A stretch of DNA of 63,132 bases, filler included, from 7 parts of 7 records of this genome joined end to end with filler, not necessarily neighbours in it, one strand, 5' to 3'; positions 1-63,132 are shown, counted from the whole stretch's first letter. Numbers and translations are program-made. The notes: generated by a model from the letters alone, not told the origin.

Positions 1-112
1 CAGGGTCAATAATTTCAATAACTTACCTTTCTCGTATATCTTGATGTTAAAAAATTGTCCGAACCGTTGTAACCGGCATTCAAATAAAATAAAAATTAAA
101 GAGGGGGACACC

Positions 113-1140
113 ATGATTCAAGTCGTAAGTTTAGAGGAGGCCGTCGGCCATCCACTGGCACATGACATTACTGAAATTCGCGCCGGAGAATTCAAGGGGC
201 CGGCCTTCCACAGAGGACATACCCTTACCTGTCGGGATCTGGATCATTTGAGGCGTCTTGGTAAAAATCACCTGTATATCATCGCTCCGGAAGAGGGGGA
301 ACTCCATGAAGACGAAGCGGCTGAGCGCATCGCCAATGCGCTTTGCGGAGAGGGTGTCGGCTGGAGTGAAGCACCCAGGGAAGGGAAGATCGAAATCAAT
401 GCCACCCAGGATGGTCTTCTCAAAGTGAATGTGGATGTTCTCAACCAATTCAACCTATTCGGAGATGTGATGTGCGCCACCAGACACACCAACTCCATCG
501 TCAAAAAAGGCCAGCAGGTGGCGGGGACCCGGGCCATTCCGCTGTTAATTCCGACATCCATCGTGGATGCGGCAGTGGGGGTGGCCGCCGGTGCGGATAT
601 ACCGGTCCTTCAGGTCAAACCGATGTTCAAGGCCAAAGCGGGCGTCATGATCACGGGAACCGAAGTCTACTCCGGCCGAATCGAAGACAAATTCGAGCCC
701 ATTATCCGGAAAAAGTAAATGCCCTGGGCGGTGAAGTGCTGGATGTGGTGTTTCTCCCCGACGATGATACCATGATCGCCGAAGCGGCCGTGAAAATGGT
801 GGAAGCAGGCGCCAATGTACTGATCACCACCGGCGGCATGTCCGTGGATCCAGATGATCGTACGCGATTTGCTCTGAAACAGGCCGGTGCCACCAATCTA
901 CTCTACGGATCGCCCGTATTGCCGGGAGCCATGTTGATGGTCGCCAATCTCCAAAACGTTCCGGTTCTGGGCATCCCGGCGTGCGGACTATTTGCCGATA
1001 CCACCATGTTCGACCTGATGTACCCCAGAATTCTGGCCGAAGATAAAATTACCCGGGCCGACATTGCCGCCACCGGACATGGAGGACTCTGCCTGAAATG
1101 CAGACACTGCACCTATCCCAACTGCTCATTTGGAAAATAG
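113..1140 (+). CDS. Molybdopterin-binding (MoeA/MogA-like MoCF domain) protein with C-terminal Cys cluster; frameshift at A-run ~710
   Basis: ORF 41..718 (ATG 113 after GAGGGGG) joins ORF 472..1140 at the A-run; motifs ITGTEVYSGRIEDKF, TGGMSVDPDD, PVLPG; ends CLKCRHCTYPNCSFGK. Confidence 0.8.
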
Positions 1141-1308
1141 GGGCCTCTGTGGTAGAAATCTTCGTCGACAATTGGGGCATCCGTTACACGTTCCGAAACC
1201 AAGCTTTGTTTCTCAGGGACTATCCCCAAAAAAGTGTAAACGACTTTTTGAAAATTATGATGCCGAAAATTGTACATTTTTTGATAAATCACCTGACGGA
1301 GAAAAGTT

Positions 1309-2547
1309 ATGATAAAATGGTTGTCCATCGGCTTTGAGGAAGCACTTCAAATCACTCTAGATACCATCTCGCCCCTTGGGATGGAACCCCTTCCGGTTTC
1401 GGAATCCACCGGTCGTGTTGCAGCTGAAAATCTGACGGCAACAGTGGATTCCCCATCCATCGATGCCTCTCTCAAAGACGGCTATGCCGTCAGATCCGAA
1501 GATGTGGCACGGGCGACGGCAGAACAACCGGCACGTCTCCAATTATCCGGGACTGCAGCAGCCGGAGCAGATGTGAAACTGACGCTGACACCCGATCGAG
1601 CCATCCGGGTCCTGACCGGTGCACAGATCCCCGAAGGGGCGGATGCTGTTCTTGCTGAAGAGTTTACCGACATCGAAAGAACCGATGAAGAAAATGCCCC
1701 CCCTATTGTTCTTGCCAAAAACACGGCAGAGCCCGGGAGAAACATCATGCCCAAAGCGACGGATGTGGCCGAGGGCAGCACCATCGTCAAAGCCGGGGAA
1801 GGGATCTCTCCCGGAATGGCAGGACTTCTGGCGGCTGCCGGAGTGAGTGAGGTGGCCGTCTTCAAACGGCCCCGAATTGCCATTGTGGCAACGGGAGATG
1901 AGATTGTGGTTCCCGGAGAGCCCCTGCCCAAAGGAAAGCTCTATGCCAGTAATATGGTGACGTTGAGTTCATTTTGTCGTCAGTTCGGCATGGAGACAAA
2001 GATGTACACGGCCAAAGATGAATTCGATGCCATTTTGAACACACTTGAAACCGCATTGTGTCATGCCGATGCCCTCCTCACCAGTGGCGGTGCTTGGACC
2101 GGAGATCGGGATCTGGTGGTCAAGGTGCTTGAAAAAATGGGATGGATTCAGAAATTTCATCGGATCCGTATCGGGCCGGGTAAGGCGGTGGGATTCGGGA
2201 TGTTCAAAGAAAAATCGATTTTCATTCTTCCGGGAGGACCGCCATCCAACCTCATGGGATTTCTTCAAATTGCACTGCCTGGCTTGCGAAGATTATCCGG
2301 GGAGCCCAAGCCGGCGCTTCGTGTGAAGCGCATCCCCTTGGCCTCGGATATCAAAGGACGGGACAAGGAGTGGACCCAATTCATCTTCGGTCGGGTCAAT
2401 CTCGATGATGAAGAGCCCAAATTCATAGCCTTGAAACAGAAAGGACGACTCCAATCCATGGCGGAAGCCAATGCCGTTGCAGCCATTCCGGAAGGGAAAA
2501 CCATTCTCTCCAAAGGAACCGTAGTACCGATCCAACTGCTATGTTGA
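1309..2547 (+). CDS. moeA: Molybdopterin molybdotransferase MoeA
   Basis: SLKDGYAVRSED, TGAQIPEGADAV, ATGDEIV, TSGGAWTGDRD, PGKAV, LPGGP motifs. Confidence 0.92.
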   Translation: MIKWLSIGFEEALQITLDTISPLGMEPLPVSESTGRVAAENLTATVDSPSIDASLKDGYAVRSEDVARATAEQPARLQLSGTAAAGADVKLTLTPDRAIRVLTGAQIPEGADAVLAEEFTDIERTDEENAPPIVLAKNTAEPGRNIMPKATDVAEGSTIVKAGEGISPGMAGLLAAAGVSEVAVFKRPRIAIVATGDEIVVPGEPLPKGKLYASNMVTLSSFCRQFGMETKMYTAKDEFDAILNTLETALCHADALLTSGGAWTGDRDLVVKVLEKMGWIQKFHRIRIGPGKAVGFGMFKEKSIFILPGGPPSNLMGFLQIALPGLRRLSGEPKPALRVKRIPLASDIKGRDKEWTQFIFGRVNLDDEEPKFIALKQKGRLQSMAEANAVAAIPEGKTILSKGTVVPIQLLC

Positions 2548-2563
2548 AAAATGGAATATTGCT

Positions 2564-3716
2564 ATGAAACCAAATACCAACAAACTCGTTGATCTACATC
2601 AAAGAGGCGTGACCTATCTTCGACTCTCCGTAACCGATCGATGCAATTTGAACTGTTGCTACTGTGCCCCTTCCAGACCGGCACTGGTGAAAAAAAGGAT
2701 CTGCTCTCATTTGATGAGATGGTTCGGGTGTCGAAAATTGCCGTGGATCTCGGCATTCGTAAAATCAGACTCACCGGGGGGAACCTTTATGCAGGCCCGA
2801 GATCGTCACGCTTACGGAAACGCTGTCCGCCCTTGACGGCATCGACGATATTTCTCTTACAACCAACGGCATCACTCTTGACCAGCATGCCGAGTCTCTC
2901 AAAAAAGCCGGTATGAATCGCATCAATATCAGTCTCGACACCCTGAATCGTGACAAGTTCAGACAGATCACCGGTGTGGATGGATTTGACAAGGTGTGGA
3001 ACGGAATCATGGCGGCCATGGATGCAGGGTTTTCCCCTATCAAAATCAACACCGTGGTGATGAAAGGTGTCAATGACGATGAAATCGAGTCGCTGGCGGC
3101 GCTATCCCTCAACTATCCCTTTCATGTCCGGTTTATCGAGTACATGCCCATCGGTGCCTGCGCAAAAGGGGCGGGAGACTTTTTTCTTCAGGTGGATGAA
3201 ATTAAACATCGGATATCCAATCTCGGATCGCTTCATCCGGTGACATCCGGACAATTGGACGGCCCGGCTGTCCGTTATCGCATAGACCCCGAACATGGGG
3301 GGAACTCCCAGGATGAGTCAAATAATGGAATCTCTTTGAAAGGGTCACTTGAGGAAATCTCTCTGGAAGAATCACCCCATAAGAGCCCGTTTGACCATTC
3401 AGGCTTGAATCATTCCAAGGCGGAATTTACACCGGAAAAAGCTGAAGGAAGAGGGGAAATCGGCGTCATCGGCTCCATGAGTCAACACTTTTGCGCCACC
3501 TGTAACCGAATGCGCCTCACTTCCAACGGATTTTTACGCCCCTGTCTTTTGTCCGACACCCAGGTGGATCTCATGGGCACGTTAAGAGGCGGCACGTCCG
3601 ATCAACAGATTCAACAACTTTTCATCAAAGCCCTTCATTTGAAGAAAAACGCCCATCGTCTTACCTTTCTGGAAGAGGATCGGCTGAGGACTCAAATGGC
3701 AAGTATCGGCGGATAA
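2564..3716 (+). CDS. moaA: GTP 3',8-cyclase MoaA (radical SAM); two homopolymer frameshifts (~2690 A-run, ~2780 G-run)
   Basis: YLRLSVTDRCNLNCCYC, RLTGG(EP), LTTNG, NISLDTL, RFIEYMP, FCATCNRMRLT..PCL and C-terminal IGG, spread over three frames. Confidence 0.9.
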
Positions 3717-3770
3717 TGTCAATAGCGGATGTATAAGTACCAAAGCAAATGCTCACCAAGGGGAATGCGA

Positions 3771-4439
3771 ATGAATACGGATCGAAAAATTGACTGCAGC
3801 GCGGTGATTGTCTCCGGAGGGCTCAACTCACGGATGGGTGGGAGAAACAAAGCCTTTCTGCAAATTGGAGAACACCCCATCCTCTCAAGGCTGCTAAACA
3901 CCCTTGAGCCGGTTTTTGAAGACATCTTACTGGTGACACGCAATCCGGAGTTTTACGCAGGATATCCAATTCGCATTGTCACCGATATTTTTGAAGATCG
4001 ATCATCCCTCACGGGGATCCATTCCGGTCTCACCCATGCGGTCAACGAGAATGCGTTTATTGTACCCTGTGATGCCCCTTTTATTCAACCGGATGTGGTC
4101 AGACTGCTTCTGGATGAAATGAAACCGGAAAACGATATTGTCATTCCCCATCATGACGGATACTACGAGCCGCTTTGTGCCATTTACTCCAAACGGTGTC
4201 TAGCACAAATCGAAAGTCAGCTTACGGAAAAAAACTATCGAATTTTCGATTTTTTTGACGATATGGATATCAAACGGATTTCCAGGGATAAAATTCAATC
4301 GGTGGATCCCGGACTGATCTCTTTTTTCAATGTAAACACGCCGGATGCGCTGGCCCATTCCAGACGGATGGCTGAGGAGATCGATGACGGACATTCAGCT
4401 GATTTCGGCGCTCCTATCATTGAACTCGTGGAAATCTGA
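3771..4439 (+). CDS. mobA: Molybdenum cofactor guanylyltransferase MobA
   Basis: GGLNSRMGGRNKA, PCDAPF, EPLCAIY, FFNVNTP; start chosen by spacing from the AAGGGGA RBS. Confidence 0.9.
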   Translation: MNTDRKIDCSAVIVSGGLNSRMGGRNKAFLQIGEHPILSRLLNTLEPVFEDILLVTRNPEFYAGYPIRIVTDIFEDRSSLTGIHSGLTHAVNENAFIVPCDAPFIQPDVVRLLLDEMKPENDIVIPHHDGYYEPLCAIYSKRCLAQIESQLTEKNYRIFDFFDDMDIKRISRDKIQSVDPGLISFFNVNTPDALAHSRRMAEEIDDGHSADFGAPIIELVEI

Positions 4440-4478
4440 AAAAATGATGAATGCAAAATGATGAATATTGAATGGTGA

Positions 4479-5075
4479 ATGGTTTTACAAACCATGAATA
4501 ATCTACAACATCAAACGGAGAATAAACTATTGAAAATACTTGGAATCAGTGGCAGCTTAAGAAAAGAGTCATTCAACACCAAACTTCTCCAAAATGCAAC
4601 AGCGCTTCTCCCGGAAGGATCTTCATTGGAGATTTTCGATATCTCGGGCATTCCACTCTACAACGCTGAGCTGGACGGAGACGAGCAACCCGAATCGGTC
4701 GTTGCATTGAAAAAGGCCATCGAAGCATGTGAAGCCTTACTCTTTGCTTCGCCCGAGTACAACTACAGCATCTCCGGCGTGCTGAAAAATGTCATCGATT
4801 GGGCCTCACGACCGGCCTATAAATCGGTAATGGCAGGAAAACCGACCGGAATTATCAGCACATCAGGCGGACCGCTGGGCGGTGCCAGATCACAAGCACA
4901 GCTTCGCTATGTTTTGGCTGCGACATTAACACCGGTGCTGCCGGAGAGAGAATACACGGTGCCAAATGCAGCGTTGGCATTTGATGAAAAAAATGGACGC
5001 CTGAAAGAAGCAAAGATGTCCGATAGGCTTGCCGCATATTTGGAACGATTCGTGGAGTGGGGGGCTTGGTTTTGA
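4479..5075 (+). CDS. NAD(P)H-dependent FMN reductase (SsuE/ChrR-like)
   Basis: GISGSLRKESFN, SPEYNYSISGVLKNVIDWASR, GGARSQ. Confidence 0.9.
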   Translation: MVLQTMNNLQHQTENKLLKILGISGSLRKESFNTKLLQNATALLPEGSSLEIFDISGIPLYNAELDGDEQPESVVALKKAIEACEALLFASPEYNYSISGVLKNVIDWASRPAYKSVMAGKPTGIISTSGGPLGGARSQAQLRYVLAATLTPVLPEREYTVPNAALAFDEKNGRLKEAKMSDRLAAYLERFVEWGAWF

Positions 5076-5512
5076 CTGAAACGGTTCAAAAAGATCATTT
5101 TGCAGAACATCTCGGCATAAACATCATTTCTGTCACATTGGGTCGTGCAAAAGTGGAGATGGAAATTAAACAGCGCCATTTGAATGCCTTGAATCTTGTT
5201 CATGGCGGCGCCATTTTCGGGCTTGCCGACTATGCGTTTGCTGCTGCAGCAAACTCACACGGGACTGCGGCTCTGGGAATCAATGTCAGCATTTCCTATA
5301 TGAAAGCAGCCCAAAGTGTAGGAAAACTGTATGCTGAAGCAATTGAAGTTTCAAGGAATCCAAGGCTTGGGACCTACATCATTCATGTAACGAATGATGA
5401 GGATGAAAAAATTGCCTTTCTGACAGGAACCGTTTATCGAAAAAAAGATAAAATCAAATTGTTCTTCCCCGACGAAGAAACTGTCGAAAACGGCAATGTG
5501 ATTAAAGATTAG
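5072..5512 (+). CDS. PaaI-family hotdog thioesterase
   Basis: HLNALNLVHGGAIFGLAD motif; TTG start overlaps the upstream stop (TTGA). Confidence 0.88.
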   Translation: MTETVQKDHFAEHLGINIISVTLGRAKVEMEIKQRHLNALNLVHGGAIFGLADYAFAAAANSHGTAALGINVSISYMKAAQSVGKLYAEAIEVSRNPRLGTYIIHVTNDEDEKIAFLTGTVYRKKDKIKLFFPDEETVENGNVIKD

Positions 5513-6348
5513 GCATCCTCATCTTCTTCATTTTGAACCGACGGTGGTGGGGCGGCATCGTCGTTCTCATTTTCTTTTGGTTGAGCAATAAGTCTCTCAT
5601 ATGTACCGTCGGATTTCATTTCCTCCAATACGTTCTGCCATCGGGTCGCCGTACGCATCATATTTTTTGATGCACCGATATAAAAGACAAGATCGATATC
5701 GGCAAACCCTAATTTAAATGCATTGCCATCGAATCCGCTACTTTCGATGGTATGCATCATGATCAGCTCCGCTGCATACCAGGCATCAATTCTATTTCTC
5801 AGCAGTTTTTTTATGTTGAGGGATTCTTTTCTCACCGTATCTATCCCGGTGAAATTTAAGTTCTGGAGCCGTTTCAAAGGAGGGGTTCTGAGAACCACCC
5901 CCACATTGAGTCCCCTAAAATCATCCAAAGAACTGAACATCCTCTCATCGGACTTTCTCACAAAAAAGACAAAGCGATCTTTCAGGATGGGGCCGATCCA
6001 GAGGTAGTTCTCTTCCCGCTCAGCCGTTCGTCCCAAGGGATAGATGAGCCTGTCCTCATCCTGCCGGGAAAAGACAATCGCTCTTGACCATGGGAGGGAT
6101 TCGATTTGGTAGTCATCCCCTGTTCTTTTGCATATCTCTTTTACGATGGCGCTACCAAGTCCAACCTGGGAATTTTCTGCGTGATAGGAATAGGGGGGTA
6201 ATTCTCCGGTGAGTATATGAATTGGTTCTGCTGAAACGATTTTTCCGATGAAAAAATTTGACAATATAAGAACGAAAGATACAAGAAATATTGATGCTGT
6301 AAAGGCTTTTAGCCCTCCGTTTTCAATGAAAGCTTGTCTATGGCTCAT
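5509..6348 (-). CDS. Family 3 extracellular solute-binding protein
   Basis: Hydrophobic signal segment, TGELPPYSY, LPWSRA, RTAERE..WIGP, MKSDGTY. Confidence 0.85.
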   Translation of the reverse strand: MSHRQAFIENGGLKAFTASIFLVSFVLILSNFFIGKIVSAEPIHILTGELPPYSYHAENSQVGLGSAIVKEICKRTGDDYQIESLPWSRAIVFSRQDEDRLIYPLGRTAEREENYLWIGPILKDRFVFFVRKSDERMFSSLDDFRGLNVGVVLRTPPLKRLQNLNFTGIDTVRKESLNIKKLLRNRIDAWYAAELIMMHTIESSGFDGNAFKLGFADIDLVFYIGASKNMMRTATRWQNVLEEMKSDGTYERLIAQPKENENDDAAPPPSVQNEEDEDA

Positions 6349-6445
6349 TTTTTCTTTATCTCCTAACGCGGGAATTCCGCAATTCATATACGTATGCTAA
6401 ACCGAGAAGGCTCGTCCAAGGCCATAGATTATGAACTCACTGAGT

Positions 6446-7177
6446 TTATCGTCCATCGACAATGCGTTGGTATGTACCGTCGGATTTCATCTCGTTCAGC
6501 ACGGTCTGCCATCGAATGGCCATTTCCTCCATGTTCTTTGAGAGGCCAATATAAAATATCAAATTTCTGTCTACAAGTCCTATTCTAAAATTATCCTTAT
6601 TATACCCTTCCATTTCGATGGTGTGCATCATGATCAACTCTGCTGCATACCAAGCATCGAGTCTGCTTTTCAAAAGTTTTTTGATATTCATTGATTCTTT
6701 GACAACCGTATCTATTTTTGCGAATTTTAGTTTCTGAAGTCTTTTCTGAGGAGGGGTATTGAGTGACACGCCGACTTTGAGATTCTTGAAGTCATCTATG
6801 ACACTAAACTCCCTCTCATCCGATTTCCTTACAAGAAAAACGAGACGTTCGTCCAGAATCGGACCGACCCAGAGGTATTTGTCTTCCCGCTCTGCTGTTC
6901 GGCCCAGGGGATATATTACTTTATCCGATTTCTTTTGCGACAATCCCACAGACCTTGACCACGGCAGAGACTCAATATGACATTCAACTCCCGTTCTGCT
7001 GCATATCTCTTTTACAATGGTACTGCCGATCCCCACCTGTTTCTCCCCATCGGAATAGGAATATGGCGGCAATTCTCCAGTGAGGACGTGGATGGAGGCG
7101 GCCAAGGCGAACTGGGCAGAAAACGAATAGATTACAATTAAAACAAACAATAGGGTCGGAAGTAATACTGAGAAAAA
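6446..7177 (-). CDS. Family 3 solute-binding protein, tandem paralog, 5' end possibly cut by contig end
   Basis: Same motifs as 5509..6348, with strong pairwise similarity. Confidence 0.82.
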   Translation of the reverse strand, partial: FFSVLLPTLLFVLIVIYSFSAQFALAASIHVLTGELPPYSYSDGEKQVGIGSTIVKEICSRTGVECHIESLPWSRSVGLSQKKSDKVIYPLGRTAEREDKYLWVGPILDERLVFLVRKSDEREFSVIDDFKNLKVGVSLNTPPQKRLQKLKFAKIDTVVKESMNIKKLLKSRLDAWYAAELIMMHTIEMEGYNKDNFRIGLVDRNLIFYIGLSKNMEEMAIRWQTVLNEMKSDGTYQRIVDGR

Positions 7178-7277
7178 NNNNNNNNNNNNNNNNNNNNNNN
7201 NNNNNNNNNNNNNNNNNNNNNTTAATTAATTAANNNNNNNNNNNNNNNNNNNNNNNNNNNNNNNNNNNNNNNNNNNN
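7178..7277. other. Artificial contig linker
   Basis: N-run/TTAATTAATTAA/N-run, 100 bp. Confidence 0.99.
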
Positions 7278-7825
7278 AAAAATCCTTTTTCATTGAGCCC
7301 CTTATAGTAAGCTTCGATTATTGCAGTATCTTGCCCAGCATCAGCTAGTAAAATTGCTAAAGCATAATCATCTCCGCTTGTTAAAAAAGGATGATTGCTG
7401 CGCATGTCTTTATATATATCCATAGCCTTTTCACAAAATCCCTGTACGTCTTCGCCTTCATATACGTTGGAAAGCGCATAAAGAGCAGTTGGCAGATACG
7501 TATGGTTTTTAAAGCCAACGGATTTTAATATTTTTTCGTTTTTAACCATATAGTCGAATTGTGTTTTAGGCGAACTAGAACTTGAACTTAATAAGCCGCT
7601 AAGAGTAAACTGCATTTGTCCTCTAAATGGTGAAAAAGCAGATGTAGAGCCTTTGATGTAATCTTTCATATCATGTATAGTTTCTACATTTAAATACCTA
7701 TCGTTTACGACATAAGATAAAGCAATAAGATGTTTTATAAGGTCGTGATCCCATTTAAATTCTTTTCTTAGCAGTTGGTAATGATCTATCATAATTTCAA
7801 ACTTTTCTATATCATTTTGAAGCAT
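7278..7825 (-). CDS. DUF4003-like protein, 3' truncated
   Basis: MRSNHPFLTSGDDY motif; GGAGG RBS; runs into the linker. Confidence 0.65.
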
Positions 7826-7989
7826 GTTTACCTCCAATAAATGGCCGTATTTGTTTCTTTACTCATAACAAGTATACCATTTTTATAATAAGTAGGAAAA
7901 TACTTTGCGTAAAATATTTTGAATGATGGCATTATAAAAAGAGGACACTTAAAATAAATTGCCCTTGATAATACTTATTTGGTGCAAAT

Positions 7990-8451
7990 TTAATGGTAGA
8001 TTGAGTATACGGCGTAGTTAAATAAAGCTATTATTTCTGATACGATTCTTGCTTTTGAATAAGGTTCATTTTTTGCCATATAGTTGCATATATGTTTAAA
8101 TCGACTGACGATGGATTTATAGTTTATAAGCGGAACAAATGTTATGCTGTTTTCATAAAATATTTTTTTAACTTCATCATTAAATTCAAGCATCACGGAT
8201 AATTTATCCATAAAATCTTGCGAAAATACAACTTTGTTTTGTCTATAATTTTGGCTGATTGCTTGTATTTTATAATCCACATCACAATTGATATAGTAGA
8301 GTGAACCAGCTACCAATGAGTATGTACTTCCGTTTGCTATTAGAATTCCCTGGCCAGATATAGGTTGCAAAATACAAAGTGATCCCGCCATGCTGTTGTA
8401 TTCTTGGGACACTGTATAATCGTAAGTACAGGATATAATATCGCTCATCAA
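7990..8451 (-). CDS. Stand-alone AraC-type N-terminal (cupin-like) ligand-binding domain, no HTH
   Basis: ISGQGILIANGSTYSLVAGSLYYIN beta pattern followed by a helical tail; stop after 153 aa; GAGGTG RBS. Confidence 0.55.
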   Translation of the reverse strand: MMSDIISCTYDYTVSQEYNSMAGSLCILQPISGQGILIANGSTYSLVAGSLYYINCDVDYKIQAISQNYRQNKVVFSQDFMDKLSVMLEFNDEVKKIFYENSITFVPLINYKSIVSRFKHICNYMAKNEPYSKARIVSEIIALFNYAVYSIYH

Positions 8452-8538
8452 ATCACCTCACCAAATAAATTATAGCACGAATAGACATATATGGAAAGCT
8501 GGTGCTTTTTGGATGTGAGCTTGAGTAAAGACTGGTTT

Positions 8539-9141
8539 TTAAATAGTTATATCATATTCCATGCGTTTTGCTGTTTGCCTAGCAACATCTTTATTAAATA
8601 CTGTTTCTACAATATAAAATGACATATTGATTCCTGCTGATATTCCTGCTGATGAAATTACATTACCTTGGTCAACATATTTCAGGGAGCGTACAACTTT
8701 TATATTAGGGTATTCTTTTTCCAATCTATCGATATCCATCCAATGAGTTGTTGCTTTTTTGCCATCAAGAATTCCTGCTTTAGCAAGTAAAAACGCTCCA
8801 GTACACACCGAAGCTATGATATCAACTTGTTTAGATTGGTCTTTAATCCATTTAATCACTGTATCGTTGTGTATTTCTATCTCTTCTGCACCGTATCCAC
8901 CAGGGACGATAAGTATATCGATTTTTGGTGCATTCAGAAAACTATAGTCTGGCTGTACTTTTAAACCGTTTCTTGCAAAAACCATTTCTCCTGTTTGCCC
9001 AATTGTAATAACATCAAAAGCCTTTTCGTTAGATTCTGGTTGAGCTGTGATTGAAAATACTTCAAAAGGTCCTGCAAAATCAAGAACCTCTACCTCGTTA
9101 AATAATAGTATGCCGATTTTAGTTTTAGTTTTATCTTTCAT
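8539..9141 (-). CDS. DJ-1/PfpI family protein
   Basis: EVLDFAGPFEVF, VPGGYG, SVCTGAFLLAKAGILDG..ATTHW, SAGISAG. Confidence 0.92.
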   Translation of the reverse strand: MKDKTKTKIGILLFNEVEVLDFAGPFEVFSITAQPESNEKAFDVITIGQTGEMVFARNGLKVQPDYSFLNAPKIDILIVPGGYGAEEIEIHNDTVIKWIKDQSKQVDIIASVCTGAFLLAKAGILDGKKATTHWMDIDRLEKEYPNIKVVRSLKYVDQGNVISSAGISAGINMSFYIVETVFNKDVARQTAKRMEYDITI

Positions 9142-9544
9142 CTTTTCTCTTTCTCATAAACTTTCTTGGTTCGCGAACAAATTTGTATTTTTCATATAGT
9201 TTATGAGCATCTTTGGTTGAAAGGATACCAAAACAGTCCTTTACTCGATCGTCCGATGTGGCTTGTTCTAGCATTGCTTTTCCTATACCATAAGCTCTAT
9301 GCTGGCTGTCTACAACAACATCGCAAAGCCAATACATTGTAGCGTAATCGGTGACCATTCTTAAAAAACCAACTTGCTTATCGCCTATATAGGCACCATA
9401 ACATATTGAATTCTCTATGGATTTTTCGACTGTGCTTTTTTCTCTTCCTTTTGACCAATATGTATTATCGAGCATTGTATGTATTGCATCTACATCTAAA
9501 AGAGATTTATCACAGCTTATAATAACATCTTTTATATTTTTCAT
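9131..9544 (-). CDS. GNAT N-acetyltransferase
   Basis: QVGFLRMVTD, DVVVDSQHRAYGIGK, DAHKLYEKY. Confidence 0.9.
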   Translation of the reverse strand: MKNIKDVIISCDKSLLDVDAIHTMLDNTYWSKGREKSTVEKSIENSICYGAYIGDKQVGFLRMVTDYATMYWLCDVVVDSQHRAYGIGKAMLEQATSDDRVKDCFGILSTKDAHKLYEKYKFVREPRKFMRKRKDER

Positions 9545-9609
9545 AGTGTTTCCTCCAAAAATAGAGTACCATTATTCTTTATATGATGCAAATTATGTAT
9601 ATAACAAAT

Positions 9610-9634
9610 AAAAACCCCGCAAAAGAGGTTTTTA
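9610..9634 (-). terminator. Probable intrinsic terminator after the cupin gene
   Basis: Minus strand reads AAAAACCTC-TTTTGC-GGGGTTTTT, a stem followed by a U-rich tail. Confidence 0.5.
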
Positions 9635-9657
9635 AAGTGCCAATTTAATTTTTGTTT

Positions 9658-9972
9658 TTAGATGTGAGGCGCAGGTGATTTTACTACAATAAACTCTAAA
9701 ATATCGTCGTATAGGTTTTTGATGTTCATCTTTGTATCTACAGGAATTTTGAGTACAGTTCCTTTTTTATAGTCTTTAATTTTTTGATCCCCAAGACCAA
9801 TGGATAATATTCCTCTTACAACTGTCATATATACATTGGAATTAGAAAAGTGTATGGATGGACCTTGGGACTTTTTAAAAACCATATGTATGTAATGGAT
9901 ATTTTCATCGAAAATTAATTTTTCGATTGCGGTATCATCTGTTGTTGAAAATTTATAAACTTGCTCAATCAT
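9658..9972 (-). CDS. Small cupin-domain protein
   Basis: Start MIEQVYKF after AAAGGGAG; IHMVF..HFSNSNVYMTVVRG..LEFIVVKSPAP. Confidence 0.8.
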   Translation of the reverse strand: MIEQVYKFSTTDDTAIEKLIFDENIHYIHMVFKKSQGPSIHFSNSNVYMTVVRGILSIGLGDQKIKDYKKGTVLKIPVDTKMNIKNLYDDILEFIVVKSPAPHI

Positions 9973-10021
9973 TTCTTTATGCTCCCTTTTTTCTTTATTA
10001 TAACCAATTGTTTTAGCAAGT

Positions 10022-10041
10022 AATGTTGCAAATATCACATT
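10022..10041. promoter_or_regulatory. Crp/Fnr-type operator candidate upstream of the cupin gene
   Basis: AATGTTG-CAAATA-TCACATT; 5-N6-5 geometry like the site at 11313. Confidence 0.4.
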
Positions 10042-10054
10042 TTTGGGGTGGCAA

Positions 10055-10780
10055 TTAAACATCGTTATAAACAATAGCATTGGTTGGGCATTTTTCTACT
10101 GTTTCCATTATTGATGTAATATCTATGTTGCTCTGTGGTAAGGCTTTTACTTTTGCTTTGTTATCCTGTATCTCATACAGTTCCGGCATCATCTTTTCGC
10201 ATAATCCGCATCCAATACAGTATTCCTCTTTTACGGATAGTATTTCAGACTTATCTTGAGATTCTTCGTCTGACAAATCTTTTTCTTTTACAAAAACGGC
10301 TGTTAAATAACCCATCATTAAAATAGATATAACTGTAAGAATCCATCTGACTGCCATGAATTCTAGACCCAAAAACTTTGCTTCGTTTGCAAGCATTGGA
10401 ACTTTAATAACTGCCCACGAGCTGAGGATAATGACAATATTTGTTATGCTGGCACCTTTTTTAAGCAATGATTTACCTATTGGAAAAGCCGCATAGATTG
10501 GTCCTGCTGATATGCTACCGAGTATAAGGGCAAGTATATTCCCTTTTATGCCAGATTTTTTACCAAAGCCACGTATGATGACTTCTTTTGGAACCCATGC
10601 TTCAATTACTACAGTAAGTAAAAATATTATAGGTAATACTTGTAGCATCTCTACCAAGTAGTAAGCGCTGTTGGATAATGATTGTGATGCTTTTTGTGGT
10701 GCAACTATAAAAACGACTATATATGCTAGTGCAACAAATATCACTATTTTATTCTTTTTTAAAAAGTTTAGTATCTTCAT
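10055..10780 (-). CDS. DUF318-like permease fused to a C-terminal ferredoxin
   Basis: TM region with GSISAGPIYAAFP; tail CIGCGLC...CPTNAI. Confidence 0.82.
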   Translation of the reverse strand: MKILNFLKKNKIVIFVALAYIVVFIVAPQKASQSLSNSAYYLVEMLQVLPIIFLLTVVIEAWVPKEVIIRGFGKKSGIKGNILALILGSISAGPIYAAFPIGKSLLKKGASITNIVIILSSWAVIKVPMLANEAKFLGLEFMAVRWILTVISILMMGYLTAVFVKEKDLSDEESQDKSEILSVKEEYCIGCGLCEKMMPELYEIQDNKAKVKALPQSNIDITSIMETVEKCPTNAIVYNDV

Positions 10781-11258
10781 AATATAATCCCCATTGCCAA
10801 GGCAATAATTACCGCAAAGCCAAAGCTCATTGCGTTTCTTGTTAGTGCAAATTTAGTACCAAATTCCTTTTTTCGAGCGGGAAAGTTACTATACCTACCA
10901 TGGTTAGTGTTGTTAGAAAAGCAACCGCAGGCACTATGCTTGCTCCTGCATCCACCAACGAGCCAACCAATGGGAAACCAACAAAAGCGGGTATTAGCGT
11001 TATGCTTCCTATAATCGCGCCTATGATTGTTGAAATAAAAGTATTTGAAGAACCCATAACCGATTTTATGGTATCTGGTGGAACAAACGTTAGAATTAGT
11101 CCGATAAGAAAAATAATCGCGACTATTTGCCCAAGCATATTGCCCATCATTTTCTTTGACTTTTTCATCGCAGAAAATGTTTTTTTCTTGTTTTTGATAA
11201 ACGAAATTATAGCAAGTACTACTGCAACAATTAAAAATATTAGTGTGAAAATATCCAT
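10777..11258 (-). CDS. DUF318-like permease, small partner; frameshift at T-run ~10866
   Basis: GSITLIPAFVGFPL, TLTMVG..TFPLE; shifted frame continues EFGTKFALTRNAMSF..GIIL* with an ATGA overlap into the next gene. Confidence 0.8.
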
Positions 11259-11312
11259 ATAAATAACACCTTTCTTGATATAAGAAAAGTATAGAAGTAT
11301 AATAACTATAAT

Positions 11313-11332
11313 GGCGTTACCAAGGTAACACC
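11313..11332. promoter_or_regulatory. Palindromic operator between divergent permease operon and Crp/Fnr gene
   Basis: GGCGTTACC-AA-GGTAACACC. Confidence 0.6.
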
Positions 11333-11372
11333 TTATCAATTGTTTTTGGAAATATATTTAGGAGAGTTTTTA

Positions 11373-12029
11373 ATGCAAAAATATCATTCACTTTTAGAAA
11401 AAGCGACTTTACTGCAGGATATCGATTTAAACGAAGTTTTGGACTATGTTAAAGATGGGCGGTTTAAAATAAAAAACTACAACGAAAATAACATCATTCA
11501 TTTTGAGGGTGAACGTTGCGTGAAACTTGAGATCATAATTTCGGGCGAAGTTTTTGTAGAGCGTGTTGATGAATCGGGCGGGCTACTTACTATTGCAAAG
11601 TTTGAAGATGATGATATTCTTGGTGGTAACTTGCTTTTTTCGAATAATCCCATTTTTCCTATGACAACAACAGCCAAAAAACAAACAACAATAGTTGAAA
11701 TAGAAAAAGAGCTTTTATTTGATTTGTTTGTAAAACACCCTTTGTTTTTAAGAAGATACCTAGAGTTTATGTCTGACCGTACAGCTGTTTTGGGCAATAA
11801 AATTAGATACTATGTTAAAAAGACAATAAGAGAAAGCTTGATGGGCTTTTTACAGCATGAAAGCAAAATACAAAATTCAAACAGGGTAATGCTTTCTATG
11901 AGCAAGAAGGCTTTGGCCGATAAAATTGGTGTTCAGCGTACATCGCTTTCGCGTGAGCTTACTAAAATGAAAAAAGATGGATGGATTGATTTTGATGAGA
12001 AAAGTATTACTTTGCTTGGGGATAGATAA
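11373..12029 (+). CDS. Crp/Fnr family transcriptional regulator (HcpR-like)
   Basis: cNMP-like domain (IISGEV..GGNLLF) and HTH LADKIGVQRTSLSRELTKM; AGGAG RBS. Confidence 0.9.
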   Translation: MQKYHSLLEKATLLQDIDLNEVLDYVKDGRFKIKNYNENNIIHFEGERCVKLEIIISGEVFVERVDESGGLLTIAKFEDDDILGGNLLFSNNPIFPMTTTAKKQTTIVEIEKELLFDLFVKHPLFLRRYLEFMSDRTAVLGNKIRYYVKKTIRESLMGFLQHESKIQNSNRVMLSMSKKALADKIGVQRTSLSRELTKMKKDGWIDFDEKSITLLGDR

Positions 12030-12042
12030 TGGAGGTAAAGAT

Positions 12043-13083
12043 TTGAAAAAAATTCTTATGCTTACTCTTATAACTGTAGTAATATCTCTTTGCTCATGCC
12101 AAGAATATAATAAGGAAATACAATCATCAATGGCTGTTGAATCGTCAGTTGTTGAGAATAAGGCTGAACGAAATAACGCCACTAGCGAATTTAGTATACC
12201 GATGTTTTCGGAAGATTCACCTTTTAATAGGCCTGTTGGTGATGACTATATTGTAGATGAAAATTCTGAGTTTATGGTTGAGCGTCTTTTAAAGGATATG
12301 CAGAACGGAAGCGATGCTGTTTTGTCTGTTGATAAGTGGTCGGTGACGGCATATTTTGCTGATAATAGTACGCCTAGATACGATATTAAGCTTACTAATA
12401 ATTGGGGTTTGGGTTATAAATATATACTGGATGTGCCTATTCCTGATGGGGCTATTGCTGATAAAATGAACGATGGTCATATGGCTGTTATTGATACTGA
12501 TAGTGGATATGTTTATGAATTTTGGCGATATAATGCGGATGAAAGTTGCGCTGTTTGGGGTAATCGTATTTCGCTTGGATCAAATGGCATATATGATGAT
12601 GGTATGTCGTCTAGGGGTTCTGGGTTTTGCTCGCTTTTGGGTATGATTTGGCCGCAGGAATTTGAGCAAGGATATATTGACCATGCACTCGTTTTATCCA
12701 TACCATCGACTAAATCTGGGGGTCCTGTTTTTCCTGCTACTGAATCTGACGGTAAAACTAATAAAGCTTACGCTATTCCTATTGGTGCAAGAATAATGCT
12801 TGATCCTAACCTTGATTTGGATGAATATAATTTAACAAAATATGAGAGGATTATCTGTGAATGCTTACAAAAATATGGAGCATTTGTGGGTGATACATCC
12901 GGATCTATTGAGTTTGAGGCAATAAGCCCACTGTCTTTTGATGAGGATGTATATAACGGCATGTTTACTGATGATTGGATTATTTTAGATCATATTTCGT
13001 TTGAGCATATATATATATTAGAGCTTGGTAAGCAAAACAAGAATCCGCATTTGAAGGTAATTGATGAGAGTATTTATAGGTAA
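12043..13083 (+). CDS. Uncharacterised lipoprotein
   Basis: GGAGGT RBS, TTG start, lipobox LCSC; conserved-looking motifs SPFN, DGHMAVID, HAL, ALQKYG-like, DTSG. Confidence 0.7.
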   Translation: MKKILMLTLITVVISLCSCQEYNKEIQSSMAVESSVVENKAERNNATSEFSIPMFSEDSPFNRPVGDDYIVDENSEFMVERLLKDMQNGSDAVLSVDKWSVTAYFADNSTPRYDIKLTNNWGLGYKYILDVPIPDGAIADKMNDGHMAVIDTDSGYVYEFWRYNADESCAVWGNRISLGSNGIYDDGMSSRGSGFCSLLGMIWPQEFEQGYIDHALVLSIPSTKSGGPVFPATESDGKTNKAYAIPIGARIMLDPNLDLDEYNLTKYERIICECLQKYGAFVGDTSGSIEFEAISPLSFDEDVYNGMFTDDWIILDHISFEHIYILELGKQNKNPHLKVIDESIYR

Positions 13084-13095
13084 ACGATTATTGAA

Positions 13096-13533
13096 TTATT
13101 TATCGATTATAAAAAAGTCGGATAACAATGTTTTCATGCTATCAGCAATTTTATTCTGACTTGCTTCATCGATTTCGGCATACAATTTTTGTACATTTTT
13201 GGTTATATCATCAAACGTAGTTGATACAAGTTCGTTCCCTTTATCCGTTAAATATAAAAAGTGGTTTCGTTTATCCTCTGAATCCTGCTTTTTTGTAAGT
13301 AATCCTTTTTCAATTAACCTCCTTGTCTCTCTGCTGCCATTAGGCATAGAAATATGTAAACAGTCGCAAATGGAAACTAGTTGTTTTCCTGGTGCGAAAT
13401 ATAAAATCTCTAAAATCATGTATTGGGATGCGGTTATCGATTTTGGCATCGCATTTGATTTTAGCGCGTGAACAGTTTTGCTTACTTCAGCAAAAAAGTT
13501 GATAGTTAAATCTGTAAATTCTTTTTTCAGCAT
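13096..13533 (-). CDS. MarR family regulator
   Basis: ITASQYMIL, L.EKGLL...DSEDKR..LYLTDKG. Confidence 0.9.
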   Translation of the reverse strand: MLKKEFTDLTINFFAEVSKTVHALKSNAMPKSITASQYMILEILYFAPGKQLVSICDCLHISMPNGSRETRRLIEKGLLTKKQDSEDKRNHFLYLTDKGNELVSTTFDDITKNVQKLYAEIDEASQNKIADSMKTLLSDFFIIDK

Positions 13534-13602
13534 TTTTATTTACCTCTAATATATTATTGCACAAAAGATATCAAAAAACAATTGTCTAAATATAATTATT
13601 AA

Positions 13603-13649
13603 TTGACAAGTATCTGTTTGTAGTATAAAATATGATTATCAAAAGATAA
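13603..13649 (+). promoter_or_regulatory. Sigma70/SigA promoter with downstream palindromic (MarR-like) operator
   Basis: TTGACA-17bp-TAAAAT; TTATC-AAAA-GATAA at 13636-13649. Confidence 0.65.
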
Positions 13650-13669
13650 CTATATGGAGGAAGCGGAAA

Positions 13670-14470
13670 TTGAATACAAAGATATATGTTTTTACTGCAA
13701 CAGGTACGGGGCTTTCAATTGCAAATGATATTGCAAAAAACTTGGAGTCATGTGAGATTTTATCGATCGGTAAGGCAATGCAACAAGATAATTGGAGTAT
13801 TGAAGGGGAATGTGTTGGGTTTGTCTTCCCTTGTTATTATGGGACTGCACCAAAGATTATAAAAGAGTTTATAAAAAAGGCAAGTGCAATAAATGCTGAG
13901 TATTTTTTTGCTGCGGCTAGTGCTGGTGGAGATATTGGATATAGCTTAAGGGCTTTGGATAAAGCTTTGAAGGCGCAAAATCAAAAACTGGATTACGGCA
14001 GAGGCGTTGCTGTTGGTTCGAATTATATGAGTGGCTGGTATTACGATAGGATATATCCAAGTGACGATGTTTTGAAAAAAAGAGTAAATGATGTTCAAAA
14101 GCTATGTGTTGATATGGCTAAAGACATCAAAAACAAAGTGAAAAGCGTAGATAAAGCGTCATTTGGAGGCTATATTATGCCTAACATTTTGAGCGAAAAA
14201 AGATATATTAAGGATACAAGACCGCTTGATAGTGAGTACAGTATATCTGATTCCTGTGATGGGTGCGGAACTTGTGATAAAGTGTGCCCGGTAAATAACA
14301 TAAATATTGTAGACGGTAAACCAGAGTTTTTACATAACTGTCAAAGATGTATGGCTTGTATTCAGTTTTGCCCTAAGTCTGCTTTTTCTATTAATGGTAA
14401 AGCTATGGATAAGAAAAAGTATAAACATCCAAATGTGAGTTTGAAGCAACTTATTGACTTTAATAATTAA
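13670..14470 (+). CDS. EFR1-family flavodoxin-ferredoxin fusion
   Basis: FTATGTG, GFVFPCY; CDGCGTCDKVCP and CQRCMACIQFCP. Confidence 0.88.
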   Translation: MNTKIYVFTATGTGLSIANDIAKNLESCEILSIGKAMQQDNWSIEGECVGFVFPCYYGTAPKIIKEFIKKASAINAEYFFAAASAGGDIGYSLRALDKALKAQNQKLDYGRGVAVGSNYMSGWYYDRIYPSDDVLKKRVNDVQKLCVDMAKDIKNKVKSVDKASFGGYIMPNILSEKRYIKDTRPLDSEYSISDSCDGCGTCDKVCPVNNINIVDGKPEFLHNCQRCMACIQFCPKSAFSINGKAMDKKKYKHPNVSLKQLIDFNN

Positions 14471-14614
14471 AAGATGACGATGACAAAACCTTGAAAATTT
14501 AAAAAATACAGTATACAATTAATATATAAGCATAGGAATACATTTTGAAGTATATGATTTGGTACCCTATGCTTTTTATATTTTTATTTTTAAAGTAAGT
14601 GGATAGAAAAGTTT

Positions 14615-15706
14615 ATGATGATATTTTATTTTGCTGTTGAGGTGATTATAAGTGCAGCATATATTTATAAAATGCTTGTAGAGGGTTTGCAAGCTGATTT
14701 TTTGAGTATATTTATCTGGCTTTTTTATTTTTGTTTGAAGCTTTTATATTACATATTTGATGAAAAACGACTAAGAATATCGTTTTTAATTGCGTCGAAC
14801 TTGTTTATATTAATTTGTATAGGCATCAGTTCAAATATTGCTTTTTTCTTTTTGTTTTCGTTTAGTCAGCTATTAAGCGAGACTGGCATAAAAAATAAAT
14901 ATATTGCTTTATTGGGTTTGTGCTTTGTAAGCATAGTAGATAATAAATCTTTATTTATACTTATAAGTGCTTTTAGTTTTATGTGTTATCAAATTTTATT
15001 GGAAAACAAAAGGTTGAGGGATAAGGCTTTTAGTGAGAGTGAAGCTTTAAAGAAAGAAAAACAAAGAGCGGAGAAGATGTTTTTTGAGGTTGAAAAAACC
15101 AACAAGAGTGAACTGTATCGTGTTAAGTTAGAAGAGCGAGCTAGGATTCTTCAAAACATGCATGACGAGGTTGGCCATACTATAACAGGAAACATAATGA
15201 GAATCGAGGCGGTTAAATACCTTACAACACAAGAGCAGTTAAAAGAAGAGCTTACTACTATTGCTGATAATCTTAGATCTGGTATGGATAATATAAGAAA
15301 GATTATAAGGGATTTAAAGCCTCAGGATACATCGTTAAATATAACCAGTATTAAAAAAATGGTTTCTGATATTGTTGTAAATAAGTCGATCGATATTACG
15401 CTTGATTATTCCAGTGATATTTCTGTTATTAAAGAAAATGAATGGGAAGTTATATATTTAAATATAAAAGAAGCTCTGACCAATATGATTAAGTTTTCGG
15501 ATGCTAAGGTTTGTAGGATTGAGTTTATTAGACTGAACAAGGCTTTTAAGGTTTCTATAAAAGACGATGGTACTGGATGCAAAAATATTGTTAAAGGCAT
15601 TGGGCTTTCTGGTATGGACAAAAGGATTAAGGATATAGGGGCAAATATTATTTTTGATGGTAGTGATGGGTTTAGTGTAATTATGTTGTTTAATATTGAT
15701 AAGTAA
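14615..15706 (+). CDS. Membrane sensor histidine kinase (HisKA_3)
   Basis: ERARILQNMHDEVGH, EALTNMIK, DDGTG, GIGLSGM. Confidence 0.92.
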   Translation: MMIFYFAVEVIISAAYIYKMLVEGLQADFLSIFIWLFYFCLKLLYYIFDEKRLRISFLIASNLFILICIGISSNIAFFFLFSFSQLLSETGIKNKYIALLGLCFVSIVDNKSLFILISAFSFMCYQILLENKRLRDKAFSESEALKKEKQRAEKMFFEVEKTNKSELYRVKLEERARILQNMHDEVGHTITGNIMRIEAVKYLTTQEQLKEELTTIADNLRSGMDNIRKIIRDLKPQDTSLNITSIKKMVSDIVVNKSIDITLDYSSDISVIKENEWEVIYLNIKEALTNMIKFSDAKVCRIEFIRLNKAFKVSIKDDGTGCKNIVKGIGLSGMDKRIKDIGANIIFDGSDGFSVIMLFNIDK

Positions 15707-15733
15707 AACATATGAAAAGGAATAGATAATATT

Positions 15734-16339
15734 ATGGGTATAAGAGTTTTAATTGTTGATGATGATAGTTTGATATCTGAAAGCTTAAAGATAATTTTAT
15801 CAAGAGATGATAGGATTTATGTCGTTGGTGCGGTTGAAAACGGTCAAAAAGCAATTGATGCTTGTTTAAACCAAAATGTTGATATTGTACTTATGGATAT
15901 TAGAATGCCAGTTTTAAATGGTATAGAGGCGACTAAAGCTATCGTTAAAAAGACAAAGACTAAGGTTTTAATACTGACAACTTTTGATGACGACGAGTAT
16001 GTTTCTAAGGCTATTGAGTATGGGGCTAAGGGGTATCTTTTAAAAAGCAATAAACCAGAAGTTATTGTAAATTCTATTATTTCGGTTGATGGAGGTAGTG
16101 CTGTTATTCAAGAGCAGCTTATGGATAAGCTTACTGTTAAATCTGATGATAAAAAGCTATATGGGCTTACTGAACGTGAGAAAAATATTGTGGTTAATAT
16201 AGCTAAGGGTATGACCAATAAGGAGATTGCGGCAGAGCTTTTTTTGTCTGAAGGAACGATAAAAAATAACATAACATCTATTCTTTCTAAACTAGAGTTG
16301 AAACACAGAACACAAATTGCTGTTTATTATCTTACTTGA
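15734..16339 (+). CDS. NarL/LuxR response regulator
   Basis: VDDD, MDIRMP, LTTFDDD, LTERE..NKEIA..LSEGTIKN. Confidence 0.94.
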   Translation: MGIRVLIVDDDSLISESLKIILSRDDRIYVVGAVENGQKAIDACLNQNVDIVLMDIRMPVLNGIEATKAIVKKTKTKVLILTTFDDDEYVSKAIEYGAKGYLLKSNKPEVIVNSIISVDGGSAVIQEQLMDKLTVKSDDKKLYGLTEREKNIVVNIAKGMTNKEIAAELFLSEGTIKNNITSILSKLELKHRTQIAVYYLT

Positions 16340-16455
16340 TTAAATAATCGGTAATAATATCGTATAAAAATATATGCACATGCTTTAGCAAGAGCGAATA
16401 ACAAAGATTTGATTGATGCTTTTGCTTAGTGGCTAAATAAGTTTGTAACTAAATA

Positions 16456-16471
16456 AGTGACTTTTGTCACT
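16456..16471. promoter_or_regulatory. Candidate NarL-type response regulator site
   Basis: AGTGAC-TTTT-GTCACT downstream of the response regulator, at the contig end. Confidence 0.45.
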
Positions 16472-16487
16472 ATTTTTATTGGAAAAA

Positions 16488-16587
16488 NNNNNNNNNNNNN
16501 NNNNNNNNNNNNNNNNNNNNNNNNNNNNNNNTTAATTAATTAANNNNNNNNNNNNNNNNNNNNNNNNNNNNNNNNNNNNNNNNNNNN
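16488..16587. other. Artificial contig linker
   Basis: N-run/TTAATTAATTAA/N-run. Confidence 0.99.
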
Positions 16588-16667
16588 TTTTTTATACATT
16601 TAAATTTTTCGAGTTATCTGTTCAACTAACTGAATATCTCTCAAAATATGCTTATTTTCACATCCAA

Positions 16668-17684
16668 TTAGAATTCAATCACTTTGTAATCAGCTTCAGA
16701 TTTTAATTTCTCGATATGATTCGTATAAGCATCTCGTTGTTTTGCTTGTTTCAGAGATTTTTCGATCTCGTCATGAACTTCTTCAATTGGTTTGGTTTCC
16801 TTTTTACGATCAACCACTTTTAAAATGTGAAAACCATATTGAGTTTCAACAATACCACTCAGCTCACCAATTGGAGTTGTGAACGCAGCATCTTCAAATG
16901 GTTTAACCATTCTGCCATGACCAAAATCTTTATACAAACCACCATTGTTTTTTGATCCCGGATCTTCGGAATATTTTTTAGCCAATTCAGCAAAATCTTT
17001 TCCTTGTTTTGCTTCTTCTAAAATACCTTCCATTTTCTTCAGGATTTCCTGTTTGGCAGAGTCGCTTTTTCCCTGAGTCATGAGCAGGATATGACGTACA
17101 GAAGCTGTTTTGTCTTCGCCATAAGCTGTCGTAATTTCTTCTTCCGTGACCACTGTTTCCTTTTCAAGCTCATTGTCCAGGTAATTGTTAATGGTCAGTC
17201 GATCGGTAATATCATTCTTGACAACATCAATAGTGATGCCAGCACTGCTCAGACGCTCTAAAAATTTATCTTCGCCGCCAGCACTCTTGTATTGGTTAGC
17301 TAAAATACTATCAATTTCAGCTTGTTCAACAACCACATTGGCATTTGCAGCTGCGTTTAGCAGGAATTTTTTTTGAGCCAGATCCTGAGCTGTGCGAGTA
17401 ATCATATTGTTTATTTGATCAGGGGGCATATTTTTGAGGTTGTCGGCATTCTTGCCAAAATTTGTTTGAAAGGCTTGAATAACCTCGCCTGTGGTAATTG
17501 CAAATTTGTTGGTGGAAATAAGTACATTATTTTTGTCCGGATCAAGAAATGGGACCTTTTCAGCCATATCTTGTGCAAGCTTGTAAGCTGGCGAATCCTT
17601 TTCCAGTTTTACACTTTCAACTTTATTTGAACAGGCGGAAATAATGAGCGTAATCAAAACAGATAACACTAAAATTTTTTTCAT
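16668..17684 (-). CDS. Parvulin-type peptidyl-prolyl isomerase lipoprotein (PrsA/SurA-like)
   Basis: Start MKKILV after AAGGAG; lipobox ISAC; VRHILL, FAELAKKYSEDPGS..GG, MVKPFEDAAF, TQYGFHI. Confidence 0.9.
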   Translation of the reverse strand: MKKILVLSVLITLIISACSNKVESVKLEKDSPAYKLAQDMAEKVPFLDPDKNNVLISTNKFAITTGEVIQAFQTNFGKNADNLKNMPPDQINNMITRTAQDLAQKKFLLNAAANANVVVEQAEIDSILANQYKSAGGEDKFLERLSSAGITIDVVKNDITDRLTINNYLDNELEKETVVTEEEITTAYGEDKTASVRHILLMTQGKSDSAKQEILKKMEGILEEAKQGKDFAELAKKYSEDPGSKNNGGLYKDFGHGRMVKPFEDAAFTTPIGELSGIVETQYGFHILKVVDRKKETKPIEEVHDEIEKSLKQAKQRDAYTNHIEKLKSEADYKVIEF

Positions 17685-18273
17685 TCTGGTCTCCTTAATA
17701 TTAAATATAGCTATTTCTGGCCTGAAATTGTCTTTAAGATAAGAATAATTTGACAAAATTCCTAATCATTTAATTGAATTTACTCATTCTTGTCTATATT
17801 TTATATATTATTTATTCATTGATAATAATAAATGTGGTATAGATCATGCGATTTATATCATTGCAACATACAACCTATTATTTTTACCTGTCGTCATTAA
17901 CTAAATATCAGTCTCTCTTTTTGAGTTTTGAATTTCTGTCAAATTGGCAAAAACGAAAAAAGGTTTTTATTCACTTATAAACCTGGTCCTGGCTCCTATC
18001 CGGATACGCGCCCGCTTTTTTGGGCTGTTTGACTCTATAAACCTTCAGTTCTGTGAATAATATATTCAGTTCAGTTGTTAGGGTTGTACTAACGATTATG
18101 ATACAAAAATCACCTTAATACTATATAATTTCATTCATTTTAATAAGAATGTGTGTGTGATTCTATTTGTATCTCTTAGTGGAAATCTAACCTTTCATCA
18201 TTTGAGAGTTTGTAATGGCAAGCCATCCTTTACAGTCACACCTGATTCATTAAAAAAACAAGGAGGCTGAAAA

Positions 18274-18801
18274 ATGGAGAGACTTGATGGTATTCATGTA
18301 TTAATGTTTGTGGACGATATATACGAAGACCTGGAGCTCTGGTATCCCAAATTAAGACTTGAAGAAGAGGGAGCCACTATCGTCCTGGCAGGAATGGAAC
18401 TCAAAACATACAAGGGAAAAAACGGTTATCCGGCTCAATCCGATGGATTAATCAAAGACATGGTGGAGGCAGATTTTGATGCTCTGGTCATACCGGGTGG
18501 TTTTATGCCGGATAAATTACGCCGAATAGCTAAAGTGCTGGAATTAACCCGCCAATTTGATGAAAAAAACAAACTCATTGGCATGATATGCCATGCTGGC
18601 TGGATTCCCATTTCCGCACAAATTTTATCTGGCAGAACCGTCACCAGTACACCAGGCATCAAAGATGATATTATCAATGCCGGTGCCACATGGCTGGATA
18701 AACCGGTTGTTATTGATAAAAATCTGATTTCATCCCGACGTCCACCAGATCTCCCCCAATATGGCAAGGCTCTGGTCGATTATCTTAAAAACAATCTATA
18801 A
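18274..18801 (+). CDS. PfpI/YhbO-type intracellular protease/glyoxalase
   Basis: YEDLELWYP, IPGGFMPDKLR, ICHAGW, SRRPPDL. Confidence 0.92.
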   Translation: MERLDGIHVLMFVDDIYEDLELWYPKLRLEEEGATIVLAGMELKTYKGKNGYPAQSDGLIKDMVEADFDALVIPGGFMPDKLRRIAKVLELTRQFDEKNKLIGMICHAGWIPISAQILSGRTVTSTPGIKDDIINAGATWLDKPVVIDKNLISSRRPPDLPQYGKALVDYLKNNL

Positions 18802-18853
18802 TCTTCTGGCCACACTCTGGACAGGACTCTACGGCACCACTTTTTATAACGAC

Positions 18854-19720
18854 TCAAAAAAATCCTTGCAATTTTTGTTGAATTTTTTCGATGCTTAATG
18901 GTGCGGAACCTTCATAGTGATTGTTCACATTAATGTACGTTACAGTATTCTTTTTCAATTCCTGCTCTACTATACCAATGATTGAATCCAATTCGTTGTC
19001 TTTGGGTGCCACAATCTGATGCCATTGGCTTCCGGTTTGCTTTTCAATGCCTTTCCGGTCCGGACCATGCAGGCGAATAACAACATGTTCCTTTACATTA
19101 TTTTTGTATTTTTCATACAGATCTTTTATAAAAGGCATAAAATAGCCCTGTAATAAAACAGGAAAAATATGATTCCTGTCTAAAAAATCAAAAAAGGATT
19201 GATTTAAATAATATGGATTTCGTGTCTCTACGGCATAAGTAAAATCACCCGGACATTTTTGAATAAATTCTCCAAACTTTTCCAGAAATTCAGTTTGAGA
19301 TGACATTTTTTGTTTGTTCAAATATTCAAACTGAAACATCAAAGGACCTAAATGATCTCGCATGGGTTCAAGTGTATCAAGAAATTTTTCAAAAAGTTTA
19401 TTGGACAGAAAATGAGGATTGGGTACAAGCGGAGTACTCTTGTTTTTCTGGTAAAAATGGGTAAGAGTGATGCTGTTCGGGATCTTTATGCTAAACGTAA
19501 AATCTGCTGGCACAGAATCCACATATCCCTTTACGACATGCGGTAAAGGCAGGGAAACCTTGTCGGGTCCGTGCAGAGACCAGAACCACTGATCAATTTC
19601 AACCGTATTAAAATGTAAAGAATATTCTTTCAGGTAATTTATATTCGGCTGATCTGAATAGACAAGCCCTTTCCAGGAATCATACTTCCAACTGCATGTT
19701 CCGATTCTCAATTCAGACAT
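18854..19720 (-). CDS. DUF72 protein
   Basis: IGTCSWKY, FNTVEID, FSIK..ITLTH, LGPLMFQF, AVETRN, RLHG, NNHYEG. Confidence 0.88.
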   Translation of the reverse strand: MSELRIGTCSWKYDSWKGLVYSDQPNINYLKEYSLHFNTVEIDQWFWSLHGPDKVSLPLPHVVKGYVDSVPADFTFSIKIPNSITLTHFYQKNKSTPLVPNPHFLSNKLFEKFLDTLEPMRDHLGPLMFQFEYLNKQKMSSQTEFLEKFGEFIQKCPGDFTYAVETRNPYYLNQSFFDFLDRNHIFPVLLQGYFMPFIKDLYEKYKNNVKEHVVIRLHGPDRKGIEKQTGSQWHQIVAPKDNELDSIIGIVEQELKKNTVTYINVNNHYEGSAPLSIEKIQQKLQGFF

Positions 19721-19746
19721 TTTTCTCCCCTGTTTTCCAGGTAAAG

Positions 19747-20439
19747 TCAACGTGAAACAGACACCTTGTTGTTCTTTTCATTATAGAGAACAAGTTTATA
19801 CAGAATATGCTCACTATTTGTGAACTTTCTCTCAAAAGGTGTCATTGGCTCCTTTGCAATAAACTCTTGTACAGGATAGTTTTTACCTGTTGCAAAACAA
19901 AATGCATAGGAAAATTCTTCCAGGTATAATTTCCAGTTACTGCGTAACTCGAAGACTTTTCCCAGTTTTATTAAATCCCAGAAAACCGGATGTCCATAAA
20001 ATCGTTTTTTCACATCTTGCTTTTTGGGCCATGGATTTGGATAAAATATAAAATGTTTTTCCACATTCCACCTGGCTTGCACGGCCAGCCTCCAGAAATC
20101 ATAAAGATCCGCCCTGACAAGCCTGAAATTGCCAACTTTATCCTGAGCATATGATGTATTCTTGTCAAGCCTGATAAAAGACTTGTCAATGCCAATAACC
20201 ATAGAATCAGGATGTAACTTTGCTAAATTTATCGTGCTCTCCCCAACACCACAACCGGAATCCAGAATAATCTTTGCGTCCTGTTGTTGAACGAACGCGT
20301 TTATTGCCTCAAACGATTGCAACGTATGCCTGGAAAAAGGCTTTTTAAACTCCGACATCCTGTGTTTTTCCAAAATATCGGTCAAATTTTCATGAATACC
20401 ATTTTGATTGGAGACGATTTCTTTACTCGGATACTGCAT
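19747..20439 (-). CDS. TrmB-like SAM-dependent methyltransferase
   Basis: ILDSGCGVG, FYPNPWPK, ELRSNW, TPFERKF. Confidence 0.75.
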   Translation of the reverse strand: MQYPSKEIVSNQNGIHENLTDILEKHRMSEFKKPFSRHTLQSFEAINAFVQQQDAKIILDSGCGVGESTINLAKLHPDSMVIGIDKSFIRLDKNTSYAQDKVGNFRLVRADLYDFWRLAVQARWNVEKHFIFYPNPWPKKQDVKKRFYGHPVFWDLIKLGKVFELRSNWKLYLEEFSYAFCFATGKNYPVQEFIAKEPMTPFERKFTNSEHILYKLVLYNEKNNKVSVSR

Positions 20440-20498
20440 TTATTTAATATTACAACCTTTCTTTGTATTATGGAGTTTAAAAACTGTGTCATTACACA

Positions 20499-21134
20499 TC
20501 ATTCACCAACAGAAGAATAACGCCTCCTGACAAGATACACAATCAAATAAATAAAAGGAGTATCTATCAAGGCGATTATTAATTTCACAACATACTGTCC
20601 CCACACCAACTGACCAATTTGCTGCACTCCGTAAAAAGCAATGGTTATAAAAATGAGGGTGTCTAATAATTGGGATACCATGGTTGAAAGATTATTTCGT
20701 AACCATAAAAATCGCCCATTGGTTTTTTTCTTCAGAAAATGAAAAGCCCACACATCATGAAATTGACTGACAAGATAGGCAATAAAACTGGCGACAATGA
20801 TTCGGGACGTTCCTTTTAAAATGGTTGCGAACGCCTCCTGATGTGGCCAAAAAGGTGCGGAAGGAACAATTATGGCAATATTGACCAACAAAAGAACAAA
20901 CAGTAAGGACACAAATCCCACCAACACGACCCAATTCGCCTTTGACCTGCCCCATATCTCGGAAATACTATCTGTGGCAATAAAAGTAATGGAATAAGCC
21001 AGCACACCAGCCGGAACGAATAATCCATATATGGAAATAATTTTACTGGCTAACACGGACGCAATTGTTAAACCTGAAATAAACAGCCCGACCAAAACAA
21101 CAAAGGCTTTTTCATCACTCCTGTCTTGCTTCAT
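20499..21134 (-). CDS. Queuosine precursor transporter (VUT/YhhQ family)
   Basis: TDSISEIWG, RIIVASFIAYLVSQFHDV, LWLRNNLSTMVSQLLDT, DTPF. Confidence 0.9.
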   Translation of the reverse strand: MKQDRSDEKAFVVLVGLFISGLTIASVLASKIISIYGLFVPAGVLAYSITFIATDSISEIWGRSKANWVVLVGFVSLLFVLLLVNIAIIVPSAPFWPHQEAFATILKGTSRIIVASFIAYLVSQFHDVWAFHFLKKKTNGRFLWLRNNLSTMVSQLLDTLIFITIAFYGVQQIGQLVWGQYVVKLIIALIDTPFIYLIVYLVRRRYSSVGE

Positions 21135-21380
21135 TCTCTTTTCCTTTATCTATATCTTTTTTACGCTTCAGAAACACCTTAAAAGTCAATCTGATTCCAT
21201 CAATTCTGCATATTCAGTCATAGACGGAACCCTGGAATGTTTGCGATTGTATAAAAACTTATAATTTAATATATTTGTGAAAGATAACAACAAATATCTG
21301 ATACATCTATGCAAGTAAAAAAAGATAATCAATACGAATGCAGTCAAAAAAATTATAGAATTCACATAAGGATAGGCACA

Positions 21381-24170
21381 GTGAAAAAACTCATTATTTT
21401 TCTATTCCTCTCTTTTGTTCCTACGGTTTTCTCGCAAGTGGTCACCTGGAGCCCGCTATTCCCTGCTGAAGATGACACCATTACTATTGTTTTCGACGCA
21501 ACCCAGGGCAATAAGGGTCTTGTTGGGGCCTCTGACGTATATGCGCATACAGGCGTCATTACGGATCAAAGTTCTGGACCAAGTGACTGGAAATATGTAA
21601 AAACAACCTGGGGTCAAAATACCCCGGATACTCGCCTGGAATCCCTGGGCAACGATAAATGGCAAATCAAATTTCATATAAAAAGTTATTATGGCGTCCC
21701 GGATAATGAAAAAATATTAAAGCTGGCCTTTGTTTTTCGCAATGCAGACGCTTCCAGAGAATGTAAAACTGTTGAGAACGGTGATATCTTTATACCATTG
21801 TATGAACAAGGATTGAATATCAGTTTATTGGCACCAACAGTGACGCCTCTCTTTGTTAGCCTGGGTGATACATTTCAGATTGTGGCTGTCGGTTCTTCTT
21901 CATCAACCATAACACTGTATATGGATCAGATACAAATTTTTCAGACAGATGAGGATACATTAACCTATACTTTAAACGCCGATGAATTAAGCAAGCGTGA
22001 CCTTTTAATCGTTGCAGAGGACGAATCAGGAAAACAAAAAGAGATTACCTTTGAATTTATTGTCTATGAACCACCCCTAACAGCAGATCTTCCGCCTGGT
22101 ATTGAGGATGGAATTAACTATACAAGTAGCACAAATGTTGTACTTTCTCTATTTGCACCCCATAAAAATTTTGCCTATGTCATTGGTGACTTTAATGACT
22201 GGCAAATTGATCCGGCATACTATATGAAAAGAACGCCGGATGGTAACCGTTATTGGCTTGAAATAAACCAGCTGGAACCTCAAAAAGAATACATCTTTCA
22301 GTATCTGGTGGATGGAATAAAGCGTATTGCAGATCCTTACACGGAAAAAATATCCGATCCATGGCACGATAAGTGGATAACGGATACGACCTATCCAAAT
22401 TTGATTGCCTATCCGGAAGGAAAAACAACAGAAATCGCTTCTGTTTTGCAAACAGACCAGGAAGTTTATACCTGGCAGGTAACCGATTTTGAAAAACCGG
22501 AGATTCAGGATCTGATCATCTATGAAATGCTGTTACGAGATTTTGTCAGTAACCATGATTTTAATACACTCACGGATTCCTTATCTTATTTCAAACAACT
22601 TGGAGTCAATGCCATCGAGCTTATGCCCTTTTCTGAGTTTGAGGGCAATGACAGCTGGGGCTATAATCCTTCCTTTTACTTTGCTACAGATAAATACTAT
22701 GGTCCGAAACAGGATGTGAAAAGATTCATTGACGAAGCCCATAAGCAAGGCATTGCCGTAATTCAGGATATTGTTCTCAATCATGCCTATGGTCAATGTC
22801 CATTGGTGCGGCTCTATTCAGACGATATGGCGAGGAATCCATGGTTTAATCAAACGTCACCCAATCCTGTGTTTGCATGGGGATTTGATTTTAACCACGA
22901 AAGCCAGTTCACCAAAGAGTTTGTTGATCGTGTCACCTCCTTTTGGCTGAAAGAATACAACGTGGATGGTTTTCGTTTTGATTTCACCAAAGGATTTACC
23001 AACACCCCTGGAGATGGAGGCGGCTATGATGCTGCACGCATCGCTATACTGAAAAGAATGGCTGACCAGGTATGGGCAACGGATTCGACCGCCTATGTCA
23101 TTCTCGAGCATTTTGCGGATAATCGGGAGGAAATCGAATTATCCGATTATGGCATGATGATCTGGGGTAATATGACATATAATTATGGCGAGGCAGCCAA
23201 GGGTTTTCATGATGGTGGCAGATCGAATTTTTCCAGGGTCTCTTATAAAACCAGATTCTGGAATAATCCGAATCTGGTGGCATACATGGAGAGTCATGAT
23301 GAAGAGCGCATGATGTTTAAAAATATAGATGCCGGCCGTATCTATAATAACTATAGTGTCAAAGACACTCTAACGGCTCTGCAGCGGACAAAACTGGCAG
23401 CCGCTTTCTTTTTCACTGTTCCCGGACCCAAGATGATCTGGCAATTCGAAGAGCTGGGATATGACTATTCCATTGACTATAAAGGTCGACTCGGCATGAA
23501 ACCTATCAGATGGGATTACCTGAGAGATCCTCATCGTCGCAGTGTATTCGATGTTTTTTCCGGTTTAATCAAGCTTAAAACAGATCATCCGGCTTTTGCC
23601 AGCACGGACTTTGAGCTGTCGGTGGCATCCGGACTCAAGAGCATTCATATCAATCATGAGAGCATGAATGTTGTCATCGTGGGTAATTTTGCAGTCGCAG
23701 CCAGCACAATCAATCCGAACTTTCAGCATTCCGGCCAATGGTATGATTTATTCTCAGGCGATTCATTAATCGTTGGTAATACTCAGGAGCCGATCGCTTT
23801 ACAGCCGGGTGAATTTTTTATTTTTACGGATGTTAAAATAGAAGAATCAGGCGTTGTAACCAGTGTAGAGCACGAATCGAATACAATTGTTAATTCTTAT
23901 GCGCTTTATAATAATTATCCCAATCCCTTCAACCCATCCACGTCCATATCTTATAAATTACCACAAACAACAGATGTGAATATAATCGTATTCAACATGA
24001 AAGGCCAGCTCGTGCGCACGCTGGTTTCAGGCCGGCAGAATAGTGGCACGCATCGAATTGTGTGGAATGGATTGAATGATAATGGAGAAGCTGTGAGTAG
24101 TGGTGTGTATATCTACCGGTTGGAAAGTCCCGAATTTACGCAGTCGCGCAAGATGTTGCTGATAAAATAA
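21381..24170 (+). CDS. Secreted GH13 alpha-amylase/pullulanase-like protein with CBM48 and C-terminal FlgD-Ig/sorting-type domain
   Basis: IELMP..WGYNP, DIVLNH, DGFRFD, EH, ESHDEE; tail NYPNPFNPST..WNG..SSGVY. Confidence 0.9.
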   Translation: MKKLIIFLFLSFVPTVFSQVVTWSPLFPAEDDTITIVFDATQGNKGLVGASDVYAHTGVITDQSSGPSDWKYVKTTWGQNTPDTRLESLGNDKWQIKFHIKSYYGVPDNEKILKLAFVFRNADASRECKTVENGDIFIPLYEQGLNISLLAPTVTPLFVSLGDTFQIVAVGSSSSTITLYMDQIQIFQTDEDTLTYTLNADELSKRDLLIVAEDESGKQKEITFEFIVYEPPLTADLPPGIEDGINYTSSTNVVLSLFAPHKNFAYVIGDFNDWQIDPAYYMKRTPDGNRYWLEINQLEPQKEYIFQYLVDGIKRIADPYTEKISDPWHDKWITDTTYPNLIAYPEGKTTEIASVLQTDQEVYTWQVTDFEKPEIQDLIIYEMLLRDFVSNHDFNTLTDSLSYFKQLGVNAIELMPFSEFEGNDSWGYNPSFYFATDKYYGPKQDVKRFIDEAHKQGIAVIQDIVLNHAYGQCPLVRLYSDDMARNPWFNQTSPNPVFAWGFDFNHESQFTKEFVDRVTSFWLKEYNVDGFRFDFTKGFTNTPGDGGGYDAARIAILKRMADQVWATDSTAYVILEHFADNREEIELSDYGMMIWGNMTYNYGEAAKGFHDGGRSNFSRVSYKTRFWNNPNLVAYMESHDEERMMFKNIDAGRIYNNYSVKDTLTALQRTKLAAAFFFTVPGPKMIWQFEELGYDYSIDYKGRLGMKPIRWDYLRDPHRRSVFDVFSGLIKLKTDHPAFASTDFELSVASGLKSIHINHESMNVVIVGNFAVAASTINPNFQHSGQWYDLFSGDSLIVGNTQEPIALQPGEFFIFTDVKIEESGVVTSVEHESNTIVNSYALYNNYPNPFNPSTSISYKLPQTTDVNIIVFNMKGQLVRTLVSGRQNSGTHRIVWNGLNDNGEAVSSGVYIYRLESPEFTQSRKMLLIK

Positions 24171-24203
24171 GGAAAATTTTCCCAATCGATTTTTTTCACA
24201 CTC

Positions 24204-24231
24204 TCTGGCCCGGGATTTTTCCCGGGCCAGA
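24204..24231. terminator. Strong hairpin after the amylase gene
   Basis: TCTGGCCCGGGA-TTTT-TCCCGGGCCAGA, perfect 12-bp stem. Confidence 0.6.
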
Positions 24232-24432
24232 TGTGATTCCATTACCTTTGTTTCCCGCTTTTTATCTCCATTCCCAAGGAAATATAGTACTATTCAGCCA
24301 GTGAGCAGACTTTTAACAAAATAATCCGGGAAAAAGTTTCTTTTCTGCAACAGGGGACAATTTTTTAACAACTTGAAGTAGGTTACATATATTATGCATC
24401 TTATCTAAATTTGCTAATGTCCAAACTCAAGA

Positions 24433-24456
24433 AACAAGGGGCGAAAGCCCCTTGTT
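24433..24456. repeat. REP-like hairpin
   Basis: AACAAGGGGC-GAAA-GCCCCTTGTT. Confidence 0.45.
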
Positions 24457-24688
24457 CAGTATTGCCCGTACTTGGATTGTATCTTGATAAAATAACTATT
24501 GCTTATTATATTCTTCGAAAACTATCTTAAAAGTCAGTGTTGTTGCAACTCATAAATGTGTCTGCTAATTATAGTGTTCGTAACGGCTGGTTCTGATACC
24601 ACAACATTTATTTTAATGGCTATTTACAGCTTTTACAACTACTGTTATAAACCAAATCATACCCCTTGTAATAACAGGAGAATATTTC

Positions 24689-27484
24689 ATGTCGAAATTG
24701 AGGAGTTTTTTTCATCTTATAACATTAATAAACCTGAGTTTGATTTGCTCACTTTTTGCTGCTGATTTTTCCATGGATAAATATAAAAACACGCATGATC
24801 TGATCAATTTACCGCCATGGGGACCCTATACGAAAAAGTATATTGGTCTGTCTCATATACCGGATTTGGATAAAGGAATGCGATTTGACGTGAGCGTGTT
24901 CCCAGGATTTTACCGCCGCAAGGTACAGGTACCAAATGTTTTTTTTGAATCTGATTACTATCCCTGGGAGGCATCCAGTAATCTGAATTATTTTAGTTTC
25001 AGACATGAGCTGGAATGGAAAGACCAGGTTTATACGGATATCTCTTATTCAAAAATAAACGAGCAAGCCAGATTAATCCGGGCTGAATGTGTTAACAACA
25101 CAGACATCAATCAGAATGTTGTTTTACATTATATTGCCTCCATCCACTTCCCTCCTTTAAAGGAATATTCACCTTATACGCCTATACATCCGGCTTTTGT
25201 CCATCTGCCCCAAAATACCAAATGGATCGATGCGCTTGATTACGAGGATCTAAAATTCGCTAAAGAGCGGCCACAGGACAATCTGGTTTACGATGGAAAA
25301 TATCGTGGCGAGATCAGGGCAGATGGATTTGTCAATGGGAGTGGAATCGGTCATTCCTTTGGCAGAGACAAGGGTGATATTGTATCTTACAAGGTAAACA
25401 TAGATTATGGGCTGAACAATGCTGTTTTGCAAATTCGATTCCGACTGGCTAAACATGAAACAGCCCATTTCAAATTAAAGGGAATGATAAAAAAATCATT
25501 GAGTCTATCCGGTGCAGAAAATGATTTTTCCATTATGGATATAACGGTTGGTCAGCTAAAGAAAGGTGATTTTACCTTTTCCCTGGAATCAGAGGGTGGT
25601 GAGGCAATCGAACTGGACGGCTTTGCCATTGGCGAAGCTGAGAACCTTCAGGGGATGTTTTTTTCCCAAATAGATTGGCAACCGGTACCGGAAATAATGG
25701 ATGGCCCGAAAAAGAAAAGTATTATACTTAAATATCAAGATACAGATTTATATTATGGCATTGTATGGGATTATGATCTGTCCCAGGTTCGTCAATTCTT
25801 TTGCCGCGATCTTGACAGCTATTTCAAACGCGTGGCCAACGACCATGTAAAAACCGTTTTTCAGGGTGAAGGAAAGGGACATTTCACCAATATCTTTTTA
25901 CGCCCCATTATTCTGGATCCGCACTCTTCAAAAGCCCTCTACGGTATGGTTTGTACCGGCACAAAAACAGAGGTTGAGGAGCAACTAAAATCATTTGAAT
26001 TCTCAGAAAGCAGTTGCCAGGCTATCTATAAAAAAGCAAGATCCGGAAAACCTGAATTTTCTCCGATCGACGAAGGTAAAAAATATATTTTCAGTCAACA
26101 AAAAATGGCGGCCACATCACTTTGTAATGTTGTCTATCCGGTTTATACTCAGCGGTCTTTTATCAGACACAATACACCCGGACGCTGGTGGGACTGCCTG
26201 TATACCTGGGATTCCGGTTTTATCGGTTTAGGCCAGCTCGAACTTGATGTTAATCGCGCCATAGAGTGCCTGAATGCCTACGTTACAGAACCGGGCTCAC
26301 AATCAGCATTTATACATCATGGCACACCGGTGCCAGTGCAGTTTTATCTCTTTTTGGAATTGTGGAACCGGACCCAATCCAGAGAGCTGCTCGAATATTT
26401 TTATCCCCGTTTGCGCCAATACCATCAATTTATGGCTGGACACCTGGGTAGTTCCACAACTCGATCGCAGAAATCAAATCTGTTAAAAACATGGGACTAT
26501 TTTTACAATTCCGGTGGCTGGGATGATTACCCGCCGCAAAAATATGTACATGAAAACAGTCTGGAACCGAATGTCAGTCCGGTGGTCAATACAACCCATG
26601 CCATCCGAACCGCTAAAATATTAAAATTGGCCGCTTTGGAATTGGGCTTAAAAAAAGATGTCAAAGAATATGACAAAGACATTAACATGTTTCGTGAGGC
26701 CCTGCAAAAATATTCCTGGGATGAGGAATCCGGCTATTTTGGCTACGTAACACATGATGAAAATGGCCAGGCAAAAGAAATTATGCGCCATGAGAGTGGT
26801 TTGAATTTTAACATGGGCCTGGGTGGCTGTTACCCGCTTGTCGCTGGCGTATGCACTCCGGATCAGGAGAAACGTCTTGTTCAGCATCTCAAATCCGATA
26901 AAGAGATATGGACAGACATCGGCTTATCAGCAGTAGATCAATCTGCGCCTTATTACAGGATTGACGGTTACTGGAACGGTGCCGTCTGGATGGCGCATCA
27001 ATGGTTTTTCTGGAAAACCATGCTGGACATGGGTGAAGCTGATTTTGCCTTCAAAATAGCCCAAACAGCCCTGGACCTGTGGAAAAGAGAAACAGAAAGC
27101 ACCTATAACAGTTTTGAACACTTTATCATTGAAACAGGCAGAGGCGCCGGCTGGCATGAGTTTGGTGGCCTATCAAATCCGGTTCTTAACTGGTTTCATT
27201 CTTATTTTATACCGGGCACACTGACTGCGGGCCTGGATGTATGGGTGAAGGAAAAAACGTTAAATGAAACTAAAAATAATCTATATGTAAAAATTAATGT
27301 GCTTCAGGATGGACAAACTAATAACCATACCATCATTGCCTGTATGAATCCGGATTACACATATAAAGTAATTTGGAATAGGAAGGATATAAAGTTTGAA
27401 GAACCGATGAAGGGGATTTTGTGGATTACGCTTCCCGGGAAGGTGGAGATTGGGGAATTGAGGGTTGAGGCGATTACTCGATAA
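24689..27484 (+). CDS. GH63/MGH1-like (alpha/alpha)6 glycoside hydrolase
   Basis: Signal peptide, YTWDSGF, SGGWDDYP, YWNGAVW. Confidence 0.75.
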   Translation: MSKLRSFFHLITLINLSLICSLFAADFSMDKYKNTHDLINLPPWGPYTKKYIGLSHIPDLDKGMRFDVSVFPGFYRRKVQVPNVFFESDYYPWEASSNLNYFSFRHELEWKDQVYTDISYSKINEQARLIRAECVNNTDINQNVVLHYIASIHFPPLKEYSPYTPIHPAFVHLPQNTKWIDALDYEDLKFAKERPQDNLVYDGKYRGEIRADGFVNGSGIGHSFGRDKGDIVSYKVNIDYGLNNAVLQIRFRLAKHETAHFKLKGMIKKSLSLSGAENDFSIMDITVGQLKKGDFTFSLESEGGEAIELDGFAIGEAENLQGMFFSQIDWQPVPEIMDGPKKKSIILKYQDTDLYYGIVWDYDLSQVRQFFCRDLDSYFKRVANDHVKTVFQGEGKGHFTNIFLRPIILDPHSSKALYGMVCTGTKTEVEEQLKSFEFSESSCQAIYKKARSGKPEFSPIDEGKKYIFSQQKMAATSLCNVVYPVYTQRSFIRHNTPGRWWDCLYTWDSGFIGLGQLELDVNRAIECLNAYVTEPGSQSAFIHHGTPVPVQFYLFLELWNRTQSRELLEYFYPRLRQYHQFMAGHLGSSTTRSQKSNLLKTWDYFYNSGGWDDYPPQKYVHENSLEPNVSPVVNTTHAIRTAKILKLAALELGLKKDVKEYDKDINMFREALQKYSWDEESGYFGYVTHDENGQAKEIMRHESGLNFNMGLGGCYPLVAGVCTPDQEKRLVQHLKSDKEIWTDIGLSAVDQSAPYYRIDGYWNGAVWMAHQWFFWKTMLDMGEADFAFKIAQTALDLWKRETESTYNSFEHFIIETGRGAGWHEFGGLSNPVLNWFHSYFIPGTLTAGLDVWVKEKTLNETKNNLYVKINVLQDGQTNNHTIIACMNPDYTYKVIWNRKDIKFEEPMKGILWITLPGKVEIGELRVEAITR

Positions 27485-28182
27485 TGATATTTGGATATGC
27501 GTGGTCTGGGATTTTCTTCCTGAGCCCAATTAACGATATTTTTCACTTTTGATTTAACATGAATATCTGGAACGATTTAAGCATCAATCGTATATAAATA
27601 CATCGAATCAAAAAAAACACAATTTATAATATATTATTTCCAGTAATCATATCAATCTATTTAAGGAATCGCCAAAATTGTTATATTTAAATTAAATTTT
27701 GTGATTTGTAAATATTTTACTTGTATTTTATTATTAACATCAATATGTTTTATTAATTGTTGATCTTATCTAGTCAGTTAAACTTGATTGATCGGGCTGG
27801 GGAGCTCTAATGACCGAATTTTGGGAAAAAGCGTAGACAGGTTTTTAACAGGTAGCCAGTTTATGCTTTTTTTTGTTCCAGGGGTCTACCATTCTGAGCT
27901 AGTAAAATAATTTTCTACGGATCCGGTAACTTTTTAAAAGTAATATCAACTGATTAAAATTTTCCGATCAAATATATCAGGATAACTGTGTAATAACGGT
28001 TCAATTATATGGTCCGAATTGCACATGTTTCATTTTATGCTATCACTTTAAAACTATATTAGATTTACATGTGTTGAATCGGGAATTTAAAGATGCAGTA
28101 TTACAAACAACTCTAATGGAAATAAATAAAATAATATTCAAATGGTTTCAGCTTCCAATTAACACAAACGAAAGAGGTTACT

Positions 28183-28678
28183 ATGAAAGTAAAAGTTAAA
28201 ACTATTTTTCTCTTAGCACTTAGTATTGTGGTCTTTTCCTTTTTTGAGCTGCGCGTCTATAATCCATGGTACAAAACAAGACATTTCAATTACTTCCGCT
28301 CCTGAATCTGCCGATGTCACGGTAAAAACTGCTGGCGGTGTTGTTGAATTCACAGGGAAAACTCCATCCGCAATCAAGCTCGCCAGAAAAAATGAATATG
28401 ATGTATTCATTAAACTGGCTGGTTATCAGGAATCAAAAATTCATATAGATAAAAACTTTGATGCTCTTTACCTGGGCAACATTCTTTGTGGAGGCATTAT
28501 TGGATTAATTATTGATGGGGCAAATGGTGCAATGAATAAACTTGAACCAGACGTTATTAATGTAACATTAGTGACTGCATTGATTGATAAGGATAAAAAG
28601 GAAACCTATGCAGTACTAAAGGCAATAGACTCTGAAGGTCAATTGCGTAATTTAGTAGTCCCTTTAATAAAATCATAA
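28183..28678 (+). CDS. PEGA-like domain lipoprotein; frameshift at T-run ~28240
   Basis: ATG after GAGG gives a signal peptide that joins LSCASIIHG.KQ..ITSAP..GKTP..GNIL.GGIIG.IIDG.NGA. Confidence 0.75.
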
Positions 28679-28831
28679 ATAATAAATCTTTATATTAAGG
28701 AAGCTGAAGCCACATTTTTATAATAAATCATTACATCGATTCTATCTTTATGAAATATTATAGGTTAGAATCTCACTAATTTGAACAGGTCCTGGTATCA
28801 AGTATAGAGCAGATCTATTAAGACAAATTAT

Positions 28832-29293
28832 ATGCTAACATATGCGAAAAATAGGATAGTTTACGTTATCTCAAATAACCTAATATCCTTTACTATATTA
28901 TTACTATTGTATTCAATTTCATATTCTCAGGAAAGCTATTTTGAAAATTCACCGTGGGAACCAGATGATCTTGCACCAATATATTCCTCATTTGACTCTA
29001 CTCAAAAATTTATCAAAAAACCAAGCATTTTTATCGCAAATACTCTGATCGGTTTTTATCAAAAAAAAATCGCGACACGTTCAGTGAGCAGATGCCCCTA
29101 TTTTATATCCTGTTCTAATTATGCATATTTTGCGGTTAAAAAATATGGATTGTTCATAGGCATTTGTTTTTTTATCGATAGAAATTTTTATCGTGAAAAT
29201 ATAGCTAGTTATTATCATTATGATTTACGAGAAAACAAATTTGGTATTCTAAAGTTGGACGATTCTTTTTACTTATTTGGAAAGGATTACTAA
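28832..29293 (+). CDS. YidD-like (membrane protein insertion efficiency factor/hemolytic domain) protein
   Basis: FYQKKI..RCPYFISCSNYA..AVKKYG..G..DR. Confidence 0.7.
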   Translation: MLTYAKNRIVYVISNNLISFTILLLLYSISYSQESYFENSPWEPDDLAPIYSSFDSTQKFIKKPSIFIANTLIGFYQKKIATRSVSRCPYFISCSNYAYFAVKKYGLFIGICFFIDRNFYRENIASYYHYDLRENKFGILKLDDSFYLFGKDY

Positions 29294-30182
29294 TGCATCG
29301 CCATTCAAGGCTATTAAGGTATTTGATGAGTTTATTTTATATTTCCATTCTATATTTTATGCCGTCAGATAGTTTTTCACAAAATAAAATGAATTATGCA
29401 AATCATCTGATGAATGAACAAGATTATTACAGAGCCATTTCAGAGTTTAAAAAATTATACTATTTTTCCAATAATATTGAAATAAAAAATGAATGTTTAC
29501 TTGATATATCCAGGGCTTATCTAAAAAGTAATAAATTTAAATTATCAATAAAATATTCTGCAAATCTGCTAAATCAACCAAATATAGATATACATCAACG
29601 CAATAAGGCTAACAATTATATAGGTCTTGGCTATTATGGTTTAAAAGTATTTTCAATGGCTGAAGACTATTTCAATAAAACTGTATCCTCGGATACAACT
29701 GGATATTCATTATTTTATTTATCATTAATCGATGTTGAAAAAGGAAAATATAAAAAAGCCAGTCTTAAATTTTCAAATATTGCTCAAAAATATCCCAAAA
29801 GTCAACTGTCTGGATTATCAAACCAACTGTCAGGTGAGGTATTGGAAGGACTTGATATAAAAGAAAGAATTCATCTCTTGCTACTTTTTTATCTACTATA
29901 TTTCCTGGCAGTGGTCAAATATATTGTGCACACTATTATGATGGCATACAAGCTTTCATCTATGTTGGCGCGTTTGCTTTTGCCACTTTTGCTTCATACA
30001 GGTATGACAAAAATTACAATAATAATTACATCACTACATATCTGGCGATATCTATAACCAGTTTGTTTCATATTGGAAACATTATTGGTGCGAATCGCAC
30101 TGCAAAATATTTTAATTTAAAACATCAACAAAACTTTTTAAATAACATTAGAGAAAAGGTATTTAGCCTGGATTTTCTGTAA
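29293..30182 (+). CDS. TPR protein with C-terminal TM2-like membrane region; frameshift ~29860
   Basis: DYYRAISEFK TPR repeats; shifted frame reads LSTIFPGSGQIY..GNIIGA..DFL*. Confidence 0.7.
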
Positions 30183-30376
30183 AGTCTCAGTTAGTCTCCT
30201 CCACCTTGACCTCGCTCGACTGAGGCCGGAACCAGCATTATAAAATCCACCCCACCAGGCTTTGAGAATAACAGCGAGCGAGCCCCAAATTTATTTGATA
30301 TTTTTAATACTAAGAAAACAATACCACCCGACCTCTTTTTACCTCAAACCACAATCTATCAAGTACATACTATCCC

Positions 30377-32113
30377 CTACACCCTCGCCTGATAAGTATA
30401 CAAATCAAAATACCGTCCTTTTTTGTCAAGAAGGTCCTGGTGAGTGCCTTGTTCTTCTATGCGGCCGTTTTCTATGACCAGTATTTGTGTGGCCTGGCGA
30501 ATGGTGCTCAGCCGGTGGGCAATGACAAAGGTTGTTCGGCCTTTCATCAGTTCTGCCAGACTTTTTTGGATCAGGGATTCGCTTTCGGTGTCCAGGTTGG
30601 AGGTCGCTTCATCCAGGATTAATATTTTCGGATCTGCCAATATAGCACGAGCCAGGGCAATTCGTTGCCGTTGACCACCGGACAGTTTCACTCCTCTTTC
30701 ACCGATTAATGTGTCCAAACCATCTTCAAAGCGGTCAGTAAATTCATTAACATAAGCTGCTTTGACAGCCTTTTCCAGTTGTTCTTCGCTGGCATGTGGT
30801 CTGGGAAACAGAATATTTTCCCGGATCGTGCCTTCAAACAGAAAATCGTCCTGTAAAACCACGCCCAAATTGCTCCTGTAACTACTCAGGCTTATTTTGG
30901 ATAAATCCTTTCCATCCAGGGTAATTTTACCGGAATCCGGATTTAAAAAAGAGGCTGCAAGTCCGGCGATGGTGGATTTACCTGAACCGGTAGTTCCCAC
31001 CAGAGCTGTGACAGATCCAACAGGGGCATCAAAACTGATATTGTGAATGACATCTTTACCTTCCTCATAGCCAAAGGATACATCCAGGAATCGCATATCT
31101 CCTTTGATTTCCTGCAGCTGTATTGTCCTGTCAAATCCATTATCTTCGGGAGTCATATTCATAATTTCTTCGGTCCTGTCTAATCCGGCAAAAGCCTCGG
31201 TTAACTGACTGCCGATATTACCCATTTGAACAATTGGCGTAATCATAAATCCCAGATAAAGGGTAAAAGACAGAAATTCGCCAAAAGTCAATTGTCCTTT
31301 AATAATCAGATACCCTCCGATGCCCATGATTCCGGTTGTGGCTATTCCCAATAAAAAGGTCGCCAAACTGGAAACCAGTGCTGTAGATGTAAGACTCTTT
31401 TTCACGTTTTCAAACAATCGTTGCACACCTTTCTCAAAAGATCTGGTTTCCTGTTCTTCGGCATTAAAGCCTTTTATAACCCGAACACCACTCAAGGTTT
31501 CGGTTAATCGTCCGGTGACGTCCGCATTAATTTCACCTCTTTTGCGAAAAATTGGCCGGATATAGCCAAACGCTTTCAGGGCCACAATACCAAAAGTACC
31601 AACCGGCAGAAGCACATAAAATGTCATCATGGGGCTGATATTAATCATCAATACCAATGAAACAACAGATGTCAAAGTACCGCCTAAAAGCTGCACAAGT
31701 CCTGTTCCTACCAGGTTTCTGACACCTTCGACATCAGTCATGATTCGTGACACCAGGGCACCGGATTTATTGTTGTCGAAATAACTGACAGGAAGTGACA
31801 GGATTTTCTTTTGCACTTTAACTCTTAGTTTGGATATCAGGTGCTGTGCTTCCACGCTTAATAATCGGGTTAATAAAAAAGAGGTGACAGCCTGAACAAA
31901 AATAGCCGCACCAACGATTAAAAGAATTCTCCTCAACATCTCCATATCCTTGTTCACAATTACATCATCCATCAGGTATTTGCTTGCCCCGGGCAATACC
32001 AGGCCTGCCAGCCTGCTAATGACAATCAGGATCAAGCCCACTAATACAAGATGCCTTCTTGGCCAAATAATTGTTTTAAAGGCGTGTGATAGGTTTACTT
32101 TCGATTTATTCAT
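30377..32113 (-). CDS. ABC exporter, fused permease/ATPase (MsbA-like)
   Basis: GTTGSGKST, LSGGQRQR, ILDEATS, IAHRLST; multi-TM N-terminal half. Confidence 0.95.
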   Translation of the reverse strand: MNKSKVNLSHAFKTIIWPRRHLVLVGLILIVISRLAGLVLPGASKYLMDDVIVNKDMEMLRRILLIVGAAIFVQAVTSFLLTRLLSVEAQHLISKLRVKVQKKILSLPVSYFDNNKSGALVSRIMTDVEGVRNLVGTGLVQLLGGTLTSVVSLVLMINISPMMTFYVLLPVGTFGIVALKAFGYIRPIFRKRGEINADVTGRLTETLSGVRVIKGFNAEEQETRSFEKGVQRLFENVKKSLTSTALVSSLATFLLGIATTGIMGIGGYLIIKGQLTFGEFLSFTLYLGFMITPIVQMGNIGSQLTEAFAGLDRTEEIMNMTPEDNGFDRTIQLQEIKGDMRFLDVSFGYEEGKDVIHNISFDAPVGSVTALVGTTGSGKSTIAGLAASFLNPDSGKITLDGKDLSKISLSSYRSNLGVVLQDDFLFEGTIRENILFPRPHASEEQLEKAVKAAYVNEFTDRFEDGLDTLIGERGVKLSGGQRQRIALARAILADPKILILDEATSNLDTESESLIQKSLAELMKGRTTFVIAHRLSTIRQATQILVIENGRIEEQGTHQDLLDKKGRYFDLYTYQARV

Positions 32114-32304
32114 TTTTTTCTCTATGGATTTTTTTTTATTAGTAGCTATGATTTAATCAATCCGCTTTTACAGTGATTAAGACATTTTTCTTATTATCGA
32201 AAAAATGAAACAATTATTTTAAAGGATTTGTTCAGAATCTTTTGTTATGGTAAAATATTATGCCATGTAGTGTATAATAAAAGTGTTCTGAAATAAATCT
32301 ATGG

Positions 32305-32485
32305 TGTCAAGGTCCACAATATTCCCTAGTTCAGGTTCACTTATATTCCCCACCAATTCCAGAAATTAGCGTTTTAATTTAGACAGTCATTTTTGTCCTC
32401 TAGCGTTTTGAATTTTCTGGTATCGATTTTTCAGATATGATTCATCTTTCAATACGATTTGATGGGCTTTATGTGCTAATCTACC
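32305..32485 (-). mobile_element. istB: IS21-family remnant: istB 3' end plus terminal inverted repeat
   Basis: Minus strand RLAHKAHQIVLKDESY..* resembles the IstB C-terminus (DRL.H.A..I...GESYR); end TGTCAA followed by two GGT.CAC..ATTCCC repeats. Confidence 0.65.
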
Positions 32486-32489
32486 CTGC

Positions 32490-32537
32490 TTGCAAGGGAT
32501 TTTCCCCTGTCATTTTTTCCATGGAATCCCTTGCGAA
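32490..32537. repeat. Inverted repeat at contig end (REP/MITE-like)
   Basis: TTGCAAGGGATT...AATCCCTTGCGA. Confidence 0.4.
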
Positions 32538-32637
32538 NNNNNNNNNNNNNNNNNNNNNNNNNNNNNNNNNNNNNNNNNNNNTTAATTAATTAANNNNNNN
32601 NNNNNNNNNNNNNNNNNNNNNNNNNNNNNNNNNNNNN
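32538..32637. other. Artificial contig linker
   Basis: N-run/TTAATTAATTAA/N-run. Confidence 0.99.
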
Positions 32638-32710
32638 CCTTACCTCCAATCTATAAAAATTTTTATTCGATAATCATTTAAACAAATCCGTGTGAATACA
32701 GCACGGATTT

Positions 32711-32929
32711 TATCAGCACTTTGCCGATCATAGTGGCTTTGTTCCGCTTCCCTGCCTTCCTAGGAAACCGGAACATAAGGGGAAAACAGAGTCAGGAGTA
32801 GATTACACACAAGAGAATGCCTTGAAAGGATTGCGGTTTGCGTCTCTGGATGAGCAAAATGCTCATTTGCGGCAGTGGAATAAATGTTGGGCGCACACAC
32901 AGATACCTGAAGAGGTACTGCAATTGTAA
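32711..32929 (+). pseudogene. istA: IS21 transposase IstA internal fragment
   Basis: FADHSGFVPLPCLPRKPEHKGKTESGVDY..NALKG..F.SLDEQN.HL..W; no start; preceded by hairpin AAATCCGTG..CACGGATTT. Confidence 0.75.
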
Positions 32930-33096
32930 AAATCAAGCAGTTTTTTCACAGGTAGGGCAAGGAGTATTTTCACCCCCAAAAGTCAATCCATGACAGGTCA
33001 TATAACTATGCTATGACAGATAGGTATGATCATCCTGATTTAATAACAATAAAAAAACACTTAGCTTTACATCATAATAATATAGATAAAGTTTTT

Positions 33097-34414
33097 TCAT
33101 GAGAATTTCAATTTATCTAGAAAATTCATATATTCAACTTTAGTTTTGTAAATAGTAGAAAAATGAATTATCCTAGAGTAAAAGAGATTAACTATAATTA
33201 AAAATCTACTAAGATCATCTTTTTTTGGATCATCCAAATTATCATAATCAACAAACTTACCATGATGCACTAATCCTGATCTAATCTTGTATACTCTTTT
33301 TATTAAGCTTATTGTATCTTTTCGTTCCTTTGCATTTTCTCCATTATTAAATGCTATTCTTTCAGCAATAGACGTTGTGATGTTTTCAGACTCATTCTTC
33401 AATAATAATGACTCTAATGAAGAGAAGATATAAAGTAATCTACTAAATAGATCATGCTTCAAACCCTGTAAGGAATAAATATATATCGATTCTTCAATTT
33501 GAAATTGAAAATCTGTTTTGGGGTGCATATGATAAAAAGCAAAGAAATTAGAATGTTCTAGCATATTCAAATGTTTTTCTTTAAATATCTGATATTCACC
33601 ATGATCAATGACTCCAGTATGAAATCCATTAGCAGTCTCTTTATCTCCAAACAAAATAAAATGAGATTTCCTATATACTTGCCAATAATAAATATCTATT
33701 CTAGTTGTCACTCCAAATGATACATTACTTGCAGTAAAAATCCTTAATAAAGCAAATACTTTAGATATTTTTTGATGCGCTATATCTATTGCTTTATTTT
33801 CAACCGCTTTAACTCTTGTAATTGCTATAGCAAAACCTTGATACTCCTTTAGTATTTTCATCCTTCGATCTTCATCAATCTTAGAGACCCAACTATTTAG
33901 AAAAGACTTTGTCATAGTCTTAATTTCAATATCACCAATAACAAGATCCCTTTCTATTTCAGTTAATGGAATTGGTATTCCGATTTTAAACTCTTTTATG
34001 TCTTTCTTCATTTCTTGTTCTAGCCAATCTATATAATCAATTTTAATTCTCTCTTTCACATAAATAACTAGCCATGACATTGTTTGATGTTTCAAATATT
34101 CGTAATTACAGAAATTTCTAAAATTTGGATCTTTTAAAATATTATATATGATTATCTTTAAGTCATTATATAAATCATTCTTAATTTCATAATCCTTATC
34201 TTTTGTATTGAACACAAAACCTTGATCATCTCCAAAACCATTGACTAATTCTGTTTTTTCTATTTCGATTACCGATTTTATATGAGTAACAGGTCTTGAA
34301 CTTTTTCGATAAACTTTTTGCTTTAATCCTTGTTCTGGAGCTTTAGCATGTGATTCTATTTTTTTTAGAAACTCATCCATACGTTCCTGTATATAGATTC
34401 TTTTTTTGATTCAT
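33097..34414 (-). CDS. ApeA-like HEPN domain protein (putative defence RNase)
   Basis: C-terminal SSLESLL..IAERIAF..YKIRSGLVHHG (RxxxxH); ORF runs from 34380, with a probable true start at 34414 (AGGAG RBS) across an A-run indel. Confidence 0.75.
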
Positions 34415-34536
34415 TACCTTCTCCTGAGAATAAGAAATTAATTGTAAAGACAAAATGAGGTATAAAAACAATTGATGCAACATGAATTACCCACGATTCC
34501 CATTCTTTTACAGATTAGGGATGGATTATTCATTAG

Positions 34537-34900
34537 CTACTTTTTGTTCTTACTACCTAAATCTATTATTTTCATAAGGATCTCAGGATTCTCAAGTAAA
34601 CTAGTCAGAACTTTCATTAATAAATCATTCTGCTGTGTATCTTTTGGAGCCTGTAGCAATGTTTTGATCGTTTCATCTTGCTAACTGATAAGAAGGCCTA
34701 TCTGCTCTTTTACATCTCTTCTTGTTTCATCTGATATCGATTCAGTTTTTGCAGCCTTCAAATTAATTTCATTCAATAAATTCTCAGTGTTTTTCTTTGT
34801 TTGTTTAGCCTCATCTAATTGCTGTTTTACTAAATATCCTTGTCAAAAAGCAATGATTACGGCTATTAAAAGATATTCCAACAGGTATAATCGTTTCCAA
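34537..34900 (-). pseudogene. Disrupted ~120-aa N-terminal TM + coiled-coil protein
   Basis: AGGAG + TTG; METIIPVGIS/LIAVIIAF*QGYLVKQQLDEAKQ..LIS*QDE..KNKK*; one frameshift, TGA at 34843, TAG at 34681. Confidence 0.65.
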
Positions 34901-34916
34901 TATCAACTCCTAGAAA

Positions 34917-35849
34917 TTATTCTATACCAACACTACCATTAGTTCTTGATTCATCGTCATATAGATATTGACAACAATAATCAAGGAACCGTTGTATTTC
35001 TAAAATATCAAATTTATGATTAATAAAATCATCTGGATGAACACATATCACCAATTCATCAACAATCTTTTTATCAGCTGAAAATGCCATGAAAGAATAT
35101 ACAATCTCTTTTAACAAGTCAGATCGACTCCGATTAATTCCAGTTTTTCCCGATCCCAGAATGGGTAAAACCAATTTTCCCATGTGCCCTCTTTCTAATA
35201 GAAAGTTCCAAAAGGAATCTAAGGATTGTTGCATAATTTCCATTGATGAGCTTGGTTTACCATACTTATTCACATCAGCCATAGCAATCCAATAAGATTT
35301 AAATTTTTCATGAGTGAGTTTTATGACTGTTCCAAACTCATATCTATTTCTTTTTGTCTCTCTTCCATCACTTAGCACTTCTTTAATCTCATAACCATAT
35401 TCATTAATTGACCTTTGAATATCAGCATCAAGATAATCATTTTTCTTATAAATTTTTTCCGTCAGGATACCTTGAATTGAATTTTCAGATATGAAACCGT
35501 TATCAAAAGTAGTGTCAAATGTTGTGTTCGCAACCAGACCAATATCACCATCTTGGTTAAAAATATCACCTATAACTAAACAAATATTGATATCTTTATT
35601 TTTTATCTTATATTTAAATTCTAATCTTTGATAATTGAAAATTATACTAAAAAGAAGTGTTACAATAAAACCAATTATTATTAAACATAACTTCCCAAAT
35701 AAAATGCTTTTCTCAAAAGATAGATTTACTATTTCAACTATAGTAAGTTCGATACTTAACAAAGTGAAAAAGGTACTGACAACTTTATTCCAGTTCTTTT
35801 GCCAATAAGCACTAGAAAAGAAAAATTTCAAATGCATAAGTATTTTCAC
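34917..35849 (-). CDS. thsA: Thoeris ThsA-like effector: two TM helices plus macro domain
   Basis: Two hydrophobic segments, then IGDIF..ANTTFDT..SIQG..YEFGTV..LPILGSG; 11 bp downstream of the TIR gene. Confidence 0.8.
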   Translation of the reverse strand: MKILMHLKFFFSSAYWQKNWNKVVSTFFTLLSIELTIVEIVNLSFEKSILFGKLCLIIIGFIVTLLFSIIFNYQRLEFKYKIKNKDINICLVIGDIFNQDGDIGLVANTTFDTTFDNGFISENSIQGILTEKIYKKNDYLDADIQRSINEYGYEIKEVLSDGRETKRNRYEFGTVIKLTHEKFKSYWIAMADVNKYGKPSSSMEIMQQSLDSFWNFLLERGHMGKLVLPILGSGKTGINRSRSDLLKEIVYSFMAFSADKKIVDELVICVHPDDFINHKFDILEIQRFLDYCCQYLYDDESRTNGSVGIE

Positions 35850-35860
35850 AATTGTTTCCT

Positions 35861-36364
35861 CTAATCTAACCCAAGTTTTTTATAAACTTCAGGCTTATAA
35901 TGATAAGAGACTTGCTTATCAGATTTACTATATTGTTCATGTGAACTTGGCCAATTCTCTAAAGCATATTGCAATATTTTCGCATTAAAACTGATATGTA
36001 TTGCTAATTTATCTTTTAAAATAGGTGGACACCTATCGTCATCATAACCTCTTTTACCGTTTAAATTTATAACAATACAAGGCAAATCTCTTTTGAGAGC
36101 TTGCTCTATTTCCCATCTTACATACTTAAATAAATACCTGGTACTTTTCCCAACTAATAAAACAAAGACTTTGCTATTTCGTAATCGTTCTTGTAATCCA
36201 GCCTTTATTGATTCTTCACTTTTATCATAGATATTATTTATTTCATGAGCATCATAAAAATTGAATGAAGTTTTATCACTCTGTTTCCAAGCCCTCATTA
36301 ATCTATAATAGCGAATGTCATTATCTGCATCCATTGATATATAGACTTTATTCTTATATGGCAT
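35861..36364 (-). CDS. thsB: Thoeris ThsB-like TIR (MTH538/DUF1863) protein
   Basis: KVYIS.D, FNFYDAH, ERLRNSK.FVLLVG..T, YVRWEIEQAL with the catalytic Glu; AGGAGG RBS. Confidence 0.85.
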   Translation of the reverse strand: MPYKNKVYISMDADNDIRYYRLMRAWKQSDKTSFNFYDAHEINNIYDKSEESIKAGLQERLRNSKVFVLLVGKSTRYLFKYVRWEIEQALKRDLPCIVINLNGKRGYDDDRCPPILKDKLAIHISFNAKILQYALENWPSSHEQYSKSDKQVSYHYKPEVYKKLGLD

Positions 36365-36470
36365 TGATTCCTCCTGAAAAAACTATTTATAACCCAGAAC
36401 TTGCAATACTATATGCTACTACAAAACATATTTTTTAGCAAATAAACTATAAATCTCATTACATAAATTT

Positions 36471-37598
36471 TCATAGACTATACAAACTCATCCTTTGATT
36501 TCCTCGATACCTATAATGTCTTCCTTGATGTTCCCAAGTATTGATGATGTTCTGTTGTAAACCTTCATACTCATCTTTAGTGATCTTTAGTATCTTTTTC
36601 TCGAAATGTAATAACCCGATCTTTTCCCCATAAATACCCCACCTCCTATCTACATTTTCATACTCTTCTGGTACTTCATGCTGATATTCTTTTGCTTTAC
36701 ATTTCTTATTACCTTTACTGATATACCAGACATGATAACTGATCAGGCCTTGTTTACTTTCTTTAATCTCACTAGCTCCAATACCTGCTTTTCGGTGTTT
36801 ATCAATTGCACTACGCTTTTCTTTTTCTGTAAATCCCTCTTGGTGTATGAATCCACTTTTCTACAAGATTTGACCAACTTTCTAATGCTCATAAACGGAG
36901 CATATCAATTGGGATCGGTATCCCTGTGATAAGAATCAAATGAAAATTAGGTGCCCTCTTCGTTGAAACTCCATCTTCCAGATAAAGGAAATATTTCCAT
37001 ATTCACGACAGAATCTCTTCAATCTCTTTGAGTATGCATGTAAATGGGCTTTGAGTATTTCCCCATCTTTCGGATAGATTGATGGATATGTGAAAATTAA
37101 TTCTCTTATTACATGATCAGGGATCATATCCCAATCAATCGTCAGGTGTTTCTCATAAAATCTCTTACAACTTTTCATGGAGTAATCAACGATATTCTTT
37201 CTTATCGGTATTTGCTTTCGTCGATGTAACAGTGTTTTCTGCTTTATGATTAGGGAATGCGGAGAAGCTTCTAACCAGTACGAAGTATCACCTGCTTCTC
37301 GATAGAGAATACTCTGCATCTCAAATCGATGCCATGATCTGGGAACCCCATTACGTTCTAGAAACTGTTTATCCAGTTCTTTTTGGCGTAACCACTATTC
37401 ATTTTTCACATAATAACGTTGATCATCTGTTAAATCTTAAAACTGTACATCTGTTGGTTTTTCATCAACACAAGTAGTGTTTTCTTCTGAAATGGTCAGA
37501 TATGGAATAATAGATAAACCATAGGAATCCAAAGATTCCTCGTATTCCATATCCTTATCAAATTCGGAAAATAGTTCAGCTTGCTTTGATTCGATCAT
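36471..37598 (-). pseudogene. HUH rolling-circle replication initiator, decayed
   Basis: FTYP, WKMEFQRRG/APNFHL, HRKAG, Y..WYISK, YQHEVPEEY.NVDRRWG; stops at 37437 (TAA), 37395 (TAG), 36889 (TGA) and two compensating frameshifts. Confidence 0.75.
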
Positions 37599-37784
37599 CT
37601 ATTCCCCCTGGTTCGAAAGATTTCTCTTCGATCCATGCGACTAGTTTTGACTCAATAAACCTAATACTCCCACCTCTTTAATAAATGGGATTTGTTTATG
37701 TGCAGTGAATCTGTACATAGTTGGCTTGCTGATGCGTAGTACTTCTACTGCTTCATCAAGAGTTAGCAATTTTTTTTTGTTCAT
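37576..37784 (-). CDS. Excisionase-like HTH (HTH_17) protein; 1-nt frameshift ~37678
   Basis: MNKKKLLTLDEAVEVLRISKPTMYRFTAHKQIPFIK/RGGSIRFIESKLVAWIE; GGAG RBS. Confidence 0.75.
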
Positions 37785-38237
37785 TTCTCCTCAGGGTTTG
37801 AGGGTTGCTAACAGGGGAACTTACCGTATGATTTCAATTACTTACTGGTGGGTTGTTCTCCTAGAGTAACCTTCCTTGGCTCTGGTAGTTAACGCTACTG
37901 GAGCCAAAATTATCCTTTTCAACTTTAATTATTCTTGGATTGTTCATCCTCTCTATACTTATCCCTAACAGGGTTTATTGACTTACTTTTCCTTTTTACC
38001 TTCAATTAATTTTCTATTGTAATAGACAATACACCCACTTTTGCGAAACAGGTCAAGTTATGAGCCACTTTTCTACATATTTATTTTCTTGTTACATCAA
38101 AAAGTCTGAATTACATCAATTCTATAAAAAAGACTTGATGAAAGATGATTAAACACACCCTTATCAAGTCTATGTATATTAAAGAGATATTATTACTTTT
38201 CCAGTTAATTGATGAAGATTGATTAACCCTCGAAACT

Positions 38238-38267
38238 GCTCAGTTGGCTAGAGCGCTTGAATGGCAT
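38238..38267 (+). tRNA. tRNA-Ala(GGC) fragment, 5' acceptor strand absent, cut by contig end (probable att duplication)
   Basis: GCTCAGTTGGCTAGAGCG D-arm and CTTGAATGGCAT anticodon arm; preceded by CGAAACT instead of GGGGCNNTA. Confidence 0.7.
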
Positions 38268-38367
38268 NNNNNNNNNNNNNNNNNNNNNNNNNNNNNNNNN
38301 NNNNNNNNNNNTTAATTAATTAANNNNNNNNNNNNNNNNNNNNNNNNNNNNNNNNNNNNNNNNNNNN
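38268..38367. other. Artificial contig linker
   Basis: N-run/TTAATTAATTAA/N-run. Confidence 0.99.
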
Positions 38368-38395
38368 AAAAAAGCAATCGAGGTTTTATAAATCA

Positions 38396-38420
38396 AAATA
38401 AGACTAAAATGGTCCAATTT
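38396..38420. promoter_or_regulatory. IscR type-1-like Rrf2 operator
   Basis: AAATAA-GACTAAAATGGTC-CAATTT directly before the Rrf2 start codon. Confidence 0.55.
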
Positions 38421-38424
38421 AAAA

Positions 38425-38832
38425 ATGATTAAATTATCAAAAAAAACAGAATACGGAATTATTGCATTGCGGCACATTTCTTCATTGCAGGACAAGAATG
38501 TTGCTACTGTGCGTGAAATATCTTTACAACATAAAATTCCGAAATCCTTACTTGCAAAAATTCTACAGCAACTTGCAAAGAAAGATATGATTTCTTCTGT
38601 ACAAGGTTCGCATGGAGGGTATGTTCTGAAACAAAACCTGAAGGATATTTCTCTTGCGCAAGTGGTTGAGGCACTGGACGGGCCAATAAAGTTGACCGAT
38701 TGTGGTGATCCAAATTGTTATTGCGAGAGGATTGATTATTGTGACCTGCGGCATAGTTTAAAGCCAATTCAGGAGCGGTTGTTAAATTACTTTCAAGATG
38801 TAAAGTTGGACGATTTTTCAAAAGTTGCTTGA
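38425..38832 (+). CDS. Rrf2 family regulator (IscR/SufR-like)
   Basis: KTEYG..L.KILQQL..SVQGSHGGY.L; Cys cluster CGDPNCYCERIDYC. Confidence 0.9.
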   Translation: MIKLSKKTEYGIIALRHISSLQDKNVATVREISLQHKIPKSLLAKILQQLAKKDMISSVQGSHGGYVLKQNLKDISLAQVVEALDGPIKLTDCGDPNCYCERIDYCDLRHSLKPIQERLLNYFQDVKLDDFSKVA

Positions 38833-38920
38833 ACACATATTTTATACAGAGATCCTGAAAATATAAATAAAATCCTAAATATCAGGATCGAGTTCTTTTA
38901 GATTACAAGGAGAGTCGTGA

Positions 38921-40368
38921 ATGAGCTCAGATGAAACAAAAATGTTGCAAGATATCGCGAATCAGGATTATAAATATGGTTTTCATGTGGATCTTGAAAC
39001 GGACAGTATTCCGAGAGGATTATCTGAAGATGTTGTCCGCATAATATCAGCCAAAAAAATGAGCCTGAGTGGATGCTACAATGGCGATTAAAGGCTTTTC
39101 GCTTTTGGCAAAATATGAAAGAGCCCACCTGGGCTAACATCAAATATGAACCTATAGATTATCAGGATATTATATATTATTCTGCACCCAAAAGCCAGGA
39201 CAAGCCCAAAAGTTTGGATGATGTGGATCCGGCTATACTGGAGATGTATAATAAATTAGGCATACCTTTGGAGGAGCAGGAGGCGCTCGCTGGCGTTGCT
39301 GTTGATGCTGTACTTGATAGTGTTTCAGTGGCCACGACCTTTAAGGAAAAACTGGGAGAATTGGGTATCATTTTTTGTTCCATTTCCGAGGCGATTCAAA
39401 ATCATCCTGATCTGGTTCAGAAATATCTTGGAACTGTTGTTCCACAGAGTGATAATTTTTTCGCTTCGTTGAATTCCGCTGTTTTTAGTGATGGTTCGTT
39501 TGTTTATGTTCCCAAAGGTGTTCGCTGCCCGATGGAGCTGTCAACATATTTCAGGATTAATGCCGCCAGTACCGGCCAGTTTGAAAGAACTCTTATTATT
39601 GCTGAAGAAGGAAGTTATGTAAGTTATCTGGAAGGTTGTACTGCGCCGATGCGAGATGAAAATCAGTTACATGCTGCTGTTGTTGAATTAGTCGCATTGG
39701 ACAATACCCGGATTAAATATTCTACTGTACAAAACTGGTATCCCGGAGATAAGGATGGCAAAGGAGGTATTTATAATTTTGTAACCAAACGTGGGTTATG
39801 TGCCGGTAAAAATTCCAAGATATCCTGGACTCAGGTTGAAACAGGTTCTGCTATTACCTGGAAATATCCTGGTTGTGTGTTAAAAGGTGATAATTCTACC
39901 GGAGAGTTTTATTCCGTCGCTCTGACGAATAATCATCAGCAGGCAGATACTGGTACAAAAATGGTGCATATCGGTAAAAATACAAAGAGTATTATCGTGT
40001 CAAAAGGTATATCTGCAGGGAAAAGTCAGAATAGCTATCGTGGGCAGGTGAAAATACTTAAAAATGCAAAGAATGCTCGAAATTTTTCACAATGTGATTC
40101 TATGCTGATAGGCAGTGAATGTGGCGCCCATACCTTTCCATATATTGAAGTGAAAAATAGTACAGCCAAACTGGAACATGAAGCAACTACTTCAAAGATT
40201 GGCGAAGATCAAATATTTTATCTCAATCAAAGAGGTATTGATACAGAAAATGCGGTTTCTATGATTGTGAATGGTTTTTGTAAACAGGTTTTAGCTGAAT
40301 TGCCTATGGAATTTGCCGTTGAAGCGCAAAAATTATTAAGTGTAAGTTTGGAAGGAAGCGTCGGTTAA
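38921..40368 (+). CDS. sufB: Fe-S assembly protein SufB; frameshift at A-run ~39055
   Basis: [63 protein letters not shown]. Confidence 0.95.
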
Positions 40369-40393
40369 TAAAAAAATGTGGAGAGCAAAATAG

Positions 40394-41167
40394 ATGTTAA
40401 AAATTGAAAATTTACATGTATCTATAGAAGGTCAGAAAATTTTAAAAGGTGTTGATCTGAACGTTGAGCCCGGTGAAATTCATGCATTAATGGGACCAAA
40501 CGGATCCGGAAAAAGTACGTTGGCTCAGGTCATTGCCGGACGTGAGGAATATGAAGTGACTGATGGCAGGATATGGTACAAGGGATTGGACCTTTTGGAA
40601 ATGAGTCCGGAAGACAGGGCGCGGGAAGGCTTGTTTCTTGCGTTTCAGTATCCGGTCGAGATCCCTGGCGTGAATACATCCTACTTTTTGCGAACAGCTC
40701 TGAACGAGATTCGTGCTTATCGTGGTGAAAAAAAGCTCAGTGCCGGTGAGTTCCTCAAACTTCTCAGGGAAAAGTTAAGATTGGTTGATATGGACGAAGC
40801 TTTTTTGAAAAGATCAGTGAATGAAGGTTTCTCCGGAGGTGAGAAAAAGCGCAACGAAGTACTTCAATTGGCCGTACTTCAGCCAATCCTGTCCGTATTA
40901 GATGAAACCGATTCAGGATTGGATATTGACGCATTAAAAATCGTTGCCAATGGTGTAAACAAGAATCGAACAAAAGATAATGCTTTTGTTGTGGTTACTC
41001 ATTATCAGCGATTACTGGATTATATTGTCCCAGATTTTGTCCATGTCCTTTATAACGGAAAAATTGTAAAGTCTGGAGGCAAAGAACTGGCTTATGAGCT
41101 TGAAAAACAGGGATACGATTGGCTAAAAGAAAAAGCAGGAAAAGAATCTTTAGCCCTTAATATTTAG
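40394..41167 (+). CDS. sufC: Fe-S assembly ATPase SufC
   Basis: [43 protein letters not shown]. Confidence 0.97.
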
Positions 41168-41182
41168 GAGTAAAATTTTATT

Positions 41183-42511
41183 ATGAACGACATTGCTGTT
41201 GAAAAAGAATGGTACCTGGAAAATTTTGCACGATTTGAAAAGAAATTGAACGGGCAATCCGGAACGGATATACATAAAATACGGGAAAAGGCGATCGATC
41301 AATTTTCTAAAGTTGGGTTTCCCAATAATCGTGAGGAAGCCTGGCGATTTACCAATTTGTCTCACATGAAGAGTATACAATTTGATCCAATTCTCGATAA
41401 AGAAACGACGTTGCCTGATCGAAAAGTAGTTGAAGAATCTGTTTTGCCGGGTTTGAATCACTCTTTGCTGGTTTTTGTAAATGGACAGTTTGTAAAGGAT
41501 TTGTCATCAACCCTCTCATTGCCGGAGAATGTTCAGGTAATGAGTTTTGCGGAAGCACTGGAAAAGGATTCTGAGCTGGTATCGAAACATGTGGCACAAT
41601 ACGCGAATTATAAGGATAATGCTTTTACAGCACTGAATACGGCTTTTATGAGTGACGGTGCTTATGTGTATGTGCCCAAAGGTGTAGTTTTGGAAAAGCC
41701 TGTTCAGGTTTTATTCCTTTCAAAAGTAGAGGAACGAACCTTTGTCGCACATCCCAGAAATCTTTTTGTGATCGATGATAATGCTCAGGCAACTATTATT
41801 GAAAGTTACGTGGGTATGGGAGATAATTTATATTTTACAAATCCTGTAACAGAAATAGTTGTAGGCGAGAATTCTGTACTGGATCATTATAAAATTGAAC
41901 GTGAAAGTGAGCAGGCGTTTCACATCGCCATTCAGCAAAGTTATCATAAACGTCATAGTAATTTTGTTTCACATAATTTCACTTTTGGCGGCTCCCTGGT
42001 AAGAAATGATATAAATGCTAATCTGGACGGCGAGGGCGTGGATGCCACCCTTGATGGATTGTATCTATTGTGGAAAGATCAGCATGTGGATAATCATACT
42101 TTGATCGAGCATGCTCAACCTCATGGTAACAGTCGGGAATTATACAAGGGTATCCTGTATGACGAATCTCGTGCTGTTTTTAATGGAAAGATACATGTTC
42201 ATCAAAAAGCTCAAAAAACCGATGCTGTTCAAAATAATAAAAACATTGTCGTGTCTGAATCCGCCACTGTCGATACTCAACCACAACTGGAAATTTTTGC
42301 TGATGACGTTAAATGTACTCATGGCGGAACTGTTGGACAATTGGATGAAGATGGAGTCTTTTATTTGCGGTCCCGTGGCGTTCAGGAATCGAAGGCTCGT
42401 CAAATAATGATTCACGCTTTTGCCGGTGAGGTTACCGATCAGATAAAAATTGAGTCATTGAAAGAACAAATTGATAGATGGGTTGTAGAAAGATTATATA
42501 AGCGGAGTTGA
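41183..42511 (+). CDS. sufD: Fe-S assembly protein SufD
   Basis: E.WRFT, PQLEIFADDVKCTHG.TVGQLD..FYLRSRG. Confidence 0.95.
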   Translation: MNDIAVEKEWYLENFARFEKKLNGQSGTDIHKIREKAIDQFSKVGFPNNREEAWRFTNLSHMKSIQFDPILDKETTLPDRKVVEESVLPGLNHSLLVFVNGQFVKDLSSTLSLPENVQVMSFAEALEKDSELVSKHVAQYANYKDNAFTALNTAFMSDGAYVYVPKGVVLEKPVQVLFLSKVEERTFVAHPRNLFVIDDNAQATIIESYVGMGDNLYFTNPVTEIVVGENSVLDHYKIERESEQAFHIAIQQSYHKRHSNFVSHNFTFGGSLVRNDINANLDGEGVDATLDGLYLLWKDQHVDNHTLIEHAQPHGNSRELYKGILYDESRAVFNGKIHVHQKAQKTDAVQNNKNIVVSESATVDTQPQLEIFADDVKCTHGGTVGQLDEDGVFYLRSRGVQESKARQIMIHAFAGEVTDQIKIESLKEQIDRWVVERLYKRS

Positions 42512-42559
42512 TTCGACAGCGAAAAAGGGTCCGCATGAAATGTTATTTGGAGCAAAAAT

Positions 42560-42883
42560 ATGCCGGCTTTACTTGATATAAAATCGTTAATTGAAGATAT
42601 TGTCAAGGTTTTAAAAAAATGTTATGATCCGGAAATCCCAGTGAATATTTATGACCTGGGTTTGATATATGAAATTAATGCCGATGAGACTGGTGATGTG
42701 GCTATAAAAATGACATTAACGTCCCCGGCTTGTCCGGTAGCCGGGACCTTACCTCGTGAAATAGAATCCAGGGTGGCCACAGTGTCACATGTCAAAAAAG
42801 TAAAGGTTGAGGTTGTATGGGATCCCCCATGGGAGCCGAACCTGATGACTGAAGAGGCTAAATTAGAACTTGGTTTTATGTAG
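42560..42883 (+). CDS. sufT: SufT/DUF59 Fe-S assembly factor
   Basis: DPEIPVNIYDLGLIY, MTLTSPACP, WDPPW. Confidence 0.9.
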   Translation: MPALLDIKSLIEDIVKVLKKCYDPEIPVNIYDLGLIYEINADETGDVAIKMTLTSPACPVAGTLPREIESRVATVSHVKKVKVEVVWDPPWEPNLMTEEAKLELGFM

Positions 42884-42983
42884 AGAATAATTATATTGCT
42901 AAAATGGTTACAAGTACTGACCATTTATTGAATTAAATGATTTATTTTAAATGCCAGTTTTTAAACTGTAAATAGGAGAAGAA

Positions 42984-43307
42984 ATGTTGAACAGAGTGAC
43001 TGTTTGCAAGTCAAATGCAATGGAGTCCGGAACCATAAGAAAAGTGCGTGTGGGTAAAAAGGATATTATTGTGATCCAGCAGGGTGAACACTTTTATGCT
43101 CTTATAGATCGTTGTTCACATGAAGACTATCCACTGGCAGATGGATTTTTAGAGGATCATATTCTGAGTTGCCCCATGCATGGCGCGCAATTTGACATTA
43201 AATCAGGAGAAGCACTGTCATTACCAGCTTTTGAAGATATTGATACTTTTCCTGTTTTTGAACAAGATGGTGATATTTATATTGAGCTTGATGAAAGAGA
43301 ATTTTAA
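42984..43307 (+). CDS. Rieske [2Fe-2S] ferredoxin
   Basis: CSHE..CPMHG.QFD. Confidence 0.92.
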   Translation: MLNRVTVCKSNAMESGTIRKVRVGKKDIIVIQQGEHFYALIDRCSHEDYPLADGFLEDHILSCPMHGAQFDIKSGEALSLPAFEDIDTFPVFEQDGDIYIELDEREF

Positions 43308-44563
43308 TGGATACGTCTACGAAAAGTATTGAAAAAAATGTTTTGGACAGCAATGCTGTTCGACGAGATTTCCCTATTTTTTCTCAGAAAAAGAATCAAA
43401 AACTGGTCTATTTGGATAATGCTGCAACAACACAGAGACCCAAAATGGTGATTGATGCGATTACTGATTTTTACACCAGTTATAATTCCAACTCTCATCG
43501 TGGTGCTTACAAAATAGCGGAAAGATCAACAGCAGCTTATGAATTAGCCAGAAAAAAAGTCGCTCAGTTTATCGGCGCGGAGAGTTCAGAGCAGATCATT
43601 TTTACGCGGAGTACGACAGAGGCGATTAATTTTATTGCCACTGGATGGGCTCGGAAAAATGTAAAAATGGGTGATGAAATCATTATTACCGAGCTTGAAC
43701 ATCACAGCAATCTCGTGCCGTGGCAAATGATTGCCAGGGAGAAAGGTGCGACATTACGTTTTGTTGAATTTGACGAGAATGGTGAATTAAAGCTTGATCA
43801 ATTTGATGAACTTTTATCTTCAAAAACAAAACTTGTAACAGTTAATCACATTTCCAATGCATTGGGAACGATTAATCCAATAAAAAGTATAATCGAGAAG
43901 GCTCATACTACTGGCGCAAAGGTTGTTATTGATGGTGCCCAGAGTGTGCCGCATAAACAAACAGACTTGAAACACCTGGATGCTGATTTTTTTGCATTTT
44001 CAGGGCACAAAATGTATGGTCCAATGGGGATCGGAGTGTTGTATGGCAAAAGAGATCTGTTAAATCAGATGGATCCGATTCATTTTGGTGGAAATATGAT
44101 CAGCGATGTCCACCATTTTAGCTCAACTTGGAATGATATTCCCTGGAAATTTGAAGCAGGCACTCAGAATATACCCGGTGCTATAGGATTGGGAGCGGCT
44201 ATTGATTATATTCAGCAGACTGGAATTTTAAATATAAAAGAGCATGAATTAAGGTTAACTCACTATGCTCTTGAGCGGCTGAAAGAGGCAAACGGGATAA
44301 AAATCTACGGACCAGATGGCGACAGAGGCCCTGTTTTATCATTTACAGTTGAAAATGTGCACCCACATGATATTGCGACATTTCTTGATCATAAAAATAT
44401 CGCAGTTCGTGCCGGTCATCATTGTGCCAAACTAGTTATGAAACGTTTGAATGTGATAGCGACAGCACGAGCAAGCTTTGCTCTTTATAATTCATTTGAG
44501 GATATCGATGCATTCGTAGCGGCACTATTAGAAGCGAAAGGTTTTTTTTCAAAATGGAATTAG
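43307..44563 (+). CDS. sufS: Cysteine desulfurase SufS
   Basis: YLDNAATTQRP, EHHSNLVPW, FSGHKMYGP, FEAGT, RAGHHCA. Confidence 0.96.
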   Translation: MDTSTKSIEKNVLDSNAVRRDFPIFSQKKNQKLVYLDNAATTQRPKMVIDAITDFYTSYNSNSHRGAYKIAERSTAAYELARKKVAQFIGAESSEQIIFTRSTTEAINFIATGWARKNVKMGDEIIITELEHHSNLVPWQMIAREKGATLRFVEFDENGELKLDQFDELLSSKTKLVTVNHISNALGTINPIKSIIEKAHTTGAKVVIDGAQSVPHKQTDLKHLDADFFAFSGHKMYGPMGIGVLYGKRDLLNQMDPIHFGGNMISDVHHFSSTWNDIPWKFEAGTQNIPGAIGLGAAIDYIQQTGILNIKEHELRLTHYALERLKEANGIKIYGPDGDRGPVLSFTVENVHPHDIATFLDHKNIAVRAGHHCAKLVMKRLNVIATARASFALYNSFEDIDAFVAALLEAKGFFSKWN

Positions 44564-45033
44564 ATGATCTGTATCAGGAAATTATTCTTGATCATTACAA
44601 ACAACCACGAAATCAGGGACATATAGAGAATGCTGATTTAATACTGGAAGGAAAAAATCCATTTTGTGGTGATGAGATCAAGATTTCAGTGACATTAAAG
44701 GATGATCTTGTCGATCAGGTTTCATTCGAGGGCGATGGATGTGCTATCAGTCAGGCATCAGCATCTATTATGACTGAAAAGATCAAAGGCAAAACCATTA
44801 CTGAGGCTGAAAAACTTGTTGAGGATTTTTCTCATATGGTAAAGGGAGAAGATATGCCGATTGATCTGGATGATATGGATGATATGGCGGCCTTTCAGGG
44901 TGTATCGGAATTTCCAACGCGGGTAAAGTGTGCTTTATTAGCCTGGAAAACCTTGAAAAGAGGAATTCATGACCGTCAGGAATGTGTGAATTGTGAAAAA
45001 CAGGTACACAAATTGGAAGATAAGGATGTTTAG
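44554..45033 (+). CDS. sufU: SufU scaffold/sulfur acceptor
   Basis: LYQEIILDHYK.PRN, NPFCGDE, GCAISQASAS, RVKCALLAW. Confidence 0.95.
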   Translation: MELDDLYQEIILDHYKQPRNQGHIENADLILEGKNPFCGDEIKISVTLKDDLVDQVSFEGDGCAISQASASIMTEKIKGKTITEAEKLVEDFSHMVKGEDMPIDLDDMDDMAAFQGVSEFPTRVKCALLAWKTLKRGIHDRQECVNCEKQVHKLEDKDV

Positions 45034-45056
45034 CAACAATATTATAGGAGGTTAAA

Positions 45057-45251
45057 ATGCCAAAAGTAGTTACGTTTACCGCAGATCTGCGAATTTTTAA
45101 AACAATCGGACAATTAAAGGAATTGGATGACCAGGTTAATAAATTTATTGAAGAAAATGCAGTAAAAAATGTTTACTCGGCAAGTGATACCACAACGTCA
45201 GATGATAGCGGGGCAACCATGGGAATTATCCGGGTTCTGGTTTATGATTGA
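45057..45251 (+). CDS. Small hypothetical protein (64 aa)
   Basis: Strong GGAGGT RBS, 23 bp after sufU. Confidence 0.7.
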   Translation: MPKVVTFTADLRIFKTIGQLKELDDQVNKFIEENAVKNVYSASDTTTSDDSGATMGIIRVLVYD

Positions 45252-45441
45252 AAATGTTTGTTTGATATTTTTTAAATATGATAAATAAAATGGACTATGA
45301 AATTTAATATGTTTTTAATAATTTTCTCATGATTGATAGTCAATTAAATGTTGATTCATGATAAATTATTTAGTATTTTATAGTTAACAATTTTATTAAG
45401 ATCCAATTAAATATCCGTCATTTTAACAGATTTACAGGCGC

Positions 45442-46130
45442 ATGAATCATAAATTACTCTGGTTAGATTATAAAGTTTCTCATATATCTAAATTTATTCC
45501 TCGTTTTTACTATATTCTTTTTCTTTTTTAATCCTCACTACAGGTTGTACTGAAAAATTTAATGCTTTACGGTATTACCCAATGGAAATGGAGTATATCT
45601 GGGATTATGATAATTTTTCTATGAAAATAGAAGAGATTACAGAAATTGACGAACATTCTCAACGAATAACAGCTGTTTATTATGATTCCATTGGGAGCAA
45701 GGTTTGGACCGAGGAAATTATTCGTAGACAGGAGAACCTTTATTGGCAAAATTTTCAACCATATTTACAATTTATGCCTCATGTTACCTTTGATCCTCCC
45801 ATTCAAATCAGCCCGATTTCGGATAAACTTGGTGATACGAAAACAATCATGATCCGCGAAATTAGTCGGGATTCGGTCGATATATACAATGATATCAATG
45901 TAAATTATGAAATTGAATCTATAGAGGGAATAAATATTGCCTCGGGTTATTATCCCGATTGTATCAAAATGCGAATAAGTATTAATTACCTGGTAAAAGC
46001 TGAAAAGACATATTTTAATGGTAATTATTATTATTGGTTTGCAAAAGGCATAGGACCTGTAAAAGTTGTTACGCCTTCCACAAGTGCAGAACTGAGAAGT
46101 GCCGATCTTGGCATTAGAAAATTCCCCTGA
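45442..46130 (+). CDS. Uncharacterised lipoprotein; frameshift at T-run ~45525
   Basis: Signal ..ILFLF/LILTTGC joins ORF 45582; C-terminal YWFAKGIGPVK. Confidence 0.6.
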
Positions 46131-46836
46131 TCATTTTGTGAGTATTTTAACAAAACTCTTTAGTGTTTTTCCCGCATCACCAATCGGTGGCGAAAAATAC
46201 CAATTGTTGGAATCCTCGCCATCATGATTGACGATAAAATCCGTATAAGAATGTCCAATTTGAATTTCCTCGTATGCTTTGGAAGTGCGAATCTGAATAT
46301 CCTTAATTTCATCCGGGGTTAAAAGTTTCCCCTGTCTAAGAGACCTGGTTATTAATTTTGGCGTCATAATGGTAGCTACTGTTTCTTCTGGTGTTGAAAA
46401 GTTCATTTTTTTGAACGGCCTGGATTTCATCATTTGTGACTGGCGATATAAACACAGTCCTTGTTTCAAAATCAGAGGATAGTTTTTTTACTGCCGGATG
46501 CGTCTGGAATAAAGATGCAAGGGATGGATGAATTTCCACTATAATTAACTTCTGTTCCTGAAAGGTTTCCTTAACCTTTTCCAGATCAATAGCCTGCCAC
46601 AAGTTCCGAACGCGACCTGCTATAAATCGGCTGTTAGGCATAGCCATAATTTCATGAACCGGACGAAAATGAAAATCAACGCCATCCCGTTCATTTAAAC
46701 GCGGTTTACGACTGGAATAAAGGATAAATCGACCATACTTTATATGAGGATAGATTCTTTTTAATGCTTTCAACATGGGTGTTTTACCGACACACGAGGG
46801 GCCGGATAAAATAACCAGCCGCTTTTTAGCAGTCAT
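46131..46836 (-). CDS. gmk: Guanylate kinase-like protein; frameshift at T-run ~46410
   Basis: SGPSCVGKT, SRKPRLNERDGVDFHF, VFISP; second frame R..KAYEEI..IVNHD. Confidence 0.75.
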
Positions 46837-46907
46837 GATAACTCTCCAGGTGAGTGATTTTTCCGGGTAAAAGGGATCTGTGAATGATATTGTATTTGCC
46901 AGACATG

Positions 46908-47792
46908 CTATGTCAGATTTATTGTTTCATTAATATGGATGATTTTTGTCTTTATATTTCTATTTTTAACAGTAATAAGATTGTAATTTGTTCCATAATA
47001 ACTACCACCACTGTTCAAAACTTTAATAGAATTAAAGAGTTTGTATTTTGAATTGATATGATAATGTCCATGCAGAACAAGGTCCACATGATATTGCTCT
47101 AACAGGTGGATTATATCCAATCTGTTGTAAAGTTTCATATATGAAGAAAACTTGTTACCACAGGCTTTTATTATTTCATTTTCAGGATACAGGTAATGAT
47201 GCATTAACAGAATTTTTGTTTTTTCAACGAGTTGGGGGCTTTTTAAGAGCTTTTCAAGATTGCCTGACTCAATTTCACCATTCGAAATTCCTTTGTTTTT
47301 TAAAAGCTTGATGACTTTATTCGAATCCACACAAATCAGGACAATGTCATTGTCGATCATTTTTGCCGATGGAAAAGGTGTATTCCTGGCCGTTAAAATG
47401 TTATGGTAACCATTGTTGAAAAAATTGTGAAATCTGATAATTTCTTCACCATATTTATTTTCATTAAACAGGATTGCTTTGCCTACAACGGCAGGCAGAC
47501 GGTGCATTTTTTTTAGCACATCCGAAGCAAAGTGATAGTATTTGAGAACAAAACGAAAAAGATCATGGTTGCCGGGAATGACAGTCAGCTTTTCTGAAGA
47601 AAAAAGATCGTATTTTTTAAGAATATTAATGATGGTATGAAACTCGTGGTCATGTCCTCGTGCCGTTATATCACCGGTTATAATGAGATGATCTATGCGT
47701 AGTTTGTGTATTTTCGCAACAAGAGTTTCAATATTTTCGTCTTGTTTTTCTGATAAACCTGTATGCAGGTCGGAAATGTGAGCTATATTCAT
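46908..47792 (-). CDS. Calcineurin-like metallophosphoesterase
   Basis: HISDLH, TGDIT, PGNHD, HH, LHGHYH. Confidence 0.9.
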   Translation of the reverse strand: MNIAHISDLHTGLSEKQDENIETLVAKIHKLRIDHLIITGDITARGHDHEFHTIINILKKYDLFSSEKLTVIPGNHDLFRFVLKYYHFASDVLKKMHRLPAVVGKAILFNENKYGEEIIRFHNFFNNGYHNILTARNTPFPSAKMIDNDIVLICVDSNKVIKLLKNKGISNGEIESGNLEKLLKSPQLVEKTKILLMHHYLYPENEIIKACGNKFSSYMKLYNRLDIIHLLEQYHVDLVLHGHYHINSKYKLFNSIKVLNSGGSYYGTNYNLITVKNRNIKTKIIHINETINLT

Positions 47793-48095
47793 TTTTATAT
47801 CAGTTTTTACAAATTTCAGCTAATTAGGGCAATTGAACATAAAAATTTTCTTAAATAGTGATGCTTTATACTCAATAAGTAAAAAAGTGTATATATGGAA
47901 AATTATCACGTTTTTATCTTAATCTCAACAATGGCTTTGAAACTTCAATTCCACAATTTATCATTGAATTATTTAAAAGAATGAAATAAAATGACCGGTA
48001 AATTAGGTATTTTATAAATTGATATTTATGTTTTACTGTATTATTTTAAATTGTGGTTCCGTTCAGAGATTATGAATCAAAAGTCCGGGTAACTA

Positions 48096-49259
48096 GTGCG
48101 TATACTATCGATTTCAGTTTTTAACGTCATTTTTCTTCTCGTCTTTAAAATCGCGATCTCTTTTGGGCAAACTTACGTTATTGCCAAGCCAAAAAAAGGA
48201 GATGGTATTTATGCTATTCTACGTCGCTATCAGATTCCGACGACTCTGTTGTACATTGAGAAATTTTCACAATTAAATGCATCTCTGCTTGACAATGGTC
48301 AAAAACTCCAGTTGAACCAGTATTATAAATTACCTGTATATCGTCAAAAGTATGATGGGAATAGCATACGATCAACGTTAAAGATAACTGATTACTCTTT
48401 GGCGAAAAGGATCCAGGATTATAACAAAAAAGTTTATCGTGCCGGCCTTAAATCAGCTCCATATACACGCAATCGTGATCTGTGGGTACCCTATTTTCTT
48501 AACGCTCCACAGAGTACGGCATCTTTAGATAAAGTTTCAATATTTGGCTCCAAGTATAAATCCGTTGTAAAAAAAGATAACAAACTTGAAGGATATGTTT
48601 ATTATCTGGTAAGTGGGCATGGAGGACCGGATCCGGGTGCTATTGGCAAACGAGGAAAATATAAACTGCACGAAGACGAATATGCCTATGATATAACCTT
48701 GCGGTTAGCTCGTCGTTTAATGGAACATAATGCTAAAGTGTATATTATCGTGCGTGATCCAAATGATGGGATTCGGGATGAACTCTATTTAAGGGGGGAT
48801 CGGGATGAATACTATCTGGGCGGCGCAACGATCGTAAATGAGAGAACAGCAAGGCTTGCTAAAAGAGCAGCTATTATTAATACTCTTTACAAACAAAATC
48901 TCAATGTTGCAAAGCGCCAAAATGTAATTGTCCTTCATGTTGATTCGAGATCTAATTCAAAAAGAATTGATATTTTTTATTATTTCAAACAGGGGCATAG
49001 GTCAGGACAAAAGTTAGCCAGATCTCTTTACAATATGGTTAAACGGAAATACTCTTTAAATCAGCCCGGACGAGGATATCGTGGGACTATAGCTTCCAGA
49101 GATTTGTTTATGCTTCGTGAGACAAAACCGACCACTGTTTATATTGAATTGGGGAATATAAAAAATACAAGAGATCAGGATCGACTGATTCAGGAAAATA
49201 ATCGTCAGGCCATTGCGAACTGGTTGTGTGAGGGATTAATCAGTTCCAGGAAAAAATGA
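48096..49259 (+). CDS. N-acetylmuramoyl-L-alanine amidase (Amidase_3)
   Basis: GHGGPDPGA..EDEY, LHVDS, IELGNI. Confidence 0.88.
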   Translation: MRILSISVFNVIFLLVFKIAISFGQTYVIAKPKKGDGIYAILRRYQIPTTLLYIEKFSQLNASLLDNGQKLQLNQYYKLPVYRQKYDGNSIRSTLKITDYSLAKRIQDYNKKVYRAGLKSAPYTRNRDLWVPYFLNAPQSTASLDKVSIFGSKYKSVVKKDNKLEGYVYYLVSGHGGPDPGAIGKRGKYKLHEDEYAYDITLRLARRLMEHNAKVYIIVRDPNDGIRDELYLRGDRDEYYLGGATIVNERTARLAKRAAIINTLYKQNLNVAKRQNVIVLHVDSRSNSKRIDIFYYFKQGHRSGQKLARSLYNMVKRKYSLNQPGRGYRGTIASRDLFMLRETKPTTVYIELGNIKNTRDQDRLIQENNRQAIANWLCEGLISSRKK

Positions 49260-49270
49260 GCGGGCTAAAA

Positions 49271-49307
49271 AAAGCCTGCCAAAGGCATGATGCTTATGAC
49301 AGGCTTT
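49271..49307. terminator. Bidirectional terminator between convergent genes
   Basis: AAAGCCTG..AGGCA-TGA-TGCTT..CAGGCTTT. Confidence 0.6.
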
Positions 49308-49317
49308 ATATCAGATA

Positions 49318-50652
49318 TTATTTATTGTTTAATGCTAATTCCAATGCAGATGTTGTTGTATAATATTTAGCAATCATATTGGGGACTTCCCATTCCGGCA
49401 GTTTACCATCGATCAAATATTGAAGGTATCGTTCCATGACCTGCCCAAAATGTGCTTCATGACCGATTCGGTAATTGTCTGGAATGAGTATGTGCCAATT
49501 CTTTCCTTCTTTCTTCAATTCGATACCCGGATATTTTGCCTGAACGCTGGCAAAACCGGTTTTTAATGCTTTCTCTAAAGCTTTAGCATTGCCACCTTTT
49601 GCTGTTTCAATGTAAAGTTCTGGTTTGTAATTTTGTTCCTTACCCTGGCGAATGATAACATTTGCTTTTGTTCCACGCATGATTGAATAATGTGTATCTG
49701 CACCACCTTCCGGAGCTTTATATTTCCAATAGACAATCACTTTTGCATGCACGCCTTTGATTTTGTAATTAATCTCCCCATTGGCATAAACGGGTAAGAC
49801 GCCCTTTTTGTCCAGTTTTGATTTCAGGAAATCCGGAAAATCAGGTTCATGCGTTACATTTTTGAATTGTTCACGAGTAAACATGGTGGGCCAGCGTTTT
49901 GCACTTACAATTTCGATGTCTTTTGTATAGTCAATAATTTGTTCGGGAAAACATTCCCACTGTACGAGATCAACCAGGTGACTCGTCACATCAACGACGC
50001 CTTCACCTTGTTGAGTCACATCAACATACCAGTCAGGGCGTTTGAGAGGTTTGCCTGAAACGTATTTAAAGAAATGGTGTACACTTTCTTTGATTACGGC
50101 TGGATCTTTTTCGGAACCTGTTTCCAAATCGCCAAAAATGTCCGGCATATGAGCGAATTCCTTTTGAAGTATCGTAGTGATTTCGGAACGTTCTGTCATG
50201 ATATCATAGAGTAACACACCATTTTTTTCAGCAGAAGCGAACGTTTCCTGAAGAAGCTTAAAACCTTGTTTGTTAATACACATCGGTTTGTCAGAAAGCA
50301 CGTTTATACCGGCGTCAATAGTGGCTTTCAGGTACTCGGTTTTATTTTTATTTTTACCGGCTGTGACCATTACATTACCTGGTTTTTCCTGAATCATTTT
50401 TTCAAGAAAATCCGGTCCTTTGTATACTTTTTCTTCCCAGGATGTTGGATTTTCCGCGCGGGAATTGAAACCGTTTATCCTGTTGAGATGGTCAACAACA
50501 TCAATGCCATCTGGCGCATAAACATGTACAATGGGCGAAACTTGATCGTACATCTTTTTTTGAACGAGGGCTGCATGAAAATGGCCCGGATCCAGAGTCA
50601 TAATTTTCACTTCACCTTTGGCACCCGTAAAAGTCATTTTTGTATCCTTTTT
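49318..50652 (-). CDS. Gfo/Idh/MocA-like putative oxidoreductase, 5' truncated
   Basis: LDPGHFHAALVQK, LSDKPM, YDIMTER, DVTSHLVD, GHEAHF. Confidence 0.75.
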   Translation of the reverse strand, partial: KKDTKMTFTGAKGEVKIMTLDPGHFHAALVQKKMYDQVSPIVHVYAPDGIDVVDHLNRINGFNSRAENPTSWEEKVYKGPDFLEKMIQEKPGNVMVTAGKNKNKTEYLKATIDAGINVLSDKPMCINKQGFKLLQETFASAEKNGVLLYDIMTERSEITTILQKEFAHMPDIFGDLETGSEKDPAVIKESVHHFFKYVSGKPLKRPDWYVDVTQQGEGVVDVTSHLVDLVQWECFPEQIIDYTKDIEIVSAKRWPTMFTREQFKNVTHEPDFPDFLKSKLDKKGVLPVYANGEINYKIKGVHAKVIVYWKYKAPEGGADTHYSIMRGTKANVIIRQGKEQNYKPELYIETAKGGNAKALEKALKTGFASVQAKYPGIELKKEGKNWHILIPDNYRIGHEAHFGQVMERYLQYLIDGKLPEWEVPNMIAKYYTTTSALELALNNK

Positions 50653-50752
50653 NNNNNNNNNNNNNNNNNNNNNNNNNNNNNNNNNNNNNNNNNNNNTTAA
50701 TTAATTAANNNNNNNNNNNNNNNNNNNNNNNNNNNNNNNNNNNNNNNNNNNN
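50653..50752. other. Artificial contig linker
   Basis: N-run/TTAATTAATTAA/N-run. Confidence 0.99.
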
Positions 50753-51108
50753 AAAAAAGGTGAAATTCACGGTATCTCCCGAAGTTAACTGGATTCTTCA
50801 TCTTGACGTCGCAGTATAATATGATATTATCCCCGAATTTAGAAGTATTTATTTGAATCTCACGGTCAATGCATTGTGAGTTTTCATCCTTTATTGTGGC
50901 AGGTGGCCTGCCATGGCTGTTATTTGAATGCCTTTGGCGCGATTGTATCGATAGCATTCATTTTTCGTTGTGAGTACACTACTCATGGCTATTATTTAAT
51001 TACCTAAGTGAGATTGCCATCCGGCAGTCTTGAAAATTCAATTCAACTGTTTGTTATGTGTGAGACACCGCCTGGCCTGAGGGAGACCCCACGGGCAGGT
51101 TTCGGGGA

Positions 51109-52704
51109 ATGAAAATGTCAGAGATGATAGAGAATAGTGGATCTGAGAGTCAGCAGCCTGATGAAGAACTTCAGACGCAGCAAAGTGATGCCGCGCAAAC
51201 TGAAGCAGGTGAGAGTGAAGAGAGTTTTGAAGCATTGCTGAACTCTTATGATGCGGAGACCGGCCAGGATATCCGGCAAGGAGATAAAATTGACGGAACC
51301 ATTATCTCCATTGGCCAAAGTAGCGTTTATGTCAGTACCGGCTCCAAAAGTGACGGAGTGGTGGACAAAGCGGAGCTGCTTAATGAAGAGGGGGAGTTTC
51401 CGTTCAATGTCGGCGATACCCTCAGTCTCTATGTCGTCTCCATGACAGAGAGTGAGATCATTCTCTCCAAGGCCCTCTCCGGATCCGGTTCTTCCGCCAT
51501 GCTGGAAGAGGCGGCGGCCAATGCCACTCCGGTGGAAGGAAAAGTGGTGGGTATTATAAAAGGCGGGTTCAGCGTCATGGTGATGGGAAAGCGGGCGTTT
51601 TGCCCCATCAGCCAGATCGATACCCGATTCATTGAAGAGAAGGATCAAGAGAGCTTCATCAATGAAACCTTCAACTTTATTGTTACCCGATTTTCCGAAG
51701 GCGGGAAGAATGTGGTGCTCTCCAGACGGGCACTGCTCCAAAGAGAAATTCAGGAAAGCAGGGACGAATATCTCAAAGAGGTATCCGAAGGCGATATCGT
51801 CCAGGGTAAGGTGGTCAAACTGATGCCCTACGGTGCATTTATCGAACTGGCCCCCGGTGTGGAAGGAATGGCGCACATTTCCGAGCTTAGCTGGTCCCGT
51901 GTAGAAAAGACGTCTGAAGCGGTTGCCGAAGATCAGACAGTAACAGCCAAAATCCTGAAGATGGAGAAAAAAGAGGGGGCTGCGGTTCCCAAGATCTCTC
52001 TCTCTTTAAAGCAGGTTTCCCAAAACCCATGGGAGACGGTGGATCAAAACTTCGCCGCCGGCGACCAGCTTACCGGAAAAGTGGTTCGGCTGGCGCCCTT
52101 TGGGGCTTTTGTTGAAATTGCGCCGGGCGTGGACGGACTGGTTCATTTAAGCGAAATGAGTCACACCAAGCGGGTCATGAGGGCGGAGGATATGGTGGAG
52201 CAGGGTCAGATGATTCAAGTGTCCATCAAAGAGATCAATATCGATAAAAAACGAATTTCCTTGAGCATGAAAGATACCCAGGGCGATCCCTGGAATGGGG
52301 TTGAGACACGATTTACAAAAGGCACCGTTGTCGACGGAACCGTTGAGAAACGAGAAAAATTCGGTATCTTCATCAACCTTGAGCCCGGTGTCACCGGACT
52401 TCTACCCGGATCCAATATCGCCAAAGCTGCTGATGGATCCCTTTATGATAAGCTGAAACCCGGCGATACCGTTCCGGTGATGGTGGACGATGCCAGCGAA
52501 GAGACCCGAAGAATCTCATTGGCACCGCCGGATATGAAAGAAGATGGTGAGGGCGGCGATTGGAAGAAATATGCCAAAAGCGCCGGCAAATCCAAAAGCC
52601 CGGCTCAGGCGAAAGCGGATACTGTAAATGTAAGTAGTAGCAGTAGCGGTGGCATGGGAACCATGGGGGATCTTTTGATGGAAGCCATGAAAAAGAAAAA
52701 GTAA
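51109..52704 (+). CDS. rpsA: 30S ribosomal protein S1
   Basis: About five S1 repeats (AFCPISQID, YGAFIEL.PGVEG.AHISELSW, FGAFVEI.PGVDGLVHLSE). Confidence 0.92.
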   Translation: MKMSEMIENSGSESQQPDEELQTQQSDAAQTEAGESEESFEALLNSYDAETGQDIRQGDKIDGTIISIGQSSVYVSTGSKSDGVVDKAELLNEEGEFPFNVGDTLSLYVVSMTESEIILSKALSGSGSSAMLEEAAANATPVEGKVVGIIKGGFSVMVMGKRAFCPISQIDTRFIEEKDQESFINETFNFIVTRFSEGGKNVVLSRRALLQREIQESRDEYLKEVSEGDIVQGKVVKLMPYGAFIELAPGVEGMAHISELSWSRVEKTSEAVAEDQTVTAKILKMEKKEGAAVPKISLSLKQVSQNPWETVDQNFAAGDQLTGKVVRLAPFGAFVEIAPGVDGLVHLSEMSHTKRVMRAEDMVEQGQMIQVSIKEINIDKKRISLSMKDTQGDPWNGVETRFTKGTVVDGTVEKREKFGIFINLEPGVTGLLPGSNIAKAADGSLYDKLKPGDTVPVMVDDASEETRRISLAPPDMKEDGEGGDWKKYAKSAGKSKSPAQAKADTVNVSSSSSGGMGTMGDLLMEAMKKKK

Positions 52705-52940
52705 TTTACGCTTATAAAGGGTGTTGGAATTGATGTCTATTTTTGTTTGTTTTACTTAATAATTTTATCTCGTTGGCCGTAATCAACCATATGACGTCAA
52801 GTGTATGATTTTATTATTAACAAAACTTGATCGTTCCAACACTTTTATTGAATACACCTTGTGAAAGTGTGACAGTACCCGGCAAAATTTCCGGGTTGCC
52901 TTGGCAATGTTTTCAGATTTTTTGCAGAAAAATTTTCAGA

Positions 52941-52997
52941 ATTAAAAAGCCTGCTTGAATGTCGAAAAAAGACGACGATTCAAACAGGCTTTTTGAT
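52941..52997. terminator. Long bidirectional terminator hairpin
   Basis: AAAAAGCCTG-C-TTGAAT-GTCG..CGAC-G-ATTCAA-A-CAGGCTTTTT. Confidence 0.7.
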
Positions 52998-53952
52998 TAT
53001 AGCATGCCTCTTTTACGTTTGCTGCCACCACCTGAGAAACTTCTGCCGATCAGCCAACCGACAATGAGTACCCCGGCGCCGGAGAGAAACCACTTGATCA
53101 TGGCGGTTTTCAACACATCATCCCCACCAGCTAAAAAGAGTTCCGTAAAGCTGCCCTTCACTCCCTTTGAAAGCGCCTCATTTTTTTGTTTTAAACGTTC
53201 ATTCTCTTCCAACAGTTGCGCCACGTTGTTCGAGTTTTTTTAAGTTCGTCGTATTGAGCTCTAACTTTCTTCAGGGTTTCTTCTGCTTTGGTTTTACTTT
53301 CAATGGTATTTTGCAGATCGGTTTCAAGGCGTTTCGAGTTTTCAATGGCCGTTGCTAAGGCTTTATTACTACCGTCTTCAGAAGAGGCTTGTATCATCTC
53401 TTCCTGGCGACGTTCCAATTCACTGTTTTTTAGAGAGAGATCACCCGTCTGACTGGTCAAAGCGTTGTTTTGTTCTGTCAAAGTTCGGTTTTGCACTTCA
53501 AGAGTGTTCTTTTCCTCTTTTAACTGACCATTTTCCTGCTCAAGTGTTTCGATCTTTTTGTTTAATCGTTCAATAACGATGGTTTTGGGGAGCTCGGGAG
53601 AGATATATCGACGCTCCACCCATCCCAGATCTCCGTTTTCGGTTCTGACTTTGAAATAATTTCCTTGTTTCTCCAGAACCTCCACCCTGGCATTACTTCT
53701 AAGGGTGCTTAAAACAGAATACTCCCGCCCGGGACCTTCTCGCACACTCAGGATCAGCATATCGGAAACATATCCGGTCTCGGCAAGAAGCTGAGGGAGT
53801 AAGGGGGAGCTCAGGGACAAAAAGAGTGTCAACGCAATAGCGATCATGGATGACGGCCTACCGCAACAAAGCATGAATCGACTTTTTCTAACTGTAATCA
53901 GTTTGTCCTTATAAAAGTGGAACAGGAATGACAAAGTATGATTTTTTCTCAT
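52997..53952 (-). CDS. TIGR04211-like SH3 domain/coiled-coil/TM protein; frameshift at T-run ~53237
   Basis: YVSDML..VREGPG.EY, GWV; long coiled coil; C-terminal KWFLSGAGVLIVGWLIG in ORF 52997..53224. Confidence 0.8.
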
Positions 53953-54078
53953 GGATGATGCATCTCCTCAGGTAGGTCTGGTAATTCTCAATTGTACCAC
54001 AGAACAGTGTATCGCACTAATAACAGCCTTGATGAGAATTTACAATACCCATTGGGAAAGAAAAAAATCCCTTGCCAA

Positions 54079-54094
54079 ACCCTGTAAACAGGGT
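54079..54094. promoter_or_regulatory. Palindrome in the divergent promoter region
   Basis: ACCCTGT-AA-ACAGGGT just after TTGCCA, 13 bp before the aldolase ATG. Confidence 0.4.
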
Positions 54095-54107
54095 ATATCA
54101 ATTTTTC

Positions 54108-54764
54108 ATGAAAAAATTAAAATTACGACAGGAAAGAGGAGAGATTGTCGCATTTGGCAAAAAAATGCTGGACGCGAATCTCACCACCGGATCCGGCGGT
54201 AACTTGAGCTGTTACAACAGAGATGAAGGACTGATTGCCATCACTCCCAGTGGGATTGAATATACTCAGTTGACACCCGAGTCAATTCTGGTAGTCACAC
54301 CGGACGGTAAACGGATTCAAGGGGAGGGCAAGCCTTCCAGCGAGCTGGGATTTCATCTGGCGCTCTACCTGCAGCGAGCGGATGTGAACGCCGTCGTCCA
54401 TACCCATTCTCCCTATGCCGCCACCTTTGCATGTCTCAACCGGGAGATCCCTGCCGTCCACTATCTTGTGGCGTTTGCGGGTAAAAAAGTTGCGGTTGCT
54501 CCCTACGCCCTCTTTGGAACAGACGCGCTTGCAAAAAATGTGGTGGAGACCATTAAAGAGGATCATGCCGTTTTACTGGCCAACCATGGACTGGTGTCCG
54601 TGGGGTCGAATTTAATGAATGCGTTCAATACCGCCGATGAAATAGAGCTCGTGGCAAGGATCTATTATCAGGCGCAATGCATTGGAGAGCCTGTGATTCT
54701 CTCCGATGGGGAGATGGATCTGGTGATGGAAAAGTTCAAAACCTACGGCTCCGGAAAAAAATAA
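54108..54764 (+). CDS. fucA: Class II aldolase (L-fuculose-phosphate aldolase-like)
   Basis: GSGGNLS, ITPSG, KPSSE..FH, HTHS, LLANHG. Confidence 0.82.
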   Translation: MKKLKLRQERGEIVAFGKKMLDANLTTGSGGNLSCYNRDEGLIAITPSGIEYTQLTPESILVVTPDGKRIQGEGKPSSELGFHLALYLQRADVNAVVHTHSPYAATFACLNREIPAVHYLVAFAGKKVAVAPYALFGTDALAKNVVETIKEDHAVLLANHGLVSVGSNLMNAFNTADEIELVARIYYQAQCIGEPVILSDGEMDLVMEKFKTYGSGKK

Positions 54765-54765
54765 T

Positions 54766-56193
54766 ATGGTCGATATCAAGTACTGCAACCTGCTGCTTCA
54801 CAATATTTATAATGGACTTGTGGAAGGACTGTCCCATTTTTCCCAAAGCAGCCGGGCAGCACTGATATACGCCTGTACACCGGATGATGAACTGCGCATC
54901 TATGACCCCCAGCAACTGTTAAAAGAGCATGATCTGAAGTTAAAAGAGCTCTATCTCGATGACGAGAACTGGCGGGATGAATTGAAAGAGGCGCTGGCCA
55001 GGCAGCCCCACGGCCACTATATCACTTTGGGAAATCTCCAGTTGGCCGGATTGATTTCATATGGCGGTGTTTCCCAATCTTTTTTTTATCAGATGTGGTT
55101 TACGGATCATCATCCGGACATGTGCTCCATCTATCCCACAGAGCGGTGGCTAGAGCATGCCGGTTGGCTCATGGCCCAGGATTTTTCGGTGGACAATATT
55201 GCCATGGGAACGTCGGGGCATGTGCTTCAAAATCACACCATCCACGCCATTACCGATCACATTGTGGATGTGCGAAACGAGATTCTGGGACTGGACACCA
55301 AAATGTTGATTCATCCCATTTTGGACACCATCCTGAAATTGTCCAAAACCAAGGAAGAGGGGTATTGGCCGAGAGGACGACTGATGTTCGTGGACCCGGA
55401 GTATCTTGACGAACTCCGTTTCATTGCCAAGATTCAGCGTCATGAACGACCCATGACCGGGAATATCAAGCATGTCAGAAAGCTTCTTCTCGCTGTTGAG
55501 AATTCCAATCGAAAGCTGGTATCCGACGGGCATACCATTATCGGCTTTTCCAACTCGTCCACTCCCGATTACGCCATAACAGGGGTATTCAAGGGGGATC
55601 ATGGATTTGTGGAAATTAATGGGGAGTCGATTTGCAGCTTTTTTGACGGCAATTTCCACTCCACCACCCGACGCGCCAAGCTGGTGGAGCTGGAGGAACT
55701 ACTGCTTGATACCTCCCTTGAGCAGGAACATGCAATGGAGCTTTTCAGAGTCTTGGCTCAACTTGTTCACACGGCAGAGAATAGACGACACGGATGCACG
55801 TTGGTATTGGATTTCAGCGACGAACCGGTGCCGCTGTCCGGCCATGTGTTGGAACCGACGCTGGATTTGAAAAAGGAAGAGTATCTGGATCTGGCGACTT
55901 CCCTGATCAAGATTGACGGCGCTCTGCACATCATGTCCAACATCTCATTGAAGGGGTTTGGATGTCTGCTGGATGGAAAGACCATTCGGGGAGAAAATAG
56001 GGCAAGGGGCGCACGATACAATTCAGCACTTCGATTTACCGCCGAGCATGATAAAGTGATTGTCGTGGTGGTCTCTTCGGACAGGCCTGTTTCCATTATT
56101 CAGCTCGGTATCGAACTCAATGCCCATTGCGAGTGGACTCCGCTTCCGGGGCACCCCTATCAACCGGAAACACTTAACGCGTATTTATCATAA
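54766..56193 (+). CDS. Diadenylate cyclase (DisA_N/DAC) domain protein with large N-terminal region
   Basis: HGCTLV, KIDGALH, RGARYNSA, VVVSSD in the C-terminal ~150 aa. Confidence 0.75.
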   Translation: MVDIKYCNLLLHNIYNGLVEGLSHFSQSSRAALIYACTPDDELRIYDPQQLLKEHDLKLKELYLDDENWRDELKEALARQPHGHYITLGNLQLAGLISYGGVSQSFFYQMWFTDHHPDMCSIYPTERWLEHAGWLMAQDFSVDNIAMGTSGHVLQNHTIHAITDHIVDVRNEILGLDTKMLIHPILDTILKLSKTKEEGYWPRGRLMFVDPEYLDELRFIAKIQRHERPMTGNIKHVRKLLLAVENSNRKLVSDGHTIIGFSNSSTPDYAITGVFKGDHGFVEINGESICSFFDGNFHSTTRRAKLVELEELLLDTSLEQEHAMELFRVLAQLVHTAENRRHGCTLVLDFSDEPVPLSGHVLEPTLDLKKEEYLDLATSLIKIDGALHIMSNISLKGFGCLLDGKTIRGENRARGARYNSALRFTAEHDKVIVVVVSSDRPVSIIQLGIELNAHCEWTPLPGHPYQPETLNAYLS

Positions 56194-56309
56194 ATTTAAC
56201 TAACAGCAATCAACTCATCACCCATGAGTGGCCTGGATGCACCAAAAAGAGAATGCATTTAAAACAGTGGAGTCGAGGTCATTCAAAAAAACACTAAAGG
56301 ACAATTGAC

Positions 56310-56663
56310 ATGACACATGATCACACACACGATCACGAAGGCCACTCAGATGGTCATCATACCCATTCTCACTCCCATTCACATGCCCATAGCCATGATC
56401 ATGGCCATTCTCACGGGTCCCACTCTCACCGGCACTCCCATGGTGATGACGCCTCTGAGATGGATTTAAAAGAAAAACTACAGCTGTTGCTGAAACATTG
56501 GGTCGATCACAATAACAGCCATAAAGATACCTATCTTTCATGGGCAAAAAAGGCCGAGGCGGAAAAATTGACCGATGTCGCTCGTCATCTGGAAGCCGCA
56601 GATGAGGCGTCTGCCGTTATTACAGCACATCTTGAAGAAGCGTTGAAGTTGCTCAATGGCTGA
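56310..56663 (+). CDS. His-rich putative metal (Ni/Co)-binding protein
   Basis: Poly-(H-X) N-terminus, then KL..LL.HWVDHNNSH..Y..WA; AAGGA RBS. Confidence 0.8.
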   Translation: MTHDHTHDHEGHSDGHHTHSHSHSHAHSHDHGHSHGSHSHRHSHGDDASEMDLKEKLQLLLKHWVDHNNSHKDTYLSWAKKAEAEKLTDVARHLEAADEASAVITAHLEEALKLLNG

Positions 56664-56666
56664 TTT

Positions 56667-57667
56667 CTATTTCTCAGTCTGCTCCAATTGATTGTTTAAT
56701 GCAGTTTTTACAATAAAACGTCCGGGGTGAATCATATATGGATAAAGTTGTGAGACCAGCATTCCAATCATCATGATGGCGCACCCCATGAGGGCTCTTC
56801 CGGACATGATCTCATTAAGAAAGAGCCATCCTCCGATGGCAGCCACAACAGACTCAAGGCTGAGTAAAATGGCGGCATTGGCCGGGTGACTTCCTTTTTG
56901 GCCGTAGATCTGGAGGGAGTATGCAATGCTGACGGAGCAGACACCGCCATAAAAAATAGGAATGGCGGCCGATCGGATGGCTTCAAGGGTGATATGCTCT
57001 ATGGCAAAGGCGATGATCAGGCTGGCAAAAGAGCAGACAATGGATTGGAGCACCGAAAGTTTCACCGCATTCATTTTTGAAGCAAGCTTGCCCACAATGA
57101 TCACATGGGTGGCAAAGCAGCAGGCGCCGATCAGCTCCAAAAAATCGCCATATTCAATGGTGAGGGCTTCCGTCACACTGAGATAGTAGAGCCCGATGGT
57201 CGCTAAACCGGCGCCGATCCAAGTGCCGGTACCGGTTCTCTCTTTCCAAAGCAGTCCCATGATGGGGACGATCACTACATAAAGACCGGTAATGAATCCT
57301 GCTTTTCCGGCAGTGGTATAAACCAAACCCACTTGCTGGAATGAGGCGCCCGCAAAGAGAGCGATACCTGCAAAAATTCCCCCTTTCAGGGCTGCGTTGA
57401 GAGGCATGGGGGGCGTTGCATCAGAAGAAACTTCATTTGTCGATTCGGATTGGGAGGCTTCCGGTAAATTTTGCCGGCGTCCCCCTTTTTTTGTTTTTGT
57501 AGGGTGTAAGCCAAAAGGGGCAGCAACGCAAGCGCCCCCAAAGCAAATCTAAGGCCGTTGAAGGTGAACGGGCCGACATGCTCCATCCCTACTCTTTGGG
57601 CGACAAAAGCAAGTCCCCAGATGGTTGCCGCAAATAGAAGAATCAAATCGTATTTTAATGTTTTCAC
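56667..57667 (-). CDS. EamA/DMT transporter; frameshift ~57410
   Basis: IWGLAFVAQR..GPFTFNGLRF; QQVGL..TAGKAGFITGLY; ILLSLESV. Confidence 0.88.
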
Positions 57668-57841
57668 TATAATGCCCTCAATTTTTGATATTTTTTTGTG
57701 ACCATGGAACAAGGGATCAGCAGATAATCGTGCCGGTAAAATAGCAGTAAAGCAAGCTATTACAGAATCATTGCGGGTTTGACAATAAAAAAGCGCGGGA
57801 TAAAGTTGTTAGTTTTTGCTCATATGTGCTATACCGCTCCA

Positions 57842-57981
57842 AAGACTTTTTTGGGGTTGGTTCCAGCGTCGGCCACTGTAGGGTATCCCTAGCGTTCCCC
57901 TGAACCGGGAAATCATACGGGGTTACCTTTTATGTGAAAAACCTCACGCTCTTCGGTTCGAGGATTTTCATGCTTTGTTGT
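57842..57981 (+). ncRNA. ssrS: Probable 6S RNA, 3' part truncated
   Basis: CCCCTGAACCG..ATCATACGGGGTTACC resembles the proteobacterial 6S 5' stem and central bubble; apical stem GTGAAAA-A-CCTC..GAGG-A-TTTTCAT; TG-n-TATACC -10 element upstream. Confidence 0.6.
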
Positions 57982-58081
57982 NNNNNNNNNNNNNNNNNNN
58001 NNNNNNNNNNNNNNNNNNNNNNNNNTTAATTAATTAANNNNNNNNNNNNNNNNNNNNNNNNNNNNNNNNNNNNNNNNNNNN
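57982..58081. other. Artificial contig linker
   Basis: N-run/TTAATTAATTAA/N-run. Confidence 0.99.
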
Positions 58082-58179
58082 AAAATACCAGCAATGCAAA
58101 AATCAGAACGATGCATAATGATCCCACTGGCCAAACCAAGACATGCTGAAACTGCGATAATGATCGTTTGACTTTCCAT
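58082..58179 (-). CDS. YeeE/YedE sulfur-transporter family, N-terminal fragment
   Basis: LGLASGIIMHRSDFCIAG (G..R..FC motif). Confidence 0.6.
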
Positions 58180-58395
58180 CGAACCCCTATAAAGCTCGTC
58201 AACCCAATTCAAATATTATAAACGTATAATAAAAATTTATCAACCACACATGTGCGATCTTCATTTTTCTAATTTTCCGTTTCCCCTTTCTTCTTTGACT
58301 CATCATCAATCCAGTCTATATTGTCATTTCATCTATTTTTATGAGACAAAGTCGGCGTTTTTATCGTCTCACAAAATGAGCTAAAGGATGAGACA

Positions 58396-61300
58396 ATGGA
58401 CTTCAAAGGTATCATCCGAAAACTCTTCTTCCTTGTGTTTTTCCTGACACTCTTTTCAACGGCCTTCAGCCAGAGCTCAAACGCATCGAAAACAGATTTT
58501 AAAGCCCTCCCAGCGACAAAAGCCCTTCTTTCTGCATCAGAGAAACAGTTTATAAAAGATCATCCCGAGATTTATCTGGGTATCGACGCAGGCTGGGAGC
58601 CCTATGTTATCCAAAAAGCCGATGGGAGCCTTGAAGGGTTTGAGGTCGATATCATTGACCACATCAACAAAACCACAGGGGCGACCATTCGTCTGAAAAC
58701 TGGACGCTGGAAGGATCTCGTTGAACAGGCAAAAAAGAGAGAGATTGACGGACTGGCACTCTCTGCGAAAACCCCTGCGCGCACTGAACATTTTTTGTTT
58801 TCAGACAGTTACTTTTCAACCTATCCAGCGATCATCCTTCGGGCCGACGATCCGCGAACGCTTGAATCGCTCGACCGCCTGAGCGGAGAGAGCATTGCTT
58901 TTCTTGCGGGAAATAAATTCTACCAGACCTTCTTTTCTCGGCACCCTGAAATCTCAGTCATCGAAATGCCTACAGAGGAAGACGCAATCCGCTTGGTGGT
59001 GGAAGGCAAGGCAACAGCGGCTGTCGTCGACACCACGTCTTTCAACAAGTACAGCATGCGTTTTGCCAAAAACATCAGGCTCGCACACATCGTGACAGAG
59101 CACCCTCTCAAACTGCTTTACTCGATCCGCAAAGATCGGCCGGAACTGGTCAACATCATCAACAAGGGCCTCGGCCTGTTAACACCGGACCAGACTAATC
59201 AGAGCCATCGTCGCTGGTTTGGAATCGACACGCCTCAACCAAACCCAGACAAACTGGTTTTCACTGCAGAGGAACGGGCCTGGATTGACAAAAAACATCC
59301 CGTTCGGGTCTACGTTGGAAATTACCTGCCCTACTATGCGCCATTATCGGCCAACCAGGCAAAAGGGATGGCTATCGACTATCTGAAATTAATATCCGAG
59401 AAAGCCGACCTCAAATTCGAATATGTGACCCACATGGACTGGCCAGAGGCCTTCTTCGGCATCATTGAACAGGAAGGGGTTGACCTGCTCCCCGCAGCTT
59501 ATATCACAGACGAACGAAAGAAAAAGCTCCATTTCACAAACACATATCTTGAGTCTCCCTCCATCATCATGGTGCGCGACAACAGCCCCTTTATCAGCTC
59601 TCTTTCGGACCTCAGGGCAAAACCCTCGCGACAGAAAAAAACTATGCAACGGCGCAATGGCTGGCAGAGAAGTACCCCGAGATCAGGCAGCTTTCTGTTG
59701 ATACAACAACCGACGCTTTGCACGCGGTTTCATCCGGCCAGGCCGATGCGTTCATTGGCAATCTGATCATCGCGACATATATTTCTCGGACTCAGGGTCT
59801 CGCCAATCTAAAGGTGGCGGCGCCATCGCCTTTTAAAACCGACAGTAACGCCATGGCAATCCGGCAGGACTGGCCGGAACTGGCGAGCATCATCGACAAA
59901 ACACTGGCATCCTTCACTGAAGAAGAGCATGAAACGATTCGAGCTCGCTGGCTGCCGCCGGTCCGCTATGAGCATGGCGTCAGCGAATCTGACCTATTTC
60001 AGACCGTCGGCCTGATCAGCGGCAGTCTCTTTCTGGTTATTGGAGGCATTCTCTTCTGGAACAAACGACTCGCTCGTGAAATTGCGGCAAAGAAAGAAGC
60101 GGAGAACCGCTTGGCCAGCATTCTCCGCGCCTCCCCTGTTGGTATCGGCCTGACGGTTGAGAGAAGATTTAACTTTATCAACGACCAGTTCGCTCTCATG
60201 CTCGGCCGCTCGAAAGAAGAGCTCCTCGGGCAGAGCTCTCGGATATGTTATGCCAGCGATGAAGAGTTTGAGTCTGTTGGCAAACACAAGGATCAGGAGA
60301 TCCAGAGAAAAGGGGTCAGCAGCATCGAAACCGAATTCAAACACAAAGATGGCACCCTGATGAATATCATCCTGAGCTCATCGCCGATCGATCAGAACGA
60401 TTTGAGCAAAGGTGTCATTTTCTCCGCCCTGGATATCAGTGAACAGAAAAAAGCCCAAAAAAGTCTGGCAGAGAGTGAAGACCGATTCCGCTCCCTCTTT
60501 CACAAACACTCAGCAATATTTCTTCTCGTCGATCCTGAGAATGGCGCAATCATCGACGCAAACAGGAGCGCATCCGAGTTTTATGGCTACACCAACGAAG
60601 AGATAACGCAGCTCAACATCATCGACATCAACCCTCTTTCGACAGACATTGTTCAACAAAAATCAGGGAAGCAACGGTCTCAAAAGTCAATCACTTCATC
60701 TTCCCGCACCGTTTAAAAAATGGCGAAATTAAGACGGTTGAAGTTCACACGAATTTAATTCCGATAAAAAGAAAACCCATTCTCTTTTCGATCATTCACG
60801 ACATCAGCGATCGTAAAAAAGCAGAAGAAGCTCTTGCCCTCGAGCGCGCACACCTTCACACCCTCATTAACACTCTTCCTGACCTGATCTGGCTCAAAGA
60901 CGCCGAAGGAACATACCTGTCCTGCAATAAGCGCTTTGAAGATTTTTTTGGTGCTCCAGCCGAAAAAATCATCGGCAAGACAGATTATGACTTTCTTGAC
61001 CCGGAACTTGTTGATTTTTTCCGGGCGCACGACCTGAAGGCCATGCAGGCCGGCGGCCCGACCACCAATGAAGAAACCATCACCTTTGCCTCCGACGGTC
61101 ATTCAGAGCACTTGGAAACGATTAAAACACCGATGTGTGACCGGGAAGGAAACCTGATTGGAGTCCTCGGTGTTGGCCGGGACATCACCGAGCGGAAACA
61201 TTCAGAAGAAGAACTTAAACGCCTCAAACAAGAGGCTGAAAAGCTCTCTGAAGAGCGGGGAGTCCTCCTGAAAGAGATCCACCACCGGGTTAAAAACAAC

Positions 61301-61855
61301 CTCCAGGTCATTACCAGTATGCTCTCACTGCAGAAAAGACGGCAGGCGTACGAAGAGACCAACCAGGCCCTGTCAGATGCCCAGAGGCGGATCGGGATCA
61401 TCGCGAGTGCCCACCAGAAGCTCTATGAGACAAGCCATCTGGATTCGATCAACATTCATTTATTTTTTCATTCAATCATCGACACGATTGCGGAGACATC
61501 CAGGCAAAAGCAGTCGATCACGCTGACTAAAAAGATTGGAAACTTTGAGATCTCTTTCGACCAGGCGACATCGATGGCCCAGATTCTCGGTGAACTGATC
61601 TCAAACGCTTACAAACATGCATTCACTGCTCAGAGAGATGGTGTCATAAACATCACCGTTGAAAAAAACAATGCTCATATTTATTTACAGGTGAAAGACA
61701 ATGGCGTCGGTTTCGACTATAATACGGTTCAAATGCAAGAAGCGTCTTTAGGGTTAATGCTCGTCAATGCATTTTCCGATAAATTGCAGGGGCAGATGAC
61801 CTTCAAGCGTGATCAGGGAACGATCGCGACATTGCAATTCCGAGGAGAAGTCTAA
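58396..61855 (+). CDS. Sensor kinase: 2x PBP3, TM, 3x PAS, HisKA_2/HATPase; frameshifts ~59620 and ~60660
   Basis: Three ORFs join at A-runs; WEPY, WPELASIIDK, DISE.KK repeats, EIHHRVKNNLQ, ELISNAYKHAF, DNGVG, LGL. Confidence 0.88.
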
Positions 61856-61856
61856 A

Positions 61857-62255
61857 ATGACAGGACAGGTAGCAGAGCAGATGATCATGAAAGGAAAAAG
61901 TATCATGATTGTGGAGGACGAACCGATCACTGCGATGGACGAGCAGGAGATTTTAAGAAAGCTCGGTTTCCGTATCACCGGTGTTTACTTCTCTGCAGAA
62001 ACGGCCCTGGAGGCTCTGGAAAATGAGCAGCCCGACGTCATTGTTATGGATATCCTTCTTCTGGGGAAAATCAACGGTCTCGACGCAGCCATTAAAGTCA
62101 AAGAGAAATACGGGATCCCCGTCGTTTTTGTCTCTGCGGTGGGAAGGAGCATCGAACAGTTTAATTCCCCGAATTTCAAAGATAGCTGCTTTGTGCAAAA
62201 ACCCTACACCGAAGAGATTCTCGTTGACGCAATTCAACAAGTCATGGCCGCCTGA
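61857..62255 (+). CDS. Single-domain response regulator
   Basis: IVEDE, MDI.L.G.ING, PVVFVSA, KPY. Confidence 0.9.
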   Translation: MTGQVAEQMIMKGKSIMIVEDEPITAMDEQEILRKLGFRITGVYFSAETALEALENEQPDVIVMDILLLGKINGLDAAIKVKEKYGIPVVFVSAVGRSIEQFNSPNFKDSCFVQKPYTEEILVDAIQQVMAA

Positions 62256-62279
62256 CAACAACAGGATCCGCAAGCGGTC

Positions 62280-63132
62280 CTATATGAAGCGCTGCATCAT
62301 CACTGCGGCCCATGCGTCATAGCGGTCCCAGTCCACCTGATGGGCAGCCAAAGCCTTTTGCGCGTGATGGCGTAATTCAGCATCATCCAGATCATTCAGG
62401 CGGTTGAAAATGCCGCAACGTCTGCCAATCAGATACAGCAACTGCTCCCCTTCTTCCAACGCGAGAAAGTCACGAATCGGCTGTGTCAACCGTTCCTGAT
62501 CTTCGGGTAGTCTTCCCTCAACCTCCTGAAACAGGTTGAGGATATGATCACTCTTGACCGTACTGCTGATCCCTTTCAGATTATCCAGAAGCATCAGCAA
62601 CTCTTTCGCTTTATCGACATCCCCCAATGGAGTGAAGGTGCCGTCTTTTACATCCTGGTAAAGCTCCACCGCTTCAGGAATCGCCAGAGTGCGGATGCGA
62701 ATAAAATCGGGATCAATCTGATTCAGGGCATCGGCAGTTTCCAGGGCGTTTTCTCTGCTGAACTCCTGACCGCCCAACCCCGGCATAAAATACTCCGACA
62801 ATTCGATTCCGGCCCGCTTCACTTTCTGCCCGGCAAGAATATGGGTCTGCTTGTCGACACCCTTATTGATAAAATCAAGGACCGGATCAGCGGCTGACTC
62901 CATGCCGATATGAATGCGATTGAGCCCGGCCTGGGCCATCCGTGACAGGTTTTCATCAGAAATCCGCGCCACCGAATGGGAACGCGCATAGGAGGTCACC
63001 CGTTCGATCCGGGGAAAGGTCTGACGTAAATAGTCGAGGATCGCGATCAGATCAGCAGGTTTGACGACCAGAGTGTTCGCATCCTGCAGAAAGACCGACG
63101 TCATCCCCCCGCGCAACCAGCTCAGCGCCGAA
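62280..63132 (-). CDS. Radical SAM protein, 5' truncated
   Basis: FLQDAN, VTSYAR, AGLNRIHIGMES..V..INKG, YFMPGLGG, SDH; the CxxxCxxC motif lies outside the window. Confidence 0.75.
   Translation of the reverse strand, partial: SALSWLRGGMTSVFLQDANTLVVKPADLIAILDYLRQTFPRIERVTSYARSHSVARISDENLSRMAQAGLNRIHIGMESAADPVLDFINKGVDKQTHILAGQKVKRAGIELSEYFMPGLGGQEFSRENALETADALNQIDPDFIRIRTLAIPEAVELYQDVKDGTFTPLGDVDKAKELLMLLDNLKGISSTVKSDHILNLFQEVEGRLPEDQERLTQPIRDFLALEEGEQLLYLIGRRCGIFNRLNDLDDAELRHHAQKALAAHQVDWDRYDAWAAVMMQRFI

Follow-up and report, generated by a model that had tools for sequence, protein, structure and literature searches.

The window analyzed here (63,132 nt in total) consists of contigs chained by N44-TTAATTAATTAA-N44 linkers, and positions 32638-38267 correspond to exactly one of these contigs (5630 bp). 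Since this interval is one whole contig, the flanking sequences of the window are not its true neighbours. The GC content of the contig is 31.5% versus 40.4% in the remainder of the window, which weighs against a sure assignment of the contig to this genome. The gene complement, namely xis, Rep, ThsB, ThsA, a broken ORF and a HEPN-like gene, is located on the minus strand. The following features were identified:

32708..32902, plus strand: fragment of an IS21-family IstA transposase (NF033546, E 1.2e-16, model positions 204-269 of 294)
32975..33102, plus strand: 3' remnant of a tyrosine integrase, ~40 codons with an internal frameshift (motif, nucleotide identity)
33097..34380, minus strand: HEPN-like protein, 427 aa, ORF intact (family profile, predicted structure)
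34540..34899, minus strand: open-frame remnant with two in-frame stops (TGA, TAG)
34917..35849, minus strand: ThsA, two N-terminal hydrophobic helices and a C-terminal Macro domain, intact (PADLOC ThsA, E 5.7e-50)
35861..36364, minus strand: ThsB, TIR protein, intact (PADLOC PDLC00429, E 1.9e-73, positions 1-166 of 167)
36474..37598, minus strand: HUH Rep pseudogene of the PF23343 family (homolog alignment, HMM)
37576..37784, minus strand: xis-like HTH_17 excisionase gene broken by one frameshift (HTH_17, E 4.8e-7)
37800..37910, minus strand: conserved non-coding block upstream of xis (alignment with relatives)
38238..38267, plus strand: 5'-truncated copy of tRNA-Ala(GGC), tRNA positions 10-39, running into the contig end (sequence identity)

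The sequence-only reading of this DNA had named a tRNA-Ala fragment, an xis-like HTH gene, a Rep gene with three types of stop codon, two frameshifts and an HUH His-to-Asn change, uninterrupted TIR and macro genes, and a HEPN gene with at most one A-run indel near its start. All of these were recovered by the profile and alignment analyses, and the proposed anatomy was borne out in nearly every detail (tRNA fragment, Rep lesions, cargo).

The read-through translation of the Rep gene spans 100% of homologs of 370-400 aa, with a best identity of 58%. The homolog HMM follows the main frame except for profile positions 215-262, which are encoded in a second frame (E 1.1e-13); this indicates two frameshifts, one near 36954 in a G-run and one at 36843-36846. 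Along the true reading path three stop codons were found, TAA (37437-9), TAG (37395-7) and TGA (36889-91), the last of which falls on an invariant Trp. The HUH motif reads NFH with the first His replaced by Asn (36946-48), whereas H-x-H is present in 12/12 homologs. Further changes at homolog-invariant columns include R-to-C in SRKRF, and G-to-D and W-to-R in NVGRWWG. As for the xis gene, its N-terminal half matches in one frame (E 1.6e-20) and its C-terminal half in another (E 2.1e-9), with the frameshift located near 37675; this lesion is absent from the sequence-only reading. The original end of xis lies past the beginning of Rep, the same overlap as is seen in the relatives described below. 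All six lesions (6/6) are confined to xis and rep (1.35 kb), and ThsB, ThsA and the HEPN-like gene (2.72 kb) are free of them; the probability of such a distribution for evenly spread lesions is ~0.0013.

Two of the three frameshifts are in or beside short homopolymers and could be sequencing errors. On a wider view of this kind, the lesions as a group would be artefacts of sequencing or assembly and the element would be functional. This explanation agrees with the location of the ~36954 frameshift (a G-run) and with the A7 run at the HEPN-like gene's possible start shift, and also with the only matching public run, which consists of low-depth contigs (depth 2-4) that do not span Rep. However, the three stops are substitutions producing three different codons, the HUH His-to-Asn change and those in SRKRF and NVGRWWG affect invariant Rep columns, only ~40 codons of the integrase remain, next to a transposase fragment, and the contig's 2.7 kb of cargo carries no lesions. 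An artefactual origin of the lesions is very improbable, and real decay is the preferred reading.

A tyrosine integrase, which the sequence-only reading had proposed to look for by extending the contig leftward, was found inside it as a 3' remnant of the family gene. The remnant is convergent with the cargo, retains the conserved catalytic-Tyr motif MTDRYDHP and shows 81-88% nucleotide identity with the int 3' ends of five relatives. The place expected for the missing integrase part, just upstream of the remnant, is occupied by the IS21 fragment, in which Pfam rve_3 was also detected (E 0.038); no istB follows the IstA fragment.

At the opposite end of the contig, the tRNA-Ala copy has the orientation expected for a distal att and probably represents the distal att repeat of the element. 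The 30-mer was found with at most two mismatches in 20/401 Spirochaetota genomes (reversed control, 0), and tRNA-Ala(ggc) was predicted by ARAGORN at 5/5 tested loci matching it. The nine bases upstream of the fragment do not match the tRNA 5' end; ARAGORN predicted no tRNA in the window itself, and the fragment gave no Rfam tRNA match. Its length of exactly 30 nt may correspond to k-1 of a k=31 assembly graph broken at the repeat. Of the att pair, the contig contains one truncated tRNA-Ala copy in the expected place, the opposite end being beyond the contig or lost. With a single att copy in view, truncated where the contig stops, integration at tRNA-Ala is deduced and not directly observed.

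The non-coding block upstream of xis begins with an interrupted hairpin (37876-37908), which is kept in the window and in 6/13 relatives with a compensatory change, CC:GG to TT:AA or the reverse. The block is a candidate for the Rep nick site and origin, or for an operator. No trace of orfU, the core gene located upstream of xis in the family, was detected in the window by tblastn; orfU was found in 9/11 relatives tested and is also missing in L003 and L006.

The comparison was based on 13 relatives with intact or partly intact backbones (L001-L009, L122-L124 and L126). L106 was left out after comparison of ORF layouts, its layout repeating that of L002 at a 26-nt offset, and L125 was left out as only 1.9 kb long. 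Nine relatives come from named genomes, all of Spirochaetota, and four from metagenomes. The family layout is att, cargo, orfU, xis, Rep, cargo, integrase, tRNA. Four genes make up the backbone: the conserved, uncharacterised orfU, xis for an HTH_17 excisionase, rep for a rolling-circle initiator of the HUH type, and a tyrosine integrase gene in convergent orientation. Anti-phage genes occupy two variable slots, att-to-orfU and Rep-to-int. HTH_17 xis is directly upstream of Rep in 11/13 relatives, and Phage_integrase was detected in 11/13, being damaged in two of those 11. Intact relatives are located in the 3' part of a tRNA gene. Linkage of the Rep homologs to tRNA genes and to defence genes, as envisaged in the sequence-only reading, was observed in most cases: ARAGORN predicted a tRNA at the integrase end in 8/13 relatives, att direct repeats of 44-134 nt with a spacing of 4600-6901 bp were found at 8/10 loci tested, and a cargo slot contained a PADLOC match in 11/13 relatives at E<=1e-4 (7/13 at E<=1e-15). 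The cargo recognised by PADLOC includes Drt4 (DRT4, 2e-140), PDC-S06 (7e-126), PDC-S20 (1.4e-54), a NucC-like nuclease (1.2e-32), a restriction-modification set (type II MTase, 1.5e-89, with Vsr and REase), and TIR plus caspase. A second decayed copy was noted elsewhere in the family, L126, in which the Rep ORF measures 255 aa, the integrase is split, PDC-S20 is truncated and the att repeats are retained.

The window copy fits this family, having a full-length Rep and an xis overlapping its start (both broken), the integrase remnant and the hairpin block. The PADLOC-recognised cargo of 11/13 relatives and the family layout support the view of an xis-HUH-Rep element family acting as a defence vehicle, with the window copy caught while being grounded. 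The contig most likely represents what is left, in immobilised form, of a small element that integrated and replicated itself; its mobility genes are dead, and its anti-phage cargo is kept, presumably under selection. All mobility functions of this copy appear to have been lost (integrase, xis and Rep, with orfU absent), and its Rep-int slot still holds cargo in the form of a complete type II Thoeris and the HEPN-like gene.

Two other interpretations of the contig were considered. Instead of belonging to a chromosomal island, it could be part of a free replicon, either a rolling-circle plasmid or one resembling a filamentous phage: the Pfam family of Rep, PF23343, takes its name from inovirus G2P and plectrovirus ORF2, and distant Rep relatives occur on small plasmids and 6-7 kb viral contigs. 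This is extremely unlikely: no match was found in plasmid or phage collections, no capsid or morphogenesis genes were seen, the contig ends with a tRNA fragment on one side and a transposase fragment on the other, and close relatives sit between att repeats on chromosomal contigs that reach 4.5 Mb. Alternatively, the element may be non-autonomous and not dead, with its cis sites kept and the Int, Xis and Rep of an intact sibling in the same cell excising and replicating it in trans. The retention of the hairpin block and the att copy despite gene decay is consistent with this, and L006 and L007 are two sibling copies on one contig of one genome. On the other hand, the IS21 fragment replaces the integrase-proximal end, where the second att is expected, and the other 57 kb of the window shows no trace of a sibling Rep or int; mobilisation in trans is considered unlikely, and an immobilised relic remains the preferred description.

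The first two cargo genes were readily assigned. ThsB additionally matches PF08937 (E 4.4e-19) and PDB 8v6t (E 2.8e-29), and ThsA, which starts 11 nt past the ThsB stop, matches PF20016 (E 4.4e-43, profile positions 1-183 of 183) and PDB 8v6q (E 6.4e-10). Kyte-Doolittle hydropathy places the hydrophobic segments of ThsA at ~23-45 and ~48-74. By these similarities the pair is identified as a complete type II Thoeris. According to the accessible text of 10.1101/2024.01.03.573942, TIR plus TM-Macro is a described two-gene type II Thoeris, sufficient alone, with His-ADPR signalling; the pair on the contig exhibits no structural difference from the system as presented there. By analogy, the TIR protein ThsB would respond to infection by making a signal, which ThsA, a membrane effector, would bind through its Macro domain. 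The neighbouring ORF at 34540-34899, which had been read as a TM/coiled-coil gene, proved not to be a demonstrable gene: in addition to the two in-frame stops, it has no homolog and no Pfam match.

As for the HEPN-like protein, it has an unannotated N-terminal alpha/beta domain (~285 aa) and a C-terminal HEPN-like helical domain. The ORF matches family profile positions 12-447 in a single frame. An SD-preceded ATG is located ~34 nt upstream, out of frame across the A7 run at 34401-34407, and is possibly the original start. R367 and H372 are invariant in 35 family members within the motif Y..RS.F.HHG; this R-x4-H spacing agrees with the HEPN R-x4-6-H pattern. In the structure model (pLDDT 88), residues 286-413 align best with HEPN toxins and domains (8xdj, Z 7.7; 7ae2, Z 7.4; 5yep, Z 7.3), and also with Csm6, AbiV and HepS. 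The VIA alignment to 8xdj covers 106 residues with an rmsd of 3.4 and Z 7.7, values of Z<8 being middling for helical bundles. Foldseek against PDB found nothing for this model at E<=0.001, and none of the 35 members has a Pfam, PADLOC or PDB sequence match, including HEPN Pfam models. A full-length copy occurred in 1/401 Spirochaetota genomes; in 401 Pseudomonadota genomes nothing matched at E<=1e-20.

With HEPN abortive-infection proteins (ApeA, AbiV, HepS, HEPN toxins) the C-terminal ~130 residues share R-x4-H and the best model alignments, and the ~285-aa N-terminal domain, so far without a match, distinguishes the protein from them. ApeA-like HEPN proteins are the nearest named protein-atlas clusters (0.84-0.90), which is a lead only. 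Identity with ApeA was rejected: 0/35 members match the Pfam (HEPN_Apea PF18739 / ApeA_NTD) or PADLOC ApeA models, and hhalign of the family against seven ApeA-like proteins gave a probability of 0.36% (0.36 on a 0-100 scale).

The sequence-only reading had suggested Thoeris plus HEPN as one unit. In a three-gene system of this kind, the HEPN-like protein would be a second effector or a sensor of the Thoeris signal; the genes share a strand and a cargo slot, lie ~540 bp apart and have a similarly low GC (27-30%). Against this, only the broken, homolog-less ORF lies between them, and TIR plus TM-Macro suffices in type II Thoeris as described in 10.1101/2024.01.03.573942 (accessible text). Members of the HEPN-like family, which counts 744 clusters at E<=1e-30, are uniformly ~450 aa long, and the sole full-length relative seen in context has no TIR, Macro or Thoeris gene and no PADLOC-recognised defence among 14 neighbours scanned. 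The word HEPN is also absent from the accessible text of a survey of TIR systems (10.64898/2025.12.03.692087). The only PADLOC match near that relative, a homing-endonuclease model on a family-B polymerase, was taken as spurious. A single three-gene system is quite unlikely, and the HEPN-like protein is most likely encoded by a separate RNase-type abortive-infection gene.

In intact copies, the tRNA repeats would be the sites at which Int and Xis release the element as a circle; Rep would then nick the origin, probably the hairpin, and the circle would be copied by rolling-circle replication. A helper would be needed for spread to new cells, because the element has no transfer or packaging gene. 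Taken together, the xis/HUH-Rep/integrase elements may be undescribed, helper-dependent minimal defence shuttles of Spirochaetota, with the hairpin as origin and whole systems swapped in two slots, and the ~450-aa HEPN-like protein may represent a new single-gene abortive-infection family, absent from Pfam and PADLOC and sporadic in genomes. This combined proposal is tentative, with the balance somewhat against it.

P4-like satellites and PICI combine a common backbone with defence cargo that is readily exchanged. Pipolins and ciMGEs are also defence-carrying integrative islands, according to the accessible texts of PMC11551731 and PMC10201445. The spirochaete-type elements resemble these four groups in their tRNA/att flanks, conserved backbone and swappable cargo, and differ in a backbone of xis, HUH Rep and int without primase, PolB or capsid-redirecting genes; their helper dependence is presumed.

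Integrative mobilizable elements (IMEs) with relaxases of the RCR-initiator type are described in the accessible text of Guedon et al. 2017 (PMC5704250). The likeness to IMEs as presented there consists of a small integrated element with its own int/xis, an HUH/RCR protein possibly serving both maintenance and mobilisation, and no mating-pore genes. In contrast to the families named in that text, the spirochaete-type Rep belongs to PF23343 and not to Rep_trans, Rep_2 or PHA00330; the elements also have no coupling protein or known helper, and their host phylum is Spirochaetota.

A further likeness is seen with AICEs of the pSAM2 type (reviewed in PMC2440964), which also combine a tRNA-targeting tyrosine integrase, Xis and a rolling-circle Rep in a small element. 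However, the ORFs scanned in the window and in the 13 relatives yielded no FtsK_SpoIIIE/Tra match, and RepSA models do not match the closest intact Rep (NF041486, E 0.083). The spirochaete-type elements also differ in gene order (xis-rep ... convergent int), size (4.6-6.9 kb) and anti-phage cargo. PF20199 appears weakly (E about 1e-4) in 2/9 distant Rep proteins scanned. Distant Rep relatives (27-35% identity) were found in Actinobacteria, L016 being located beside HTH_17 and int, and L032 beside an FtsK-like gene on a plasmid.

The element region, 32638-38267, is exactly one contig of 5630 bp within the window, which consists of seven draft-assembly contigs joined by six N44-TTAATTAATTAA-N44 linkers (7178-7277, 16488-16587, 32538-32637, 38268-38367, 50653-50752, and 57982-58081). 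Because these coordinates represent one whole contig between linkers, its neighbours in the window are uninformative on its real neighbourhood. The GC content of the contig is 31.5% versus 40.4% for the remaining window, and within the contig it is 27–30% in the cargo and 36–37% in xis/rep. No similarity match to the contig was found in the plasmid and phage DNA collections, and the other contigs of the window contained no integrase or tRNA beyond chance. The following features were identified:

Features of the element contig (window coordinates)
32975-33102, plus strand: 3' end of a tyrosine integrase gene (int), convergent with the cargo
33097-34380, minus strand: HEPN-like ORF, 427 aa, matching a family profile
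34540-34899: ORF remnant
34917-35849, minus strand: ThsA (PADLOC E 5.7e-50, PDB 8v6q)
35861-36364, minus strand: ThsB (PADLOC E 1.9e-73, PDB 8v6t)
36474-37598, minus strand: decayed Rep gene (PF23343)
37576-37784, minus strand: xis, encoding an HTH_17 protein
37876-37908, minus strand: hairpin upstream of xis
38238-38267, plus strand: fragment of tRNA-Ala(GGC), tRNA positions 10-39, 30-mer match

Relatives of the element were searched for using an alignment of Rep proteins. The genome scan gave 79 loci; all records of the nine best (31–59% identity) are named as Spirochaetota, with Pleomorphochaeta, Sphaerochaeta, Oceanispirochaeta, and Marispirochaeta among the carriers, and the remaining loci (23–35% identity) belong mostly to Actinobacteria. 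Four more usable close relatives came from the metagenome scan. The viral collection contained a single close relative, with the ORF layout of the relative L002 at a 26-nt offset. Family counts refer to 13 relatives (L001-L009, L122-L124, and L126); L106, which is this apparent duplicate of L002, and L125, only 1.9 kb long, were left out. The HTH_17 xis gene lies directly upstream of Rep and overlaps its start in 11 of the 13 relatives. A tyrosine integrase is also present in 11, being convergent in ten and truncated or split in two. According to ARAGORN, a tRNA gene (Gly, Leu or Arg) is located at the integrase end in 8/13, and direct repeats of the tRNA 3' part (44–134 nt, spaced 4600–6901 bp) were found at eight of the ten loci tested. 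A further backbone gene upstream of xis, orfU (150–220 aa, without a Pfam or PADLOC family), was detected in 9 of 11 tested relatives (L002 1433-2089, L005 9137-9676, L122 688-1209, L126 7055-7570, and others) and is missing from the window, L003, and L006.

A non-coding block of approximately 110 nt upstream of xis is conserved above the level of the genes. It begins with an interrupted hairpin found in the window and 6 of 13 relatives (L001 9692-9724, L002 2104-2138, L005 9688-9722, L122 1226-1257, L123 1317-1348, and L126 7691-7725), with a compensatory change between CC:GG and TT:AA. The orientation of the inner GTAG-N6-CTAC unit in the window, L122, and L123 is opposite to that in L001, L002, L005, and L126. 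This hairpin is a candidate Rep origin. Term searches of open full-text literature yielded no report of this spirochaete xis-Rep-int element family.

The tRNA-Ala fragment noted in the sequence-only reading was confirmed. Of 401 Spirochaetota genomes, 20 contain the 30-mer with up to two mismatches (reversed control, 0), and ARAGORN called tRNA-Ala(ggc) at all five loci tested. The nine bases upstream of the fragment do not fit the tRNA 5' end, indicating a 5'-truncated tRNA copy interrupted by the end of the contig. Neither ARAGORN nor Rfam calls a tRNA in the window, since the fragment is only 30 nt long; across the entire window, no Rfam family reaches its gathering score. One att copy is visible in the window's element. 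Exactly 30 nt long, it has the length at which a k=31 assembly graph would break off at the edge of a repeat, suggesting that the genome has at least one further copy of the tRNA segment 38238-38267. SufB from the neighbouring contig matched well in three of the four spirochaete genomes listed with the exact 30-mer, though at only 46% identity; the best match in the fourth, G180, reached 22%.

The decay of Rep described earlier (three kinds of stop codon, two frameshifts, and a His-to-Asn change in the HUH motif) was seen in full. Translated across its stops (written as X), Rep covers 100% of homologs of 370–400 aa; all 16 matches belong to PF23343. A profile of 13 homologs fits the main frame except for positions 215–262, which match in a second frame (E 1.1e-13), indicating two frameshifts, one near 36954, within a G-run, and one at 36843-36846. 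The stops on the true reading path are TAA 37437-39, TAG 37395-97, and TGA 36889-91, the last in place of a Trp that is invariant. N-F-H stands in the HUH motif, and several further homolog-invariant columns are altered. Stop-codon recoding of Rep was ruled out by the in-frame presence of TAA, TAG, and TGA. As for xis, its HTH identity stood, but a frameshift had been overlooked: with a profile of 11 relatives, the N-terminal half matches in one frame (E 1.6e-20) and the C-terminal half in another (E 2.1e-9), which places one frameshift near 37675. All six lesions lie in xis and rep (1.35 kb), and the 2.72 kb of cargo is free of them (P ~0.0013 under an even spread), a pattern consistent with selection persisting on the cargo alone. 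For a dN/dS comparison of Rep with the cargo, synonymous sites are saturated, because the closest Rep is 58% identical at the protein level and the backbone DNA is 64–70% identical to that of relatives. The one public run found (15% of words) yielded only short identical contigs at a depth of 2–4, none of them over 36774-37713; possibly the source sample itself, this run does not count as independent evidence.

The integrase remnant carries the motif AMTDRYDHP, corresponding to SMTDRYDHP, the conserved motif around the catalytic Tyr in the relatives' integrases, and shares 81–88% nucleotide identity with the 3' ends of int in L001, L002, L005, L122, and L126. Upstream of it lies a fragment of IS21-family IstA (NF033546, E 1.2e-16, model positions 204–269 of 294), with no istB downstream. 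This fragment occupies the place of the missing ~350 integrase codons; therefore, the integrase has been destroyed and does not simply lie beyond the contig. Insertion sequences were also observed in two relatives, namely, IS21 IstA/IstB inside or beside the element of L124 (2356-4414) and, in L004 (3989-5520), an IS3-like pair that separates int from the tRNA; they echo the IS21 fragment that took the place of the window's integrase. A second decayed copy, L126 (5715-12045, adjoining tRNA-Gly(ccc)), has a Rep ORF cut to 255 aa, an integrase in two pieces of 115 and 181 aa, plus a truncated PDC-S20, with its 68-nt att repeats retained, suggesting that decay of the vehicle recurs.

Beyond the observed anatomy, lesions, family, and cargo identities, a cycle can be proposed from the established behaviour of tyrosine recombinases with Xis, HUH initiators, and AICE/IMEs (PMC5704250, PMC2440964). 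Intact copies would excise at the tRNA repeats, and the excised element would replicate as a circle from a nick whose probable site is the hairpin. Spread between cells would depend on a helper, because the element has no transfer or packaging gene. In the window's copy, excision, replication, and movement would all be disabled, with both Thoeris genes and the HEPN-like ORF remaining open. This copy is probably a snapshot of a host retaining immunity genes as their delivery vehicle rots.

Two cargo slots, att-xis (from att to orfU) and Rep-int, differ between copies. Their contents in the relatives were as follows:

Cargo of the two slots in relatives
L002, Rep-int: Drt4 (E 2e-140)
L005 11300-12659, Rep-int: ThsB-like TIR, then caspase (Peptidase_C14), a type IV Thoeris pairing
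L006, Rep-int: WYL protein
L007, Rep-int: DUF4365 nuclease
L126, Rep-int: truncated PDC-S20 (E 1.4e-54)
Relatives, Rep-int: proteins without a known family
L001, att-xis: NucC-like nuclease
L003, att-xis: PDC-S06 and a PD-Lambda-3_A-like protein
L005 and L126, att-xis: NERD-zinc-ribbon protein
L008, att-xis: Vsr, C5 methylase, and REase

At least one PADLOC match was found in 11 of the 13 relatives at E ≤ 1e-4 and in seven at E ≤ 1e-15; L122 and L004 had none. Together with the tRNA genes, these matches bear out the expected linkage of Rep homologs to tRNA and defence genes. Defence genes on integrative islands are an established theme (PMC10201445, PMC11551731); the four-gene backbone in Spirochaetota, its hairpin, and the unannotated HEPN-like family appear to be new. 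The backbone (four genes, att repeats, and hairpin) is small and delimitable, and since its two slots already hold known systems and unannotated ORFs, it can serve as a handle in searches of this poorly studied phylum for defence genes.

The Rep-int slot of the window's copy, which in L005 is occupied by the TIR and caspase genes, contains the HEPN-like gene as well as type II Thoeris. As had been read from the sequence, the TIR and macro genes are uninterrupted: both are full-length against the PADLOC models and match the Thoeris chains 8v6t and 8v6q. The N-terminus of ThsA has two hydrophobic segments. In type II Thoeris, infection leads the TIR protein to make His-ADPR, which is bound by the Macro domain of ThsA (10.1101/2024.01.03.573942), after which the effector forms a membrane pore that kills the cell (10.64898/2025.12.03.692087). 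The window's pair is a textbook case of this known system. The supposed TM/coiled-coil gene was an overstatement, as 34540-34899 has two in-frame stops, and homolog and Pfam family searches with it were empty.

From profile position 12 onward, the HEPN-like ORF fits its family profile in one frame. About 34 nt upstream, behind a Shine-Dalgarno sequence (AGGAG), is an ATG that an A7 run puts out of frame (34401-34414, minus strand), in agreement with the indel suspected near the start; one A fewer would give 11 more residues. This offset may reflect decay, a slippage switch or an error in sequencing.

A word search found only three close homologs of the HEPN-like protein; searching exhaustively with a profile brought up 3663 proteins at E ≤ 1e-3, and 744 clusters at E ≤ 1e-30, nearly all of 440–455 aa and matching end to end. 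The names of ten clusters were "hypothetical protein" or none, and 35 members gave no sequence matches in Pfam, PADLOC or PDB. R367 and H372 (R-x4-H) are invariant. The AlphaFold model (pLDDT 88, pTM 0.82) had no Foldseek match in PDB and BFVD at E ≤ 0.001. Exhaustive structural alignment of residues 286–413 placed HEPN toxins and domains on top (Z: 8xdj 7.7, 1ylm 7.6, 7ae2 7.4, 5yep 7.3), followed by Csm6, AbiA, sacsin HEPN, AbiV, and HepS. As these Z values are middling for helical bundles, the HEPN identity predicted from fold and motif is likely, not proven. The protein atlas points weakly toward ApeA; this relationship was rejected (hhalign probability 0.36% on a 0–100 scale).

The distribution of the gene is sporadic. 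A full-length copy occurs in one of 401 Spirochaetota genomes, and no match at E ≤ 1e-20 was found in 401 Pseudomonadota genomes. Tblastn of three members against plasmids and of one against phages gave no match, and the viral and metagenome scans with the alignment A3 returned nothing for the gene or its context. At the locus of the spirochaete copy (L093, G404:C1, 9997-16441), the adjoining genes encode a family-B DNA polymerase, an SRAP peptidase, and a LexA-like S24 peptidase, and there are two further, unannotated neighbours of 396 and 490 aa. Since no TIR, Macro or PADLOC neighbour is present there, the HEPN-like gene is read as independent and not as part of Thoeris. With 744 sequence clusters and no annotation, the family offers a concrete new defence-gene candidate. 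Genes for proteins sharing only the C-terminal HEPN-like domain lie beside putAbiC and a Cap4-type nuclease (L082, 144-2428), PDC-S31 (L088, 2022-2873), and SIR2 (L092, 2579-3214), which hints at a defence context for this domain.
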